This document shows, piece by piece, positions 1 to 64,000 of a DNA stretch of 64,000 bases. The notes beneath the pieces were generated by a model. It was not told the DNA's origin. It did no database searches and saw only the letters and a list, made by a program, of their open reading frames with translations. The translations under genes were made by a program, and so were the position numbers. The DNA is taken from positions 10,044,001-10,108,000 of the forward strand of contig OU015566.1 in NCBI GenBank assembly GCA_907165135.1. Reading direction: 5' to 3'. The DNA comes from Oikopleura dioica (taxonomy: Eukaryota; Animalia; Chordata). Each line of letters begins with the position of its first letter. Position 1 is the first letter of the stretch.

Positions 1-53
1 TGTGTTTTACGAGTTTATTTAAATAAAATTAATTATTTGAACAATCTGATGGC

Positions 54-2511
54 TCATTGATTATTTGCACGAACAGAGAAAGGTTTTAGATTGAGGTAAT
101 CTGCTGCAGCATTGAGTCTTGTTATCAGAATTCCGACCTAAAATGCATGTCATTGTAGCTCATCTATTTTTGCTTACCTGTCGTTGGATCTCCTCTTTGT
201 CGCCAAGAGCGAAGTAATTTGAGAGTCCCGGATAAGTTGCTGGTCCACCTTCCGCTCTACTGGTGACAACTACATTTTGAAGATCTTGCTGAATCGGGTG
301 GCAGCAATTTTGATCCGTTAGATATTTCGAAAAGTTCAGTAGACGCATAAATGATCGCTTCTTGTCTGCATTTTCGCTCGTATCGTAGTTATTTTTTGCA
401 GAAATGAGCTATATCGTGGCTGATAAGATTGCAAGTTTATATTGATGTGACATTTGAAAATTCAACCATTCCTGAGATTTTAACGACGCACTTGCTCTTT
501 TTATCAAATTCTGCTGGTTCGAGGAAATCTCGCTGCCTACTTCAGGGAGCTTTTCATCCAAGTTATCGATGTATCTCGACATTGGAGATGGATCGATGGG
601 GAAGAAATCGGAACAAGAAGCTCTGATAAGAAATGCACCGGTGACTTCTGTCACTTTCTTTGCAGCAACGAATCCTGGGTCGATCATTTTCACGTATTCG
701 TAGTTGTCGTATCCTTATTGATTCGTTAGCTTATATTTTTATTTAATTCATATTGCATTTTTGCTTTATATATGGCAAAAATACCAGTGTGGTATGTTGA
801 ATAGATTCCAATTTTTCTTGTTGTCTGGCTGAAGCCAACATCAATCACCGGAACGCCTCCAAAATGATGGAATGGAGCATAGTCTGACCCGAGACCTAAT
901 AAAATTATAAACCGGCTAGCATGTTATTTCAAACCAGGATTCCCAATGTTTGGTCTGCCATCAGCTCCAGTCTTTTCTACCCACCGATCGGTAACGCTCA
1001 TGCTTGAATCTTTATGATCCTTTATGTAGTCGGTTATTTCAAAAACAAATTCGTGCATTTGTTGAGAGGCTCCTGCTCTGAAGTACTCGTTTCCTTGGAA
1101 ACTAACATCTAAAATGAATTTGTATCCGTCAAATCTTTTTTTATATTCTACCGGCGTTGATGTAAAGAATGGCTCGTTCTTTGAGTACCGCCAGGAATTC
1201 CTCCACGAATTCTATACTGCCCATGAGTCCGTGTTCTTCACTGCCCCACGAACAGAAGATGACAGTTCTCTTTGGCCTGATGTTCAGCTCTTTGAAGAGT
1301 CTTGAAATCTCAAAAATTGATGTCATTCCAGCTCCTGCGTCGATAGCTCCGTGCACCCAAGAATCGCGATGATTTCCAATCAAGACATACTCATCTGGGT
1401 ACTCAGATCCCTCGATTATTCCAATAACATCTTGAGACTTCTTTCGTTCATACTTGACCGCGATCTGAATGTCAAAAGTTTGACCGTTCTTGATGCTCCC
1501 TCCGAAATTCATAAGAGTAGCCATTGCTGACTCATCCTTCCATTCTTGTGGGACAGGTCCACCTTCCAGTTCAGAAAGCAAGTGTTGTGCATCGCCCCAA
1601 GCAATTGGCTGAGATGGAAGTGGTGCCCAAATGTGCGGCGAGTCTATTTGTTCTCTAGTATAGTTGAGGAGGTCTCTCCAATCGTCAAAATAAGCCCCTT
1701 CGATTGATGGATAACCCGGTGAAGTCGGATCACCACGTTTGTACTTCGCGGAGCCTCGTTGAACAGTATCTTCTGGAATTCCGGGACCCTCGGGAAAAAC
1801 TTTGTCGTTTTCATCAGATGCATCGTGCGGATCAGAAAAGATGAGGACTGCTTGAGCACCGTAAGGTTTCACGTTTCTGCCTTTATCTGGTCGCCCAGCG
1901 CCGCCACCATATTTGCAGATGACGACTGAATCTTGGAAAATATCAGGATCCTGAGATAGAAGCCATTGAACATTGTCTGGATTACAGTAATGTCCGTAGA
2001 CGAGTTTTGAAGTGGAAATGGGATTTTCAGTAGGAGGAGCAAAGGCATTATAAAACATCAACACTTGATCATCGTTTTGGAACTCATCTCCATCTTCTTT
2101 TTTACGAAGAGTGAATCCCCCTGAAAGTCTTGCGTAGCAGTTAGGCTCGTCAGGGTAGGAGTGGAGGATCTGATAGTCCATCGACCAAGCATCGTCTAGT
2201 TGATCTTTCCATTTGTTGATGATGTAGTCTGCCATTTCATAGTCACCTGATAAATTTAAAAGTGAAATTCAAAAAATAAACCGCTTACCTTGACTAGTAG
2301 CCCATCGAATCACCCCACTCAAATATTCGGTCTCTTTCTCCAACTTCTGAGAGTCAACAGCATTCACGAAATTATCAATTAGCTTGAAATCAAAATCGTC
2401 GGCATTCTTAGCTTCAGCTTCTGGTTTACTAAACCAACCGATAGTAACTCCAACACCTAAAGCTACAGCTATGCCAATGGCAATTCCCACCCACTTGGTG
2501 ACTTTGCCCAT
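54..2511 (-). CDS. Glutamate carboxypeptidase II / NAALADase-like M28 metallopeptidase (type II membrane protein), multi-exon
   Basis: N-terminal TM anchor (WVGIAIGIAVALGVGVTIGWF), PA domain (YGHYC...KYGGGAGRPDK, GDPTSPGYPS) and M28 motifs IGNHRDSW, GAID, SWGSEEHGLMGSIEF. GT-AG introns join the exons down to a TGA at 54-56. Confidence 0.9.
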
Positions 2512-2872
2512 TTTTTATAGATTTCTCTCTAGTACTGAGAAGAACAGAGCTGACTTTTCTTTTATACATGTATGAAAGTTATGGGCAAATATGCGAAGGA
2601 AATTGAAGAATCAAACGTATTTGCTTTGCTTTTTTAGTATCAAGTTAACGCAAGAACTCATCGTGGAAAGTACTTTCTGACAAAATAAATAAAATTTCGA
2701 GCAATGGATATGTTAGACGTCTAATTATTTCTAAGTTTGCTTCTTCTCATAAATTTTCAAATGTAATTACAATGCTGGGCGACAACCAAAAACAATTATT
2801 CTTTTTATTTACGATAGGTACGCCTTTGAAGATCCTTTTTCGTGTTTTCAAGCTCAAAGAGAAGGGGCGAAA

Positions 2873-4191
2873 ATGAGTGAGTACAAGAGCTTTGCAACAG
2901 ATGCTATTCATTCCGGACACCATCCAAATGAATCCGATCCCTCGATTGTCCCTCCGATCACGATGTCGTCTACCTACCAATTAGCTGAAGTCGGTATCGA
3001 TGATATCTTCACCGGTCCTGTTATTTATTCAAGGTTTATTTCTTGATAGACCTAAAACCAACATCTAATGTAATTAAGATTGGGAAACCCTACACGCGAT
3101 TCTCTGGAAAAATGCATCGCGAAGCTCGAAAACGCCAAGTACGGCTTTGCTTTTGCATCGGGAATGAGCGCAATTACCGCCTGCTTCCAGTCGTTTCTTC
3201 AATCTGGCGATCATGTCGTCTGTAGCGAGGATATGTATGGTAGCACGACTTCCTATTTGCAGAAATTGGAAGTGCAATTCAATGTCCCCGTCAGCCCGGT
3301 TGATTTTAAGAAAGTAGAGGATGTGACCGATGCGATCACCGAAAAAACAAAGGTCAGACTTAAAAAAAGAATAGAATAAATAAGAATTAAGCTTGTTTAT
3401 TTCGAGCCAATCACCAATCCACTCATCGGAGTCGTCGATGTGCCAGCAGTTGTCAAGGCAGTTCGTGAAAAGAATAAAGATGCTCTAGTAATTGTTGACA
3501 ACACATTTCTTTCGCCTTGGAATATGCGACCAATCGACTACGGCGTTGACATCGTCTTGCATTCTGCGACCAAGTACATCAACGGTCATTCGGATACTAT
3601 CTGTGGCTTGGTCTCAACAAATAAAATCGATCTTGCGCGAAAAATGAAAAACGCGCAACTTTATCTCGGAGGTGTTCCCTCACCATTTGATTGCTTTCTT
3701 GTGAGTCGAGGGATCAAGACGCTCGACTTGCGAATGGAAAGACACGCGAAGAACGCTCTAAAAGTCGCTGAATGGCTTGAAATTCATCCTTGCGTCGAAA
3801 AAGTGATCTATCCTGGTAAAATATTGAAATGTAATTTTTCTATAGTCTATTTTCAGGGCTGAAATCTCATCCTCAATTTGAGCTACTAAAGAAAATTTCC
3901 CGCACTCCTTCCGGAATGGTGACTTTTACTATAAAGGGCGGTCGAAGCGAAGCGGAGAGATTTCTAAAATCACTGAAGATCATTTCCCATGGAGTTTCCC
4001 TTGGTGGATACGAGTCTCTTGCCCAGCACCCGTTCACTACTACGCATGGAGCTGTGTCAAAAGAGCAGAAAGACCGAATCGGCATTACCGAGAACATGAT
4101 TCGTGTTTCCATCGGACTGGAAGCCGTTCATGACATCATCGAGGATATCGACTACGCCTTGAAAAAAGCAACAAACAACAACAAAGCTTGA
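2873..4191 (+). CDS. CTH: Cystathionine gamma-lyase (PLP-dependent transsulfuration enzyme)
   Basis: Spliced YSR|IGNPTR, FASGMSAI, VDNTF, PLP-lysine motif HSATKYINGH, SLGGYESL, IRVSIGLE. Three short GT-AG introns. Confidence 0.92.
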
Positions 4192-4506
4192 AAAAATCTT
4201 GTTGAATAAAATTGTCTATTAATAAACACGTGCGTCTACCCAAAGTCTCACAATTGTTTCATTCCGGAATCGAACCTATTCACAATCGAATTGAAAGATT
4301 ACCATGGTTTCTAACGCTCTTGAAAGTCTTGAGTGGCGCAGTTGGAGATTTTCGAATTGGCTAATGCTCTTCATTAGAGTTTTCAAGAGAGTTTGAGAGA
4401 AACGAAAAAAGATAAGCAGGTTATTTTGGGGCGCAGCTTGTAAGTTTCAATTTTCGATGCATTTAACTTGCGCTAATACTAATTTAGGATTGGAGTAAGG
4501 AAAACA

Positions 4507-4784
4507 ATGCCTATCAATCTACCGAAAATCGGTGAAGACAAAAAGAAGAAGGTGAGCTTGAATTCCTAGACAAAATTTTCTAAGCACTTCAAATTCTAGT
4601 GCAAAGAAGGAAAGTGCACAAACGAGGATGAAGAATGCCCTGAAGCGAGTGAAAAGCTGAAACCTATCAAGATGAAAAAGGTGCGTTCTACCTCAAATGC
4701 TCCCTGATAAATAAAAATGTTAAGGTCAAGCCTGCAAAGAAAAAGAACAAGAAGACTGAATCCAAAGCTTGCGTCCTGCTTTAA
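4507..4784 (+). CDS. 61-aa lysine-rich micro-protein ending in a CaaX box (CVLL)
   Basis: Exons 4507-4551, 4600-4680 and 4725-4784 are joined by phase-0 GT-AG introns of 48 and 44 nt. Product: MPINLPKIGEDKKKK-CKEGKCTNEDEECPEASEKLKPIKMKK-VKPAKKKNKKTESKACVLL*. Confidence 0.7.
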
Positions 4785-7138
4785 CGAAATACTTACATCT
4801 TTACCTGACATCCTTATCATTGTTATAGTTTTTTATAATAAATTTTGAAAACTTTATTTTGCAAAATTCTTGAATTCAAATGAAAAATAGATAAAGTTTC
4901 AAGGTGTCCGAACGGCTAATCTTGAGGATTTATAATTCATCGCGTCCGGCTGAATCTTTCATCGTGTTCCTCTGAACCTCTCGATGTTTCCTCCCTTAGG
5001 GAGTTCGCGGTGGAATCTGACTTCTTTATTGAACGAGCTGGTTAGGACTGGACTTCTTGGTTCTTACAATTTCGTAACAATCAGCTACTGTTTGATTTGC
5101 AGCTACTTTGTTGTAAGGATATAATCAAGTGGTGATATTTAGAAATGCTTGTCTCGCAACTGTTATTGACGCCAGTAATATTTGCATAAAATTGTTGGTG
5201 CTCTTGATTATATGGGTATAAGTACAGGAGTGAACAAAATAAGTAGGAAGTTCTTTAAATCTCAGTTTGAAAATGTGGAATGTCCATCCGTATCCCCTTA
5301 GTTGAACGGTCATTTTCTGCGCGTCCCGTTTAGTGTTTGTTATGGTTATACAACGTGTGCTACTAATTAGGCCTGGGTGCTAAGTTCTGGAGGAGTTAGC
5401 TCCGCTAAGCAGTGGTGGTGCAATATCTGCTCGCGCGTGGGCTGACGGTGGTGGTGCTAGGCTAGCGCGTGGGTGGTGGCGCAGTTCTTGGTCCCGCGGA
5501 TCGCTGGACCTTCGCGTTGCCCCTCGGCCGCCAATGGAACTCGCGCTACGGAAGAAAAATACTCATTATACTCTAATCTAAGGCCGCCCACTCGGTCTTG
5601 GAGGAGCAACGCGCGCCACGCCACCGCGCCCTGCCACAAATTCCACTAACCAGAAATTAACTCTTACTGAAGAGCGAATTAAAATTATAAATCAACAAAT
5701 AAATTTCAAACATCAAAAACGTCCATTACAGAGATCGAAGAAGTTCAGTAGAGATTGGAAAAGAAGACAGCTAAAAATCGGGAGATAAGAAGACAGAGAA
5801 ATATTTTTATGAAAACAATTAGGAGCATAAAGGTATATCATTTGATTTTCGGGGTTTTTAAAGAAAAATAATAGAGAATAAAATGTATTCTAGTGAATAA
5901 ACTTATATCTTAAATCATTATCATGAGAATTTTTTATGCGCTATAAAACATTGGAAATAATATCAAGATAAATAAGGTGTTTTTCTTTGTTTTTGCTAAT
6001 AATCTCATTTATTTTTACCCTAAGAATGGTAACATATTTGAATATGGATCATTTTTGTTGTCTTTTGTCTACGATAAATCATTTGAAATATAGAGAAAAG
6101 GTATAAAAAAATTCAATTTTGAACCAATACTATTAGTCCAGTAGTCAATTTTAGTGGATTATTGGTAAATTATTATTCTGACCTTCAGTAAATGTAAAAT
6201 TTATAAATTATAAAATCGAAGTCGAGTTCCATATTGATACATAAGAATGCATTATTTTTCTAATGCTATATTTTTGTAAGCGATTCATTCGTACTGACCT
6301 AAATAAAACGCTTTCACGAAGGATTTCCTTCAACTTTCCGCTTTTGTAAGTAGACAAACCGAGAGGTCGTATTTAATTGAATTTCATCAGAGTGTTTTTA
6401 TCGTAGACAACGTTCAAAATAAGCTCGTGATATTTTAACCAGGACGGGTCTACTTTAGTAGAATGGGGTTTCTATCTATAGAATTAAAAACGACGAAAAA
6501 TTTAGTGTCGTCGTCGCAGCAGATAAGGTTCGAAACTGGACGGGCATCATATCCCGGGCGGGGGGCATCTCCCTCTGTCCGGTCTCTACCCAGCGGGTAT
6601 GCTTGCCGGATTCGGGCACGAAAGTCTCCTTGGGTCCGGAAGCATGCTCCCTCCGCCTGTCACTTCCTCAGGATCGTGTTCTAACAACATCCCTTTACAA
6701 GAATTTTAAAGAACTCATTGCTCCACTGCACTGATACCGCCAATTCTGTAAAGAGCCGCTAGGATTGAGTCACGAAGTTTTGCCAACAATAAATTATAGA
6801 AGACGCTGTTGCCAAAATTGTAGTAGTCAATTATCATGAAACCATTTCAACTGGTTATCAATTGCTAATAGTCACTTTTGTAGATATGTTCTCAATATTT
6901 ATCAAAAACAGTATTTCAAATACGATTTTCTTTGAGTAGAACCGATTCTTCAAATGAATTGCATCAAACCACTCAGCAAAATAAGTCGCAGATATCTTTC
7001 TGACCCAAAATAGTCGGGATCCCTTATCTAATCGCTTCTCTTTCATCAACAAAGCTTAATATAGTGCCCACTTGATTGATCTCATAACTTGTTAATCAAA
7101 AGAGTGAACTTTATTTACAGCAGCTAAAATAAACTAAA

Positions 7139-9929
7139 ATGAACACGTTACAAGGCGGCCATCACGATTTGAGCCACAGCACAGCTGATGAAGTTCTTGG
7201 AGCAGCGATGGCTGATCAATTGGCTTCGTTGCACCATCAGCTCAAGCGACCTTCTCATACGAGCTATGGCACCGACTCCGACCTTGATTTTGACCTGAAG
7301 TCGAGGGCAGACTCTGTAGACAGCTCTGGCCGACCATTGCCGAAGAAATCCCGGCCGAATCATAGCTTGATCGAAAAGAGAAGGAGGGACAAAATGAAGG
7401 CTCATATTCATGAACTTGCAGCGCTCGTGCCAATGTGTGCCGCAATTAACACGAATAAACTAGATAAGGTAAGAATCTCCTGTAATTATACGTTTTGACA
7501 AGCTCAGTTAGTCAAAAAAGATTAGACAGAAAAACATTGATTTAAGGCTGAGCTCAAATGTCAAATTTGACATGACAGGTACTAGCCTCCCTCCCTAAAG
7601 CCAAAATTTTAAGCTAAAAGGGCCCAAAAGACAGATTAACAACAAACTGTTCATATAAACTTTCAGTTTACTGTCTTGCGACTCGCGTTGCAACACATAA
7701 AATCCCTACTTGGCTCTGCCCGGCCTGCTGCTGGAGCTGCTTCTTTATACAAGCCTTCCTTCGTTTCCGACGAAGAGCTGAAACAGCTGATGGCCTACAG
7801 TGGCGACGGTTTCGTGCTAGTCGCCGGTTGCGATCGTGGTCGCGTCCTTTTTACTTCAAATTCCACCACTGAGATCCTCTCACAATCACCTCAAGACATG
7901 CTCGGAAGGTAAGAAAATAAATACCGTTCGCGATGAACTTTTGCGCGGGATCAACAACCAGAGCTCATAATTACCCTTCAGATCGCTCTTCGACCTGCTG
8001 CACACAGACGATTGCGATACGCTGAAATCACAGCTTTTGACGGCCGAACACGGCCCACGAGAGCGCCTTATCGGTAATAATAAAACATATCAACTTTCTT
8101 GGTTCCAGAAACAGCAATAAGACATGTTTAGATATCAAAACGGGCGTCTCGATCAAGACTGAATCCTCTCCATCCTTCCTGTCTTCGGCCGGCGCTAAGC
8201 GAAGCTTTTTCTGCCGGATGAAGAAGCAAACATCAGAGGATGATCCAAACAGCGTCGAGTTTATTAACGTTCAAGTTTCGGGATACATACGAACTTTTCC
8301 GAGCTCTCAGTGTATTCCAAGGTACAGTACTCCGGTATTATTTCTTGAATAAATGATGAAGAAAGTCTCTTCCTGGATCATTTAAAAGATTCAGTAATCA
8401 AAGTGCGTCCCATTGTTTAATCTTTCCATGACTGCTGATCATGTTTTCTCCGAGCATAGCATGTCACGAGTACTCATTATAATATCGTATTATAATCGGA
8501 TCATAGGACTTGGCCCGTAATCGCTTGGGATTATTTTATAATATCGTTTTTCAGCTGCCTGCAGGAACAAACGAGTCAAGTGAAGGTCGAAGATGGTCCC
8601 GCGCCGGATCAAGCAGTCACCGCCTTCTGCGGCATCGTGCGGCCCGTTGCGCCGCCTAAAACTCAACAAAGGTAACCGCAATCCTTAAAATAAACAATTT
8701 TCTCGATTAAGCATTTTTTGCTTCGTTCACCAAGTTTTATCAATATTATTTCAGCCCGACGCGCGACCAAGAGTTTGTGCTCCGCCTGAGCCCCTCTGGG
8801 CGTGTGCTCGATTGCGACGAGCGGATCAAGGGACTTCTTGATCTTGTGCCACAAGAAGTCGTAGGCACGTCGATCTACGACCACCTCCATCGAAATGACA
8901 TTCCGCGAATCGTCGAGGTAAGTTTTCGCCACAATTTCCTCCCCTCATTCATTGCCAAATTACAGTGTCATCGAGCGGCGCTACAAAGCAAGAACAAATT
9001 ATTGACGTCTGTATTTCGCTTCAGAAGAAAAGACGGAGAATTTGTGCCGTTTAGGGCGAAAGCTGCCGCCTTTAGAAATCCACTTACCAAGAAGGTAAAA
9101 TAAGCTTATTCATCTCCACCTTCAACGTGCGTTTACAGGTCGAGCAGCTGATTCTTTGCGCTGCGACGGTAGAGCCAAATGACCGAGACGTTGGCAGACG
9201 AATTGTCCGCGAATGCCCGTCGCAAGAAGCGCTCGAAGATTTTCTGCAATCAGAAGGCGCTACTGGTGGACAAACATCCTCAGGATCACCATCTGGGTTT
9301 GATACTCGATTTATTCGATTGCGATTGAATCTTGCGGTTGTAAACAATTGTTTTAGTGTCTCAAAACTTGGTGATCTAGTGGCGCAGGAAATGCACCAGC
9401 GAGAAAGTGAGATCAAAACTCCACCGTTACCGCGAGCGGCGAGTCCGAAAGCGGCAGGGTTATTTACGACGAATCCAGCGAGCAACGAGTCCGGCTACAA
9501 ATCGAGTCCGAACCCATCGGATCCAGGTAAAGATCCCTTTGAAATATCTCTATGTTTTAGATGTGTAAAATATTGAACTTCTTTTGAACTTTCCTTTTAG
9601 ATCAATTAACGTTTTCGCTGACAAATGAGCACGTTTGCCAAGAAAACGAGCTTATCAGACAGGGCGTACAGCAGCTGCAAAATAAAATCAACCAGTTCCA
9701 GAAAAGAGATGGGCTGAATGGAATACCTCTGTTATGGGATCAACTTTTTCTTTGTTTTCAAGTTCTGAAATCTTTTTACAAAATAATGCTTTCCTTCGAA
9801 TAACAGAAAGGGCTAAAATTGATCCCCAAAAAGACGCTGACCGACGACTCCATGGGAATGGTGATGTCAATCCTGGAAGCGGACTGCAACCCTGGCGACC
9901 CATTCAACCCGTCGCTAATCCGCGTGTAA
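7139..9929 (+). CDS. ARNTL: bHLH-PAS transcription factor, BMAL/cycle (ARNTL) type
   Basis: bHLH HSLIEKRRRDKM...KLDKFTVLRLALQHIKSL; PAS-A YKPSFVSDEELKQL...GCDRGRVLF...PRERLIDIKTG...GAKRSFFCRMK; PAS-B PQEVVGTSIYD...FRNPLTKKVE; C-terminal SMGMVMSILEAD, matching the BMAL transactivation motif. Confidence 0.85.
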
Positions 9930-10448
9930 GAAAATATTAGTAATCTGCGCCTCTCGCTCTACCACCACTGTCCTGCCCTCATCTACCGTTACCTACTGCT
10001 GCAGCTCTCATCGAGATAAATTCCAAACTGAAAAATAACCTACGAAGATGAAAAAAAGCGATTCGTTACCAATCAATTGAAGGAATACCGCAGTTTTCCC
10101 GCTGAAGTTCGGAATCCGAACTTCGGATATGCTCGGTACAATCCACTCACCAGCTGCCTTTTGTCCATCGCGGTTCAAAAACACCACTTTTGCACAGTTC
10201 ACCACTGCGTTTTTACCTATTGCTTTACTTTCTCTGTAATAATAATAATAACTTATTTCAAAAATTCCTTTTTATTTGAAATCAAGGAAGAAACCTACAT
10301 GAGAATTTTCTACTCGTAAAATTTCTATAAGACGATAGATTTCGAACGATTTCTACAGGCGTTCGAATCTTTGCCTTGCGAAAAGAGCGCTCACTGAGAT
10401 TGTACTGATAAGGATTGAAATAAACAACCGGTTTTTCGCGAGATAACC

Positions 10449-10530
10449 GGGCGCGTCTGTAGCTCAGGCTGCAGCGCGTCCTCCCGGCCGTCGCTGATCC
10501 CGTCGGTTCGAATCCCGAAGCGTCCCTCCA
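10449..10530 (+). other. tRNA-derived sequence (probable SINE head or tRNA pseudogene)
   Basis: A-box TAGCTCAG and B-box GGTTCGAATCC at tRNA-like spacing. 5' GGGCGC can pair with 3' GCGTCC, but the D and T stems are mismatched. Confidence 0.55.
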
Positions 10531-10988
10531 TTATTGTGGCTAGACGATGTATCCGTATTCAGATTTCAGACCGACTCAGATGTCCTTGTTGCTCATTGCA
10601 CGACCACATGTGCCGATCACACACACACAGACCCAGCAGAACATGCTCTCTTAGAAACAGTCTCCAGACTCTCCTGACACTGGGAAGGCCCTTGCTTTGT
10701 ACGAAACTGACGAACTCTTTCATGTAATGGATGTCTTCGAAAAAAGATCCCCGGATCTTTCCTGGTTGGGCCCGCCAGGTTTTTTGAAAGTCTATTTTTG
10801 CAGTACATATTGGCTAAAGCATGGTCCCATGACAATAAAATCCGATAACTGTGCATGACATAAAGATAGTGCAAATAAATGAGGTCATGTCAAACTTTGC
10901 ATTCCGATCCAGTGCCGCGGGTTCCATCACTGAGTAAACGAGCACAGAGAAGCATTTTTAAAGTCGTTCTTTTCTTCCGTTTTCAAAA

Positions 10989-12470
10989 ATGCAGTCAATG
11001 AAGCTTCTCAACATTTCGAGCTCGTCTGAAAGTGATGATAGTCCAGCGGCAATTCCTAAATTCAATCCTGGTATGTTTTCGATTGTTTTCAATTTTGACT
11101 TCATTGAAAAGGTCCAAAATCAAACGCAAGTGGCCCTAAAAGTCTTGCAATGGCCAGTATGATGCAGACCCTGAACGACAGTAGCTCGTCAGATTCTGAT
11201 TCGGACTCTGAAATGCGCCCAGGACCAAATGCCTCAAAGTTAAAGATGAACGAAACGATTTCGCCAACAAAGACATCCGATGGGCCAACAAAGCCTGCTT
11301 TTACTGGCCCTGCATCGATGAGCAGCAAGTTGAATAGCATGATGGACTCAAGCTCAGATTCTGATTCCTCAGGAGACGAAATTGCCGTTGTGACTTCAAG
11401 CACGGCGCCGACAACAGTTGAGTCAACAATTCCTACCAAAACTCAAGACGCTCCGGCAGGAGTTATTTCTGGTCCAGCTTCGTTGGCTAGTAGACTTAAT
11501 GACTTAAGCTCTGACAGTGACAGTGCAAGCGATGAAGAAGTTGTTCAAGTAAAGGTATCTTGAAAGTTTAAATGGTTTTGCAACCTTCCTCAGCCATCTA
11601 TGGAACGGTCTATCCCAACAAAAATATCTGACGCACCAAATAGTGGAGTTATGAGCGGCGGTCCTGTTTCCATGGCTAGTAAAATAGACACACTTATCAG
11701 CTCAAGCAGTTCTGAAGATGAGGAAGATCAAGCAGTGAGGCCAACATCACTTCAGCCACCTTCTGCTCAGCCGTCGATACAGACCAACAACAATAGGCTT
11801 TCATCTTCTTCCAGCAGCAGTGAAGATGAACAAGAGCTAGCAGTAAATCATCTTCAAGGAAATCCTCCATCAATGGAATTTCAGGAACTTCCAAGGATCG
11901 TATTGTCATTGATTTCATAAAGTTATCAATTCAGATTTTAATACTAAGAACCCTTTTAAAAATACGCAAAAGTGCTGGATCATTTGACTTACAAGCAACT
12001 GGAGGTTCTTTGCCCTTGTCTCAAATGGACTCGATGCCGAAATCAAAGCTTTCTGAAAACATCGAGGACTCATCATCATCTTCTGACGAGGAAATTCCAC
12101 CGCAGCAGTCTCTTATCGAATCTCTGCCTCCAGCAGACTACCAGCAGAATTCAGAAGCAAGTACGATTCCGAATAGAAGTGCGCCTTCTTTCTACGATAA
12201 TGTTAGGAAACGCTCATAATAATTCTCCCGTTTTTTTCCCCGAGAAGCTTATGAACTTGATAAAGACCAGTTGTTGTTGCAAAACAAGTAGAGATTGGAT
12301 CTGGCGACGAACTGAGTGGCTCGGACTGGAGCGATAATGATTCCAGCAGAGCCAGTATCGTAAAAGGGATGGTTAGAGACATTCTTATCTCTCTGAAATA
12401 TATACATATCTCTAACCTATAGAAGGAACACCAAGTGAACAAAAACCGCAGCCCGAAATCGGAGAAACTG
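10989..12470 (+). CDS. Ser/Asp/Glu-rich low-complexity protein with repeated GP-S-(L/M)-A-S modules; 3' end uncertain
   Basis: ORFs 11150-11563, 11600-11920 and 12010-12219 link through GT-AG introns from an ATG at 10989. No recognisable folded domain. Confidence 0.55.
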
Positions 12471-13123
12471 TAAACGTAGGGCGCTTGGGTTTTTACCAAG
12501 AAACGAGATTTTAGGACGAAATCGGACTTGGAAATGAGCTCGTTAGTGCTACCCCAGCGAAAAAATTCCTCGAAAAGATTAAGTCGGTCGCTGTTGGAGA
12601 AAGCTTCAGTTGGGGCGAAGAAACATATAAGAAACTTTTTGACCCGATTTGGGTTTGATGAGATTCTGTGTATCTTCAAAAACTTTGGAATAAATGCTAA
12701 TATCAAAATAGGGCCCTTTATGTAGCATAAATTATGTTTCGTCTCAGCAGGATGTTTGACACAACACATTGCGTAACATTTGATAGACTCGCCTTCTAAC
12801 TTAGAAGTTCTAAGGCTTAGAATGCCTATTTGTATAAGAAATTTGTTAGATCTTCGGCCATCCATCCGGCGTGAATAACCTCAAATACAGAAATCTTATA
12901 AAAACTAAAGCAATCAATCGAGCATGAATGCCAAGATGTTCTTTCTTCCCTTTGTTTGACTGTGAAAACTTGATCGAAACAGACCAGAATTTTACGGGTG
13001 TTCGAATTCGCTTGACATTTTTCTTCTGCGCGTTTCCATAGATACCATTGACTTGAAAGCTAAATCTACAGCTTTTAAGACAATAAAAGAAAAATCTTTT
13101 AAATATAAGCCTCTTCAAAATAA

Positions 13124-14520
13124 ATGTCAAAAATTACACCTGGCGATGACAACAACGAAGAGAGCAGCAACAAGAAACTAAGAGGAAATCCAAGATTGCC
13201 GCCAATTGCGCCGATAGTGAAAATTAACAGCTTATCTGCATTTCAACTTGGAGCTAAAAGAGATTTTTACGATGACGGAGCGGTTCAATTTTGCTTTCTA
13301 CATGAGCTTTAGCTTTAATTTTCCGGTTTTAATATCAGTGATACTTTATCGGCCATTTGAATAATTATTTGAGACCTCAAGTGTATTTACATTGACCTTT
13401 AGTAAATAGAAACTGAGAAAAAACACTTCTAAGGACACCCTAAAATCTGAACCCGCCTGAAAAGAGAGCACAGTTTCAACATTTGATAACAATATAATGA
13501 GGAACAGTATAATTCCAGAAGAAGATGAGGCGCCAGAAAAGGTAACGTCTCTTTGATAATTTAATATTCGGTAGCTTGTTGTATAGAATTTCCTTCACAA
13601 CAAAAGGCAGGGCATTCTATTATTCTGAGCGCAAACTGTGCATTTACGAAAAAGATGAGGCCCCACTCGCGAGGGTTTTTGAAATTTCAACGAGAGATCG
13701 CTTCTTTTCGTAATAATGTTATCAAAGATGTGCTGCAGACAATCAATTTTGATATATCCCGAAATGGAACTATCAAAAAGGTAACTTCGGAGAAAAATAT
13801 TCTAGATCAAAATGAGCTGCAATAATTTTGGGTTTTTTTTAATCAAATTATCGAGAAATAATGGGAAAGAAGACCAAGTCCCGACATCAGCAGAAAGCAA
13901 TCAGTGACTTTATCAAAGACATGGATATCAGAATAGCATTATCCCAGAAAGCAGTAAAGCAAAAATGAGAAAGAGAAGACACCTAGCTTTTTTGACAAAA
14001 TCATTAGATATCCAACGAGCAAAGCATAAAAAACACTTGCTTGAGCGAAAAGCTAAAAGGGATAAATATCTTGAAGCAAATGAAGGCAAAGAGCAAAAAT
14101 TTAAAAATCTCGGGAAAACGATCTTGGGGGCTAACAAGCTTTTCAAGCTAGCGGTACTTCATAAGAAATCTTTTATTAGAAATCTTTTATTAGAAATCTA
14201 TTATTAGATCTTTTATAATCTTTTATAGATCTTTAATATATTTCTTTCAGTCGGCTGCGGATATACAATCATCAGAGCCATCGCAAGAGGTAAGACAATC
14301 AATGTTTACTCAAATGACTTTTACACCCGGCGGAAAAATTAAAAAATTTTTACCAAAACAGAAATTTTAGTTTCTTGAACTTTAGGTGACATTTTTGAAC
14401 TGGCACAGTTCTCGAACAAGATAATAAACCGTCCCGGCTGACAAGCTTTTTATGATGTCTGAGTTCGCATCGATCACAAAATCGATGCACAGATTTTGAC
14501 AAGTTTTTCAAAGTTCAAAA
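13124..14520 (+). CDS. Uncharacterised multi-exon protein; boundaries approximate
   Basis: ATG at 13124 (MSKITPGDDNNEESS...) followed by several short exon-like blocks bounded by GT/AG. No family recognised. Confidence 0.4.
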
Positions 14521-14631
14521 GTATAGAGGAAAAATTGAATAGTGACATTTAATTGTTGAAGAATTGGAAATAAAGTCGCGAGAGAGAAAATACAGTAATT
14601 CTCGAAAAGGATAGAATAAAAATCTCTTTGA

Positions 14632-17600
14632 ATGTCAAAGTCGTCAAACAAGGAGTCAGAGAAAATTGAGCTCTTGAACAATAATGCTAATTGCCGTCCG
14701 AAAGCATCGGAGAATGCTGCTGTTATAGTCAGCGTTTTTTCGAGAGAGGAGATGCATGAATATTTTCTAACCGTTAGTAAATCCTCCTTTCCCGAAGAAT
14801 TTGGTCAGTTAATCTAAAAACATCTTTTAGAGAGATGAGACACTCTTCCTGAAGTCCTCCGAAGACGGAATCAAAAAGAAAATCGACTTCATCATCATGT
14901 ACAACTTTTCTGCCGACCCTGAGAGCCGGAACCATCACGAGTCTCTAAGAAGAACTCTCAAGCAAAGACTAAGGAGCAAGAATTTAATCGTAGAAGACGC
15001 AAGCGAAGACGAAAACTTCGAACCGCGAACTGATGAGGAAGGAAATATTGACGAAAAACAAAAGTATTTTATAAAAATTCACGCACCAATGGTTGTACTG
15101 AAGAAGCAAGCTGAAGTTTTAAGCATAAACTGTCGACTCCAAAGCAGAAAAGATATCAAAGTAAGAGTCAATAGCCAGACTATCAATTTACCATTTCAAG
15201 GCGATGATTGCATCTCAAGTACAAGAAAGAATCGAGGGTGGAGTTCTTGAAGGCGATTCTGACGATGAAGATGACGAAGACAACGATGAAGATTCCGGCT
15301 GCTTGGAAAACTTCTTCTCTAAAACGAAAGAAACATGGTCGAATTTCATCGAAAAGAGCGAGGGGTTTTTCCAAGTCAAGGAAATCTGGGACACGGATCC
15401 GGAAGATTACTTCACAGCAATTTATCGACACGATCTTCATGATTATTTTGCAAAGACAGAAAACGAAGAAGAATTTTTCACTGACTCTCAGAGAATACGA
15501 ATGGTCGCAAATATTTTGAATAACATCAAGTGGGAAGGAAAAAACTCGAGGAAAATCGGAATTCGAGCTTTTCTTGAGAACGAGGAAGGAGCAATTCTCG
15601 GATATTACCCACTCCACGATGGCGTTTTCAACGAGCCACAGATCAGCGACGAAGAAGATTTCGTGCCAAAGAAGAGTTTGAGAGCTTATCTTCATAGAAA
15701 TTGGTCTGGCTGGAAAAACTTCTACAGAAGTCAGCCTTTGGACGAAATTAGAGACTATTTTGGAGAAAAGATTGCGCTGTACTTTGGATTCTTAGGATTT
15801 TATACGAACTCACTAATTGCGTTTTCTGTTATTGGACTGATAGTTATGATCTATGGATTGGCGACGTTTCAAACTGATACTGTAATTACCGAAACATGCA
15901 ACATGACTGACGTGATTCTTTGTCCAAAGTGCTTCGATTGTACATTCGATAAAGCCTCGGATCTTTGTCAACCGCTGAAAATCACGTATATTTTCGACAA
16001 TGTCTTCACACTTGGTTATGCGTTTCTGGTCTCAATTTGGGCGATGACATTCCTAGAGCTGTGGGCACGAAAGAACTTTTTCCTCGAGTACGAATGGGAT
16101 TTGACCAAAATCGACAAAGATATGGAACCTCCTCGAGCGCGTTATCAAGCTGTGGCACCTCAAAATCGTCTCAATCCTGTCACGTTCAAGAAAGAAGCTT
16201 ACATCCCTCTCTCGACAATTTATCCACGAAAGCTGCTATCCCTTAGTGTAGTCTTGTTTTTCATCCTCTTGGTAATTGCATCCGTCGTCGCAGTCATCGT
16301 TTACCGTATGGTGCTCAGCGTTATTGTCAACGACTTAGGTTTCGCGGAAGATTCTCCAGTTGGAGAAGTTGTCACTCCCTCCATTGTCGTCACAACTACT
16401 GCTTCAACGATCTCACTAATCCTGATCATGGGCTTCAATCTTATCTATCACAAAGCGGCCGCCAAATTAACAGAACTTGAAGTCCCCAGAACTCAGCAAG
16501 AATTTGACGATTCATACTCGTTCAAGATTTTTTGCTTCCAATTCGTCAACTACTACTCAAACTTGTTCTACATCGCGTTTTTCAAGGACACCCTCGTTGG
16601 TTACCCCACTAACTATTTATCTATCAAGGAAGGGGGTAAAAATATAAATAATATTTTGAAATGAGTCTTCGTTGATTTCACCCCTTGACAGGGAAGCGAT
16701 GGGAAGGAGTACAGATGGGCTGGTTGCGATGGCGGTTGCTCCTATGAGCTTGCTATTCAGTTAATAATTACAATGGTCGGCAAGCAACTCATAAACAATG
16801 TGATTGAAATACTTCTTCCGGCTTTTCAAAAGTGGTGGACAAGGAAGAAAAACGTAAGCCAGCTATTAATCCATTGAATGATCTCACAAACATGAATTTA
16901 GGAAGACAATCTTGGACTTAATATTGATGCTCGATGGAAAGCAGATTCCTTGCTCTCATCCTCAAATGAGATCAAATATGGTAACAGATCGTAGACCGCA
17001 TGAATGTAGTACTAACACGAATCATCTTTCAGGCTTTGATGTAAATTATCTCAACGGTAAGAACTCACAACCTTGATTCCATCACTCGTATGTTTAACTG
17101 ATTTAAAATTTCAAAAATAATAATGGATAGTTAAATATTTCAAATAGACTACATCGAGTTGGCGATTCAGTTTGGGTTCGCAGTTCTGTTTTCATGCGCC
17201 TTCCCTCTTGCACCACTTTTCGCATTTTTGAACAACATCGCGGAAATCCGAATCGACGCGGCAAAATACGTCAAGTACTCTCAGCGACCGATTCCAGAGC
17301 GAACCAAGAACATTGGAATCTGGGAACCGATCTTTAGATTTTTAGCAATTCTCGCTGTCATCACGAATGTAAGTTCAGATCCCAGCCGAACAGCCACGTT
17401 TAATAAATTTGAAGGGCTTGCAGCTTGCTATAACTTCACAAACAGTCCCACGAATTGTTTACGCTGCCATGGGCAAGTCTGAAAATGAAGACCTTCCACT
17501 CGCCGGCTTTGCGAGATCTATTTATTCCGTCTATCAAATCCCCGATGACTTTGTCGGCGGTAACCCTGAGAATTACACTGAATGCCAGTAAGTTTTCTTC

Positions 17601-17915
17601 ATAATCCTCGTTTTTACGTTTATGATTTTAGCTACGAAGGATACCGAGACGAGAATTTGGAGCCGACGATTGATTATTGGAGTGATCGTTATGCACGAGT
17701 TCTCTTTTTCATTTTATACGAGGTAAAAATAGCAAAACGAATGAGAAATTTATTTGATAATTTAGCATGCCGTTTTCCTTACCGTTTGGCTGATCGTCTG
17801 GCTCATCCCAAACAAGCCACAGAGCCTCAAGAACATGATCAAACAAGAAGAATACATCGTCCAGACAATTCTCAAAGATAAAGCAAAGAAAGACCTGAGC
17901 AAGAAGAATTCCTAA
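14632..17915 (+). CDS. Anoctamin / TMEM16 family Ca2+-activated channel or scramblase
   Basis: QPLDEIRDYFGEKIALYFGFLGFYT, RTQQEFDDSYSFKIFCFQFVNYYS, ELAIQLIITMVGKQ, QFGFAVLFSCAFPLAPLFAFLNNIAEIRIDA, NIGIW. Stop TAA at 17913-17915. Confidence 0.93.
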
Positions 17916-19807
17916 GCCTATCATTCCATCTATGCAAACTTCCAACTTGATGCAAGTACTAAAATCATTTTATACATCTGTTTTTCTTATTTAATTTTTA
18001 CTCACTGCCAGTTATATTTTCACTCAATACAAAAAAAAACAAACAACTAAAGTTGCTTCTTCGTCAATTTTATTTACAAGTGCCAGAAGAATATAAATCC
18101 ATGTCACTTTTTTATGAAAGAATCTGGAGAGTCTCTCTGTCCAAGTTCACTGTTGCCCACGTTGTGTCTAGCGTCGAGCGTCCGCGCTATCCCCACCGGA
18201 GCCTTTGCAGTACAGCATAGAAAGAAGCTGTTCTCATTCAATCCATGCTTTACTATCAAAGACTCAGTTGGCCGCGGAAAAATCGCTTTTCTCTCTTTCT
18301 CTATTTTTGAAGCTGGGTCTCTCAAGCGTATACTGAAAATGACTAGGGTCCATCACGTGCTTTTTTTCTTCCTCGTGAGCTCGGGCATTTTCCCTCAAGC
18401 AAATTCTGTCCGCTTATAATTCTGCATAAAAAATGCACTCTTTCTACCAGTTCAAGCTAGTTTTCATGAAAAAATAACCATGATTTTGTTGAAAAGAAGT
18501 GACAAAAAGTTATATATCTACCCTTTTATCCGGTATTGATTTGTTTTTCAGACTGCTTTTAATTTCTCTTGGACTTGCTAGTCCAGTCTTCGTGTTTTTT
18601 ATGAGCTGCTCTGTACGAAGCATCGACCAACGGCCAAATCAAAAGTCATGAGCAGGGTCACAGGACGAGCGCAAATAGTAACAGAGAAAAATTCTTAGAC
18701 GTAGGCAAAGTGAAATTATTCAGGGTGGACCGAGTTGACCTTGCGCTTCGGGGAGAGGGAGGGGCTTATGGCAAAATTTCTGCTGATTCGTTTTCTCGGT
18801 GCTGATTTCTTCAAATTAAGAATTCTAATTAGGTGTACCTCTTAATAAGAAATGATCTAGAAAAACTGACAAACGTGAAATTGTCGAAGGTCCCACCTGT
18901 ACCAGGCCTTATGTCCCTCAGCATATGCTTAAATCAAAACGAAAGATGATCACGTGGTTAAACCTGGATCCCCACGTGATTCTATCGTACGGCCCATACA
19001 TTGGAAACTAAAAGGCGAGGCCCAAGTTGGCAGGTCTGAGAGGTTTGAATTTTTTTAACTCTCTGAGTTTTGATTTCTTTGCATTCTCTGTTTTTTTAAG
19101 CCCTATTCGAAAGTGAAATTAGAAAAAAAAGTTGAGCAGCGTGCTTTCTTTCTTTCTGTGAGCATTCTCGTGAAAAACTCGAAAACATCTCGAAAAAGCG
19201 ACTCACGTGCGAGTGAAACGCGCGCGCAAGGGCACGCTCTCTTCGATGACTTCTTGTGCATAAATTTCCAGTGTTTCCTGTGTTCTAACCGAATAAGCTA
19301 AGTAAAAAATAGCTGAGTTCGGAATCTAGGCCGGAAGTTATGTTTATAGCTATCAGATGGCCATAAATCATCTTCAAGGCAGTTTAGATTTTGAAACATA
19401 CTCATCACAATTAGGAGCGCTTTAAGAGACTTACTGTATTCTCTCTAAAAACTTTTTGGTGAAAAATATTTTAAAGTTTTCGAAAAAATTCTGAAAATTT
19501 TCAAGCTCTGTAATAACGTCAGAGAGACACTAAGCAAAAGGTAAGGAATAGTCAACGCCTACAGAGCTCGAGTGGTGGTGTTTCATGGCCAACGGTGAGG
19601 GCGAGTTGTTGGAGTGAAAAACAAGGCGCTACTGCTGCCTTACCGACGCCTTTTTCTATTTCTTTCTCGAGTGTATTCTGATGATTCTGCTGCTTCTCGA
19701 ACTAATGAGCCGTGAATCTATTTTGTCTCTAGGAAATTTTGAGTCTGCATATTATTATTCATAATTTTGGTTACTGTCGTCAGGCTTATAAAACGTGTCC
19801 GCACGTG

Positions 19808-20097
19808 AGTAGTATATAAATGTCAGCCTTGCCGGACGCTCTCAAGTGGAAAGCACTTGAATTCAAGTACTTTCAAGTGCCTGCACCTGGCACCTAAATA
19901 AACAAACTATTGTGACTTGTTTCCGGTCAGTAATTGTCTTGCACTTGAAGTACTTGACACCTGAACATATTCTGAGCGCGAATTTTGAAAAGACAAAGTG
20001 AGCGCACTTGCGCCAGAACCAGTTGACCGTAACCGCGAGTATAAATCCCGGTTGATAAATCAGGAGCCCCAAAGGTCGCCAAAAATTCAAAATATAA
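19808..20097 (+). repeat. Left terminal inverted repeat of the mini-Polinton (290 bp)
   Basis: Reverse complement of 23982-24271, with 3 mismatches found by eye. Confidence 0.95.
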
Positions 20098-20131
20098 GGA
20101 GAAAAAATCTTTTTTTCTAACAAAAAATACA

Positions 20132-21375
20132 ATGACTAGACCGGATCGAAAAATTGTCAAAACACATTATCCAAAGGATAATTGCTCTGAAAGGTTATCC
20201 TTTATATTTGACGCGGATCCAAATTTATGCCTCGTCAAAAACAAAATACAAATTTTCTTTACTCTTGAACTCGACGAAAAGTACATCCCGGAAAATGGTT
20301 TTGGACCAAAACAATTTTCCACAGTTGATGTCGAACTACAGAGCCAGCTTGTGAGTGCTCCACGAACTCGTGGAGACTATTATTTGAATGATTGGCTACT
20401 TAAGAAGACAAATTTCAGCGCCGAGTATATGAAAACTTTTTTTCTGACAGAAGGGTACTTTGACGATTATAACTACAGTGAACTCTCCGAATCAGCAAAA
20501 AAGAACCTCGTGAGCAGTCGTAGAAGTGGCTGTCAACGAAAAGACGGAAAATACATTTATCAATTGATGATTATTCCAACAGATGGTTTTCTTCTTGACA
20601 ATAAGCCACTGCCTCCAAATAAGGAGATGAAGCTTACACTTCGACGGCAAGATGCAAAATTTTCGACCTTGAAAATTTCGGAAAATACACCAGATCTCAC
20701 TGATGCACTCGAACTCAAGGACTGCTATGCAAAAGTTGAATACATTTCAAGCCAGCATTTGCGAACGGAGCTATTTGAACATCGCAGCATCTCCTATGTA
20801 TATGATGACTTAAATGTAATTGTCAGATCCTTGACAAAGGGCGAAAAGATAGTGAGAATGGAAAATCTTTTTGGAGGAAAAACCCCAGCATTCCTTTTTG
20901 CAGGCATCATGCCTACAAGTTGCATCGATGGTGATAACGAGGGCGAATCAATCAGTCTTACGAGAAATGATCTACTCAGCTTCGATCTAGCGATTAATGG
21001 ATCATCTTGCACGGGTTATCCTATGGTAAGATAAACAGTCCTAAAACTTGATGACTAATTTTTGGATAGAAAATTAAAGCAGACTTCCCAATCGAGCCCT
21101 ATCTGAAATATCAAGATGTCATGGGAAACTTGATGAATGTCAAAACATATAAAGTGGACTCAATTTTCGATTTCAAAAAAGCATTCCTCTTTGCGCATAA
21201 GTTCGAAGGTGAAAACGAAGAAAATTCCGGCTGGGTTAGTGCAACTCTGGAGTTCAAGGATGTTGTCGACAAAAATTTGAGCTTGGTAGTCTGGACGATA
21301 GATATGGTGAAGGTTTCTATCGACGAATATGGTCAGATTGACAAGGATATAGTAAAAAAGATTTCCTCTGCATAA
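20132..21375 (+). CDS. Polinton-type double jelly-roll major capsid protein (PY-like), 399 aa, one intron at 21026-21069
   Basis: YIPENGFGPKQFSTVDVELQSQLV...YYLNDWLLKKTNFS, FGGKTPAFLFAGIM...FDLAINGSSCTGYP and C-terminal GWVSATLEF...LSLVVWT...VSIDEYGQI resemble the Polinton PY pattern. A 44-nt GT-AG intron joins the two ORFs in frame. Confidence 0.8.
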
Positions 21376-21482
21376 GAAATAATGAATAAAATATCTTTCC
21401 GATATATTTATTTTTGATTTAGCAGTATTCTTTTTTAGGTTTTTTTCTTCTTTTTTTCTTAATTATTGGTCGATTACGTTTC

Positions 21483-21965
21483 TTATTTTTCTGATCGGTG
21501 TAAGCATCGTTTATCCCTCTTTGCCGCCAATATTGTTCTCGTTGACTCAGACTGACTGAGATGCTGGACATTTTGCTCAAGTTTCAAATTGATATAGCCA
21601 AATTTAATTTCTGGTTTAACCGATGAGTCAGAGAGCGATTCAATATCAATTTCAATTGATACGAAATCCAAATTTCTAGATCGGAGTGTATTTATAGTTT
21701 CTTGAGTTGGTTGATAATTGTATGCCCCAGAGGACATGATAAAATTAGCGAGTTGTACTTTTCCAATTGTGTCCAACAGTGATATTTTGACGTGAAAATG
21801 GTGATTTCGCGGTAAATTTTCGATAATTATTCCAGCAGAATTAAGAGAAATCTGCCAGAATGATTCCTCATTGGCAAAAAAATTTTGCCTTTCGTCGAAC
21901 AGCCATAGAGTTTTCTTATTTTGCGTTGTAAGATTTAAGATCTTTGGCAATTTTTCGTAACTCAT
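21483..21965 (-). CDS. Probable minor capsid (penton, single jelly-roll) protein, 160 aa
   Basis: First true ATG at 21965. Beta-rich pattern, with C-terminal YNYQPTQETINTLRSRNLDFVSIEIDI...YINLKLEQ resembling the Polinton penton end motif. Its position inside the element supports this. Confidence 0.55.
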   Translation of the reverse strand: MSYEKLPKILNLTTQNKKTLWLFDERQNFFANEESFWQISLNSAGIIIENLPRNHHFHVKISLLDTIGKVQLANFIMSSGAYNYQPTQETINTLRSRNLDFVSIEIDIESLSDSSVKPEIKFGYINLKLEQNVQHLSQSESTRTILAAKRDKRCLHRSEK

Positions 21966-22890
21966 AGTAGTAGAACGATCCAGATATCTTACTGTCGTTA
22001 AAATGGGACAGTTTATACCAGACAATACCAGCTTTTTGCGATATAGCTCGTATTTTGTACTCTTCTGATGACCAATTTTGTTTGTATCCTTTATCGAAAA
22101 GACTCTTTTTTCGTAAAATACGAACAATGTTCCCAACTTGTAGACGAGGTTGTGCTAATAGCTTCAAATTTGGATATAATTTCTTAAATACCAAAGGAAT
22201 ATTATCATCAGACACCTCCCTTGGGGCTATCCCCGTTGAACGGTGAGGAGTTCCATTGTAGCCACGCACAATATCAGGAAGAACGTCTATCCATATTCTT
22301 GTTTTGTTATGGCTCATGTATTTTTCGAGGCGGGATTTAAGAGTTCTGATGACTCTTTCTGCCATCGATGCCTTGGTTTTCGTTTTGATACTGTAGTGAT
22401 GGATTTGAAAAGCATCAAACAGTCGCCGCATATCAGAATTATAAAATTCTTTACCCTCATCAGTGATGACTGTATTTGGGTACTCGTTCATTTCATCAAA
22501 AATTTCTGAAAACGCAGCAGAAACAGTTTTCTGATTCTTTTTCTTCAAGGGCTTTGCCCATATATATTTTGAAAAGCAATCGATCACAATCAGAATGTAG
22601 ACATTGTTTCTATTCGCAAACTTCATCTTGCTACTACGAGTGTATTCTATCAAATCCGCCATAAAAATTTGAAATGGGTGGTTGACGATAATTCTTCTTC
22701 TTGGAAAAACTCTCTTGACGATTCTACCATGTTTGCTTTGAGTCGCATTTTTTCTCAAGAAATCATTCAATTTTGCAGAGTAAGCGGGAGTACTTTGAAT
22801 ATTTGAGTATATCTGCTCAATATTGTCATCATTACTTATTTGAGTGCCTTTATTTGCTGTCAGAGCTTTCTTTTTGTTGCGAGTTCTCAT
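21916..22890 (-). CDS. Polinton-type (retroviral-like, rve) DDE integrase, 324 aa
   Basis: MADLIE (D), YILIVIDCFSKY, VITDEGKEF (D), MAERVIRTLK (E), YNGTPHRSTGIAP, LQVGNIVRI...FDKGYKQNWS, GSFYYYEL. Confidence 0.93.
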   Translation of the reverse strand: MRTRNKKKALTANKGTQISNDDNIEQIYSNIQSTPAYSAKLNDFLRKNATQSKHGRIVKRVFPRRRIIVNHPFQIFMADLIEYTRSSKMKFANRNNVYILIVIDCFSKYIWAKPLKKKNQKTVSAAFSEIFDEMNEYPNTVITDEGKEFYNSDMRRLFDAFQIHHYSIKTKTKASMAERVIRTLKSRLEKYMSHNKTRIWIDVLPDIVRGYNGTPHRSTGIAPREVSDDNIPLVFKKLYPNLKLLAQPRLQVGNIVRILRKKSLFDKGYKQNWSSEEYKIRAISQKAGIVWYKLSHFNDSKISGSFYYYELRKIAKDLKSYNAK

Positions 22891-23078
22891 ACTTTTTTCT
22901 AAAAGCAAAGAAAGATTTGAAGATAACTCTCCACGGATAGGTTATTTTTGCTTTTATGCCACAAGAACAACGGATTTTTCTCGATTGATTTGTCATTGAA
23001 ATAAAAAACACAAACAATCTTTGATAAATCAAATTTTAAGAAGCTCAGGGGCATTTATTTCACGTAAAGTAATCAGAG

Positions 23079-23954
23079 TCAGTAATCACTTTCTGAGCTT
23101 GTTGTTGAATCATCACTGGATTTGTCAGAGGAAGACTGATATCTTTTCCTCTTATTCGCTTGGTCTGCAGACTTCTTTTTAAGCTTCTTAACAGTCGCAT
23201 GAAAAGTTGGCTGCTTTGAATTGTATTTTTCTTTGATCTCAAAAAATCGCCGAAAATCATTTTCACTGATAATGTAAGATTTCATTCCGTTCACTGAAAA
23301 GCATTTGGGATACTCGCTAAATATATCCGTGAAAAGACGATAGTTTGATCGATGAGCCTGAGGGGAAAGATTAATCACATAGAATGGATATTTTTCGAAT
23401 TTCGAATCTTCTTCTGCAGCTTTATACGCTTCAGTTAGTCCAACAGCTCGACATCTTCGTAAATTTATTGACGCATCCAGACAATTACGAGTAAGAACTT
23501 GCATATTACAGCTGTTACCAATGTCACGTGCATATTTTCCTTTTGAATAGCTGTTTTGAGTCATTATCATCACACTAAGATTTCTCTTCCCAGATGTGAC
23601 TCTGAACAGATGATCGATGCATTCGGAGTTGGCTGCTTTATCATAGAGATCGTCGAGAATAAGAAGTGTGTGGCTTTCAAGTGAATCAATGTCGTCTTGA
23701 GTCGGTAAACCAACTGTAAATTGTATTGGAATGGATATTTTATCGCTTTCGTCCCAATCAACTGGTTTTTCTTTCAAGTATTTCGGATAGCAATAAATTA
23801 TTCGTCTCGGTTCATTTTCAAATAAGTCGAAATTTTCACAAAGTTTACCAGCCACATGAGTTTTGCCAGATTGTGATGATCCAGAAAAAAGGATTCTGAA
23901 AGGATAAGGAAATCTTAAATCCTTGCACACTTCTCCAGATATTGATAAACTCAT
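23079..23954 (-). CDS. A32/FtsK-HerA family DNA packaging ATPase, 291 aa
   Basis: YPFRILFSGSSQSGKT (Walker A), LLILDDL (Walker B), SVMIMTQN, RDIGNSCN, YPFYVINL. Confidence 0.9.
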   Translation of the reverse strand: MSLSISGEVCKDLRFPYPFRILFSGSSQSGKTHVAGKLCENFDLFENEPRRIIYCYPKYLKEKPVDWDESDKISIPIQFTVGLPTQDDIDSLESHTLLILDDLYDKAANSECIDHLFRVTSGKRNLSVMIMTQNSYSKGKYARDIGNSCNMQVLTRNCLDASINLRRCRAVGLTEAYKAAEEDSKFEKYPFYVINLSPQAHRSNYRLFTDIFSEYPKCFSVNGMKSYIISENDFRRFFEIKEKYNSKQPTFHATVKKLKKKSADQANKRKRYQSSSDKSSDDSTTSSESDY

Positions 23955-23981
23955 TTAATTATTTCTCTGCTTTTGGACTGT

Positions 23982-24271
23982 TTATATTTTGCATTTTTGG
24001 TGACCTTTGGGGCTCCTGATTTATCAACCGGGATTTATACTCGCGGTTACGGTCAACTGGTTCTGGCGCAAGTGCGCTCACTTTGTATTTTCAAAATTCG
24101 CGCTCAGAATATGTTCAGGTGTCAAGTACTTCAAGTGCAAGACAATTACTGACCGGAAACAAGTCACAATAGTTTGTTTATTTAGGTGCCAGGTGCAGGC
24201 ACTTGAAAGTACTTGAATTCAAGTGCTTTCCACTTGAGAGCGTCCGGCAAGGCTGACATTTATATACTACT
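23982..24271 (-). repeat. Right terminal inverted repeat of the mini-Polinton (290 bp)
   Basis: Reverse complement of 19808-20097. Confidence 0.95.
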
Positions 24272-24737
24272 CACGTGTAATGAGACTGTGGATAAAAAAC
24301 GCTAGTCTGGTCTGGATAACAAAAGATTAGCAGTAACTTATGCGTAATTTACACGCTGGAAACTTCAAGAAATTCCTTCTGAAAGTTGGATTGTGCAACA
24401 ATTCAAAACAAAGCTCGTAAACAAAACTATCTTAGGATGAAGTTTAGGATCAATTAAAGTCTTTTAATGCTCATTGATCTTTATTGACGACATTTTAACG
24501 TTACGCTTTTGATGCTCTCTATTTATAAAAAAGAAAACAGTAGACTTTTTAGACGTTGCTACAATAAGCGATTTAAAAATTAGATCGACCAGATTCTCAA
24601 GCAAATAAATGTCTGCTGAATGGACTTTATTTGCTCTCCTTGTTGATTTCTTTTATATTTTCTCGTTAACATTTATTGCGTAAATAGGCAGTTTAATAAT
24701 AACCTAGGTATGAAACGAATGAATGTGGGAAAGTAAT

Positions 24738-25883
24738 CTACATCTGAATTGCATCCGGGTTGATGTTGAATTGAGACATGTCGAATGGTTGACCTTTGAA
24801 TGGACTTCCTTCAGCGTCCCAGCCCTAGAACGAAATAAAGATACAAAGTAAATCGGGGGGCTTCACCTTTTTAAGCATATCCTGGACTTTGAGCTCTTTA
24901 CTCGTTGGTTTTCCCATGCGTTTCTGCATCTCGTCAAATTGGAGTTGATTGATGGTTGCGGCTTCTCCTTCATCAAGATCGCCCATGCTTCGGACAGGTT
25001 CGATTTTTTTCATATCAATCTCCTCTAAGATAATTATAGATAGATAAATAGTCTTCTTTCAAAAGTTACCTTCGCCCTCAATAAGTTTATTCCACCAATG
25101 CTCGGTTGCTTTCGTCAAACTGATTGTCAAGCATTTTCCCTTTTCAAGAGACCAAGTCGCTTCGTCAGCTTTATTTTCTTGGTACAACTCCCCGTCGATA
25201 ATGGTTTTGCCTTCGATTATGACCGTTAAATGTTTTCGCTTGATATTGACTTTTATCTAAAATCAATGTTCATGACTAAAGAATGAACTGGAGCTCTTAC
25301 GAATTTTGTATTAGCAACGGTTGTTGGCACGGTAATATCAACATCATCATAGTTTTGATTCCAGGAGTAGTTTTCGCGTCGCGCTCCATTATGACTACAA
25401 AATCATAGAGGAATCTCCAAACGAGTTATTTTACCTGTCAGGCTCTAGTTGCCACTGCTCCTGGGTCAATTTTTCAAGGCTTTTCTTTTCTAATGGAGCT
25501 GGTTTTGGCTGCGGTTTTTCTCTTTTAACTGGAGCTGCTGTTACTTCTTTTGCTTTAGGAGCTTGAGACATGTTCAGTTCTTCGTTTTTAACTCTATCTT
25601 CCGCCTCTTTCACTTGCATATTGTACTTCATGAAATAGCAACGCACCATATTTTCTGCGACGCCTGGTGGGAAACCGACTTGAGATTCGTCCGTCAATGT
25701 TCGGAAAAAGTCAGTTTTTCGGGAGAGGAACGACATAACAGAGTCGAGAAAGGGTTCGATTCTTTGTTCATTTTGGAGAATTCCAAGAAACGCCTGGTCG
25801 TATCGTTCTTGCATTGGTTTTTTGAACTTTGGCAACGACTCGAGAGACGCCTTCTTTTTTGTGTAATCTTCTTTATCGCTCAT
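24738..25883 (-). CDS. NUDCD3: NudC domain-containing protein 3
   Basis: RYDQAFLGILQ...FLSRKTDFF...GFPPGVAE, CS/p23 domain (YSWNQNYDDVDITVP...WSLEKGK), C-terminal LKKGWDAEGSPFKGQPFD. Confidence 0.88.
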
Positions 25884-25980
25884 GTTCTGAAAAAAACTTA
25901 TTGAGCTAAATTCCATGATCAAATAAATTTCAGACAATAAAGAACAGAAGAAACTGGCAGTGTTACAAATTGGTCTACGT

Positions 25981-27654
25981 TTATCTTCGTCTATCTCTTG
26001 ATCGTCTGCGTTCTCTCGATCGACGTCGATCCCGGTCTCGCGAAGATCGATCCCGGTCCCGCGATCGTCGCCTATCTCGCGATCGAGATCGTCTTCTTTC
26101 TCTGCGATTGTCTCGGTCTCTGGATCTTGACCGCTTCCGCTCTCGTCGATGGCTTTCGTCGCGAGAACCACTTCTTCGTCTTTTTCGATCACGATCGCGC
26201 TCTCGATTGGACTCTCGTGGTTCTCGTTTGATTGTTTTCGTCTCATCTCGATCATCCATTTCTTCTTTGGTTCGGTACTTGCCCTGAAATTTCCACTGGC
26301 GCCACTTTTTAGCGACTGATTGAGAGAAATCAACATGGATTCGCCGATCATCGATGAGAACTAAACAAGAATAAGGAACAGATGAATCATTAAAGCTTAC
26401 CGTTGTCCATTTTGAAGTAAGCTCGCTCACAATCTTCATCCGTCGCGAATTCAATAAACGCATATTGCAACGACTGCAAAGTTCGACGATCACGGATGAT
26501 TTCGGCGGTTTTGATCTCGCCAAATCTTGAGAAGATGAGCTCCAAGTCTTCGTCAGTCGTAATTGGGTTGAGCTTGCAAACAAAGAGAACGTTTTTATCA
26601 GGCTCAACGTCCGCAGCTGGCAAATCACCGACGATTGTAAGAACGTTTGCTCGGTGCTCGGCTGTTGTTATAGCGTCTCGTTCCTTAAATTTTTCTAAGA
26701 ATTTTTGAACGGTTATCTCAGAAGGACTTTAGAACTGTCAAAAAGCGAAGTGTCACATTTCGCTAAATGTGCCCTTGTCAAGTTTAAAGCGGACTTGAAC
26801 TGAGTCAGAAACTGAAAGATTCTGGCAGCCAGAATTTGACTTGTTTGTCAGGTGGAGAATCAAGTCAAGACTCTCAACAAGTGTTACCTTTTGCTCGATC
26901 TCCGTCAACCCTTCGTCTTCATCGAGAAGTTCATCCGCACCGACTCTAGTTCCTGCACCGAAAATTCGCTCGGCATCCGGTGATGGAGATCTTGAAGGGA
27001 CGACTAAATTATCTGGATCTTCGAATGGATCATCGAGAATATGCGTGTGATTGATTCTGATGTCGATTTGTGGCCGACCATTCTTATCAACATAAACTAA
27101 AAACGAGGCTATCTTTCAATTTCAATTTCTCATTCTACCTTCATTGATTTTTGAAAGACATTCTTCGAGCCCTTCCGCTACTTCTCCGAATACCACTTGG
27201 CCACCGTCGAGCACATCACAATTGACGCCCGTTGTTATCAAAAACTTAAAAAATTAGCAATCGTCGACTGATGGTAAACTTACTTGACTTCCAAATTTTC
27301 CCTTGCCGTTGTTGATCATTGAGACAAGACCGACCTTATCATGCTTAATAATTGGAAGTTTTTGGGCTTCAAAAAAACGTGCAGCTTCGCCATTTGTACG
27401 CTCGAAGATTGAAGACCCGTTTTTCGGATTTCCTTAAGATCAGGACTGATAGTCGCTCCGAATTTCTCCGTCCTACCTTTGTCAGTAGGATCACCACACT
27501 GGACTACGAAGTCCCTCTGGACATTGTAGATCGTGGAGTAGTTGTAGTATTTGACCTTGCATAATTTCAAAAAATTCACACAGCATCGAGGACGGTGCTC
27601 CGTGTAAAGATCAATGACGATGTCACCCATCGTCGTTTCAAGTAGAACCGACAT
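25981..27654 (-). CDS. PPIL4: Peptidyl-prolyl cis-trans isomerase-like 4 (cyclophilin + RRM + RS-like tail)
   Basis: [38 protein letters not shown]; [28 protein letters not shown]...LQYAFIEF; RD/RS-rich C-terminus. Confidence 0.93.
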
Positions 27655-28125
27655 TTTCGACTCGTGACAGTCTAGTTCTATTCTTTCAATTAGTTTATTG
27701 ATAATGAGTAAATATAGACGTGTGAACGATCTTCTCAAGAAAGAGGGAGCTTCTCAACGCATGAAAAGGTCGAAAAGTCTCAAATATGACGAAAATGTCC
27801 GAGGAATAATCCGGGAAACGCGTTCTCTGACAAAGTCCAAAAAGGAGCGTCAGAGTATTTGATTGCCCTAAATTTAGGTAAAAATGACGTTAATATTGAT
27901 TCATTCAATTTCCCTAGATGAAATGGTTAAATATGAACTGTATTTTAATGCTGAGTTTTCCATATTCAGCTATACTTCGAATTTATTCAAATAAAGTTGG
28001 CAACAAAATATAATTTTATTATTTAGAAAAAAAATTCTTGAGCATAATCGGAACTGTGATTCGTACTAAAAATCAAGGCTTATTAACAGCAGTTGCATTT
28101 GAAAGGTTAGCAAAGAATAATGACT

Positions 28126-31100
28126 TCAATCAGACGATTTTACATAGAGAAGATGAATGTCCATCACGTTCGTAAATGTGAGCCTTCTATTGGGTACAAA
28201 AGATATAAATCTATCAATAGCATAAATTAAATGAACCAATAGATTGAGAATCTAATTGAATATCAATGTATTGTGATGTTCCCTTCCCCAGTTCGGACAT
28301 GTCTGTGAGGAGCATGCTTCTTGAAGTAGTTGTAGCTATCGGACTTTTCTAGGAAAGATCTGGCGAGCTCGATAGCACCGTCGCGCGCGCCGTCATTTGC
28401 GCCGCAAAAGCGCCACTGACATCACAGGGACCATCTGAAGGTGGCGTTAGAAAGATCGTTAGCCCTATAAATTGCTCCGGAAATGAAAACATTCCACTAC
28501 GAAAGGAAAACGAATACTAAAGACGAAAGAAATTCAAAAACATAAAAAGGCAATCAACAACGACTTTAATCCTTCTCACTTTACTTCCCAAAATAGCGGC
28601 TGTTTTCAAAGGCCATGATCTGATGGAAATGGTGCGACTTTGCTACGCAAATCAAGAACATCATGAGTGCAAACTAATTCGCGACAAAGTCCCCTATACC
28701 TCCCAATACTCGCCACGCTTGCATCGTACACGAAGTTACTCGAATTGCGAGCACGAGTGCTGTGGCTGTCAGTTGGAATCGCTATGGTTGAGTCCCCAAG
28801 TCCTTGTCCAGGCGTATGGACTTGCTATTGAAGAGAGTGAAAGGTAGTGATCATTCAAATCAATTTCTACGAGTTGACAAAAAATTCGTTGATTCAAAAT
28901 TTACGAAAAGTCTTTTCATAATAAAAATATCAGTATTCTTTGAGTCATTTTAAAATTAGTTCAAAAATTAAAGATATATTTTTCTTTGTAAACCTGACAC
29001 ATTCTGAATGTGACATTCAGACTCTGCAGGTAGTCATTTAGAGCTTTCTGGGTACTTAGGTCCTATTTGAGCGTACACCAGTTTGTCTTGACATATTGAT
29101 ATTTAAACTAAAAGTCGAAACGTCAGCACGCTGAACAAGGACGTCCCCGCAAATGTTGATATTTACAAAAATCCTTCCAACATACGTAATGTACAACGTC
29201 AATGTAGGCATTTTAAAATTCAAATAATCTGACATCACTAATTTTATGACTAAAGCTTAAGACCTGTGAATGAATTTTTATGAAATTTTCAGCGTCTACA
29301 TAGAAAGCGTTGACGGAAGCAAACACAATCTCCAATTAATTGACATTGGCTACTGCAAGGGACAATGTCACTCCCCGTAAGTTATTTAATCCATCAATTC
29401 TCCGAGAATTATTAGAAATTCTAGGCACAGAAGACACGACCTGTTTCACTGCTCAGCTACCGAGCATCAAGTGATAAGGATCGTCTACTACACAGGAAGA
29501 AATCCTACACGAACTGAGCTAGTCATTGCCGGATTAAAAATAAAAAAATGTTACTGTAAAGCAAGAATTTCTTGCGAATAATCTCCGAGCACTATTATTC
29601 TTTAGCATACTCCATGCAGCACAGGCTATGCTGCATACGCATTAATTGTCCCTATGTAAATAAAATGATAAGACGAACCTTGTCCATCAGTTCCAGCAGA
29701 TAAGAACTCCACATTTAGCTTTCCTTGAGCTTCAATTTCAAAAGCCAGTGCGAGTTCTTGATTTCTTCCTCCTCTCCCGTTCCCAAGGATAGTCACAGTA
29801 GGTTCACCGCCGGCAATTACGAGAACTTCGCCATTTTCATCGAAAATGTCGCGTATTTCTTCGAAAAAGTCAGAGACGTCAGGAGTAGTTATCTGGAGGT
29901 TAGAAAAATCTGGAATGCTGCTCCGATTACTCCTGTCAGCAAGAGCTTTCGCAATCCAAACGTAGAACTTGGCGAGATCACGGGCTTCCCCGGAAATTTC
30001 GTTTCCAAGAGAGAAGTAAGGAATCGGTCTGCGGTTTGATTGAGAAGTATCCAATAAAACGATCCTTACCTATCAGATACTTTTCCCTGAGCACATATTT
30101 CCTCGATTCGTTTAATTAGTACTTGATTATTGCCGATAACTTCAACCGTATTCGAGGGATAAGTCTTCTGATTGAAAATTTCCTCAGGAAGGGCAAAGTC
30201 AACATCAAATTTTCTTTAGAATCGAGGATTTTAAAAGAGGATCATCAGAATTAAATATGCGCCATATATGGCTAATATAATTTGAGGCTAAAATTTTGAG
30301 CTGAATTCATATATTGATTTTAAATCCTGTCTCAGCAACCCTTCATAAAAGCTCCGATCTTTTATTGTTGTTTCAACAGTTGGTCCAGACGCGATCAATT
30401 CGACCGGGTCGCCAATGATATCCGAGAGAATAAAAGTTCTCACAGAAGCTTTTGTCGCTGCCAAAAGCCTTCCTCCTTTCGTCTTGCTCAAAAGTGATCT
30501 TACAGCGTTGAGTTCTTGAATAGTAGCGCCCTAAAAGTTCAACTAAATTATATAGGAAGTTTATGTATAGGAACCTTTGATTGAAGCTTTTTGATAATTC
30601 TTAATTTCTCATCAAGCGATATCGAATCAGCAGGGCAAGCTAAACACGCGCTACCGCCGCCAGAACAGCAAACTATCAGCTTGTCGTCTGGTTCGAGATT
30701 CTTCACGAACTCAAGAATCTTGTTCGATGCGTCTTTTCGTCAATGGTTCTCCATCTAAGCGTTTTTTCGACGAATCACCAGTCGAAGAACGCATATTCTA
30801 TCGTTTTTGAACCAATGCCCACAGCAGCTGCGTCTGGAAGGTTGTTTTCCGCGACTTCAAGGACTTTGACATTTTCGTGAACGGGCCACATACTCGATCG
30901 TTCAGAAAATGCACCCGCATTTTCTTCTAAAATTCATTGACACACGAAACGATAGAGCAGTAGCTTACCCATGGATTTTCTAGTTCCGAAAGGCACTGAG
31001 ACGATCCCTTGGGCGACATAATCTCCAAAGTACTCGATTACTCCACTTGCCATACCAGCAGCAGCTTTCCCGAAGCCGATGAGGAAGACTTTTTCTTTGG

Positions 31101-31191
31101 CGAAAGATTTTCTTGTAAGATGATCCAAAACGAGCGTTTTCGGATTGATTGAGGGCAACGATTCGCGAAAAATATCCTCAAGAATTACCAT
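28126..31191 (-). CDS. GLYCTK: Glycerate kinase (MOFRL family); one apparent frameshift near 28382-28409
   Basis: [42 protein letters not shown]...[16 protein letters not shown]|[26 protein letters not shown] 1,244-nt intron spans 28435-29678. Confidence 0.88.
28623..29581 (+). CDS. Cystine-knot (TGF-beta/hormone-like) small protein nested antisense in a GLYCTK intron
   Basis: Exons 28623-28843, 29293-29376 and 29425-29581 splice in frame via GT-AG (153 aa): ...ECCGCQL...[13 protein letters not shown]...[15 protein letters not shown]...KIKKCYC. 5' end uncertain. Confidence 0.55.
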
Positions 31192-31194
31192 GGC

Positions 31195-34100
31195 TAGGGT
31201 AAACGCACAAAAAAACTAACTTTTTCCCTCGAAAGAGTATTGACTTGAAACTTGGCATGGTGATAGATCATGCCAAAGTACTTTTCAAAATTTTTTTTTC
31301 AAAAAAATTTTTCAAGGTTTTCAACCTTTTTAAGCCTGGCAAAAGGCTAACTTTTGAGTGGATCATGTTCGAAGGCTCTAAAATAGCTAGATCAACGCGG
31401 AATGATCTCCTGATCATTTTCATAAAAAAAAATTTAGTGACAATACCTCCGATGACTCAAGAATTGCCGAAAACTGTTACGTAACCCTATTATGTAACAC
31501 AAATTCAGACTAATAATTTCTGGAGGACCAAAGAAATAAATCTAACTATTTTTCAACCCCTAAAAGTAATAATATTTTCCATCCCTTTTTCTGGAGGAGC
31601 TCGCGGAAGACTTTTTCAAGGAAAACATTGCATTGCTGGAAAAAATTTTTTTTTTTGAAAAAAAAATTAATTTTCGAATGAAATAAACAGAAAAAATCTT
31701 GATCATAACCTTAATAAAAACTACCTTCTTTAAAAAAAAACAAAAAAAAAATTCCAAATAACGAACACCATAAAAGCAAAACAAGTAGGGAGGGTATGCT
31801 TAAAGTAAAAAATGGGAGAGGGTGGGGTTGGGGACAAAACTGAGACTGATCACCTTAGTACTGCCTTCTTATCCCGGCCTTTGTCAAGCCCATTTCAATT
31901 TAAAAGCCAGGGACGGGGCTGAGACGGCCCGAAGGGCCGTCAAGCCCATTTCAATTTAAAAGCCAGGGACGGGGCTGAGACGGCCCGAAGGGCCGTCAAG
32001 CCCATTTCAATTTAAAAGCCACGGGACGGGGCTGAGACGGCCCGAAGGGCCGTCAAGCCCATTTCAATTTAAAAGCCAGGACGGGGCTGAGACGGCCCGA
32101 AGGGCCGTCAAGCCCATTTCAATTTAAAAGCCAGGGACGGGGCTGAGACGGCCCGAAGGGCCGTCAAGCCCATTTCAATTTAAAAGCCAGGACGGGGCTG
32201 AGACGGCCCGAAGGGCCGTCAAGCCCATTTCAATTTAAAAGCCAGGGACGGGGCTGAGACGGCCCGAAGGGCCGTCAAGCCCATTTCAATTTAAAAGCCA
32301 GGGACGGGGCTGAGACGGCCCGAAGGGCCGTCAAGCCCATTTCAATTTAAAAGCCAGGGACGGGGCTGAGACGGCCCGAAGGGCCGTCAAGCCCATTTCA
32401 ATTTAAAAGCCAGGGACGGGGCTGAGACGGCCCGAAGGGCCGTCAAGCCCATTTCAATTTAAAAGCCAGGGACGGGGCTGAGACGGCCCGAAGGGCCGTC
32501 AAGCCCATTTCAATTTAAAAGCCAGGGACGGGGCTGAGACGGCCCGAAGGGCCGTCAAGCCCATTTCAATTTAAAAGCCAGGGACGGGGCTGAGACGGCC
32601 CGAAGGGCCGTCAAGCCCATTTCAATTTAAAAGCCACGGGGCTGAGACGGCCCGGGTCAAGCTGAGACGGCCCCGAAGGGCCGTCAAGCCCATTTCAATT
32701 TAAAAGCCAGGGACGGGGCTGAGACGGCCCGAAGGGCCGTCAAGCCCATTTCAATTTAAAAGCCAGGGACGGGGCTGAGACGGCCCGAAGGGCCGTCAAG
32801 CCCATTTCAATTTAAAAGCCAGGGACGGGGCTGAGACGGCCCGAAGGGCCGTCAAGCCCATTTCAATTTAAAAGCCAGGGACGGGGCTGAGACGGCCCGA
32901 AGGGCCGTCAAGCCCATTTCAATTTAAAAGCCAGGGACGGGGCTGAGACGGCCCGAAGGGCCGTCAAGCCCATTTCAATTTAAAAGCCAGGGACGGGGCT
33001 GAGACGGCCCGAAGGGCCGTCAAGCCCATTTCAATTTAAAAGCCAGGGACGGGGCTGAGACGGCCCGAAGGGCCGTCAAGCCCATTTCAATTTAAAAGCC
33101 AGGGACGGGGCTGAGACGGCCCGAAGGGCCGTCAAGCCCATTTCAATTTAAAAGCCAGGACGGGGCTGAGACGGCCCGAAGGGCCGTCAAGCCCATTTCA
33201 ATTTAAAAGCCAGGGACGGGGCTGAGACGGCCCGAAGGGCCGTCAAGCCCATTTCAATTTAAAAGCCAGGGACGGGGCTGAGACGGCCCGAAGGGCCGTC
33301 AAGCCCATTTCAATTTAAAAGCCAGGGACGGGGCTGAGACGGCCCGAAGGGCCGTCAAGCCCATTTCAATTTAAAAGCCAGGGACGGGGCTGAGACGGCC
33401 CGAAGGGCCGTCAAGCCCATTTCAATTTAAAAGCCAGGGACGGGGCTGAGACGGCCCGAAGGGCCGTCAAGCCCATTTCAATTTAAAAGCCAGGGACGGG
33501 GCTGAGACGGCCCGAAGGGCCGTCAAGCCCATTTCAATTTAAAAGCCAGGGACGGGGCTGAGACGGCCCGAAGGGCCGTCAAGCCCATTTCAATTTAAAA
33601 GCCAGGGACGGGGCTGAGACGGCCCGAAGGGCCGTCAAGCCCATTTCAATTTAAAAGCCAGGGACGGGGCTGAGACGGCCCGAAGGGCCGTCAAGCCCAT
33701 TTCAATTTAAAAGCCAGGGACGGGGCTGAGACGGCCCGAAGGGCCGTCAAGCCCATTTCAATTTAAAAGCCAGGGACGGGGCTGAGACGGCCCGAAGGGC
33801 CGTCAAGCCCATTTCAATTTAAAAGCCAGGGACGGGGCTGAGACGGCCCGAAGGGCCGTCAAGCCCATTTCAATTTAAAAGCCAGGGACGGGGCTGAGAC
33901 GGCCCGAAGGGCCGTCAAGCCCATTTCAATTTAAAAGCCAGGGACGGGGCTGAGACGGCCCGAAGGGCCGTCAAGCCCATTTCAATTTAAAAGCCAGGGA
34001 CGGGGCTGAGACGGCCCGAAGGGCCGTCAAGCCCATTTCAATTTAAAAGCCAGGGACGGGGCTGAGACGGCCCGAAGGGCCGTCAAGCCCATTTCAATTT

Positions 34101-35209
34101 AAAAGCCAGGGACGGGGCTGAGACGGCCCGAAGGGCCGTCAAGCCCATTTCAATTTAAGGGACGGGGCTGAGACGGCCCGAAGGGCCGTCAAGCCCATTT
34201 CAATTTAAAAGCCAGGGACGGGGCTGAGACGGCCCGAAGGGCCGTCAAGCCCATTTCAATTTAAAAGCCAGGGACGGGGCTGAGACGGCCCGAAGGGCCG
34301 TCAAGCCCATTTCAATTTAAAAGCCAGGGACGGGGCTGAGACGGCCCGAAGGGCCGTCAAGCCCATTTCAATTTAAAAGCCAGGGACGGGGCTGAGACGG
34401 CCCGAAGGGCCGTCAAGCCCATTTCAATTTAAAAGCCAGGGACGGGGCTGAGACGGCCCGAAGGGCCGTCAAGCCCATTTCAATTTAAAAGCCAGGGACG
34501 GGGCTGAGACGGCCCGAAGGGCCGTCAAGCCCATTTCAATTTAAAAGCCAGGGACGGGGCTGAGACGGCCCGAAGGGCCGTCAAGCCCATTTCAATTTAA
34601 AAGCCAGGGACGGGGCTGAGACGGCCCGAAGGGCCGTCAAGCCCATTTCAATTTAAAAGCCAGGGACGGGGCTGAGACGGCCCGAAGCCCATTTTTAAAA
34701 ATTTTATCAAAAATTTCTTATTAAAAAAAATAAAATTCTTAATTTTGAATTCTTCCATCATCCGGATGTTTTCAACCGGACAAAGTCCTCCAGAAGTTCT
34801 CTGTGTGATCACGTGATATTTGTCAATAAATTTTATAAAAAATTTAGGATTTTGTTTACTAAATAACAAAAATCATTATTCTTCCAGCAAATTACTGGTC
34901 TTCCAGCAAGAAACAGGAGGTCCTCCAGGTGATTCCTGATCGATCAGAGGCATGGTCACTAAATTTTTTTATCTCAAATTGATTAGAATTTCGAGGCGCT
35001 TCGAACTAGACTATCCACGACTCCGTACCTTCACCCACTCGAAAGATAGATTTTTGGACCTCTTTAGAGGGCGCTAGAATGATGCCAAGTGGTTTTTTCA
35101 AAAATTTTTTTTCTGAAATAGTATTTTCTCATGTTTTGCAATCACGTCACTTAAAATAAAGTTTCTACGACCCCTAGAAAAAAAGCTGATTTTTTGTGCG
35201 TTTACCCTA
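31195..35209. mobile_element. Non-autonomous hAT-type DNA transposon (4,015 bp) carrying a satellite array
   Basis: Perfect 20-bp TIR TAGGGTAAACGCACAAAAAA (imperfect to ~31 bp); 8-bp direct repeat ACCATGGC at 31187-31194 and 35210-35217. No transposase ORF. Confidence 0.88.
31883..34694 (+). repeat. 56-bp tandem repeat, ~50 near-identical copies
   Basis: Unit GTCAAGCCCATTTCAATTTAAAAGCCAGGGACGGGGCTGAGACGGCCCGAAGGGCC, with period 56 (e.g. 32221 to 32277). A few indel variants near 32021, 32081, 32631-32680 and 34158. Confidence 0.98.
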
Positions 35210-35299
35210 ACCATGGCGGCAATTTTTCAATCTAGGAACACAAAGATAATTATAAATATGTATACATAAGTGGGCTTTTTTCAATTCAGAATATACCGC

Positions 35300-38071
35300 A
35301 TTGGTATGATTTACAATAAGTGAGTGTTTCAGTGAACTTAGGATAAATGAGATTGTATCTGTAGAAGATAGGCAGTGCCACAGTGTTGCTGGGTCTTTAA
35401 TTTCTTGCTTTTCGTTTTCGGCTTTTTCAGGTTTACCAAAATGGATTAACGAGTAAGTTTCTCTCCTTTACAAATCTTTTTTGATGTCTATTGATGGGTA
35501 GCGGCCGCGCTAGTTCACGATCGGTTGGTTAACAAGTTCGAAAAGTGACTCAATGAAAATTGATAACCTCAAAAATGAGTTTCCCTATCAAACCAGGACC
35601 ATTCATTTGATGCAGATCGTGAGCCAGGTTTACAATTGTGAACCTGGACGCCCTAAACCTATCTTGCTTGATAAATCCTTTCCTTGGAACTAAAGCTTGA
35701 ACCTTCGGAACTGGAGGAGGGCTGTTCGGCTGTGCTCGAAAATGGACGGGCTTCGTGTTGCTATTTCTACGAGCTTTCTTCACGAGATTGGGGACCTCCA
35801 TAAGGTCCTCATCAATGATGAATTCGTCGGAAGCGTCAGACATACCATCGCTGAGCGGCAAGTTCGCGGTATCAATAACTGGCGAGTTGCGGAAAGGCTG
35901 GTCGATATGATTGTCAATGTCAACGTAAAGAGAATCAGGAGGTGTTTTTTCCTCTTCAGCGGATGACTCTTCCTGTACATTTGCTATTTATGGCTTACTT
36001 TTTAATTTCTTCCATCATTTATAACTAATAAATTATAAACAATCAGGAAATAAAGAAGAGCGGAAAGAATTCCGTGGCAGTAAAATATTTTATTCAGATA
36101 TTATTTGAACAGTGCGAAAATGAAAAAGGGCTGATAAATTTATTATCAGATGAAGAATTCTAATTCAGGTAGTTCTTGCATCTCAAAGCTCTTGCTTCCC
36201 GACTAATCTTATACGAAGCTCTACTTCGAATGCCTCTAAATCGTAAGCCTCTAACTTGAGTGCAGAGATTTTCTTCGGCACTCTGCGGTGGAGTCCCCGC
36301 CTCCCCTGGAGGTTTTTTCTCATCATCGGCGGCTGTTTCTGGCTCCTTGTCGCCTTCGCTCGAATTCGGCTCATCGACGAGAGTCGTGTCATTCTCGTCG
36401 TTTTCTTCTGGAATCTTTTCGTTTGCTCGCTGTTTTTCTGCATCAGCTTTTCAAAGGTTTTCAAAGTTGCCGTTTTACTGCTATATTTCATGAAAGAATG
36501 ACGTGATATGCAAGTTTTAACCTTCCCGAAAAGATCGTCATCGTAATCGTAATCAAACTCGTCCTTATTTTCCCAATCAATCATTCCTTCTTTATTCGCT
36601 GAAAAGTTTGAGACTTCCGACGAAGCGAGCGACTCTTCATCAATATCGAACGGAGCTTGAAACTCGGTTTCTTCTGCCATTCGCTCATTCATTTCTTCAT
36701 TCGTTTCTTCTTTCTCTGGCTCGTTCTGGCATTCTTCATCGTCATCCTCGTTTCGTTCGTACCAGTCTTCCGATCTACGTGCTTCTTTGAGTCGCTCGTC
36801 TGAGTTTTCAAGCGCGTAGTCTTTCTTGATAGCCGCCATATAATTTGTCTCTCTAAAAAGGATGAAGTCAGCTATAAAATGGCGAGTTTTTCTCAACCTG
36901 TGTCGAATATGTTCGCCGAACATCCCGAACTCCTGGACCCGAAACGTATTCCAATCTTTTAATTTCAAGAGCTGCGATCCAAGAACCTTTCTTTTCTTGT
37001 TATCAAACTTAGCAGCCTCCAAAGAATGATGAATCAGTTCCATGAAGCGCTGCCCTCCCTCGTCGCTCAAATGGACATTATCGACGTACACTTCTTCTCC
37101 TTCAACAGGGCTTTTTTGCTCGATCTGGCTTTTGCGATACATATATTCTTTTAGAGCATTTTCTCCGTCGTTTTGAAAGTAGAAGTCTGTGGAGAAATCG
37201 ATGACCTTGACCATTTCATCGTCCGTCATCTCTGTATTCACATACACAGCTTCAAGCAATTTCAGGAAAAAAAACTCATCGAATAAGACATACCGACAAT
37301 CTTGTTGCACTCAACCGCTCGTAGATGATCTTCGTCGAGTCTAGGGAGAATCGAGCTAACGAAAATCATCGCTGCTGGGTAGAGCTTTCGAACCATGTAG
37401 ATGCATTCGATGATTTCCTGGGCACATTCGGATACAGTAGACTTAACGCGTGATTGGGAGGCGTTATTTGTGCCAACATGAAGTAGAATTGTTCCGACTC
37501 GACGGGGCTAAAAATAATAATTCGAAGATTTTTGAAAATGTAGGATTACCGGGGGAAGATATTCTGACTTCAACGCTTCAACCAGTCCTTCCGCTCTGAT
37601 TCCCGGGTAGGAGAACGCGAAAAAATCCTTTAGTGGAACAGTATCCATGTAATATATACAGGACTTAAGCATACTGTCTCCAATTAGCAACGCTCCTTCA
37701 GGAACATCATGCTCTTCATCTGGGGATTCAGGAGAATCTCTCCGGCCATCGTTGTAGCTTGAATTTTGATGACCACGATTGAATCCAGAGCCTTGGTCGC
37801 TATATCGAGGTCTTCCTCGAGATCTGTTGTCATTTCGAGATGATCCATTGCCATAGGATTCTCTTTGTCGTGGTCTGAAATCAACGTCTCTCTGTCGACT
37901 TTCAAATCTGGATGGAACTGCGTCGTATTTCGCCTTTTCAGCGTCATATCTATTCCGACGATCCGGGGTCACGGGCGACGAACGCTCTGGATTGGTGATT
38001 TGACTGTCGAGAACTTGAGAAACGGCGGGTTTCGATCGACGAGCTCGACTTTTAGCGAGATTTTGAGTCAT
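35300..38071 (-). CDS. SGNH/GDSL hydrolase-domain protein with Arg/Gly-rich N-terminus and long acidic C-terminus; 3' end approximate
   Basis: After splicing: LLIGDSM (block I), SYPG (II), ILLHVGTNN (III), VSSILPRLD, YVDNVHLSDEG (V). Confidence 0.7.
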
Positions 38072-38459
38072 ATTCCGAAAAAGGTACCGCTTCTCGCAAA
38101 TATACTCAATTCAATTATTCTCAAACTTTTGAATCAAAAAGGCATTTCTGTCTGTAATACATCTGCTGAGTGAAAGAGTTACACTGATAAATCTCTCAAC
38201 TTTCCTTGGCATCAATGTTTCTCCCGACATTTTTTCCAATCTCTCGTGAAAAATCGCCGCAATCGAAACTAAAAAACCAGTCTTTCTCTCCAAATCTCCC
38301 GCGCGCTTATTGGCCGTGGCGCGGTGGCGAGAAATTCAGATCTTTCTCGAGTCGAGGCGATTCTAGTGTCACTAGAATCACTGCAGAAAAATCTTTCGAT
38401 TTGTTTTTGTCAGAAAATATTAAAATTTTGAAAATCGTTTCCCAGAAAAAAAAGGATAA

Positions 38460-39414
38460 ATGGGAGATAAAGCGGAAGATCTGAAGATAGAATCGCTGAC
38501 TCTTGATGATACTACAGATAAAACACCCGAGGTAATTTTAGTATTTACAAATTACTGTAGTAATTTATTCATAAATCATTAATCTTTGTGAAATTTTCAA
38601 TAACGAGAAAATGATCAAAATCTTGAAGAAAAGCACCTCCAACATAAGCAATTCATCAATATTCATTTTCGCATATGAAAATTTTCTCACAAAAGTGATA
38701 ACCGTTACTTCCAGGTCAGCGGACGCCCAGCTGCCCAGGTGAGCACGGAGACATCTGAAGGCGAAGAAACAGCTGACTCCGGACTTCGGGTAAGAATTCT
38801 ACACTCTGTTCATTCCATTCCTCAAAAACATACTTCAAGGCCCCGCCAAGAGATGAAGACTATGTAGAAGATATTCCATTCGGATTGAAGACCGAGTTTG
38901 TTTACAACGTCGTTGGGAAAAAATACAAGGTAACGTTTTTTTCATTGGCAGCAATTAATTGTCCTTATCTTTTCTTCTATCGAGAGGTCAATAATTGCTC
39001 GCTTGTCAAATCTCTTTCCTGTACTTTTTAAGTACAGGGTCGGCTAAAGGTACTTGAGCTGATCTTTCTATTTTTAGAATGCACTCAAGCTAGCTAACAT
39101 TATGCTCAAATTTGATCCAGGCAACAAAATTGCCAAAGAATATTTGCCAGTTTTGGAACAAGCCATTGAACTTGGAGAGTAAGAGAAACACGAGAAAGCA
39201 GAGATAAACGCATTTTTAAAGGGCTGTCGATGACGAAGAATCCAGCTCTTCTGAAGAAGAATCGTCGTCGGAAGAATCGTCCTCGGAAGAAGAAAGCGAC
39301 GAAGAAGACCCAGATGTTCCAGGGACGTCAAAAGCCACAATCAAACCTCCACGAGTTCGAAATTGCAGAATTCACAATGATCGTGGATATCTCGACGGAA
39401 AATCCAAACCCTAA
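38460..39414 (+). CDS. Glutamate-rich protein 2-like
   Basis: Spliced IPFGLKTEF...YKNALKLANIMLKFDPGNKIAKEYLPVLEQAIEL followed by an SSSEEE acidic tail, resembling ERICH2. Confidence 0.6.
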
Positions 39415-39553
39415 TCGATCGTACTAATCTTAGGAAATATTTTTTATTCAAAAATCTGTACGCTTGCCTTCACTGAAACTCTATTTTTTATACGCCCTCA
39501 ACACAGAATATTTTTTTATACGAAACGAATGTTCTTAATTCCTGATTTTTAGA

Positions 39554-41088
39554 ATGTCTGACTCAGAAGATTATGAAGACTTCGGCTCAGGGGATGAATC
39601 TTGGGACGATTTCGAGGAAGATATTGAGCTCGACAAGGCAGATAATGTTGACGCCATCGAGAATTTCAAATGTTTATTTATCAGGTACACCACGTTTTTG
39701 AGGTTTTCTGACTGAGAACGTTTTAGCTCTCAAATCTTCAAGGCGAAAGTCGAAAAAGAAGCGTCTGCCTTCGCAAATTCCTGTAAGATATCCGTTTCAG
39801 TTGCGAAAACGATTTTGATGAAATCAAAATGGAACACCAGCACTGCCTCAAAAGTTTTGTCGAAATCTAAATACGGCGACAAACTCGTCAAAACTCGAAA
39901 AAGTCATTGTGACGGTAACTCTGGAAACTAACAGCAGATTTCTAACTTACCTCAGTTTGTGATGAACCGAGAAAAGACCTCTACGCGACTTTTTGTCAGC
40001 ACGAATTTTGCCTGGATTGTTGGAGATATCATACGCGAACGCGACTCCAGCAGCGATCTGATGTCTGTTGCATGGGCCACGGCTGTGAGGTTCTTCTCAC
40101 TGAATCAGCCGTGCTCCCGCTCGTGCCAGGATCGCTAGGGAAGAAATTTGAAGAGATACTGTTTGATTGCATGGTGATAAGTTATCCTGGAGTACGCTTT
40201 TGTCCTGGCCCCGATTGCTCAGAGATCGTCATGGCTTTGGAAGAATCCTCTCCCAAACGAGTTCGGGTGGGGCAAAAAATAACCTTGGTCTTTATGAGAC
40301 GATTCTAGTGCGATTCCTGTGCTACTGAATTCTGCTTCCAATGCGGCTTAGACTTTCACCATCCAACTGAATGCTCAACGATCAAAGTCTGGTTGCAGAA
40401 ATGTTCGGACGACTCTGAAACAGCTGATTACATCGCTACGAAGACAAAGGATTGTCCGATGTGCTCTAGTTGTATCGAAAAGTCAGGAGGGTGCAACCAT
40501 GTGATCTGTGGACTCTGCAAGTACGAGTTCTGCTGGGTCTGCTCTGGAGATTGGAAAGAACACGGAGCTCAGGTATAGCGAGTTCTATGTGGGTAGAAAT
40601 TCATTGATTTTCAGTACTACGAATGCTCAAGGTTCAAAGAAGACCCAGAAGCAGTTCGAGCAGAGCTAGAAAACGAGACCCGCGCGTCTTTGTCGAAATA
40701 TCTTCATTATTTCCAGCGCTGGGATAATCATTCTCGATCGCTAAAGATGGAAAAGGTCTTCCAGAAAAATCTACAGGAGATTGCGCAGAAGGAAGTGCAG
40801 AAATCGAACGGAACCTGGATCGATTGGGAGCATCTGAAACGAGCTGGAAAAATTCTGGCGCAGTGTCGATACACATTGAAATTCACTTATCCTCGAGCGT
40901 ACTTCATGGATGCTTCTAAAGAAAAGATGCTTTTCGAATACCAGCAGGGTATTCTTGAAGCAGATTGCGAGGATCTCGCCTGGAAGCTAGAAAACGCGCG
41001 TGAGTTTTCTGTTGCACAGCTAGAACAGGCTTCTGCTGCTGCCCAAAAGTCGAGAATGACTCTTGTAAAATCTACCTCTTTATTGTAA
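39554..41088 (+). CDS. ARIH2: Ariadne-family RBR E3 ubiquitin ligase, ARIH2/TRIAD1-like
   Basis: RING1, IBR (FCPGPDC...FCFQCG..FHHPTEC), [49 protein letters not shown], and an Ariadne domain ([24 protein letters not shown]). Confidence 0.88.
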
Positions 41089-41329
41089 TTGTTAAATATT
41101 GACTACCTTTATCTTCAATTCATTGTGATATTAATGATAATTTATGTTCTGTAAATAATTATGAACGACCATTTGTCTGACTGTATATATTTCTGCTTTC
41201 CTCCTACTTGTTTTTTGACCAATACAAGACGAAGTTTCATTCGATCCTCTCTGGGAGTTTTCTCCCCTTCCAGAGAATCAATTACTGTTTTTTTTTTGTA
41301 AAATTTTTCAAAATCATCTTTCGTATTGA

Positions 41330-43222
41330 TAAGCCTCCGACTCCTTGTGAAATATTTGAGAATGATGCACCGAAGGGTAACGTAAAATCTAGTTGCTTTT
41401 CGAAAATATGAATCGACTTGTAAGATGTCGACGATACACTGAAGTTTTTACTAACAGTAGGTTCGTTAATTGGCGCTGATGATCATTTTTTTCTAAGGCG
41501 AGGTTCACTGGAGAATTCACTTACGATACCTCGTCGAAATAGATCGGCTTTCTGATGAGAATTTCCGAGAATATCATTCGGCATTTCTGAAGCCGAAAAA
41601 TACGATACCTCTCTTGCTAGAAGAAGTTCCAACAGTTAGAGAAGAACTGATATCTTCTCAGCTCCTCGAAGTTTTAAAGAAAGGAAGGCTTTATCATGAT
41701 CCTCAAGAAGCAGTGAACGGCGGCCTAGATGTCCAAGAGTTGAATGAGCTTCTTGATTATCAAGATATCACTCGTTACTTCGGAAATAATCTTCCGCAGC
41801 AGAAAAAGTTCAAACAGGCGATCTCAAAGATGATCATCCTCAAACGGGAAATTGATTTCAGCGATCCAAAACAAGTCAACGAATACGAAACCAAGCTACA
41901 GAAGTTCATCAAAAAGTGGAGTAAAGAGTTCTATATTCCAAAATTTCTATCACCTCATTCTGCCCAACTTGATCCCTTTTTGCTGCGAGCCGATATCGAG
42001 CAATGGAAACAACTGCAGTTCGATTTCAAGCCAGTCACTTCAATCGTTTCAAGAGGCTTTCTTAATGATTTTCTTGCTGAAAAAGAAGATGATATCTACG
42101 AAGAAGTTGCGAATAAATTAACAACGGAAAGTGGAGAGAAGAAAATTTGGGAATCAGCAGATATTCTAAAGTTGACAACTAAGGAAAGAGAGGAACTGGG
42201 AATCCGTTACGATATCAATCTTCAAATGTCCACAGTTAGAAAACTCAGATGGAAGTACTCAACGGCTATTGAAGTTTTAGGTAAAATGCCCGCAGCGAAT
42301 AAAGTACGATCTTCTTAGATACATTCAATGATGTTTGGGAAAAAGAATTTATCCGCGAGTTTGATTATTTCCTCAGAAATTCAAAAATGGAAGCTGTGCT
42401 AAGAAATCGTACGAAGTACCCTCACCTAATTGTTCCTTGCTTCGAGCCTGAAGATGTCATGGGCTCACCAAGAATACAAGAAGATGTTGAGTTTTTGCTC
42501 TCTGAAAAAGAGTATGGATCGATATCAGAAACTGAGGTTGAGCATTTTGAAGACAACGAAGAGATCCTTGAGGAATATGAAGAATTTTGGGAAGATTGGT
42601 TCAAGAATGAATTTTGTGTGACATTTGAGGATCGACTTGTTCAGCACTTCAAAGGTTGGTGTGACTATCTAATCTTTTTATCAATTCTATCTAGCAAAGT
42701 ATGTCCAAGAAGAAAGGAAAATATACTTTCGCGAGTTTCGGAAAATTCAGGCTGAGTACAAGTACGAGAATATCAATGAAAACCTGCCTGTTCTTGCAGA
42801 AGATGAGTTCAGTACAACTTTTGGAAATTTTTTCTATAAAGGATGCGAGTTTCATGGGCTCAACCGTATCGAAGTTATCGATGAACTTCTATTCCAGGTA
42901 CTCTTCCTTTTTCTATTGATGAAGATAATTTATCAATATGTTCAAGGAGAAATCGATGGGTTTTTGGATAAAGTATCAAGAGTATTGGACGAAAGTTATG
43001 GCGGAGGAGGAAGAAAAATTTTGGCAAACTGTATCAGATGCGAAGCGAGAAGAAGTCATGCTCGGAAAAGAATATACACTTTCGAAGTACAGAATTGCCT
43101 TTGAAACGCATCAAAAAGTATGTCAAAACTTGAGGCAACGCTACTTCCATCCCTGGACGAAAGGCTCACTTGAGATTCCTGCTTGCCCTAAAAGACTCAT
43201 GCCAATAAAACGAACAATATAA
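41330..43222 (+). CDS. Uncharacterised multi-exon protein; boundaries approximate
   Basis: ORFs 41614-42318, 42387-42755 and 42938-43222 are linkable by short introns. No family recognised. Confidence 0.5.
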
Positions 43223-45383
43223 AAGACAATGGATATATTTGATTTTATCAAAATTTGTAAAGCATCCAAAATTCGTACAGCGATCCATATTTTGCATGGG
43301 ATTGTTAGGCCGCGGTTAGAAAATGACTCGGATCATCGCCGCTAAAGTTAAGATTGCGTTGATATTTTATGGGATTTAGCGTACGTATTGTCGGTTTACT
43401 GGTAGTTTGAAAAGTTGCAAAATTGGTGCACTTGGTCTATCGATGGGATGACAGTATCTTAAACGATTAATTTTTCTTAAAAGGTGTAATTCCTTACCCG
43501 GAAACATGTGAAGTGCTCTGTTATCAATGTTGAATACGTCCTGTACGGACTCTGTCATGTTTACCGCGTTTTCATGGACAAAAGCCGTCCCCCCGAAATA
43601 TTTTTCATGTGTGCCTAAAAAAATGATATATACTAAGGTAAAAATATAATATCGTTACTGCCGCGAGGAGAAGTATGTGTAGCTCTGCCGCGGTTTTGTC
43701 GAAATTTTGTGTCAAAAATGCCGCGAACGTACTTGTAAATGTTCAGAAATCTTTTTTTCGTTTCGTTTACTATGGTCCCAATACCCATTCTGAATATTCG
43801 TAATCAATTTTCTCTTTGACAAACGTCATAACTTATTATTTATAAGCAGATTTTGAAAGAAAAAGTGTTAGTATCAATAAGTATGTCTCTTATTTTTAGC
43901 GAGACGGTTGAAAAAATGACGATGGTCATGCCCAAGTTCCGAAACCAACATCCAATGATAACAAAGAACTGACCACGCAGCCGATTTTTCGACCTAGAGA
44001 AAATGAAAACACGGAAACACTTGACAATCAATAATGAAAAAAATATCATGCATTTGAAATTTGATGTTTTAACCAGCGTGCTTCTAATATTACCGTGTTC
44101 CAGGCGGAAGTGATCAAACTCTTCAGTGACCGGTTTGAAAGATTTACCAAGAATGATGATGGCACGGTCCACTGCCCACTTGATCGACGTCTGAACTGGG
44201 CACCACCACCATCGTTTCGCGCGGGTCGAACTACAGAAAGATATGAGGCGCTGATATCACCCAGGAAAGGGCATTTTTCATCCCATTTCGCCCGGAAAGT
44301 AGAATTCCTTCGACGGGGCAATAGATAACTTGGACGGAAATAGGAACAGTGGCCGGAATTTCTTATCGCAAAATTAGCGCAAGACGGTCAAACTAAAAAG
44401 GTCAAATTTCGGACAATTTCTTGAGATTTAGGTTACGCTTATCGGCATTTCTAAAGACTCTCGCTTTAAAATTACTTTCATGTGTTCAAAACTATAGATT
44501 CTGCCTAATCAAATGTACCACAACAAACCAACAACCCATGAACTCAACCCCTCAATTTATCGAATTCTTCACACCCTCAAAAATTTTGCCGTTCATCCAA
44601 AAATCTCGAAAGAATTTTCAAGTGAAATCCCCTTGAAAATATTTGGGCTTATCCTACTCAACATACAATTATATTAACTGACAATCGAATTGATTTCTGC
44701 TTCAGTGGCGGTGGTGGATTACTGTCGCGAAAATATTCGCGGCGTGGTTCTGCGAAGGCTGATGTTATTTCGCCTTACAGCTGGCACTCTGTACAGCCGA
44801 ATTTGAAGTTTTCGAATTTCGAAGGAGCGGGACATTTGTGACAACATTCGGGTATTACCTAACCGGTCGGGAATTTGTCGTCAATTTCAAGATGGCAGTT
44901 TGATGTTCATATGTCTATTAGGAATTCGAAGATGTACCAGCTCATGTGGAAATCCCCAGGCTCTCATACGTATCACGAAGATTATTTTAGGAACCCATCT
45001 GCTTGGAGCATTTATCTCAGTGTTGATTCAAGACGTTAATGAATTTCGAGGGAAGGAGAAGAAAATCTAGAGCTCTCGTTTATCTCAATATCTATCCGAA
45101 TTAACCGCTCGCTCGTCTCGCTTATTCACGATTTAGGGCGTACTTCCGGCTTTATTAGTGTTTCCAAAAATAACCGCCTTGGCCACGTCCAAATAACCGA
45201 TAGCATCTAAAAAAGTAACATCAAGTTCATAAACTTGAAAACGGCGTCGGCAAGCGGGCCCACCGCGTGAATCTATCTGGGCCAACTCTTGTATTTTTCG
45301 ACTGATCGCGATCCCATAAGAAGGGATGAAAATCTTCAAAGGAGCCGCCGCTAGTTGGACAAGATCCGCAACAAGGTGTTTAT

Positions 45384-45888
45384 GGGGCCCAATTTACCCG
45401 AAAACACACATTAATTTTATAAAAACTTGACTAATGTGGTCATCATTTCATGTTCGAATTTCGAATTTCGTCTTTTAAAAACTCTACTTTGTATTTATTG
45501 GCCTTTCGTCTTTGCAGAACTACTAGCTACAAAGTTTCAAGCAAGTCTGAAATATCGAAAGTGGATCTCAAAAAGCGATTGCTAGAATTTTTGTATTTTC
45601 CAAGAAAAATATCTTATTCATCCGAATTTCACGCATTTTCTCAAAAAGTGTACCGGCCCGCGAAAACACCCTCTCACCGGTGTGTATTTCAATCCTATTC
45701 CGAGCATCATTGGGACAAAGTTTCAACCGTATCAAATTTTTCTTGAGCACTGGAATTGTCATAAGACAGATCTAGCGGAAAACTGAATATTCAAAGCGAG
45801 TTTAGGAGCGAGCTTCCGCCTCTCAATCTGATAACAAGTTAAAATTACAACAATTACGAGGTGAAAACCGACAACTAAATTGGGCCCC
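45384..45888. mobile_element. Possible MITE (PIF/Harbinger-like ends)
   Basis: 13-bp inverted repeat GGGGCCCAATTTA ... TAAATTGGGCCCC around a 505-bp non-coding AT-rich segment. Flanks TAT/TGT are not a clean TSD. Confidence 0.4.
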
Positions 45889-48443
45889 TGTTGGAAGGAA
45901 ATCTCGGTTTCCCATGGCACCCCAATCAACCCCAATAAAACCCCGAAAACGCAAAAATCTTGTCATTCACTGAACCCGAAAATTGAGCGCCTAATTTTTT
46001 ACTACTTTGACGGAATGTTTTCATAAACAGCAAACCACAAAAGAATTTCAACAGCAAATAAAACGACGAAATAAATAATAAAAGGAAAAGTCCCCTCCTT
46101 AGGTTGCATAAAGTTGCAAGGCGAATTCTGGGAATTTTGCGTCAAGGACACCCTTAATGACACTCAAAGTGTTCGACCTCCCTCCGAAGGTGCCGCCAAG
46201 AAGACTTCAGTCAGGTATTTTGTAACGACAAAGGGATGGGCAAAGTGCCCTTTCTCCCCACCGAGATTCGAAAAAACGGCATGTGCAAAAAAGTCCATCG
46301 ATCCAATTTGTCAAAGATATTTACGAGCGCCTTTGAAATGCAGTACACAACTTGCACCTGTGATGAGTCCAGTAGCAGCAACCGTGAAAGGCCAGTTTCT
46401 TTCGCTCCTTCTTGAATTTCTATTGAAAAACGAGCATCGTTAAATTTTCATGCCAAGCTAATAAGATGCTCATTACGGTTCTAGTCCGAGTGATCTCACG
46501 ATCAGATACCATCTTGCATAACAATCGGGCGGAACTGCTGACTACTTCCTCTTCGTCGAAACCGGAAGCAATTCAGATCGTCTCTCAACTCAGCGGGAAA
46601 GGGGCCCTGACCTGGATGCATCATCCGGCGCCTTCTGATCACTTCAAAAATGGAGAAATGATCACGTGACATGTTTTTGGTTTCGGTAAATGAAACATTT
46701 CAAAGCGCTTCCGGAGCTCACAAATGAGTACTAATTTCTGACAGTGTTTATTAAAACATGGTGATGTATTAGCCCGGGTTTAGGGCTGGCTTTAGATCTC
46801 ATAATCCTGCTAGGTTATCATATGAAAATAAGATAAGATAAGAGTATTTTGACGAAAAGGAATAAAAACTACTTATTTCGGATTTGCGAAAAAGGGGCCA
46901 AAAAGCTTCCAAATTTCATAACAAGACTGGCTCATATGCTCATGATAATTCCCCAAGAAACAAGCTGATAGCAAGCATGATCAAGTAGCCGCGCGTCAAA
47001 ACTAAGCCTGGCCCATCTGTTTGCCGATGCGAATTTCGGCGAAAAAACTTTCGAGGTGATTTGAAATTTCGAAAATTTACAAACAGATTTCTTATTTTAC
47101 ACACTCACCAGCTGGTCGCGCCCCTGATCAATACTAAGTTACTTCCGCGAAAAGTAGGGCTGGACCATAAACTACTTGTACTCGGCAAGGAATCTAAGTC
47201 AACCCGTTCGCTAGCCATAAGGTATTGACACGAGTCAATACCATCCGACCATGCTAGCTACCCATATCTTTTTATACCCGCTCGGAATGCCGATCGATGG
47301 CCAGTTAGACCCCGGCGGCCGGCTTCAAAGGAAATTTTTTGCGAAAATTTCATGAGCCCCATTCCCCCCGTGTGGGCCTCTTTTATTCGTGACCTGGAAT
47401 TTGGGCCCATTGTGGCCCCGCTAATTAAGAAGTAATTACAAAGGAGACAGATGTTAATTTCCAGGGGTGAAAAGACGGGACACAATGGCCATCAGCGTAA
47501 ATATAAATCCCTTTGCGGGAGAATACGCAGCAGGAAACTGCCAGTGATAGCTTCATTTTATGAATACCCAGCATTTGAAATTACTCTCGCTGTGGACTTG
47601 TAGACGAAGTCCTTTGATTGTGATTGAATTCTAGGTTTATTACGCCATCGATCACTGCACTCGTAAGTTTGTCGAACGAGCTGTCTCCGTTTTGAATAAA
47701 TTCAAGCCATCTCCAAAAAGTCCACAAATCGAAATCGTAAGGGAATCGTTTCCAGCGGCCGTGAGAACTTCTGAGCAACATAAAAATAATATCTTTGTGT
47801 TTGTAAAAACTCCTGGTTACGCGGCTATCTGTATAAACTACAGCGAGCAAACAGCACTTTTGTTCTTTCGTAAAACGTCAGAGAGCGAGTTTTTCAGAGG
47901 AAATAATGAAAGATTATAAGATGACCTTGGTCTTATCGGAAAGGTGTGGGATTTTTCTTATTTGAGAGTAAATATCACTCGCTAATGTCTTAACATACAG
48001 ATAGATCAAAGGATACATATTGATAAGAATATATTTTAGCCCATTTAGTAAAGAGGATTTCATCGGTTTTCGTAAAATTTGTCGACTAGAATAGTCTTCC
48101 TTGATTTCAATTACGCAAAGTAATTGATTTGTTTACCACTTCGATTGAGGAAATTTCTATTAATACGCGTTAAATTCAATTGTCGGAAGGAACCCACCCA
48201 AAAAGGTGAAAAAGCGGATCCTTATCGGTACCGAGCCCCTTGTGAGCGCGAGCGCCGCGGAGCCCATTCGCGCCCTCCGAGATGGCCGCGCGCAAGATGG
48301 CCACTTCCTTCGCTCGATTCCGAGATTTCATAACGCAAATCTACCTTTACAAATCAAAAAAGGTGACTCAAAAGTCAACACCCACCGGTTGATAAAGAAC
48401 CACTACAGAGATCGCGTAGAATTAAAAAGAGACCTAGAAGATT

Positions 48444-51400
48444 ATGAAGATTTCATCCTTCCTGTCCTTCTCGGGCGTTTTTGCCATCGACTGGATAGGG
48501 ATGCACGGAAAAGCTGTTGAAGATGACTTGTGCGATGGCTTGAGTGATCCACTGCAAGATCGCTTGTGTCGCAAATTTTCGAAAAATCACCAGACGAAAG
48601 GATTTATGGAAGCTATCCACACAGCCACAATCCAAACAACAAATGCTTGTTCGGTAAGTACCATCAAAGGAACGCCCTTTCTGGTCAACAATTACTCAAA
48701 TATTGTCAGAGGATTTACCCGTCGATTATCCCCGCCTTTCGCTACCATGTATTCCCGGTCCTTAACCCTTCAAAAAACCCTATTTGTTTTGGCCAAAACG
48801 GAAATATGCCGTTTAGTAGTTTAGAAATTCCGCGAATTCCGCCAATACTCGCCGATAAAACCTCGGATTCCGGGAATGCATGCGGGCGGATAAAGCGCAC
48901 AGGATAAACATTGCGTTTCAAGCGGATTGCACGGCGAAAAATTCTTGAACCCGAAAGTCGCGATTTTTGAAGTTTGAGCAGAGCGCACTTGATATAAGCG
49001 AGAATAATCCCTTTTTATGCGAGAATCTCGTACTTGATTTGAGGACTAGAAAGAACCTTGAACTGTCGCCATTTGATATTTGCTTCTACGAGACAATCAT
49101 GTTGCCTTTTAATTTCTATTTTCAAGCAGACGGAATTAATAAACATAAACTTATCATTAATTTTAGTCAGCAATGGCAAACAAACGCTGGAATTGCGAAA
49201 GTCTCAAATCTGCTCCCAAATTCAAGCGAGACCTTCGAAAAGGCACCTCCGAAAGAGCCTACGTTCACGCCCTGTCCAGCGCCGCTGTCTCGATCAACAT
49301 CGCCAATCGTTGTGCCAGGGGCGACATGGGAATGTGCGGCTGCCGATACCGACCGCAGGACGAGTACTTGGACCCTACGGTAAGCCACCGCAAATAACTC
49401 CTAAATTTGAAGCTTCGAAAATGGAATTTGGGGAGGTCAAGGATGTACCTTGCGGTTCTGGAGGGATTATAAGGCGGCGCATATTTTTCCCGTTGCCAAG
49501 AAAAACAGGCTCTCTTGTGATTAATTCGTAGAATTGATGAGCTCTCAAAATTTTGTGCCCTATCCTAATCCCTTAGGAAGATAAGAAAGTTACATCAAAA
49601 GAACGGCACCCAGTCAATAAGTTGACAACTTGTAAACAGTGTAAATGTCCCTGGCAGGAATCAGAGTTATCAAATTGGATAGCTTGAAATCGCGGTTCCG
49701 CCACGGCGCGAAATCCAACAAACGTAAATAATATACAATGTACTGGGCTCCGTTGGCGGGACTTGGTGACGGCAAGGGGGTAAAATTTTGATCACCCGCC
49801 AGAATAGGCCGAGATCCCTCTGTTTCATACAAGCGGTTTCATCAAAGACATCTTGGGACCTGGTTATAACATGTCGAACACGGTCGGGAAAGGGGCCTAA
49901 TGGGGACTAATTCAGGCCGCTGACCTTGATCAGATTGATCTGATTTTTACCACTTGCGCGGGACAATACTTTCTGCTTCATCCCTCCGCCGGATTAACAA
50001 TCCCTAAATTTCAGAGTAGAAAATACAAAATAGAATGTACACGTGTCAGAGTACAAATCAACAACAATTGTTTAGGTCTCGAAGCCATGCGAGCACGACC
50101 TGAAATGGGCGAACGAGTTTTCAAAACAGTGGACAGATGCGCCCATCCTTCGCTCCGACGCCAAGAAACGATACCAGCGAATGTTCACAGCTGACAATAA
50201 CGCTGGTCGAGAGGTGAGACGCACAAGAATAACTGGTTGCACAAACTGGCCCCCCTAAAAATGTAGCTCAAGGCCCGCACGAGCGGATGCCCATCCCCCT
50301 TTAATTTTCCCCTCAACTCCGGATCCAGGCCATCATTCTTGGAATTACACCTTGTAATTTCGCCCTCGTTAAAAATAGAAACACAAAAATTTCTCCTGCA
50401 CCTGCATGCCTCGCACCGATGCATGAAAAAAGCGCGACTCGTAAATGTTGTAAAAATTAACCTGATTACCCCTATTTTGGGTATTTTACCCCTCACTAGG
50501 TCCGGTAAACGCCAAACTATTATTGCTAATCAAATCGATGGACAGCCAATTGCTAATTAGTCCAATCTTTTTACCGGAGAATCAGTCTAATCGTCTTAAT
50601 CCACCTCGGCCGTAATTTTCTTGCAACAAAGGGATAATCCTAGACCCCCAGTGAGGACGGACACAGGGCGGGTCTCCAAGTCGGAGCTCGACCGGTCTCG
50701 CTATCAATCGATCTCGATTCTACCTTGGCACTTCCGACCTCGGGTGTAATTTTGACCCCGCGAGGATATCCCGTAACCCTGATCGATAACCCCTAATTTT
50801 AGCGTGACTCTTGAAAAATTATCAAAAAATCTACGCGAGGCACCGGAGTTTAAATAAACTTTCCTCGAAAATCTTGAAAATCTTGAATTTGAAGGAGGTC
50901 CCCTTATTATCCTGTCTTTCAACCCTCTCCCAAGAAAAATCAAAGAAGCACCGAGATTTTTTTTCCGAGTGAAGTTTTTCACACCAAAAAAAAAGACAAA
51001 ATAAAATAATCGTCGCAAAAGACATAAACTGTTTACTAAATTGTTTATTTTCAGGTAGCACTTCAAAGCATGAAGACAGTTTGCAAGTGCCACGGCGTCT
51101 CCGGCAGCTGCACGGAGAAAACCTGCTGGAAAGTGTCACCCACGGTTGAACAGTAAGTGTGAAAATTTTAACAGTTTGATGAATATAGTAAAAGTACTCA
51201 AATTTAACCAATCTGGTTGGGGAAATACAATTGCAAATCATTTAATCCCTCATTTAACAACTCATGTTTCCCTAGCAAACCTTTTCGTTATCTTATGGGT
51301 GTCAACCCAGCTGCTGCTCGGGTACATTTTGTTGGCAAGAGTTAAAACCTTTCGCCAAATGCGCAGCCCTGTGTCTCCCTGTTTGGGGTTAAATATTTTC

Positions 51401-52195
51401 CTATTTACATAATGCACGTCGGAGGGTTCTGTCAAACCCAAGGGCCGAGATAATAAACCGCCGGCGATGCTCAAAAGGGGTTAATAACCCTTTCAATCTG
51501 TTCAAGGGGCGTTCTAGGTGTTTGTTTATTCCCGGAAATTATGTCTTTGCAAATGCTAACCAAGGTCTTTTTAGGGTTGCGGAATCTTTGAAGAATCTTT
51601 ACGAGAGCTCCGTCAGACTGCCAAAGCGACGACGAAACGACGATTCTAACCGCGTCGAGCGAAGTTCAGTTCTGCAAATGTACTATGTCGACAAGTCAAA
51701 TGACTTCTGCGAGGCTGATAGACGATCTGGCTCTGCCGGAACAGCTGGAAGGTAAGCTAGACAAGAGATTATGCAAATTTCAAAAGTGAAACAATACGGA
51801 AAAGATACTGTTTATTGAATAGCTCTTCTGCGAGTCTGACAGTAACACAAAGGCCTGTTTTCTTTCTTCGGCTTCTGGCTTTTATCCAGGCACCCTGTAA
51901 CGGCACCCTATAAAGGGCGACCGACTAATTAGTGGCCGCGGAATTGATACATTTCAATTAGCAAATTAGCTCCGGCAAATTTGTTGTTTATTTCTCGTTA
52001 CTAACGGATTCTTTCAGAACTTGTGATCCGAACGCGTATGGCGAGGGATCTTGCGATCATCTCTGCTGTGGAAGAGGTCACAAAAAGGTCATTGAGACGT
52101 CGATCAACTACAATTACAACTGTCGCTACGTTTGGTGCTGCAGGGTCGAGTGTGATACGGTAGAAGAAACAACTATAACGCATGTATGCAAATAG
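48444..52195 (+). CDS. Wnt ligand, Wnt11-like
   Basis: Signal peptide then IDWIGM; [35 protein letters not shown]; WTDAP; NNAGR; [16 protein letters not shown]; CDHLCCGRG; [11 protein letters not shown]. Exons are separated by introns of 0.2-0.9 kb. Confidence 0.9.
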
Positions 52196-52611
52196 TATCG
52201 CAAACTGTATTAACTGTATATAATTTTAAACACTTATATAAACTTGAATAGAGAGAGAGCCAAATGTGCTATTCTCCAAACTAGCCTCAATTCTTCTTCC
52301 TTTGAAAAAGTTTTGAAGAGTTCAACTGTACATTGAACCCGTTTACATTACCATTAACATACTGTATATATCCGCCAATATAATCTTAACCATCTTTAAC
52401 AGTGTAAATACTGCCTCAAAATACTTCTGACTGTTCCATAGAATATTTCTAAGACTGAAATAAAAAAATATCTTCAAAAGCTAAAATAGATTCCCGTACG
52501 CTAGAATAGAAGCGTCTTTATAAGATTACAAGACTCTCTAGATATAAAAGGAAAAAAGTTTTTTTCGTCCTTTTGGTAGAAAATTTCGATAAAAGCCTGA
52601 TTTTGAAAAAA

Positions 52612-55600
52612 ATGAATTCAAATTTTGAAAGAGAAAACGATAGAAACAATCCGGATTCGCAGGATGAGGAACCAGAAATCGCTAGAGGAAGCTGTAATAG
52701 AAGATTTTTTGAGAACATATCAGAAAGAGTACAAGTAAGATTGTAGAAAACTCGCCAGTTTAAATTTCCTTATCAAAGCCGGATATAACCGAAGATGCCT
52801 GGCAACGGAGAGACAATGACGATTCATACGATAGTGATTCTACCAATATAAGCGAAGAAAACAGTCAATATGACACTAGCCCATTCGGCAGCGACTCGGA
52901 AGTTGAAGGCGATGACCAGCCTGCTTATGATCATTTCTTTGACTTTGACGAACACGGCTTACCTGAGCAAGGAGTTGTCGATACAGATTATGACAGGATT
53001 TATACCTTTAGAAGACAATCATCAATGAGTCTTCGGGAACGAGAAAGACAAGAAAGAATTTCTAATTCTGCTCCACCGCTTACCGAGTTCTTTGAAGAGC
53101 TAACATGTTCCAGCCCAAAATCTAAAAAAACTCCAGGTTTTAAAAAAAAATGACAGCTATTTAGCTAACAACTTCTATAGGTTTCAAAGAAGAAGGAAAA
53201 ATTAAAAGCACAAGCGAGAAAAAATGTGTCCAAAACAAGATTCTTGAAAGCGCTGACATCAAAACGAGTGAACATGACGGTGAGAAAGTACACCCTCCTC
53301 TTTTTATAAATATTAAGACTTGCGAAATGACTCAAAAATCGACAGACGACGAATTGCTGATGTTGATATTCACAAATCTGACGAGCCAGCGAACAAGCGA
53401 ATGCGCCCAAATGTCCAAACCAATGTTCCATCTAATTTATCCGCAACCGGGCCATCTTCTTCTATTTACAAGGTAACGAAGGATCATGTTTTCTTCCAAC
53501 ATGTTCACGCTCCTGTTAGAACGATGGAATGGATTTTGGATGAAGACCGCTTGCTCAGACTCAACATAGCCTAGAATACAGTAGGTAGATCTTGACTTCA
53601 AAATTATAATATGACAATTGATTTTAGATTTTCACCTCGAAAACATTCACTTCAACCATTTACCTGCTTCACAACCTATTATAATCATTGCCTCTAAATA
53701 AATATCATTGAAAAAAGTTGAGAAAGTTGCCAGAAAAGGTCAAGTTTAAGAAGCATTATGTAACAGGCTTGTCGCAGAGCTCGAAGTGCTTGACCACTCG
53801 TGAAATCTGTCAAAATGCTTGTGAGAGATCTTTTGCCATAGAAATAATGGAATGGGTAAGTAATTATTTCAAAATTAGGTCTTTCTCTAAACAGACATCG
53901 GCTTAAATTTGACAGACAGATAGTTTAGTGCACCTGGATCAGTATAAACGTAGATTAGGAAAAGAAAAGGCCATATTTACTTACGATTTCTATGTTGACC
54001 TGTTCTTTGGTGACCCGATTTTTTGTTGAGGACGCATTAATCTTAAAGTAAAGCCGCATTTTCCTTAATTTTTAAGACTTTTTGGGCAAATAATAAATTG
54101 AATAATGAAACAAGAGTTCATTCTGGAGCCATTTTAACATAAAGTATTGTAGGTCGATCCAATTCGTGAGTACTGCCATCTGCCGGAAACTGAGGACGAA
54201 GCTTCTGAAGAACTGCCAGACTTTTACGAAGACCACCTCAACAGCACTGTTCAGCAAATCGATGAAGGCAACGAGGAGAACCTCGAGATTTCTATTCAAG
54301 ATCTTGTTCATGGAGATGAACTTGAAAATATGAGTCAAACAAGCGAGGAAATTTCGCTCGATTCGATGGAAACTGCATTTTCTTCGGACGATCCGATGCT
54401 TGCAGAGCTGGAGGAGCCTAGCTGCCAGAAGATTCTTGAATCCGACATGATTAGGATTTCAATTTCAGACGGCTAGACAAAAAAGCGAGGCGCAAGTACT
54501 CAAAGTTCAAGTCTTGAACGATAAGAAATCCAAAGATAAGAAACATGCCTCTCCAATTATGGATCGCCTCTGTCTGGGCATCGACGAATTTCAAAAGGTT
54601 AATGAGTTAGCAAAATCTTTTCCTTTCGAAATAATCCCTTTAGTCTGTAGTAGTACTAGAATAATTCATTCGCGCGTTTTCAAGTGATAAATTAGACCAG
54701 GTGTTAACACGTTTTGCTAACTTAGAAGTAGAACTACCGCGAGTTTATAGCTACGGGTCACCGAAAGATAAAAATCTAGTGTACGAGATTTTCGCAGCTT
54801 TGCTTTAATTGTAATTATTCTTGAATTATGCTTAAAACTTGTTCTCCGAAATCTCTTCCACGAATTGACCCTAAAAATAGACACTGCCCCGCCACATCGA
54901 CCAGACACACCTGATTCCATGGATTTCGAAAGTATAGGTAAATCTACTACAAAGCATCTACCTCCCCATATTCTTTACCAGGTGATTGGGACTTTATGAG
55001 AGGAAGTGATGTTCGAAAAATTCCATCATGCTCTACCCCTGACAGTTCTGTTCAAGACTATTCAAATGCATATTTCTCTGAGGATGAAAATTTCGTTGGA
55101 AGGTTTGAAAAGTTTTCTTCGCTTGATTTCAATACATCTCTAGCCCGAGTGAAAAGATCACAGATCTTATAATGAAGGAGTTCGACTATTATACCAATTG
55201 TATCCGCCCGGAGCCGATAATTCAAACAGTTTACCAACAACCTGCTCAAGTATTTCAAATTCCTATTGAAGGTCAGTCCAAAGCTTCTCCGCTATTTTTA
55301 AGGGTTTTCAGAAGAAGCTCAAACCCAGACCCTGATCATCAATCAATCCTCAATAATTCCAATTTATGCCGAACCAATTCAAATGATAACAACAGTTCAA
55401 AATGCATTTCCAGTGCAAGAAACTGTCGTCGCCAACTCTACGACAGAGAAATTGAAGAGTCAGTTGATCGCTAAGATCAATGAGAAGCAGCAGAATAAGA
55501 CTCGTTCATCGCCAGAATCTCCAGAAGTGAGTAGCCAAAAGGTAAATACCGTATTGGACGTAGTTCAAATTGACCGGATATTTCTTAGAAAGAAATCAAA

Positions 55601-55616
55601 AAGGAGACGAGCGTGA
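52612..55616 (+). CDS. Uncharacterised acidic low-complexity multi-exon protein; boundaries approximate
   Basis: Series of acidic exon-like blocks bounded by GT/AG starting at ATG 52612. No family recognised. Confidence 0.4.
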
Positions 55617-55676
55617 GAGCTGTTAAAATTCAGCTAAAGATCGACTGAGCTCTAGCACAACTTATCCAGCCAACAA

Positions 55677-57062
55677 TGATGGATTATCCAGAAGATTATT
55701 TGTGCGGAACGAAATACTTCTGCTTCCTTTAGTTTAGACTTTTATCATTTAGGAAATAATAAATTTAGTATTTTTTGTTCAATTGTTTTTTTAGAGTCTT
55801 TACGGTGAGGGAATATTCTTTTATTCTAATTTGCTTACAACGATGGAAACATGAAGGAGTATCCAGTGCATAGAAAACAATAAAATAGATTCGGTCATAC
55901 AAATTGGAGAGAGAAAACGAAATCGAAACAAGGATGAATAAAATATTTGTTTAGAATCCCAACACTCCCTTAAATATTCTGATCTGTCAAAATACCAACC
56001 GCTGGCGAGGTCATCAAACCACAATTATTCCAAGTGAACAATTAATTTTTTAAAAGCCTCTCGATTTCGTCCCATTTATATACCAAGACGAAGATTAACC
56101 TCGGTCATTATTTCTGTGATTTGGGAAAATTTTGATAATTGAAAAACGATTAGATAAACGAGGGGATATTGAGCGAAAAATTGAAGTTATTCGCTAAAAT
56201 AACTTTTCACAAGTGAAGAAAACGGCCTTTCAATTCTCAATATTCAAGAATTTGACGGAAGAGAAAAATTAATATGTTGATGCTTTTACTGCTTGGATTT
56301 TACAGTGCAAGCGCAGGAGTCTGTACGCAATATTACTGCGCATCGGTAAGATTTAGAACAGAATCAAGGTCTATAAAAATTTCTTTAGTGCTATAAAATA
56401 AAGATTAAACTGAAGGAAGAAGTTCCCCATTGCACAAAACTATTGAAGAAAATGGGCTGCTGTCAAAAATATATAAGACATGATACAGGACTTTTCGGAC
56501 AGAAGGGTTGTCTCAAGACAGACAGCAGTTCAGAGAATAAAATTTTGGAGAATCTTTGCACAGGCAACGGCTCTTTTATCTGAACGCTCAAAAATTTACC
56601 GCACAAAAATTGAGCCCTGACAGATTCGAATAAAAAAATATGCAAGGAAGACGAATTCGTCGAAGAGAAACAAGAAAACTTCATCGCTAACTTGACGGAC
56701 AACTTAGAAAAAGGTTTCCAGCAGTATGAAAATTTCACTGCAGATGGCGTTTGCATCACTGTTTCTGATTCTGCGTCCCCGCTCTTCAGGACAACCTTGA
56801 TTATTTGCATCTTCACAGCACTCGGTCTTTTAGGTAAGTTCTTCATAAACGTTCTGTAAAGTCAAACTAACTAAATAATAAAGGTGTCTTCGGTTTGTTA
56901 CTCCATCATCGAAAGAAAGCACTAGAAGAATCGGAAAAAGGGCGATGCTCTCATATAATGGCCACGAGTGGAACCATCGGAGCTGCTGGACTCATGTCCG
57001 TGTATGGAAACAATATTCCTGAGCGTCAAAGTGATGAGGCGAAAAAGTTGACTGACATATAA
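55677..57062 (+). CDS. Putative single-pass membrane protein with Cys-rich ectodomain; 5' end uncertain
   Basis: Spliced 3' part reads ...KMGCCQKY...CT|DSNKKICKEDEF...LIICIFTALGLL|GVFGLLLHHRKK...KLTDI*. It needs a GC-AG intron at 56564-56623. Confidence 0.5.
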
Positions 57063-57151
57063 TCAAAACCTGCACATGAAATAAATGCCCAATTAAACAT
57101 CCAAACTTTCCCTATTCTAGCAGTGTTCAAATTTATTGCACTAAATAGAAT

Positions 57152-57911
57152 CTATCCAGTAACAAGTTCTTCGGGAATGTGTTCATGATTGTTAACGTAT
57201 TCTATTCTAACTGATCTATCTTCAGCAACTTTATAATAATCGATGCAGCAATTCCTTCTGTCTTTCGGAATCGTAATATAATCATAGCTCGCGCCTCTTT
57301 CTCCAAGATAATTCGCAATTGCTTTCATTACACCGCTGAATAGAGTCACTTGAATCGAGGAAAACAAGGTGAATCTTACCCATGGCAGAATATGAATATT
57401 TTATCGCCAGCAGAAGCTTTGGAGAGAATTTCATCCCATGCTTCTATGACTCGTGCTCTGAAAACTTCCGACTTTTCGCACGCTGGATGCTCGAATCGAT
57501 TCAGGAGGTCCATCTTTTAACAAATGTCAGATTCTTGTGCGGATGAAGGGAAAGTACCTCGACGACGATTTCTTTGACTCTTTGCTGCGAGAGGCCTTCG
57601 AGCTCTCCCAACGATCTTTCCATGAGCCTTTTATCGAGAATCTGAGCATCATCTCCAGTCGCAATTTGGCATGTCTGATGGGCGCGTTTGAGGGGGCTGG
57701 CGATGATCTTCGTCGGATTTGACGGAAGTGCCGTTTTGAGTGTAGCTGCTTGAAGCCTACCTTCTTCCGTCAGATCCGTGTCATATCCATTACCTGCGCA
57801 AGTTTGTTAATATAATCGAAGGGTTATAAAGTGTACTAAATTTTTACCTTGGTGAATTTTCGCTTTGTTTGCCTCACTTTGTCCATGGCGAATAACGTAC
57901 ACTTCAAACAT
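57152..57911 (-). CDS. Histidine phosphatase (phosphoglycerate mutase superfamily), TIGAR-like
   Basis: MFEVYVIRHGQSEANKAKIHQG...DLTEEGRLQA, IIASPLKRAHQT, RLMERSLGELEG, IFCHG. Confidence 0.82.
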
Positions 57912-58138
57912 CGGCTCTCTAATGGAACAGACTTTAAAAACTATCTGAAACCAGCGTTCGATTTTCATCAACACATTACTTTCTATTTCCTTTCTGAAGG
58001 CGGTTTCATAAGTTACTTTATTAATTAAGTATATTTTATATACAATTGATTGACTAGGAAAAGGGCTGAAAATAGCAAAGCTGAAACTTTTTTGGAACAG
58101 AAAAGAAGCGGGATAAAAAATTGTCGAAGGAATAAAAA

Positions 58139-58740
58139 TTAGATAGCACTTTCTCCGTTGATTTTCGCGAGCTTGGCGAGTCTCTTCAATTCGCGCCGCT
58201 TAATTTCACCACGGACACTTTCTAAGCACCAGTCAGAGACGGAAGTGAGTGGCTCGTCGATTTGAGGAACCATTTGAACAAGCTTTTTGAAAGGAGTAGT
58301 CATTGGATACGCTAGGATCAACTTTTCAATGTCATAAAAGTTTCTTTATAACAGTTTTATTCGAAATAACATTTTCCTGAGGCGGCATGAGAATCGTTTC
58401 ATTTAAAAATAGCCCGAGCATAATTCCGAAATAGAATTTCTTCGCATCGTCTTCGGCTAATGTCAAGAGCTTCTGATACTTTTTCTCGGCTCTCTGAGCA
58501 AGTTTCTTTTTGAAAGGGTTCAGGGTTGGCGAATTCGCCGATTTCTGGGCGTTTTGAATTTTCATGCGACATCTATTTTGAACATGCGTTGCTACGCGAG
58601 GGTGGCGAACTGCGACGGACGTAAGAAGTGCGACTGGAACATATGCCGCTAGAATAGAGTCAGAAAATGAACAAGGGAGAGCGACTTCTTACAGATATTG
58701 ATACACAAATAACAAGCGTAATAATAAGCACCCGCATCAT
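58139..58740 (-). CDS. Putative small secreted protein
   Basis: Signal-peptide-like first exon MMRVLIITLVICVSIS splices to the ORFs at 58332-58565 and 58139-58321. Confidence 0.4.
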
Positions 58741-58852
58741 TCATTCCTTCCAAAACACTCGTCGGCAACAGTTTCAAAAGCCCCATTTTCAAGTCAAATT
58801 TCTAAAAACAGAAAGTAATCAAAAACAGATTTGAATTAAAAGATTCTATAAA

Positions 58853-60424
58853 TTATAATTCCGTCCGGCTTTTCTTTTCTGGCGGCTCTTGAGTTCGATT
58901 TTCTAAAGAGTTTTCACTCGTCCAGCGTATACTAGCACAGTACTGTAAATTATCAACAGAAATATCGCGCACTTCGCGGATGGTTATCTTCGCATCTTTT
59001 TGAAGGTCCTCGTAGGATTCTTCCAGAGTTTTGAGGACTTTTAGCTTGGCTTCGTAGCGCTCTTCAATTGACGAATACTTCGGCCCAAATAAGTAGCAGT
59101 GGAAAGTCAGATCAAAAGGAAGCTCTTTTTCTTTCAAAATTTTTATCAGGACTAAAGAAAGTGGGCTCAAGTTCATTTATCAAAGTCTACCTTTGAAAGA
59201 GGAAAGGAAAAAAGTAGCACCACCAGGGAGATTCGCCAAGCATTCGATTTTCTTTACTCCTTCTGATTCTATCCTAAAGAGTTTTAAATTAAAAAGAGGC
59301 TGTTTTGAAACAACTTACAATTTTAAAACATCTTCCTTGATAACATCATGACCATCTTTATTCATTAGCGATATGAAATCTTGACTTTTAACTCCTCGTT
59401 TTCTTGGAAAGTTCAGTTCTACATTTATCCTCAGCCACTTGATCGAATTTGGGTTGAGGTCATTTGCAATCGTTCGAATTCCTCGTTTAGCAATTGGAAT
59501 CGCAAATGGCCCAATTCCGCAGCAAAGATCAACGCAAACAGATTTCTCGTCGATTTGATCAGACATTATCTGAATAGAAATTCCCAACAGTTGTTTAGAA
59601 TCCGACGATTACCTTGTGCTCCTCCTGTAACCTTGAGTTCCAATAAGTCTCGCCCATGTCTAAGTGAAATCGATTCCCATGTTCTCTATGTTCCGTCTGC
59701 AGGGAGTCTTTTCCCGCAATAACTTCAAATGGCAATATTCTGAATTTATTCTCCTCCGATTCTGTTAACGAGTCGTTTTTGGCGATGACTGTTTTCACTG
59801 TTGGAACTTTGTCTAGAAGGATTCTTCCGATAAGTTCTTTGTATTCAAAGTGCGGTTTTTTCAGGTTGACTAAAATTGAAAATAAGGGGCTATAGCCTAT
59901 CATTATAAGAAGCATATTTTTACCTTGGATAATATGCCCGATTGTCGCGAAGCCAGAAATCCTTTGAATTTCTTCAGGGAAGATCATTTCAAAGATTTCC
60001 GAAGCCGTAAAGTTGCGATAAGTAAATTGAAATTCTTCTTCGCTGAATTCAACCTGAATCCCTCGATCGAGATTCTTTCGAAACTGCTCTTCGTGTTCTC
60101 CTTTGTCGAATTTTGCGGAAAGGCGGATCTGCTTTTTGGGAAAGTCGATGTGTTTGAAATGAGGCCTCTTTATTCTTTTACGGATTCAATTTGGCGTTTT
60201 TCTTAAAAAGAAACGAGAAACTTTCAAATCCATTTCCCAAAATCCATCTTCTTGACTACTTTCAATATTGCACCGATATCTTCTTTGCATTTAAAATAAA
60301 TAACAGGCAGCGTTATTTCCGTTGTAAAAAGCTCGGGTTTAAAATCCAGCACTCCCTTCACTTTCTTAACAAAGCCTTCTGGAAGTCCTTCGATAAAGCT
60401 TTTCGTTTTCGACTTTTCCGACAT
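58853..60424 (-). CDS. TRMT5: tRNA (guanine-37-N1)-methyltransferase
   Basis: GFATIGHII, IGRILLDK...KTVIAK, FRILPFEVIAG, YWNSRLQEEH, VDLCCGIGPFAIP, ANDLNPNS. Confidence 0.92.
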
Positions 60425-60498
60425 TTATTCTACAAAACAGAAACAATCACAACTTTGGCAGAAAAATGAAGAAATCGGTTGTTGTCAGAGCCTCTGAT

Positions 60499-63219
60499 TC
60501 AGAGGTGTTTTTCAAGCAGTTTTGATTTCTTCAGATGAGCAGAAGGCATTTTCGTAAAATCCATCATTTTCAGCGTTTCTTTCATTTCCGTGAATTTTCC
60601 TTTTCTTCTGTCTGTTGCGTCGCTGATTGAGCTAAACGCGAAATCGAGGAATTCAAGATTTCTTTCGAGAAATTTCAGTTGTGAGCTGAAAGCGTCAAAA
60701 TTTTCCTTGTGAGCTTTTTTAGGTCAATCATAATTTCAGACACGTGGCAATAGTAATAATTTACGTCATTAAAAACTGAACCGGAAGCACTGTTGTATAT
60801 TTTTAACCCTTCCTGATCGTAAAATCGTCTTGGCAATAGGAAAATACTCATCAATGACTCTAGCATCCAGAAAATCGCCACTAGCCAAGAACAGCTGTTT
60901 CAAGACAGAAGGAACTTTGGCCGCTATTCTACAATCATTCAATTTCAACCTTCCCAAAAGTTGAGAGAACGCTTGTGCGGCAATCGGCAGCCTTTCGCTG
61001 TGGTCAACATGGGGGAGGAAGTGCCCTAGAATATCCATCGCAGAAATGGTAATTCTCGCCTCGAAGCCAAAACTTAACGTGGCCATGCAGCATTCACACA
61101 ATCGCTTTGAGGAGTTTTGGAAATTCGTTTCTTTCTGAGTCCGACTGAAATATTTTAAGCGGCAAGTCTACGTTGCCAACAAACCTTTTCTCTGCCAAAT
61201 CATTCAAATCCATCGTAACATCTTTCGGGCTTTTATGAAACCTAGCCAGTGCTCTCAGCGCTGAGTTTAGATTTGGAAGATCGTTTCCATTCGATTCTTC
61301 GATGAATCCAACGATTTCAGAAAACGCTGACGAAAGAATCGGGACTTTTTCTTCACTAGAATCGTCTAAAAGATCCAGCAGCGCGGAGAAAACTCGCGGA
61401 CTGGAAGGATAAAGAGATAGATGCTGGAGTTTTGCAAGTAGAGTTGACATCAGAGGATCGAGGAATTCTTCCAGGAGTTTTTTTATGCTCGAGTTTCTTA
61501 GGGCAGCGAGTTCTTTCAGCGATTTGAGTGCCAAGTTTGCGAGGACTGTATGTTCCGAAGCGCAGTAGAATATAATCGAGTACAGCAGCGCGCAGATGTC
61601 ATCGTCGTTGTCTTTCAGTAATTTGACTGCTTCGGATAAGAAATGAACGAAAAGAATGTTTTCTCCCAGTGTCGCCCTGTTTTGAACAGCCGAAACTTTC
61701 AGCCCATCGAAGACTTGGATGAGATTTTCGGGAGCTTCGGTCATCTGTTGCAAGAGAATCGCTCCAAGGAAGAAAGAAGAGCACGGTCGAATCGACGCTT
61801 CGTCCAGTAGAGCGTCAAAAATTTCTTCATGGAGGGAATCATGTAGGATTGTTTTGAGAATGTTCTTCAAGATAACTAGATCTTCCTCAGAGAAATGCTT
61901 GGGGGAGAATTTCGAGAGCTCCATGGCTACTGGTTTTTCTTCTGCGTCTTTCTGTGTGTAAACTTCTTCCTGATTTCTCAAGTTTCGGCATTCTGTAACG
62001 ACGATCGGTGGGAGAGTCGAAAAATCTGGTTCCATATCATTCAACAATTTTGAAATGAATGATTGAATGTCGATAATGAGTGACAGTTCTTCGCTTGAAA
62101 GTGAATCCAGTAGACCAGCACTGCAGCGAAGAATGAATGAAAAGTTTCCTTTTGAGAAGATGCTGCCGAACAAATCGAGATATTCGCTGCTCTTTGAGAT
62201 TCGTTCTTTCTTTGGCACGACCGAAATATCTTGAGGGTGGACGTTTTCGTATGATCGGCAGTAGCAGAGCAAATCGAAGAGATCTTTTTGGAATGCTTCT
62301 ATCAATGGATACAGCTCATTTCCCAAGGAACTTGCCTCGATCAAAACTGGTGGATCCTTGAAGCCGATGATTTTGGACAAAAGTGGAAGAATTGCTTTTG
62401 AAATTGCTTCTACGTGATTTTTATCGAGCTTTTCTGATGGCACTGATTTCAGAAAAGTAATGACGACTGTGCGGAGGAGACTGAGCCATGATTTGAATTC
62501 CTTTGAATTCAGGTTTCCGGGGCGCATCATTGTCTAATCAGAACTGTTTTGCATATGAATGTAGAGAAGGAAAGCTTACCTGAACTATGAAAGTGAACAA
62601 TCCAGGAAATATGGATTCGATGAGCTTCTTGTTTTCCTTCATCGCAAGCGTTTCAATCACATGATGGCAGTTATTCAAGATCGTTTTCGTCGATGACTTC
62701 TTCCCAAGAGATATTGTGTGAAAAATGACAGCAGATAAAAACTGGATTGCTTTTTCATCTTTTAGATCTTTCCTAAAATCTTTTTGAGATCAGAAATGCA
62801 TTGATAAATTACCTGTAAGCCTCAGAATCGGGGCACTGTATTGTAAAAAGAAATTTCAAATAGCTTGTGAGAGCTTCTATCACTGGTTCATCTTTTTGGC
62901 CGATCTTCTCGGAAAAGCTGGGAATCCAAGCAAAATGAGAAATAACTTCCCGGGGACTTTTGAATCGACACTTTTGAATCAAAGACGTGTAAAGTTCAAT
63001 GCTGTCCAAGACTATCGTCGATGATTGTGAATTCTGATTGATCACTGCTTGAAAGGGCTTATTATAAATGAAGGCTAGCTTCTCCGCTCCAAAATCTGAT
63101 GTTTCATTCACTTGCTTCAGCTTGAGCGATAATACTTTTGTAGAATGAAGAATTTCATCCTTTTCGTTTCTCTTTATCCCATCAAACAACCTCGCTAACT
63201 CAGAAAATATACCTTCCAT
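60499..63219 (-). CDS. TTI1: TELO2-interacting protein 1 (HEAT-repeat TTT complex subunit)
   Basis: LAKLQHLSLYPSSPRVFSALL and RLPIAAQAFSQLLGRL...LASGDFLDARVIDEYFP resemble conserved TTI1 blocks. A 40-nt intron explains the frame change near 61150-61190. Confidence 0.75.
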
Positions 63220-63562
63220 ACTAAAAAAGCACCTTGACTAAAACCCTAAACTCACCCATAAAACCCTGCCTGTGATTCAAAACGAGGCTTAAAACTATCG
63301 ATTGCTGGCTAAAACTCTTTGTAAAAGCCAGAAATGCTAGTCGGATCATGAAAATCGTAGAATTTTTATTGACATGATAGAATTTTAAAAGAACTATAAG
63401 TGCAAGAAATAGCATTTTGAATGTTGAAGAAAACTTTGGGAACACTTGCCAAAGCTAGTTTACAGTTAGGTTTACAGTTTGAAAGTCCTATTGTCACGAA
63501 AAACATATTTGCGGAGGGCATTTTTGATTGACGAAGAAGCAGCGATTTTCACTGCGAATATT

Positions 63563-64000
63563 CTATTGCCCGGAATCGCTGGACGATGAGGAAGTAGAAG
63601 ACGAATCACTGGAATGGGGTTGAGACTGGTGCGAAATTTTCGTTGTAACGCGGCGCATCATTTGACGATTTGAGCCCAGGAATGTTCCCACCGGGTAGTC
63701 TTTGCAAAGCTGGATGAAGCCGTCGTATTTTTTATTCAAATATTGAGACCAATCTAGATTTTATAATTATACTTGAATGGCGTCTGTTTGAATACCTTCT
63801 TGGGGGTAGTTGCTGAGACTGTGCGACGGAGAAGGTGAATTAGACAACTCCCTGGATAGATTTCTCATCATCCGTCTATCAGACGAGAGGAACAAAGTCC
63901 ATGGAATTTCTTTCGGCTGACTTTCTGATTCTACATGCTAACGAAAAGATTTTGATCGCAAGAAATGATTGTTTGGCATTACCGAAATTATATCGGCAGG
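63563..64000 (-). CDS. 3' exons of an unidentified gene running off the window edge
   Basis: EIPWTLFLSSDRRMMRNL...E|DWSQYLNKKYDGFIQLCKDYPVG...SDSGQ*, joined by a GT-AG intron. Confidence 0.55.

Follow-up and report, generated by a model that had tools for sequence, protein, structure and literature searches.

The 64,000-nucleotide stretch of Oikopleura dioica DNA analyzed here (the window) contains a 4,464-bp element of Polinton type, with four main genes and two candidate small open reading frames (ORFs) and with no polymerase or protease gene; what an earlier reading of the sequence had described here was partly confirmed. It is probably an unusually small, capsid-encoding member of the Polinton group. 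The interpretation we favor, to which we give about an even chance, is that of a Polinton satellite which depends on a helper but is equipped with a virion and integration module of its own. The features of the element, in window coordinates, are the following:

19802..19807, no strand: left TSD CACGTG, one copy retained in the empty-site contigs of runs X2, X3 and X4
19808..20097, + strand: left TIR, 290 bp, beginning with (AGT)2, from sequence comparison of the ends
20132..21025, + strand: major capsid protein exon 1, 298 codons, predicted double jelly roll, from ESM Atlas neighbours and fold matches
21026..21069, + strand: putative capsid intron, 44 nt, GT..AG, at a position common to P0179 and L001
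21070..21375, + strand: major capsid protein exon 2, 101 codons (399 aa in total), from identity to P0179
21419..21571, - strand: candidate small basic ORF, 50 aa with 17 K/R, overlapping the penton end, at the site of pw in Mavericks
21483..21965, - strand: penton candidate, 160 aa, single jelly roll plus C-terminal helix, from predicted structure and position
21916..22890, - strand: RVE (DDE) integrase, 324 aa, intact, Pfam rve E 4.3e-11, above cut-off
22850..23200, - strand: candidate ORF X on the ATPase tail, ATG at 23200, at the site of pm in Mavericks
23079..23954, - strand: packaging ATPase candidate, 291 aa, Walker A GSSQSGKT, Walker B LILDD
23982..24271, - strand: right TIR, 290 bp, from sequence comparison of the ends
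24272..24277, no strand: right TSD CACGTG, from the empty-site contigs

The two TIRs differ by 3 mismatches in 290 bp, and AGTAGTAT is present at both element ends, whose termini read AGTAGT, or (AGT)2, as an earlier sequence-only reading of this DNA had described. A 26-bp imperfect palindrome lies inside the left TIR at 19849-19874, and this TIR is likely also the promoter of the outer gene. CACGTG flanks the element on both sides; the hexamer is a palindrome, hence an accidental look of duplication was possible a priori. Three of the four DNA runs compared (X2, X3 and X4) have a contig that links 19801 directly to 24272, with six letters that fit either side, and because these empty-site contigs keep one copy, CACGTG is a true TSD, so that the flanking 6-bp duplication noted earlier is backed by a clean empty site. 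Together, the (AGT)2 ends, the 6-bp TSD and the long TIRs are those of Polintons/Mavericks under the published motif definition, in which (AGT)2 or (AG)3 ends with a 6-bp TSD characterize pPolB Mavericks (PMC8097293). The four main genes sum to 3,484 bp, or 78% of the element, and the outer start codons stand 34 and 27 bp inward of the TIRs, in agreement with the earlier figures of about 78% and 28-35 bp. From this layout the sequence-only reading had argued that there was no room for, or scar of, a deleted gene; the layout itself stands, but the inference carries little weight, because any recombination that sets genes beside the TIR promoters yields the same look.

The capsid gene does not run uninterrupted, as had been claimed of all four genes: its reading frame stops after codon 300, within the 44-nt GT..AG intron at 21026-21069, and resumes in another frame to 21375. 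P0179, a GenBank O. dioica gene model of 392 aa, is spliced at the same point, and L001, the single locus returned by a metagenome scan, has a 38-nt intron there; for this reason we regard the break as an intron and not a lesion. Gene calls P0001-P0005 end or diverge at this point, and exon 2 is 59% identical to residues 299-389 of P0179 (E 6e-43). In the RNA runs X16, X19 and X21 the neighbouring host gene was matched only by short pieces of <95% identity or not at all, and element reads were few, short and partial. The capsid sequence had no Pfam match and nothing significant in a PDB sequence search, whereas Capsid_N and DJR-like clusters are among its ESM Atlas neighbours at 0.95-0.97 (recognition value <2300), and a low-confidence model of exon 1 (pLDDT 40) matched mainly double-jelly-roll (DJR) capsids. 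These predictions give moderate support to a double-jelly-roll major capsid protein, and the earlier capsid call thus survives structure prediction, if weakly. Between the element and L001, exon 1 shows a pS of 0.92, with synonymous sites saturated, and a pN of 0.27, a comparison that bears on the capsid family and not on the compact lineage.

On the opposite strand, the integrase is the firmest of the earlier gene calls, with motifs ADL, TDEG and AER at residues 78, 143 and 177 in addition to its Pfam match, and with 271 homologues at E<=1e-30. Immediately before its start stands a TTTTAG, where trans-splicing might take place. The ATPase keeps Walker A and Walker B across 20 aligned sequences; its match to Pox_A32 is weak (E 0.013, below cut-off), and a PDB sequence search returned nothing significant. 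The conserved Walker motifs, together with context for the family assignment, support the call of a packaging ATPase of A32/FtsK-like kind. The penton candidate overlaps the integrase end by 50 bp and directly follows the integrase, as in vertebrate Mavericks and L001. Its model (pLDDT 76) predicts a single jelly roll, and the earlier penton call survives structure prediction non-specifically: the mavirus penton (Z 8.7, rmsd 3.6, 117 aligned) was tied with unrelated jelly rolls, the best ESM Atlas value was <=0.78 and Pfam gave no match. From the penton alignment we excluded P0028, one of the four penton matches, which is a repetitive bacterial protein of 4,421 aa.

The count of exactly four genes given by the sequence-only reading is unlikely to hold, considering the 50-aa basic ORF and the 46-aa (possibly 101-aa) ORF X, for both of which relatives conserve start signals. 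These two small overprinted ORFs, neither with a Pfam match, occupy the positions of Maverick pm and pw. For the basic ORF, which is possibly a DNA-binding core protein, an ATG-compatible dipeptide stands at the aligned column in four of five penton homologues (background 29/729), and L001 has an equivalent overlapping ORF with an ATG (7/15 identical, pairwise E 2e-4); against it, one run carries a 1-nt deletion in a homopolymer at 21451. Read as far as 23060, ORF X would encode 46 aa; splicing of a 45-nt GT..AG segment at 23063-23019 would lengthen it to 101 aa, a form that would overlap the integrase start. Of 20 ATPase tails, 19 have an ATG-compatible dipeptide at offset 27-34, where 4.5 would be expected and 2,000 shuffles reached at most 11; the sequences are related and not independent. 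A stop-to-stop frame scan of the 4,464-bp element revealed no polymerase-sized frame between the TIRs, and hence no pPolB; the longest frame beyond the four genes' own frames, of 101 codons, is capsid exon 2. Every long frame within the element is assigned to other genes, with none left for an adenovirus-like cysteine protease, and the earlier statement that replicase and protease are missing is thereby upheld.

The insertion is recent and the element has been recently mobile. A near-identical core is also present in two of the empty-site runs, X3 and X4, which come from two studies, apparently inserted elsewhere. In X4 the core (20110-24022) forms a single unbranched contig of 3,913 bp with 10 differences and no gaps, and a TIR contig begins exactly at 19808; this copy probably sits elsewhere, since the X4 empty-site contig has flank-level depth. 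The X3 core has 7 substitutions relative to the element, and its polymorphisms in the four main genes (3 synonymous, 2 non-synonymous) are too few for dN/dS. In both runs the TIRs are covered about twice as deeply as the core (120 vs 64 in X4; 83 vs 47-51 in X3), which gives no sign of a near-identical full-length master, and rough contig depths suggest a low copy number of about one per diploid set in each. The marine metagenome X5 (records 24-26 and 28) contains gap-free pieces 10-13% diverged over capsid, penton and integrase. The DNA runs also contain more distant matches to capsid, integrase and ATPase that continue into other sequence and may belong to candidate helpers. The insertion polymorphism and the near-identical cores in other samples agree with the prior suggestion of a streamlined and probably recently active lineage.

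Close homologues of all four genes have a longest ENA contig of 4,303 bp, and from this shared figure a sister set of four proteins apparently resides on one 4.3-kb contig. The sister set keeps the four frames at 97, 95, 93 and 78% identity with no alignment gaps, and these unequal levels point to selection, strongest on the capsid. It suggests a selected compact lineage, and by the same indirect evidence the compact form may be old. A 5,614-bp contig figure shared by ATPase P0012, integrase P0047 and capsid P0178 was considered as a second compact lineage and dropped, as the clade may be of the 24.7-kb P_Od1.2 type. In L001 an extra intron-containing gene precedes the capsid gene, which is co-oriented and has a second intron, read from a tblastn split and the sequence. 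Among viral contigs, searches with the ATPase, the integrase, a capsid alignment and a penton alignment returned no close relative, and the terminal 19-mer had no match; the ATPase alignment led to a distant locus, L002 (26%), whose long ORFs contain no YGDTDS-type motif. Prokaryote genomes gave 3 weak matches, to the ATPase only. In the literature covered, we found no polymerase-less capsid-plus-integrase element this small; the original Maverick/Polinton papers, larvacean transposon surveys and Repbase lie outside that coverage and may describe one.

Because it has no DNA polymerase or protease gene, the element is probably a satellite copied by full-size Polintons, and since such Polintons have been published for O. 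dioica, an origin from them by gene loss is likely. Replication in trans by a helper was one of two options raised by the sequence-only reading, whose interpretation is thus partly supported. The excised linear DNA of the element would be copied starting at its conserved ends, with the protein-primed polymerase supplied by a full-size Polinton that shares its host; that DNA carrying only terminal repeats can be replicated in trans by such polymerases is established for helper-dependent adenovirus vectors. The candidate helpers are P_Od1.1 (22,700 bp) and P_Od1.2 (24,732 bp), one of which has a protease (PMC4028283, Table S1, where polymerases are unscored). Host RNA polymerase II would transcribe inward from promoters in the identical TIRs, the capsid mRNA would be spliced, and ATPase, ORF X, integrase, penton and basic ORF would form a chain of overlapping frames. 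The element's integrase would excise and reinsert it with a 6-bp TSD, and its own capsid proteins would package it, the maturation protease being borrowed or dispensed with. Against the satellite reading stands the size of the genome, since 4.5 kb is little for the double-jelly-roll capsids that are known, and we also counted against it the low copy number, the lack of the terminal 19-mer or close relatives in viral contigs, and the pLDDT 40 of the capsid model.

The first of the alternatives, which we consider unlikely, is that a full-size Oikopleura Polinton recently gave rise to the element by deletion or rearrangement, that the parent's enzymes have since moved it a few times, and that its genes are intact only through youth. 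Full-size O. dioica Polintons carry capsid and ATPase (PMC4028283, Table S1), the block of integrase, penton and small ORF follows the canonical order, and the copies in X2, X3 and X4 are only 0-10 bases apart over the core. Nevertheless, the unbranched X4 core and the roughly twofold TIR depth reveal no near-identical parent, the capsid gene has the opposite orientation to that in L001, a difference that one simple deletion from the L001 layout would not produce, and the sister set, 78-97% identical, apparently retains the same four genes within 4.3 kb. It is improbable that the element is instead a replication-free capsid transposon, moved by Ginger-type cut-and-paste through its integrase, with the capsid ferrying excised copies between cells or animals without a helper, the other option of the sequence-only reading. 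All the needed parts are there (integrase, TIRs, and predicted capsid, penton and ATPase) and low copy number suits a non-replicative element; but one unamplified excised copy per cell would be a poor substrate for virions, candidate helpers exist in O. dioica, and the retained (AGT)2 ends fit protein-primed initiation, though equally integrase recognition.

We doubt to much the same degree, or slightly more, that the element is one segment of a bipartite Polinton, mutually dependent on a second, polymerase-bearing element that shares its ends. One X3 contig carries a diverged TIR-like palindrome with a loose end at 19840, and in this virus group the module for replication and that for morphogenesis are known to reassort (bioRxiv 10.64898/2026.10.13.758929); on the other hand, the twofold TIR depth in X3 and X4 rules out a partner with near-identical TIRs, while one sharing fewer than about 31 terminal bases would escape. 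That the element is a virophage-like parasite, relying for its replication on an unrelated large DNA virus that infects the host, has only a very slight chance of being correct: animal Polinton-like hyperparasites of large DNA viruses exist, but they encode their own PolB or helicase in about 12 kb (PMC11296320), and the spliceosomal intron would imply nuclear host transcription and not a cytoplasmic virus factory.

The fullest form of the satellite interpretation, which we hold tentatively and at somewhat less than an even chance, is that larvaceans harbor an old lineage of satellite viruses, integrating dsDNA elements of 4.5 kb that package themselves, with a complete double-jelly-roll virion module and integrase, no replication gene, and adaptation to the host nucleus through a spliceosomal intron and an overprinted gene chain. 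If true, this would be the smallest genome that we found described for the Polinton-adenovirus lineage, and the first satellite in it to drop the polymerase and keep the capsid. Polintons are defined by their polymerase; the loss of that gene while capsid, penton and ATPase are kept under apparent selection argues that particles matter for spread. To our knowledge, no one has yet seen virions of animal Polintons; with a 4.5-kb element that is polymorphic in a plankton animal amenable to culture, the virion question becomes testable. The gene loss usually discussed for Polintons is the reverse, in which capsid genes are lost and a transposon is left (PMC4028283). The element also defines a minimal gene set for the Polinton group, and its conserved capsid intron would be an instance of adaptation to host splicing by a viral capsid gene.

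Compared with known systems, the element resembles animal Polintons/Mavericks (PMC8097293, PMC4028283) in its (AGT)2 ends, 6-bp TSD, long TIRs, RVE integrase, ATPase, and major and minor capsid proteins, as well as in the order of integrase, penton and small ORF, of ATPase and small ORF, and in having two convergent gene blocks. In contrast to them, it lacks pPolB, a PZ-sized gene, an accessory region and the protease, the adenovirus-like form of which occurs in 74% of Polintons (PMC4028283), and it has a capsid intron, whereas intact vertebrate Maverick genes have none. Its 4.46 kb compares with 12.7-24.6 kb for intact vertebrate elements; the smallest Polinton in Table S1 of PMC4028283 measures 10,272 bp, and the element is about one-fifth the size of P_Od1.1 and P_Od1.2. 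The closest named relatives are the GenBank O. dioica genes 008-21 (ATPase, 65% identical) and 008-23 (capsid, exon 2 59% identical, same intron position), which, at a guess, belong to P_Od1.2. The letter N in Polinton-N1 names denotes non-autonomous elements. Polinton-N1, N1A and N1B_NV of Nematostella (14-15 kb; PMC4028283, Table S1) likewise keep capsid, penton and ATPase and lack the protease, but are three times larger. Polinton-like viruses (PMC4642659) and Tlr elements share the minimal morphogenetic module of major capsid, minor capsid and ATPase without a protease. Polinton-like viruses belong to a PgVV-type capsid clade, mostly without an RVE integrase, and the described ones carry their own polymerase or helicase, whereas the element has an RVE integrase and no replication gene. 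The functional analogy is with capsid-encoding satellite viruses and capsid-forming phage satellites, which have their own capsid genes and depend on a helper for a missing step; unlike in those systems, what is missing here is the DNA polymerase, and it is missing from a dsDNA element that integrates in an animal nucleus.

Near-perfect terminal inverted repeats (TIRs) of 290 bp each, with 3 mismatched positions between the arms, bound the Polinton-type element; both termini read AGTAGTAT, and CACGTG lies on each flank. As this flank is palindromic, it was checked in other samples. In three of the four DNA runs (X2, X3 and X4), an empty-site contig connects 19801 with 24272; the 6 letters at the junction can be assigned to either flank, and this clean empty allele contains CACGTG once. 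This makes CACGTG a true target-site duplication (TSD) and shows that the insertion, which is recent, is polymorphic. The sequence-only reading had described such TIRs, termini and 6-bp duplication and had proposed a search for empty-site alleles, and all are borne out. The same is true of its gene coverage (~78%), of outer genes starting close inside the TIRs and of the missing replicase and protease: the four main genes fill 78% of the element, the outer first codons lie 34 and 27 bp inward of the TIRs, and no polymerase- or protease-sized frame remains in any frame of the element. The element sits between host genes; the genome around it is compact and its introns are short.

Features of the element (window positions)
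19808-24271: element, 4,464 bp, with TIRs and ends; the duplication lies outside, on both flanks
21026-21069: capsid intron, 44 nt, GT..AG, splitting the capsid gene
From 23200: second candidate ORF, overprinted on the ATPase tail

The window contains 3 matches to the inner TIR, where 0.2 would be expected, and two of these are the TIRs themselves; the third, 30 bp at 13621-13650, is 77% identical, includes an exact 12-mer, and may be a relic, or a promoter motif of the host that both sequences share. A second TIR element, at 31188-35216, has 38-bp arms (CCATGGCTAGGG...) plus inner 78-bp inverted arms and encloses a tandem array of GC-rich 56-bp repeats beginning at ~31845; it holds no ORF of at least 120 aa, and no TSD is obvious by eye.

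Among the four main genes, the predicted integrase is firmly assigned by its Pfam rve match (4.3e-11). Directly upstream of its ATG (22891-22910, minus strand) lies a pyrimidine tract with a terminal TTTTAG, a possible acceptor for cis- or trans-splicing; the host uses spliced-leader operons. In the ATPase, the Walker motifs are kept across 20 aligned sequences, but the only Pfam match, to Pox_A32, is below threshold. In the public model of the O. dioica ATPase gene 008-21 (P0013), a Cys-rich RING-like stretch is joined to the ATPase, which suggests that the larger relative has an accessory gene upstream of this position.

Structure prediction upheld the capsid and penton calls in part. The capsid protein has no sequence match in Pfam or PDB; its ESM Atlas neighbours (scores 0.95-0.97) include Capsid_N and DJR-like clusters, and a model of exon 1, poor at pLDDT 40, matches mostly double-jelly-roll capsids (iridovirus, Sputnik, PBCV-1, PRD1 and D13; best Z 6.7). 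The 160-aa candidate penton is predicted to be a single jelly roll (pLDDT 76), with the mavirus penton among its top fold matches (Z 8.7, rmsd 3.6, 117 residues), although unrelated jelly rolls tie with it; the highest query TM-score among the 50 viral matches listed, 0.48, belongs to a 161-aa adintovirus protein. The capsid gene, previously read as uninterrupted, is in fact split by its intron, whose position is shared by a 38-nt intron in L001, a related locus from the metagenome scan, and by the spliced O. dioica GenBank model 008-23. Capsid gene calls of five metagenomic relatives end or diverge where this intron lies; the capsid gene of L001 has one more intron, with no counterpart in the element. 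In P0006, a distant relative, similarity to the capsid is gone after ~80 residues, which suggests yet another intron position. Intact vertebrate Mavericks are reported as intronless in the relevant passages of PMC8097293.

The count of exactly four genes also needs revision, since two further small overprinted ORFs are likely, judging by start signals kept in relatives. A basic candidate of 50 aa overlaps the penton end, with the same overlap and ATG in L001; an ATG-compatible dipeptide occupies its start column in 4 of 5 penton homologues against a 4% background. Evidence to the contrary is one X3 variant, in which the homopolymer tail of this ORF has lost 1 nt. For the ATPase-tail ORF, such a dipeptide occurs at offset 27-34 in 19 of 20 tails, which are related to each other, against 4.5 in shuffles.

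In X4 a single contig free of branches spans the core (20110-24022), differing at 10 positions and having 0 gaps; the TIR contig starts exactly at 19808 (that of X2 continues through the TSD), and the empty-site contig is as deep as the flanks. X3 shows both the empty site and the core, the latter carrying 7 substitutions. Because both runs combine the core with an empty site here, the copy seems to be elsewhere, and X3 and X4 appear to carry the same element at another site. Between samples, it is the core that recurs, in near-identical form. By contig depth, a rough measure, the TIRs stand at about twice the core (120 vs 64 in X4, 83 vs 47-51 in X3), giving no sign of a near-identical master or partner segment; this speaks against a bipartite genome, which we regard as very doubtful. 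For each of the four main genes, the close homologue (capsid, 97%; integrase, 95%; ATPase, 93% over 273 aa; penton, 78% over 154 aa) is listed with an ENA contig of 4,303 bp, a common length that suggests one contig. If so, a diverged sister would hold the four genes in equal space, and their unequal divergence would indicate selection, strongest on the capsid. Gap-free pieces, 10-13% diverged, also occur in a marine metagenome (X5). Such evidence for a compact lineage is indirect; a young deletion derivative seems unlikely.

We give an even chance to a helper-copied Polinton satellite with its own integrase and capsid, packaged in its own particles. Host polymerase II would transcribe it inward from the identical TIRs, its integrase would excise and reinsert it, a helper's protein-primed polymerase would start at the (AGT)2 ends to copy the linear DNA, and its own predicted capsid would package it. 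No transcript of the element was observed in the RNA runs, which derive from a diverged population. The copying step is proposed by analogy with adenovirus vectors reduced to terminal repeats, which are replicated in trans. A capsid-bearing element that merely cuts and pastes, with no replication, is quite improbable, and a parasite of giant viruses highly so.

All organism-named homologues come from O. dioica (ATPase 008-21, 65%; capsid 008-23); taken with the 44-nt intron and the marine origin of the runs, they make a larvacean of the O. dioica complex the likely host. Polintons of this species include one of 22,700 bp with a protease and fragmented capsid and one of 24,732 bp with capsid and ATPase, and the smallest Polinton in the table of Krupovic et al. 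measures 10,272 bp (PMC4028283); 'MAV' elements are annotated in O. dioica in excerpts among PMC8502044, 10.1101/2023.08.22.554363, PMC4350176, PMC5240408 and PMC8008620. The one-strand gene order of L001 is integrase, penton, small basic ORF, extra gene, capsid; as its capsid is co-oriented with the other genes, that of the element is inverted relative to this layout. The L001 ORF at 789-1315 (intron-containing, ~170 aa, between penton block and capsid gene) has no Pfam match and is missing from the element.

The element is real and is a variant of the Polinton type for which no earlier description was found in the openly accessible literature, subscription papers and Repbase lying outside the search. 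A 2026 preprint (10.64898/2026.10.13.758929) describes mobile replication modules, and its abstract, section 13 and available passages contain no replicase-free element. With autonomous Polintons the element shares ends, integrase and virion genes but lacks the protein-primed polymerase (pPolB) and so falls outside their membership. In vertebrate Mavericks, according to the portions of PMC8097293 at hand, the penton gene is positioned behind the integrase, as is the 160-aa protein gene here, and the small genes pw and pm occupy the positions of the 50-aa and ATPase-tail ORFs, respectively, a likeness of position. The protease-less module is common to PLVs and the element, whereas RVE, present here, is mostly missing there (PMC4642659, in part). 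The element, at 4,464 bp, is far more compact than entomopoxvirus PLVs of ~12 kb, which carry replication genes where it has no polymerase (PMC11296320, in extract), than protist elements of ~14-40 kb (PMC10120064, likewise), and than Nematostella Polinton-N1, which is protease-less and keeps its capsid genes within 14-15 kb (PMC4028283).

What the first reader, a model, noticed from the sequence alone, without database searches (positions are those of the whole stretch)
31187..35233. hAT-type element inserted exactly at the GLYCTK start codon, duplicating the ATG and creating a new splice acceptor
Seen (minus strand): the original context TTCCTAG|ATTGAAAAATTGCCGCC-ATG-GT now lies at 35233-35210, 4 kb from the coding sequence. 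The 8-bp TSD contains the ATG, so a second ATG at 31191 still heads the ORF. The TIR/TSD junction reads TTTTTTGTGCGTTTACCCTAG|CC-ATG, a new pyrimidine-rich AG 2 nt before that ATG. The other TIR offers a donor, AGG|GTAAAC. Inference: trans-splicing at the new AG would rescue normal GLYCTK. Cis-splicing the element out would leave an out-of-frame uORF (ATG GTT AGG CCA TGG TAA) in a strong Kozak context and reduce expression. The insertion also splits a likely operon.
Basis: partly seen in the sequence, partly recalled or inferred. Interest (0 to 1): 0.75.

Follow-up and report, generated by a model that had tools for sequence, protein, structure and literature searches.

The report
Transposon inserted at glycerate kinase start codon
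A 4-kb non-coding cut-and-paste transposon sits exactly in the start-codon context of the only glycerate kinase gene in the Okinawan Oikopleura dioica reference genome; it is an ordinary, probably young insertion allele whose effect on the gene cannot be settled without RNA data.

Summary
The element spans 31195-35209 (4015 bp). It has perfect 20-bp terminal inverted repeats (TIRs), TAGGGTAAACGCACAAAAAA, and a perfect 8-bp target-site duplication (TSD), GCCATGGT on the minus strand. The TSD contains the ATG of the single-copy DUF4147+MOFRL glycerate kinase gene (GLYCTK).

The element has no transposase. Its core is about 50 copies of a 56-bp minisatellite.

The genome is Oikopleura dioica (Okinawa reference), not a nematode. 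It does use spliced-leader (SL) trans-splicing.

Twelve family copies all have perfect 8-bp TSDs with a central AT (target nnYATRnn). A C-ATG-G start context is therefore a preferred target, and the insertions look young.

- **hAT-type:** supported by structure only. No matching transposase was found, and the target pattern fits neither the Ac nor the Buster type.
- **Rescue by trans-splicing at the new AG:** untested. That AG lacks the usual following A and is paired with an upstream donor.
- **Operon:** not supported. The upstream stop lies 335 nt before the original ATG.
- **Second possible lesion:** exon 7 needs a 1-nt frame change in this assembly.

The most likely reading is a hypomorphic or null allele that is still polymorphic.

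The parts
31195..35209 (-). Non-autonomous hAT-like transposon, 4015 bp
   Evidence: Bounded by perfect 20-bp TIRs and an 8-bp TSD. No ORF longer than 93 codons. Both ends match 4 other full copies in the genome at 81-89% identity.
35190..35209 (-). TIR at the gene-upstream end. On the minus strand it reads TAGGGTAAAC..., and the GT at 35205-35204 is a potential 5' splice site (AGG|GTAAAC).
31195..31214 (+). TIR at the gene-proximal end. On the minus strand it reads ...GTTTACCCTA. Its final A plus the first G of the TSD make the AG at 31195-31194.
35210..35217 (-). Upstream TSD copy GCCATGGT. Its ATG (35214-35212) sits in the old GCCGCC-ATG-G context and now opens a short frame running into the element.
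31187..31194 (-). Downstream TSD copy GCCATGGT. Its ATG (31191-31189) heads the glycerate kinase ORF.
31883..34687 (.). Internal minisatellite: 56-bp unit, 49.9 copies, 95% matches, with a GC-rich hairpin in each unit
   Evidence: Arrays of the same 55-57-bp unit (6-43 copies) occur in most other family copies examined; none was detected in L024.
35232..35233 (-). AG of the candidate original trans-splice acceptor CCTAG|A, 17 nt before the old ATG
   Evidence: Sequence. It fits the 'AG usually followed by A' rule (PMC6389100). Its use is inferred, not shown.
28126..31191 (-). Single-copy glycerate kinase gene (DUF4147 + MOFRL). Exons: E1 31191-30969, E2 30926-30813, E3 30732-30575, E4 30530-30340, E5 30213-30070, E6 30028-29679, E7 from 28434, last exon from about 28186 to the stop at 28128-28126.
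   Evidence: E1-E6 have GT-AG introns and consistent phases.
28349..28434 (-). Exon 7 stretch in which homology switches reading frame by 1 nt
   Evidence: tblastn of two bacterial homologues places residues 359-384 in one frame (ending at 28361) and residues 385-397 in another (starting at 28361). The first frame ends in TAG at 28351-28349.
35550..35974 (-). Probable last exon of the upstream same-strand gene (no Pfam family), stop TGA at 35552-35550
   Evidence: It lies 335 nt before the original ATG. There is no AATAAA in between and one ATTAAA near 35401.

Best explanation
A young insertion of a non-autonomous, hAT-like cut-and-paste transposon with a hairpin minisatellite as cargo landed in the start-codon context of the single glycerate kinase gene of Oikopleura dioica (Okinawa reference).

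The family inserts into 8-bp targets of the form nnYATRnn. The sequence GC-CATG-GT around the ATG was therefore a good target, and the staggered cut duplicated the ATG together with its -3 to +5 context.

Shown:
- the element, its family and the target rule;
- the identity, single-copy status and true start of the gene.

Inferred:
- The insertion moves the old promoter and the old AG|A acceptor 4 kb away from the coding sequence.
- Transcripts from the old promoter then carry a strong upstream ATG plus the element.
- If the element is cut out through AGG|GTAAAC ... CCCTAG|, a 5-codon overlapping uORF remains.
- The allele is therefore most likely weak or null. It was probably heterozygous in the sequenced male (3.6% heterozygosity, merged haplotypes) and is still polymorphic.
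- Loss of function would be compatible with the frame break in exon 7, if that break is real.
For: - Element and TSD.
- Family: 10 exact TIR ends and about 20 variants in the genome.
- Twelve complete copies each have a perfect 8/8 TSD with AT at positions 4-5 (12/12), Y at position 3 (11/12) and R at position 6 (10/12). Zero mismatches in 96 compared TSD positions bounds divergence since insertion at about 3%.
- Copies differ by 11-30% from each other yet keep their TIRs.
- No transposase in the element.
- Gene: the only DUF4147 and MOFRL matches in the genome. Start.
- Species: 64.3 Mb in 19 scaffolds and 53 exact copies of the O. dioica SL 3' 25-mer.
- Heterozygosity and haplotype merging.
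- uORF arithmetic. Acceptor rule. Frame break.
Against: - No RNA, read-level or population data could be reached, so neither expression nor zygosity is known.
- Exons 1-6 are intact, which fits a gene still in use.
- The pyrimidine-rich CCCTAG 2 nt before the ATG, and other AGs within 30 nt with no upstream ATG, could serve as acceptors and give a normal protein.
- The exon 7 frame break may be a Nanopore or polishing error. [quoted passage not shown]
Confidence: 0.6

Rival explanations
1. Transcription runs through or starts in the element. The SL is trans-spliced to the new AG at 31195-31194 (or to an AG a few tens of nt upstream). The element is discarded as an outron and normal glycerate kinase is made.
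For: - The genome has the O. dioica SL genes, and 39% of genes are trans-spliced.
- The T-rich run before CCCTAG is there.
- 2 of the 6 GT-AG introns of this gene (E1-E6) end in TAG, and the tentative seventh acceptor would too.
- There is no ATG between 31258 and 31191.
- Exons 1-6 are intact.
Against: - Trans-splice AGs are usually followed by A; here the next base is C.
- For transcripts from the old promoter, the AG is paired with the donor-like AGG|GTAAAC, which favours cis-splicing.
- No promoter inside the element is known.
- Exon 7 has a frame break.
Confidence: 0.2
2. The element behaves as a new 4012-nt intron at the 5' end, spliced AGG|GTAAAC ... CCCTAG|. This leaves the overlapping uORF MVRPW*. 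Splicing to the next AG (TTCTTGAG|G at 31178-31177) would instead give an in-frame product starting MVR-DIFRESL.
For: - The arithmetic was checked.
- The gene's own donors are loose (GTAAGC, GTTCAA, GTTCCT, GTTGCT, GTAAGG, GTTCGT) and so are its acceptors, so the TIR sites are no worse.
- The gene already has a 1244-nt intron.
Against: - Median intron length in this genome is 49 nt.
- The AG arises by chance from the TSD base: 7 of 24 junction orientations in the family have one.
- There is no RNA support.
- Earlier follow-ups in this genome judged similar cases no better than chance.
Confidence: 0.15
3. Assembly artefact: the element was misplaced here by the long-read assembly or by haplotype merging.
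For: The assembly is Nanopore-based with merged haplotypes. Repeat number in the 2.8-kb array is likely imprecise.
Against: A perfect 8-bp TSD flanks perfect TIRs, and removing the element restores a continuous start context with an in-frame upstream stop. That is the signature of transposition, not of a misjoin.
Confidence: 0.03

Closest known systems
Non-autonomous hAT elements and hAT MITEs such as Mar and BuT2-derived copies in Drosophila (PMC3517528, PMC3942097)
   Same: Short conserved TIRs, 8-bp TSDs that are identical within a copy but differ between copies, no coding capacity, and low to moderate copy number.
   Different: This element is 4 kb with a 2.8-kb hairpin minisatellite inside. 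Its target consensus is nnYATRnn, not the Buster nnnTAnnn. No parent element with a transposase was found.
Maize Ac/Ds insertions removed from transcripts through splice sites in the Ds ends (from my own knowledge of work by Wessler and colleagues; not checked here)
   Same: A hAT-type element within a transcribed region whose terminal sequence offers a donor site, so that most of the element can be spliced out, leaving a small scar.
   Different: Here the site is the start codon of an animal gene in a species with SL trans-splicing. No RNA evidence exists, and the scar would create an overlapping uORF.
Introners, transposons that generate introns on insertion (PMC12130899, PMC11282704)
   Same: One splice site comes from the element end and the other is completed by the target duplication.
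   Different: Introners are many near-identical copies sitting as introns in genes. This family has about a dozen to twenty diverged copies, and the AG forms only when the TSD happens to start with G.
Outron removal by SL trans-splicing in O. dioica (PMC6389100)
   Same: Sequence upstream of an unpaired AG is discarded. This could remove a 5' insertion together with its upstream ATGs.
   Different: The new AG is followed by C rather than the usual A, and it has a potential upstream donor. Its use is unproven.

Membership tests
hAT transposon superfamily | 8-bp target-site duplication | tested here: met
   8/8 identical TSD at this copy and at 11 other complete copies. Definition from PMC3517528 and PMC3942097.
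hAT transposon superfamily | Short TIRs (5-27 bp) that start YARNG, with overall length of about 2.5-5 kb | tested here: met
   20-bp perfect TIR starting TAGGG; element 4015 bp. The YARNG motif is from my own knowledge.
hAT transposon superfamily | Mobilised by a transposase with a hAT dimerisation domain (a cognate autonomous element) | tested here: inconclusive
   No ORF longer than 93 codons in the element. None of the 9 PF05699 matches in the genome lies at a family copy; the seven strongest, as far as examined (L031, L032), belong to a family with a different TIR (CAGGGTGTCAAATCG) and different subterminal repeats. Long ORFs in related copies are a nested retroelement-like ORF or satellite read-through.
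hAT families Ac / Buster | Target consensus nTnnnnAn (Ac) or nnnTAnnn (Buster) | tested here: not met
   All 12 TSDs have AT, not TA, at positions 4-5, and there is no T2/A7 rule. The Buster consensus is; the Ac consensus is from my own knowledge.
Glycerate kinase of the MOFRL type (GLYCTK) | N-terminal DUF4147 domain followed by a MOFRL domain | tested here: met
   DUF4147 positions 2-222 lie on exons 1-4 and MOFRL positions 2-49 on exon 6. The C-terminal motifs lie on exon 7 and the last exon by tblastn with two bacterial glycerate kinases.
Glycerate kinase of the MOFRL type (GLYCTK) | Uninterrupted reading frame | tested here: inconclusive
   E1-E6 are in phase. Exon 7 needs a 1-nt frame change. 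This could be a real lesion or an assembly indel.
O. dioica operon | Intercistronic distance of at most about 60 bp, with an SL acceptor at the downstream gene | tested here: not met
   The criterion is from PMC7986045. The upstream stop at 35552-35550 is 317 nt from the old AG and 335 nt from the old ATG. The poly(A) site is unknown, so a long 3' UTR could still shorten the gap.
O. dioica SL trans-splice acceptor | Unpaired AG, usually followed by A | tested here: not met
   The new site is CCCTAG|C, with a donor-like AGG|GTAAAC 4 kb upstream. The old site CCTAG|A fits. Actual use is not testable with these tools.
Introner | Many near-identical copies that form introns in unrelated genes | tested here: not met
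   About 31 TIR ends in the genome with up to 2 mismatches. Copies are only 70-89% alike.

The most novel reading that the evidence does not exclude
The transposon end plus the TSD has created a working acceptor 2 nt before the duplicated ATG. SL trans-splicing (or splicing of the element as a new 5' intron) then makes a 4-kb insertion at a start codon nearly neutral. Because the family targets nnYATRnn, it would be biased towards Y-ATG-R start contexts. That would make this a natural example of leader trans-splicing buffering transposon hits at gene starts.
Probability: 0.15. Interest if true: 0.55.

Novelty: new member of a known kind. Interest (0 to 1): 0.3.

Why it matters
The locus is a ready-made natural allele for asking how a trans-splicing chordate handles a large insertion between promoter and start codon: trans-splicing, cis-splicing or loss of expression. 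It could be settled with RNA-seq of the kind already made for the Okinawan strain. It also documents a low-copy, satellite-carrying hAT-like family with a strict central-AT target rule, in a genome whose repeat content is dominated by LTR retrotransposons (PMC4350176). As a single insertion allele without expression data, it is otherwise ordinary.

Tried and rejected
- **Nematode origin.** Rfam SL1 and SL2 gave nothing (only 50 candidates were scored, so this is weak). The assembly size and the O. dioica SL sequence settle the species.
- **Autonomous partner.** No long ORF lies in the element or in most copies. The L023 ORF has only a weak GIY-YIG hit and the L029 ORFs are satellite read-through. 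The L030 ORFs are retroelement gag/protease. The seven strongest hAT-domain loci, as far as examined (L031, L032), belong to another family; the two weaker ones (C3:1689025, C3:1859826) are not at any family copy.
- **Empty-site test.** An exact look-up of the exon-1 ORF found no record. Two metagenome scans were empty.
- **Exon 7 frame break.** Pfam on short pieces gave nothing. The word search with the exon-7 piece found nothing.
- **Intron 6 as a second transposon.** It is single-copy and has no TIRs.
Full report
**1. What is in the sequence**

On the minus strand, the text from 35240 downwards reads ...TGTTCCTAG ATTGAAAAATTGCC GCCATGGT, followed by TAGGGTAAACGCACAAAAAA. About 4 kb further on, the reverse complement of that 20-mer is followed by GCCATGGT AATTCTTGAGG....

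- The 20-mer occurs exactly twice in the window, in inverted orientation, at 31195-31214 and 35190-35209. With up to three mismatches allowed, 0.02 matches are expected by chance.
- The eight bases outside each repeat are identical: ACCATGGC on the plus strand, at 31187-31194 and 35210-35217.
- The element is therefore 31195-35209, 4015 bp.
- It has further imperfect inverted homology between its subterminal parts.
- It has no open frame above 93 codons.
- Its core is 49.9 copies of a 56-bp unit at 31883-34687.

This includes the AG at 31195-31194, the GT at 35205-35204 and the product of joining them, ATG GTT AGG CCA TGG TAA.

**2. Whose genome**

- The assembly has 64,281,565 bases in 19 contigs, with largest pieces of 17.09 and 16.16 Mb. 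This matches the published OKI2018_I69 assembly of Oikopleura dioica from Okinawa: 64.3 Mb, 19 scaffolds, longest 17.1 Mb, N50 16.2 Mb (PMC8008620).
- The last 25 bases of the O. dioica spliced leader, taken from PMC6883708, occur 53 times exactly. They often sit in close inverted pairs and never on the 2.9-Mb contig. The assembly paper describes SL/5S genes in just this way.

The organism is therefore a tunicate that does use SL trans-splicing and operons. Nothing here is human.

**3. The gene**

Pfam DUF4147 and MOFRL each match the genome only at this locus, so the gene is single-copy.

I searched the gene exon by exon, by reference.

| Exon | Coordinates (minus strand) | Evidence |
|---|---|---|
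| E1 | 31191-30969 | DUF4147 positions 2-77 at residues 4-71 |
| E2 | 30926-30813 | no Pfam match on its own; junction and phase checked |
| E3 | 30732-30575 | DUF4147, continued |
| E4 | 30530-30340 | DUF4147, continued |
| E5 | 30213-30070 | no Pfam match on its own; junction and phase checked |
| E6 | 30028-29679 | MOFRL positions 2-49 |
| E7 | from 28434 | tblastn with bacterial homologues |
| last exon | about 28186 to stop at 28128-28126 | read by eye: [11 protein letters not shown] against the TGTNV-D C-terminal motif of the Paracoccus homologue |

The E1-E6 junctions are all GT-AG with consistent phases.

The C-terminal part was located with two bacterial glycerate kinases fetched from plasmid records. 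After a 1244-nt single-copy intron, exon 7 begins [10 protein letters not shown]... at 28434. The last exon ends ...[17 protein letters not shown], with the stop at 28128-28126.

There is one anomaly. Within exon 7 the homology changes frame by one base. One frame carries ...[15 protein letters not shown] and then runs into TAG at 28351-28349. The other frame carries [13 protein letters not shown] from 28361. No plausible intron explains this. [quoted passage not shown]

**4. Is this ATG the start?**

Four lines of evidence say yes.

- In the rebuilt empty site, the codons before the ATG read TGA AAA ATT GCC GCC. An in-frame stop therefore lies 15 nt upstream, with no AG in between.
- In the present allele, an in-frame TAG lies at 31218-31216 with no ATG after it.
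- The conserved domain begins at residue 4. Residue 6 aligns with residue 25 of the tagged Thermotoga structure 2B8N, and residue 3 aligns with residue 13 of a Deinococcus enzyme.
- The word search returned two 138-aa ORFs from ENA contigs of a related lineage. They are 86% identical over the 85-aa exon-1 ORF used as query, and both begin [25 protein letters not shown], identical for the first 25 residues.

**5. The element family**

- Both ends of the element match four other complete copies at 81-89% identity, and further subfamilies at about 70%.
- The exact TIR occurs at 10 places, and 31 places match with up to two mismatches. The reversed control pattern matches once.
- I extracted twelve complete copies. 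Each has its own perfect 8-bp duplication: ACCATGGC, CTCATATG, GATATTGG, GATATTCG, TCTATATC, TATATGAT, AATATAGG, AATATGAC, TCTATGGT, ATAATATA, CTTATGGC and GCCATAGA.
- All twelve have AT at positions 4-5. Eleven have a pyrimidine at position 3 and ten a purine at position 6. The target is thus nnYATRnn. At an AT dinucleotide frequency near 0.09, twelve out of twelve is far beyond chance.

Two inferences follow.

- C-ATG-G is a preferred target. A hit that straddles a start codon and duplicates it is therefore less of a coincidence than it looks.
- There are no mismatches among 96 compared TSD positions, which bounds divergence since insertion at roughly 3%. Yet the copies differ from each other by 11-30% while keeping identical TIRs. 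The insertions are therefore young relative to the age of the family, and in an animal with 3.6% heterozygosity they are likely to be polymorphic.

Most copies examined carry arrays of the same 55-57-bp hairpin unit (6-43 copies elsewhere, 50 here; none was detected in L024). This agrees with earlier notes of this scan on the same family.

**6. Is it hAT?**

The structural criteria are met: an 8-bp TSD, a 20-bp TIR beginning TAGGG and a length of 4 kb (definitions in PMC3517528 and PMC3942097). No transposase could be tied to the family.

- The element and most copies have no long ORF.
- One copy holds a nested 843-aa frame with only a weak GIY-YIG hit.
- A related end lies next to retroelement gag/protease frames.
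- None of the genome's nine hAT-dimerisation matches lies at a family copy; the seven strongest, as far as examined (L031, L032), belong to a family with TIR CAGGGTGTCAAATCG, TSD GTGTTAGC and GAAGGGATCGC subterminal repeats. This element lacks all of these.
- The target consensus differs from the Buster type nnnTAnnn and from the Ac type.

I therefore call it hAT-like by structure, with family placement open.

**7. Consequences for the gene (inference)**

In O. dioica, trans-splice sites are unpaired AGs, usually followed by A (PMC6389100).

- The old context CCTAG|ATTGAAAA, 17 nt before the ATG, fits that rule. It is a reasonable candidate for the original acceptor, although a plain transcription start cannot be excluded.
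- That site and the promoter now lie 4 kb upstream.
- A transcript from there carries GCCGCC-ATG-G followed by the element.
- The element's end offers a donor-like AGG|GTAAAC. The far junction offers CCCTAG|, whose G comes from the TSD.
- The gene's own six introns use equally loose sites, so removal of a 4012-nt intron is possible. It would leave the 5-codon uORF overlapping the main ATG, so the main ORF would depend on leaky scanning.
- Use of the next AG (31178-31177) would instead give an in-frame MVR-DIFRESL....

Trans-splicing to the new AG would give a normal protein. However, that AG is followed by C, and for upstream-initiated transcripts it is paired rather than unpaired. It would be the natural fate only of transcripts that start inside the element, and no evidence for such transcripts exists.

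Across the family, an AG forms at 7 of 24 junction orientations, about what base composition predicts. The splice-like ends are therefore not a designed property.

Earlier follow-ups in this genome reached the same view for other transposons sitting in exons. I did not re-test those.

**8. Operon claim**

The nearest upstream same-strand coding exon (about 35974-35550, no Pfam family) stops 335 nt before the old ATG. No AATAAA lies in between. O. dioica operons are called at gaps of at most 60 bp, with a median of about 31 bp (PMC7986045). An operon would require an unusually long 3' UTR. I rate it unlikely, though not excluded.

**9. What could not be done**

- Metagenome scans found nothing.
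- No reads, RNA data or alternative haplotype are reachable with these tools.
- The large profile search was not used.

**10. Verdict**

This is a real, cleanly defined insertion of a hAT-like, satellite-bearing, non-autonomous transposon at the start codon of the single glycerate kinase gene of O. dioica. It is most likely a young and polymorphic weak or null allele.

Its mechanistic reading is possible but unsupported in its favoured form (trans-splice rescue), and the operon part is not supported. The case is a new member of a known kind and mainly useful as a test locus.

Noticed in passing
window 28349-28434 (minus strand): Exon 7 of the glycerate kinase gene needs a 1-nt frame change between the [10 protein letters not shown]... 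frame and the [13 protein letters not shown] frame. This is either an assembly indel or a second inactivating lesion.
   Followed up: partly
window 28435-29678: Intron 6 of the gene is 1244 nt in a genome with a median intron of 49 nt. It is single-copy and has no terminal inverted repeats.
   Followed up: yes
L027:3568-3909 (G000:C1, copy at about 15330314-15333466): Another family copy has the TSD TCTATGGT. Its ATG opens a 113-codon frame in the flank, with GTAAGC after codon 31. This may be a second insertion at a start codon. No Pfam family was found.
   Followed up: partly
window 31883-34687 versus L021, L023, L025, L037: With each element in the same orientation, the hairpin loop of the satellite unit reads GAA in some copies and TTC in others, as if the small palindrome had flipped.
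   Followed up: no
L023:2351-4879 (G000:C4:8244978-8249728 copy): One family copy contains an 843-codon open frame with only a weak GIY-YIG match. It may be a nested Penelope-like retroelement.
   Followed up: partly
L032:1493-7566 and L031 (G000:C5 near 13.84 Mb; C1 0.63-0.74 Mb): A separate hAT family carries the dimerisation domain. It has TIR CAGGGTGTCAAATCG, TSD GTGTTAGC and GAAGGGATCGC subterminal repeats, and is present in at least seven near-identical copies, some 4.9 kb apart.
   Followed up: partly
P0001, P0002 (ENA contigs of 1125 and 916 bp): Two ORFs from a related Oikopleura lineage read through intron 1 of the gene in frame. This shows the same N-terminus and about 92% identity in exon 1.
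   Followed up: partly
window 19808-24271: Earlier notes of the scan flag a Polinton-like element here. I did not examine it.
   Followed up: no
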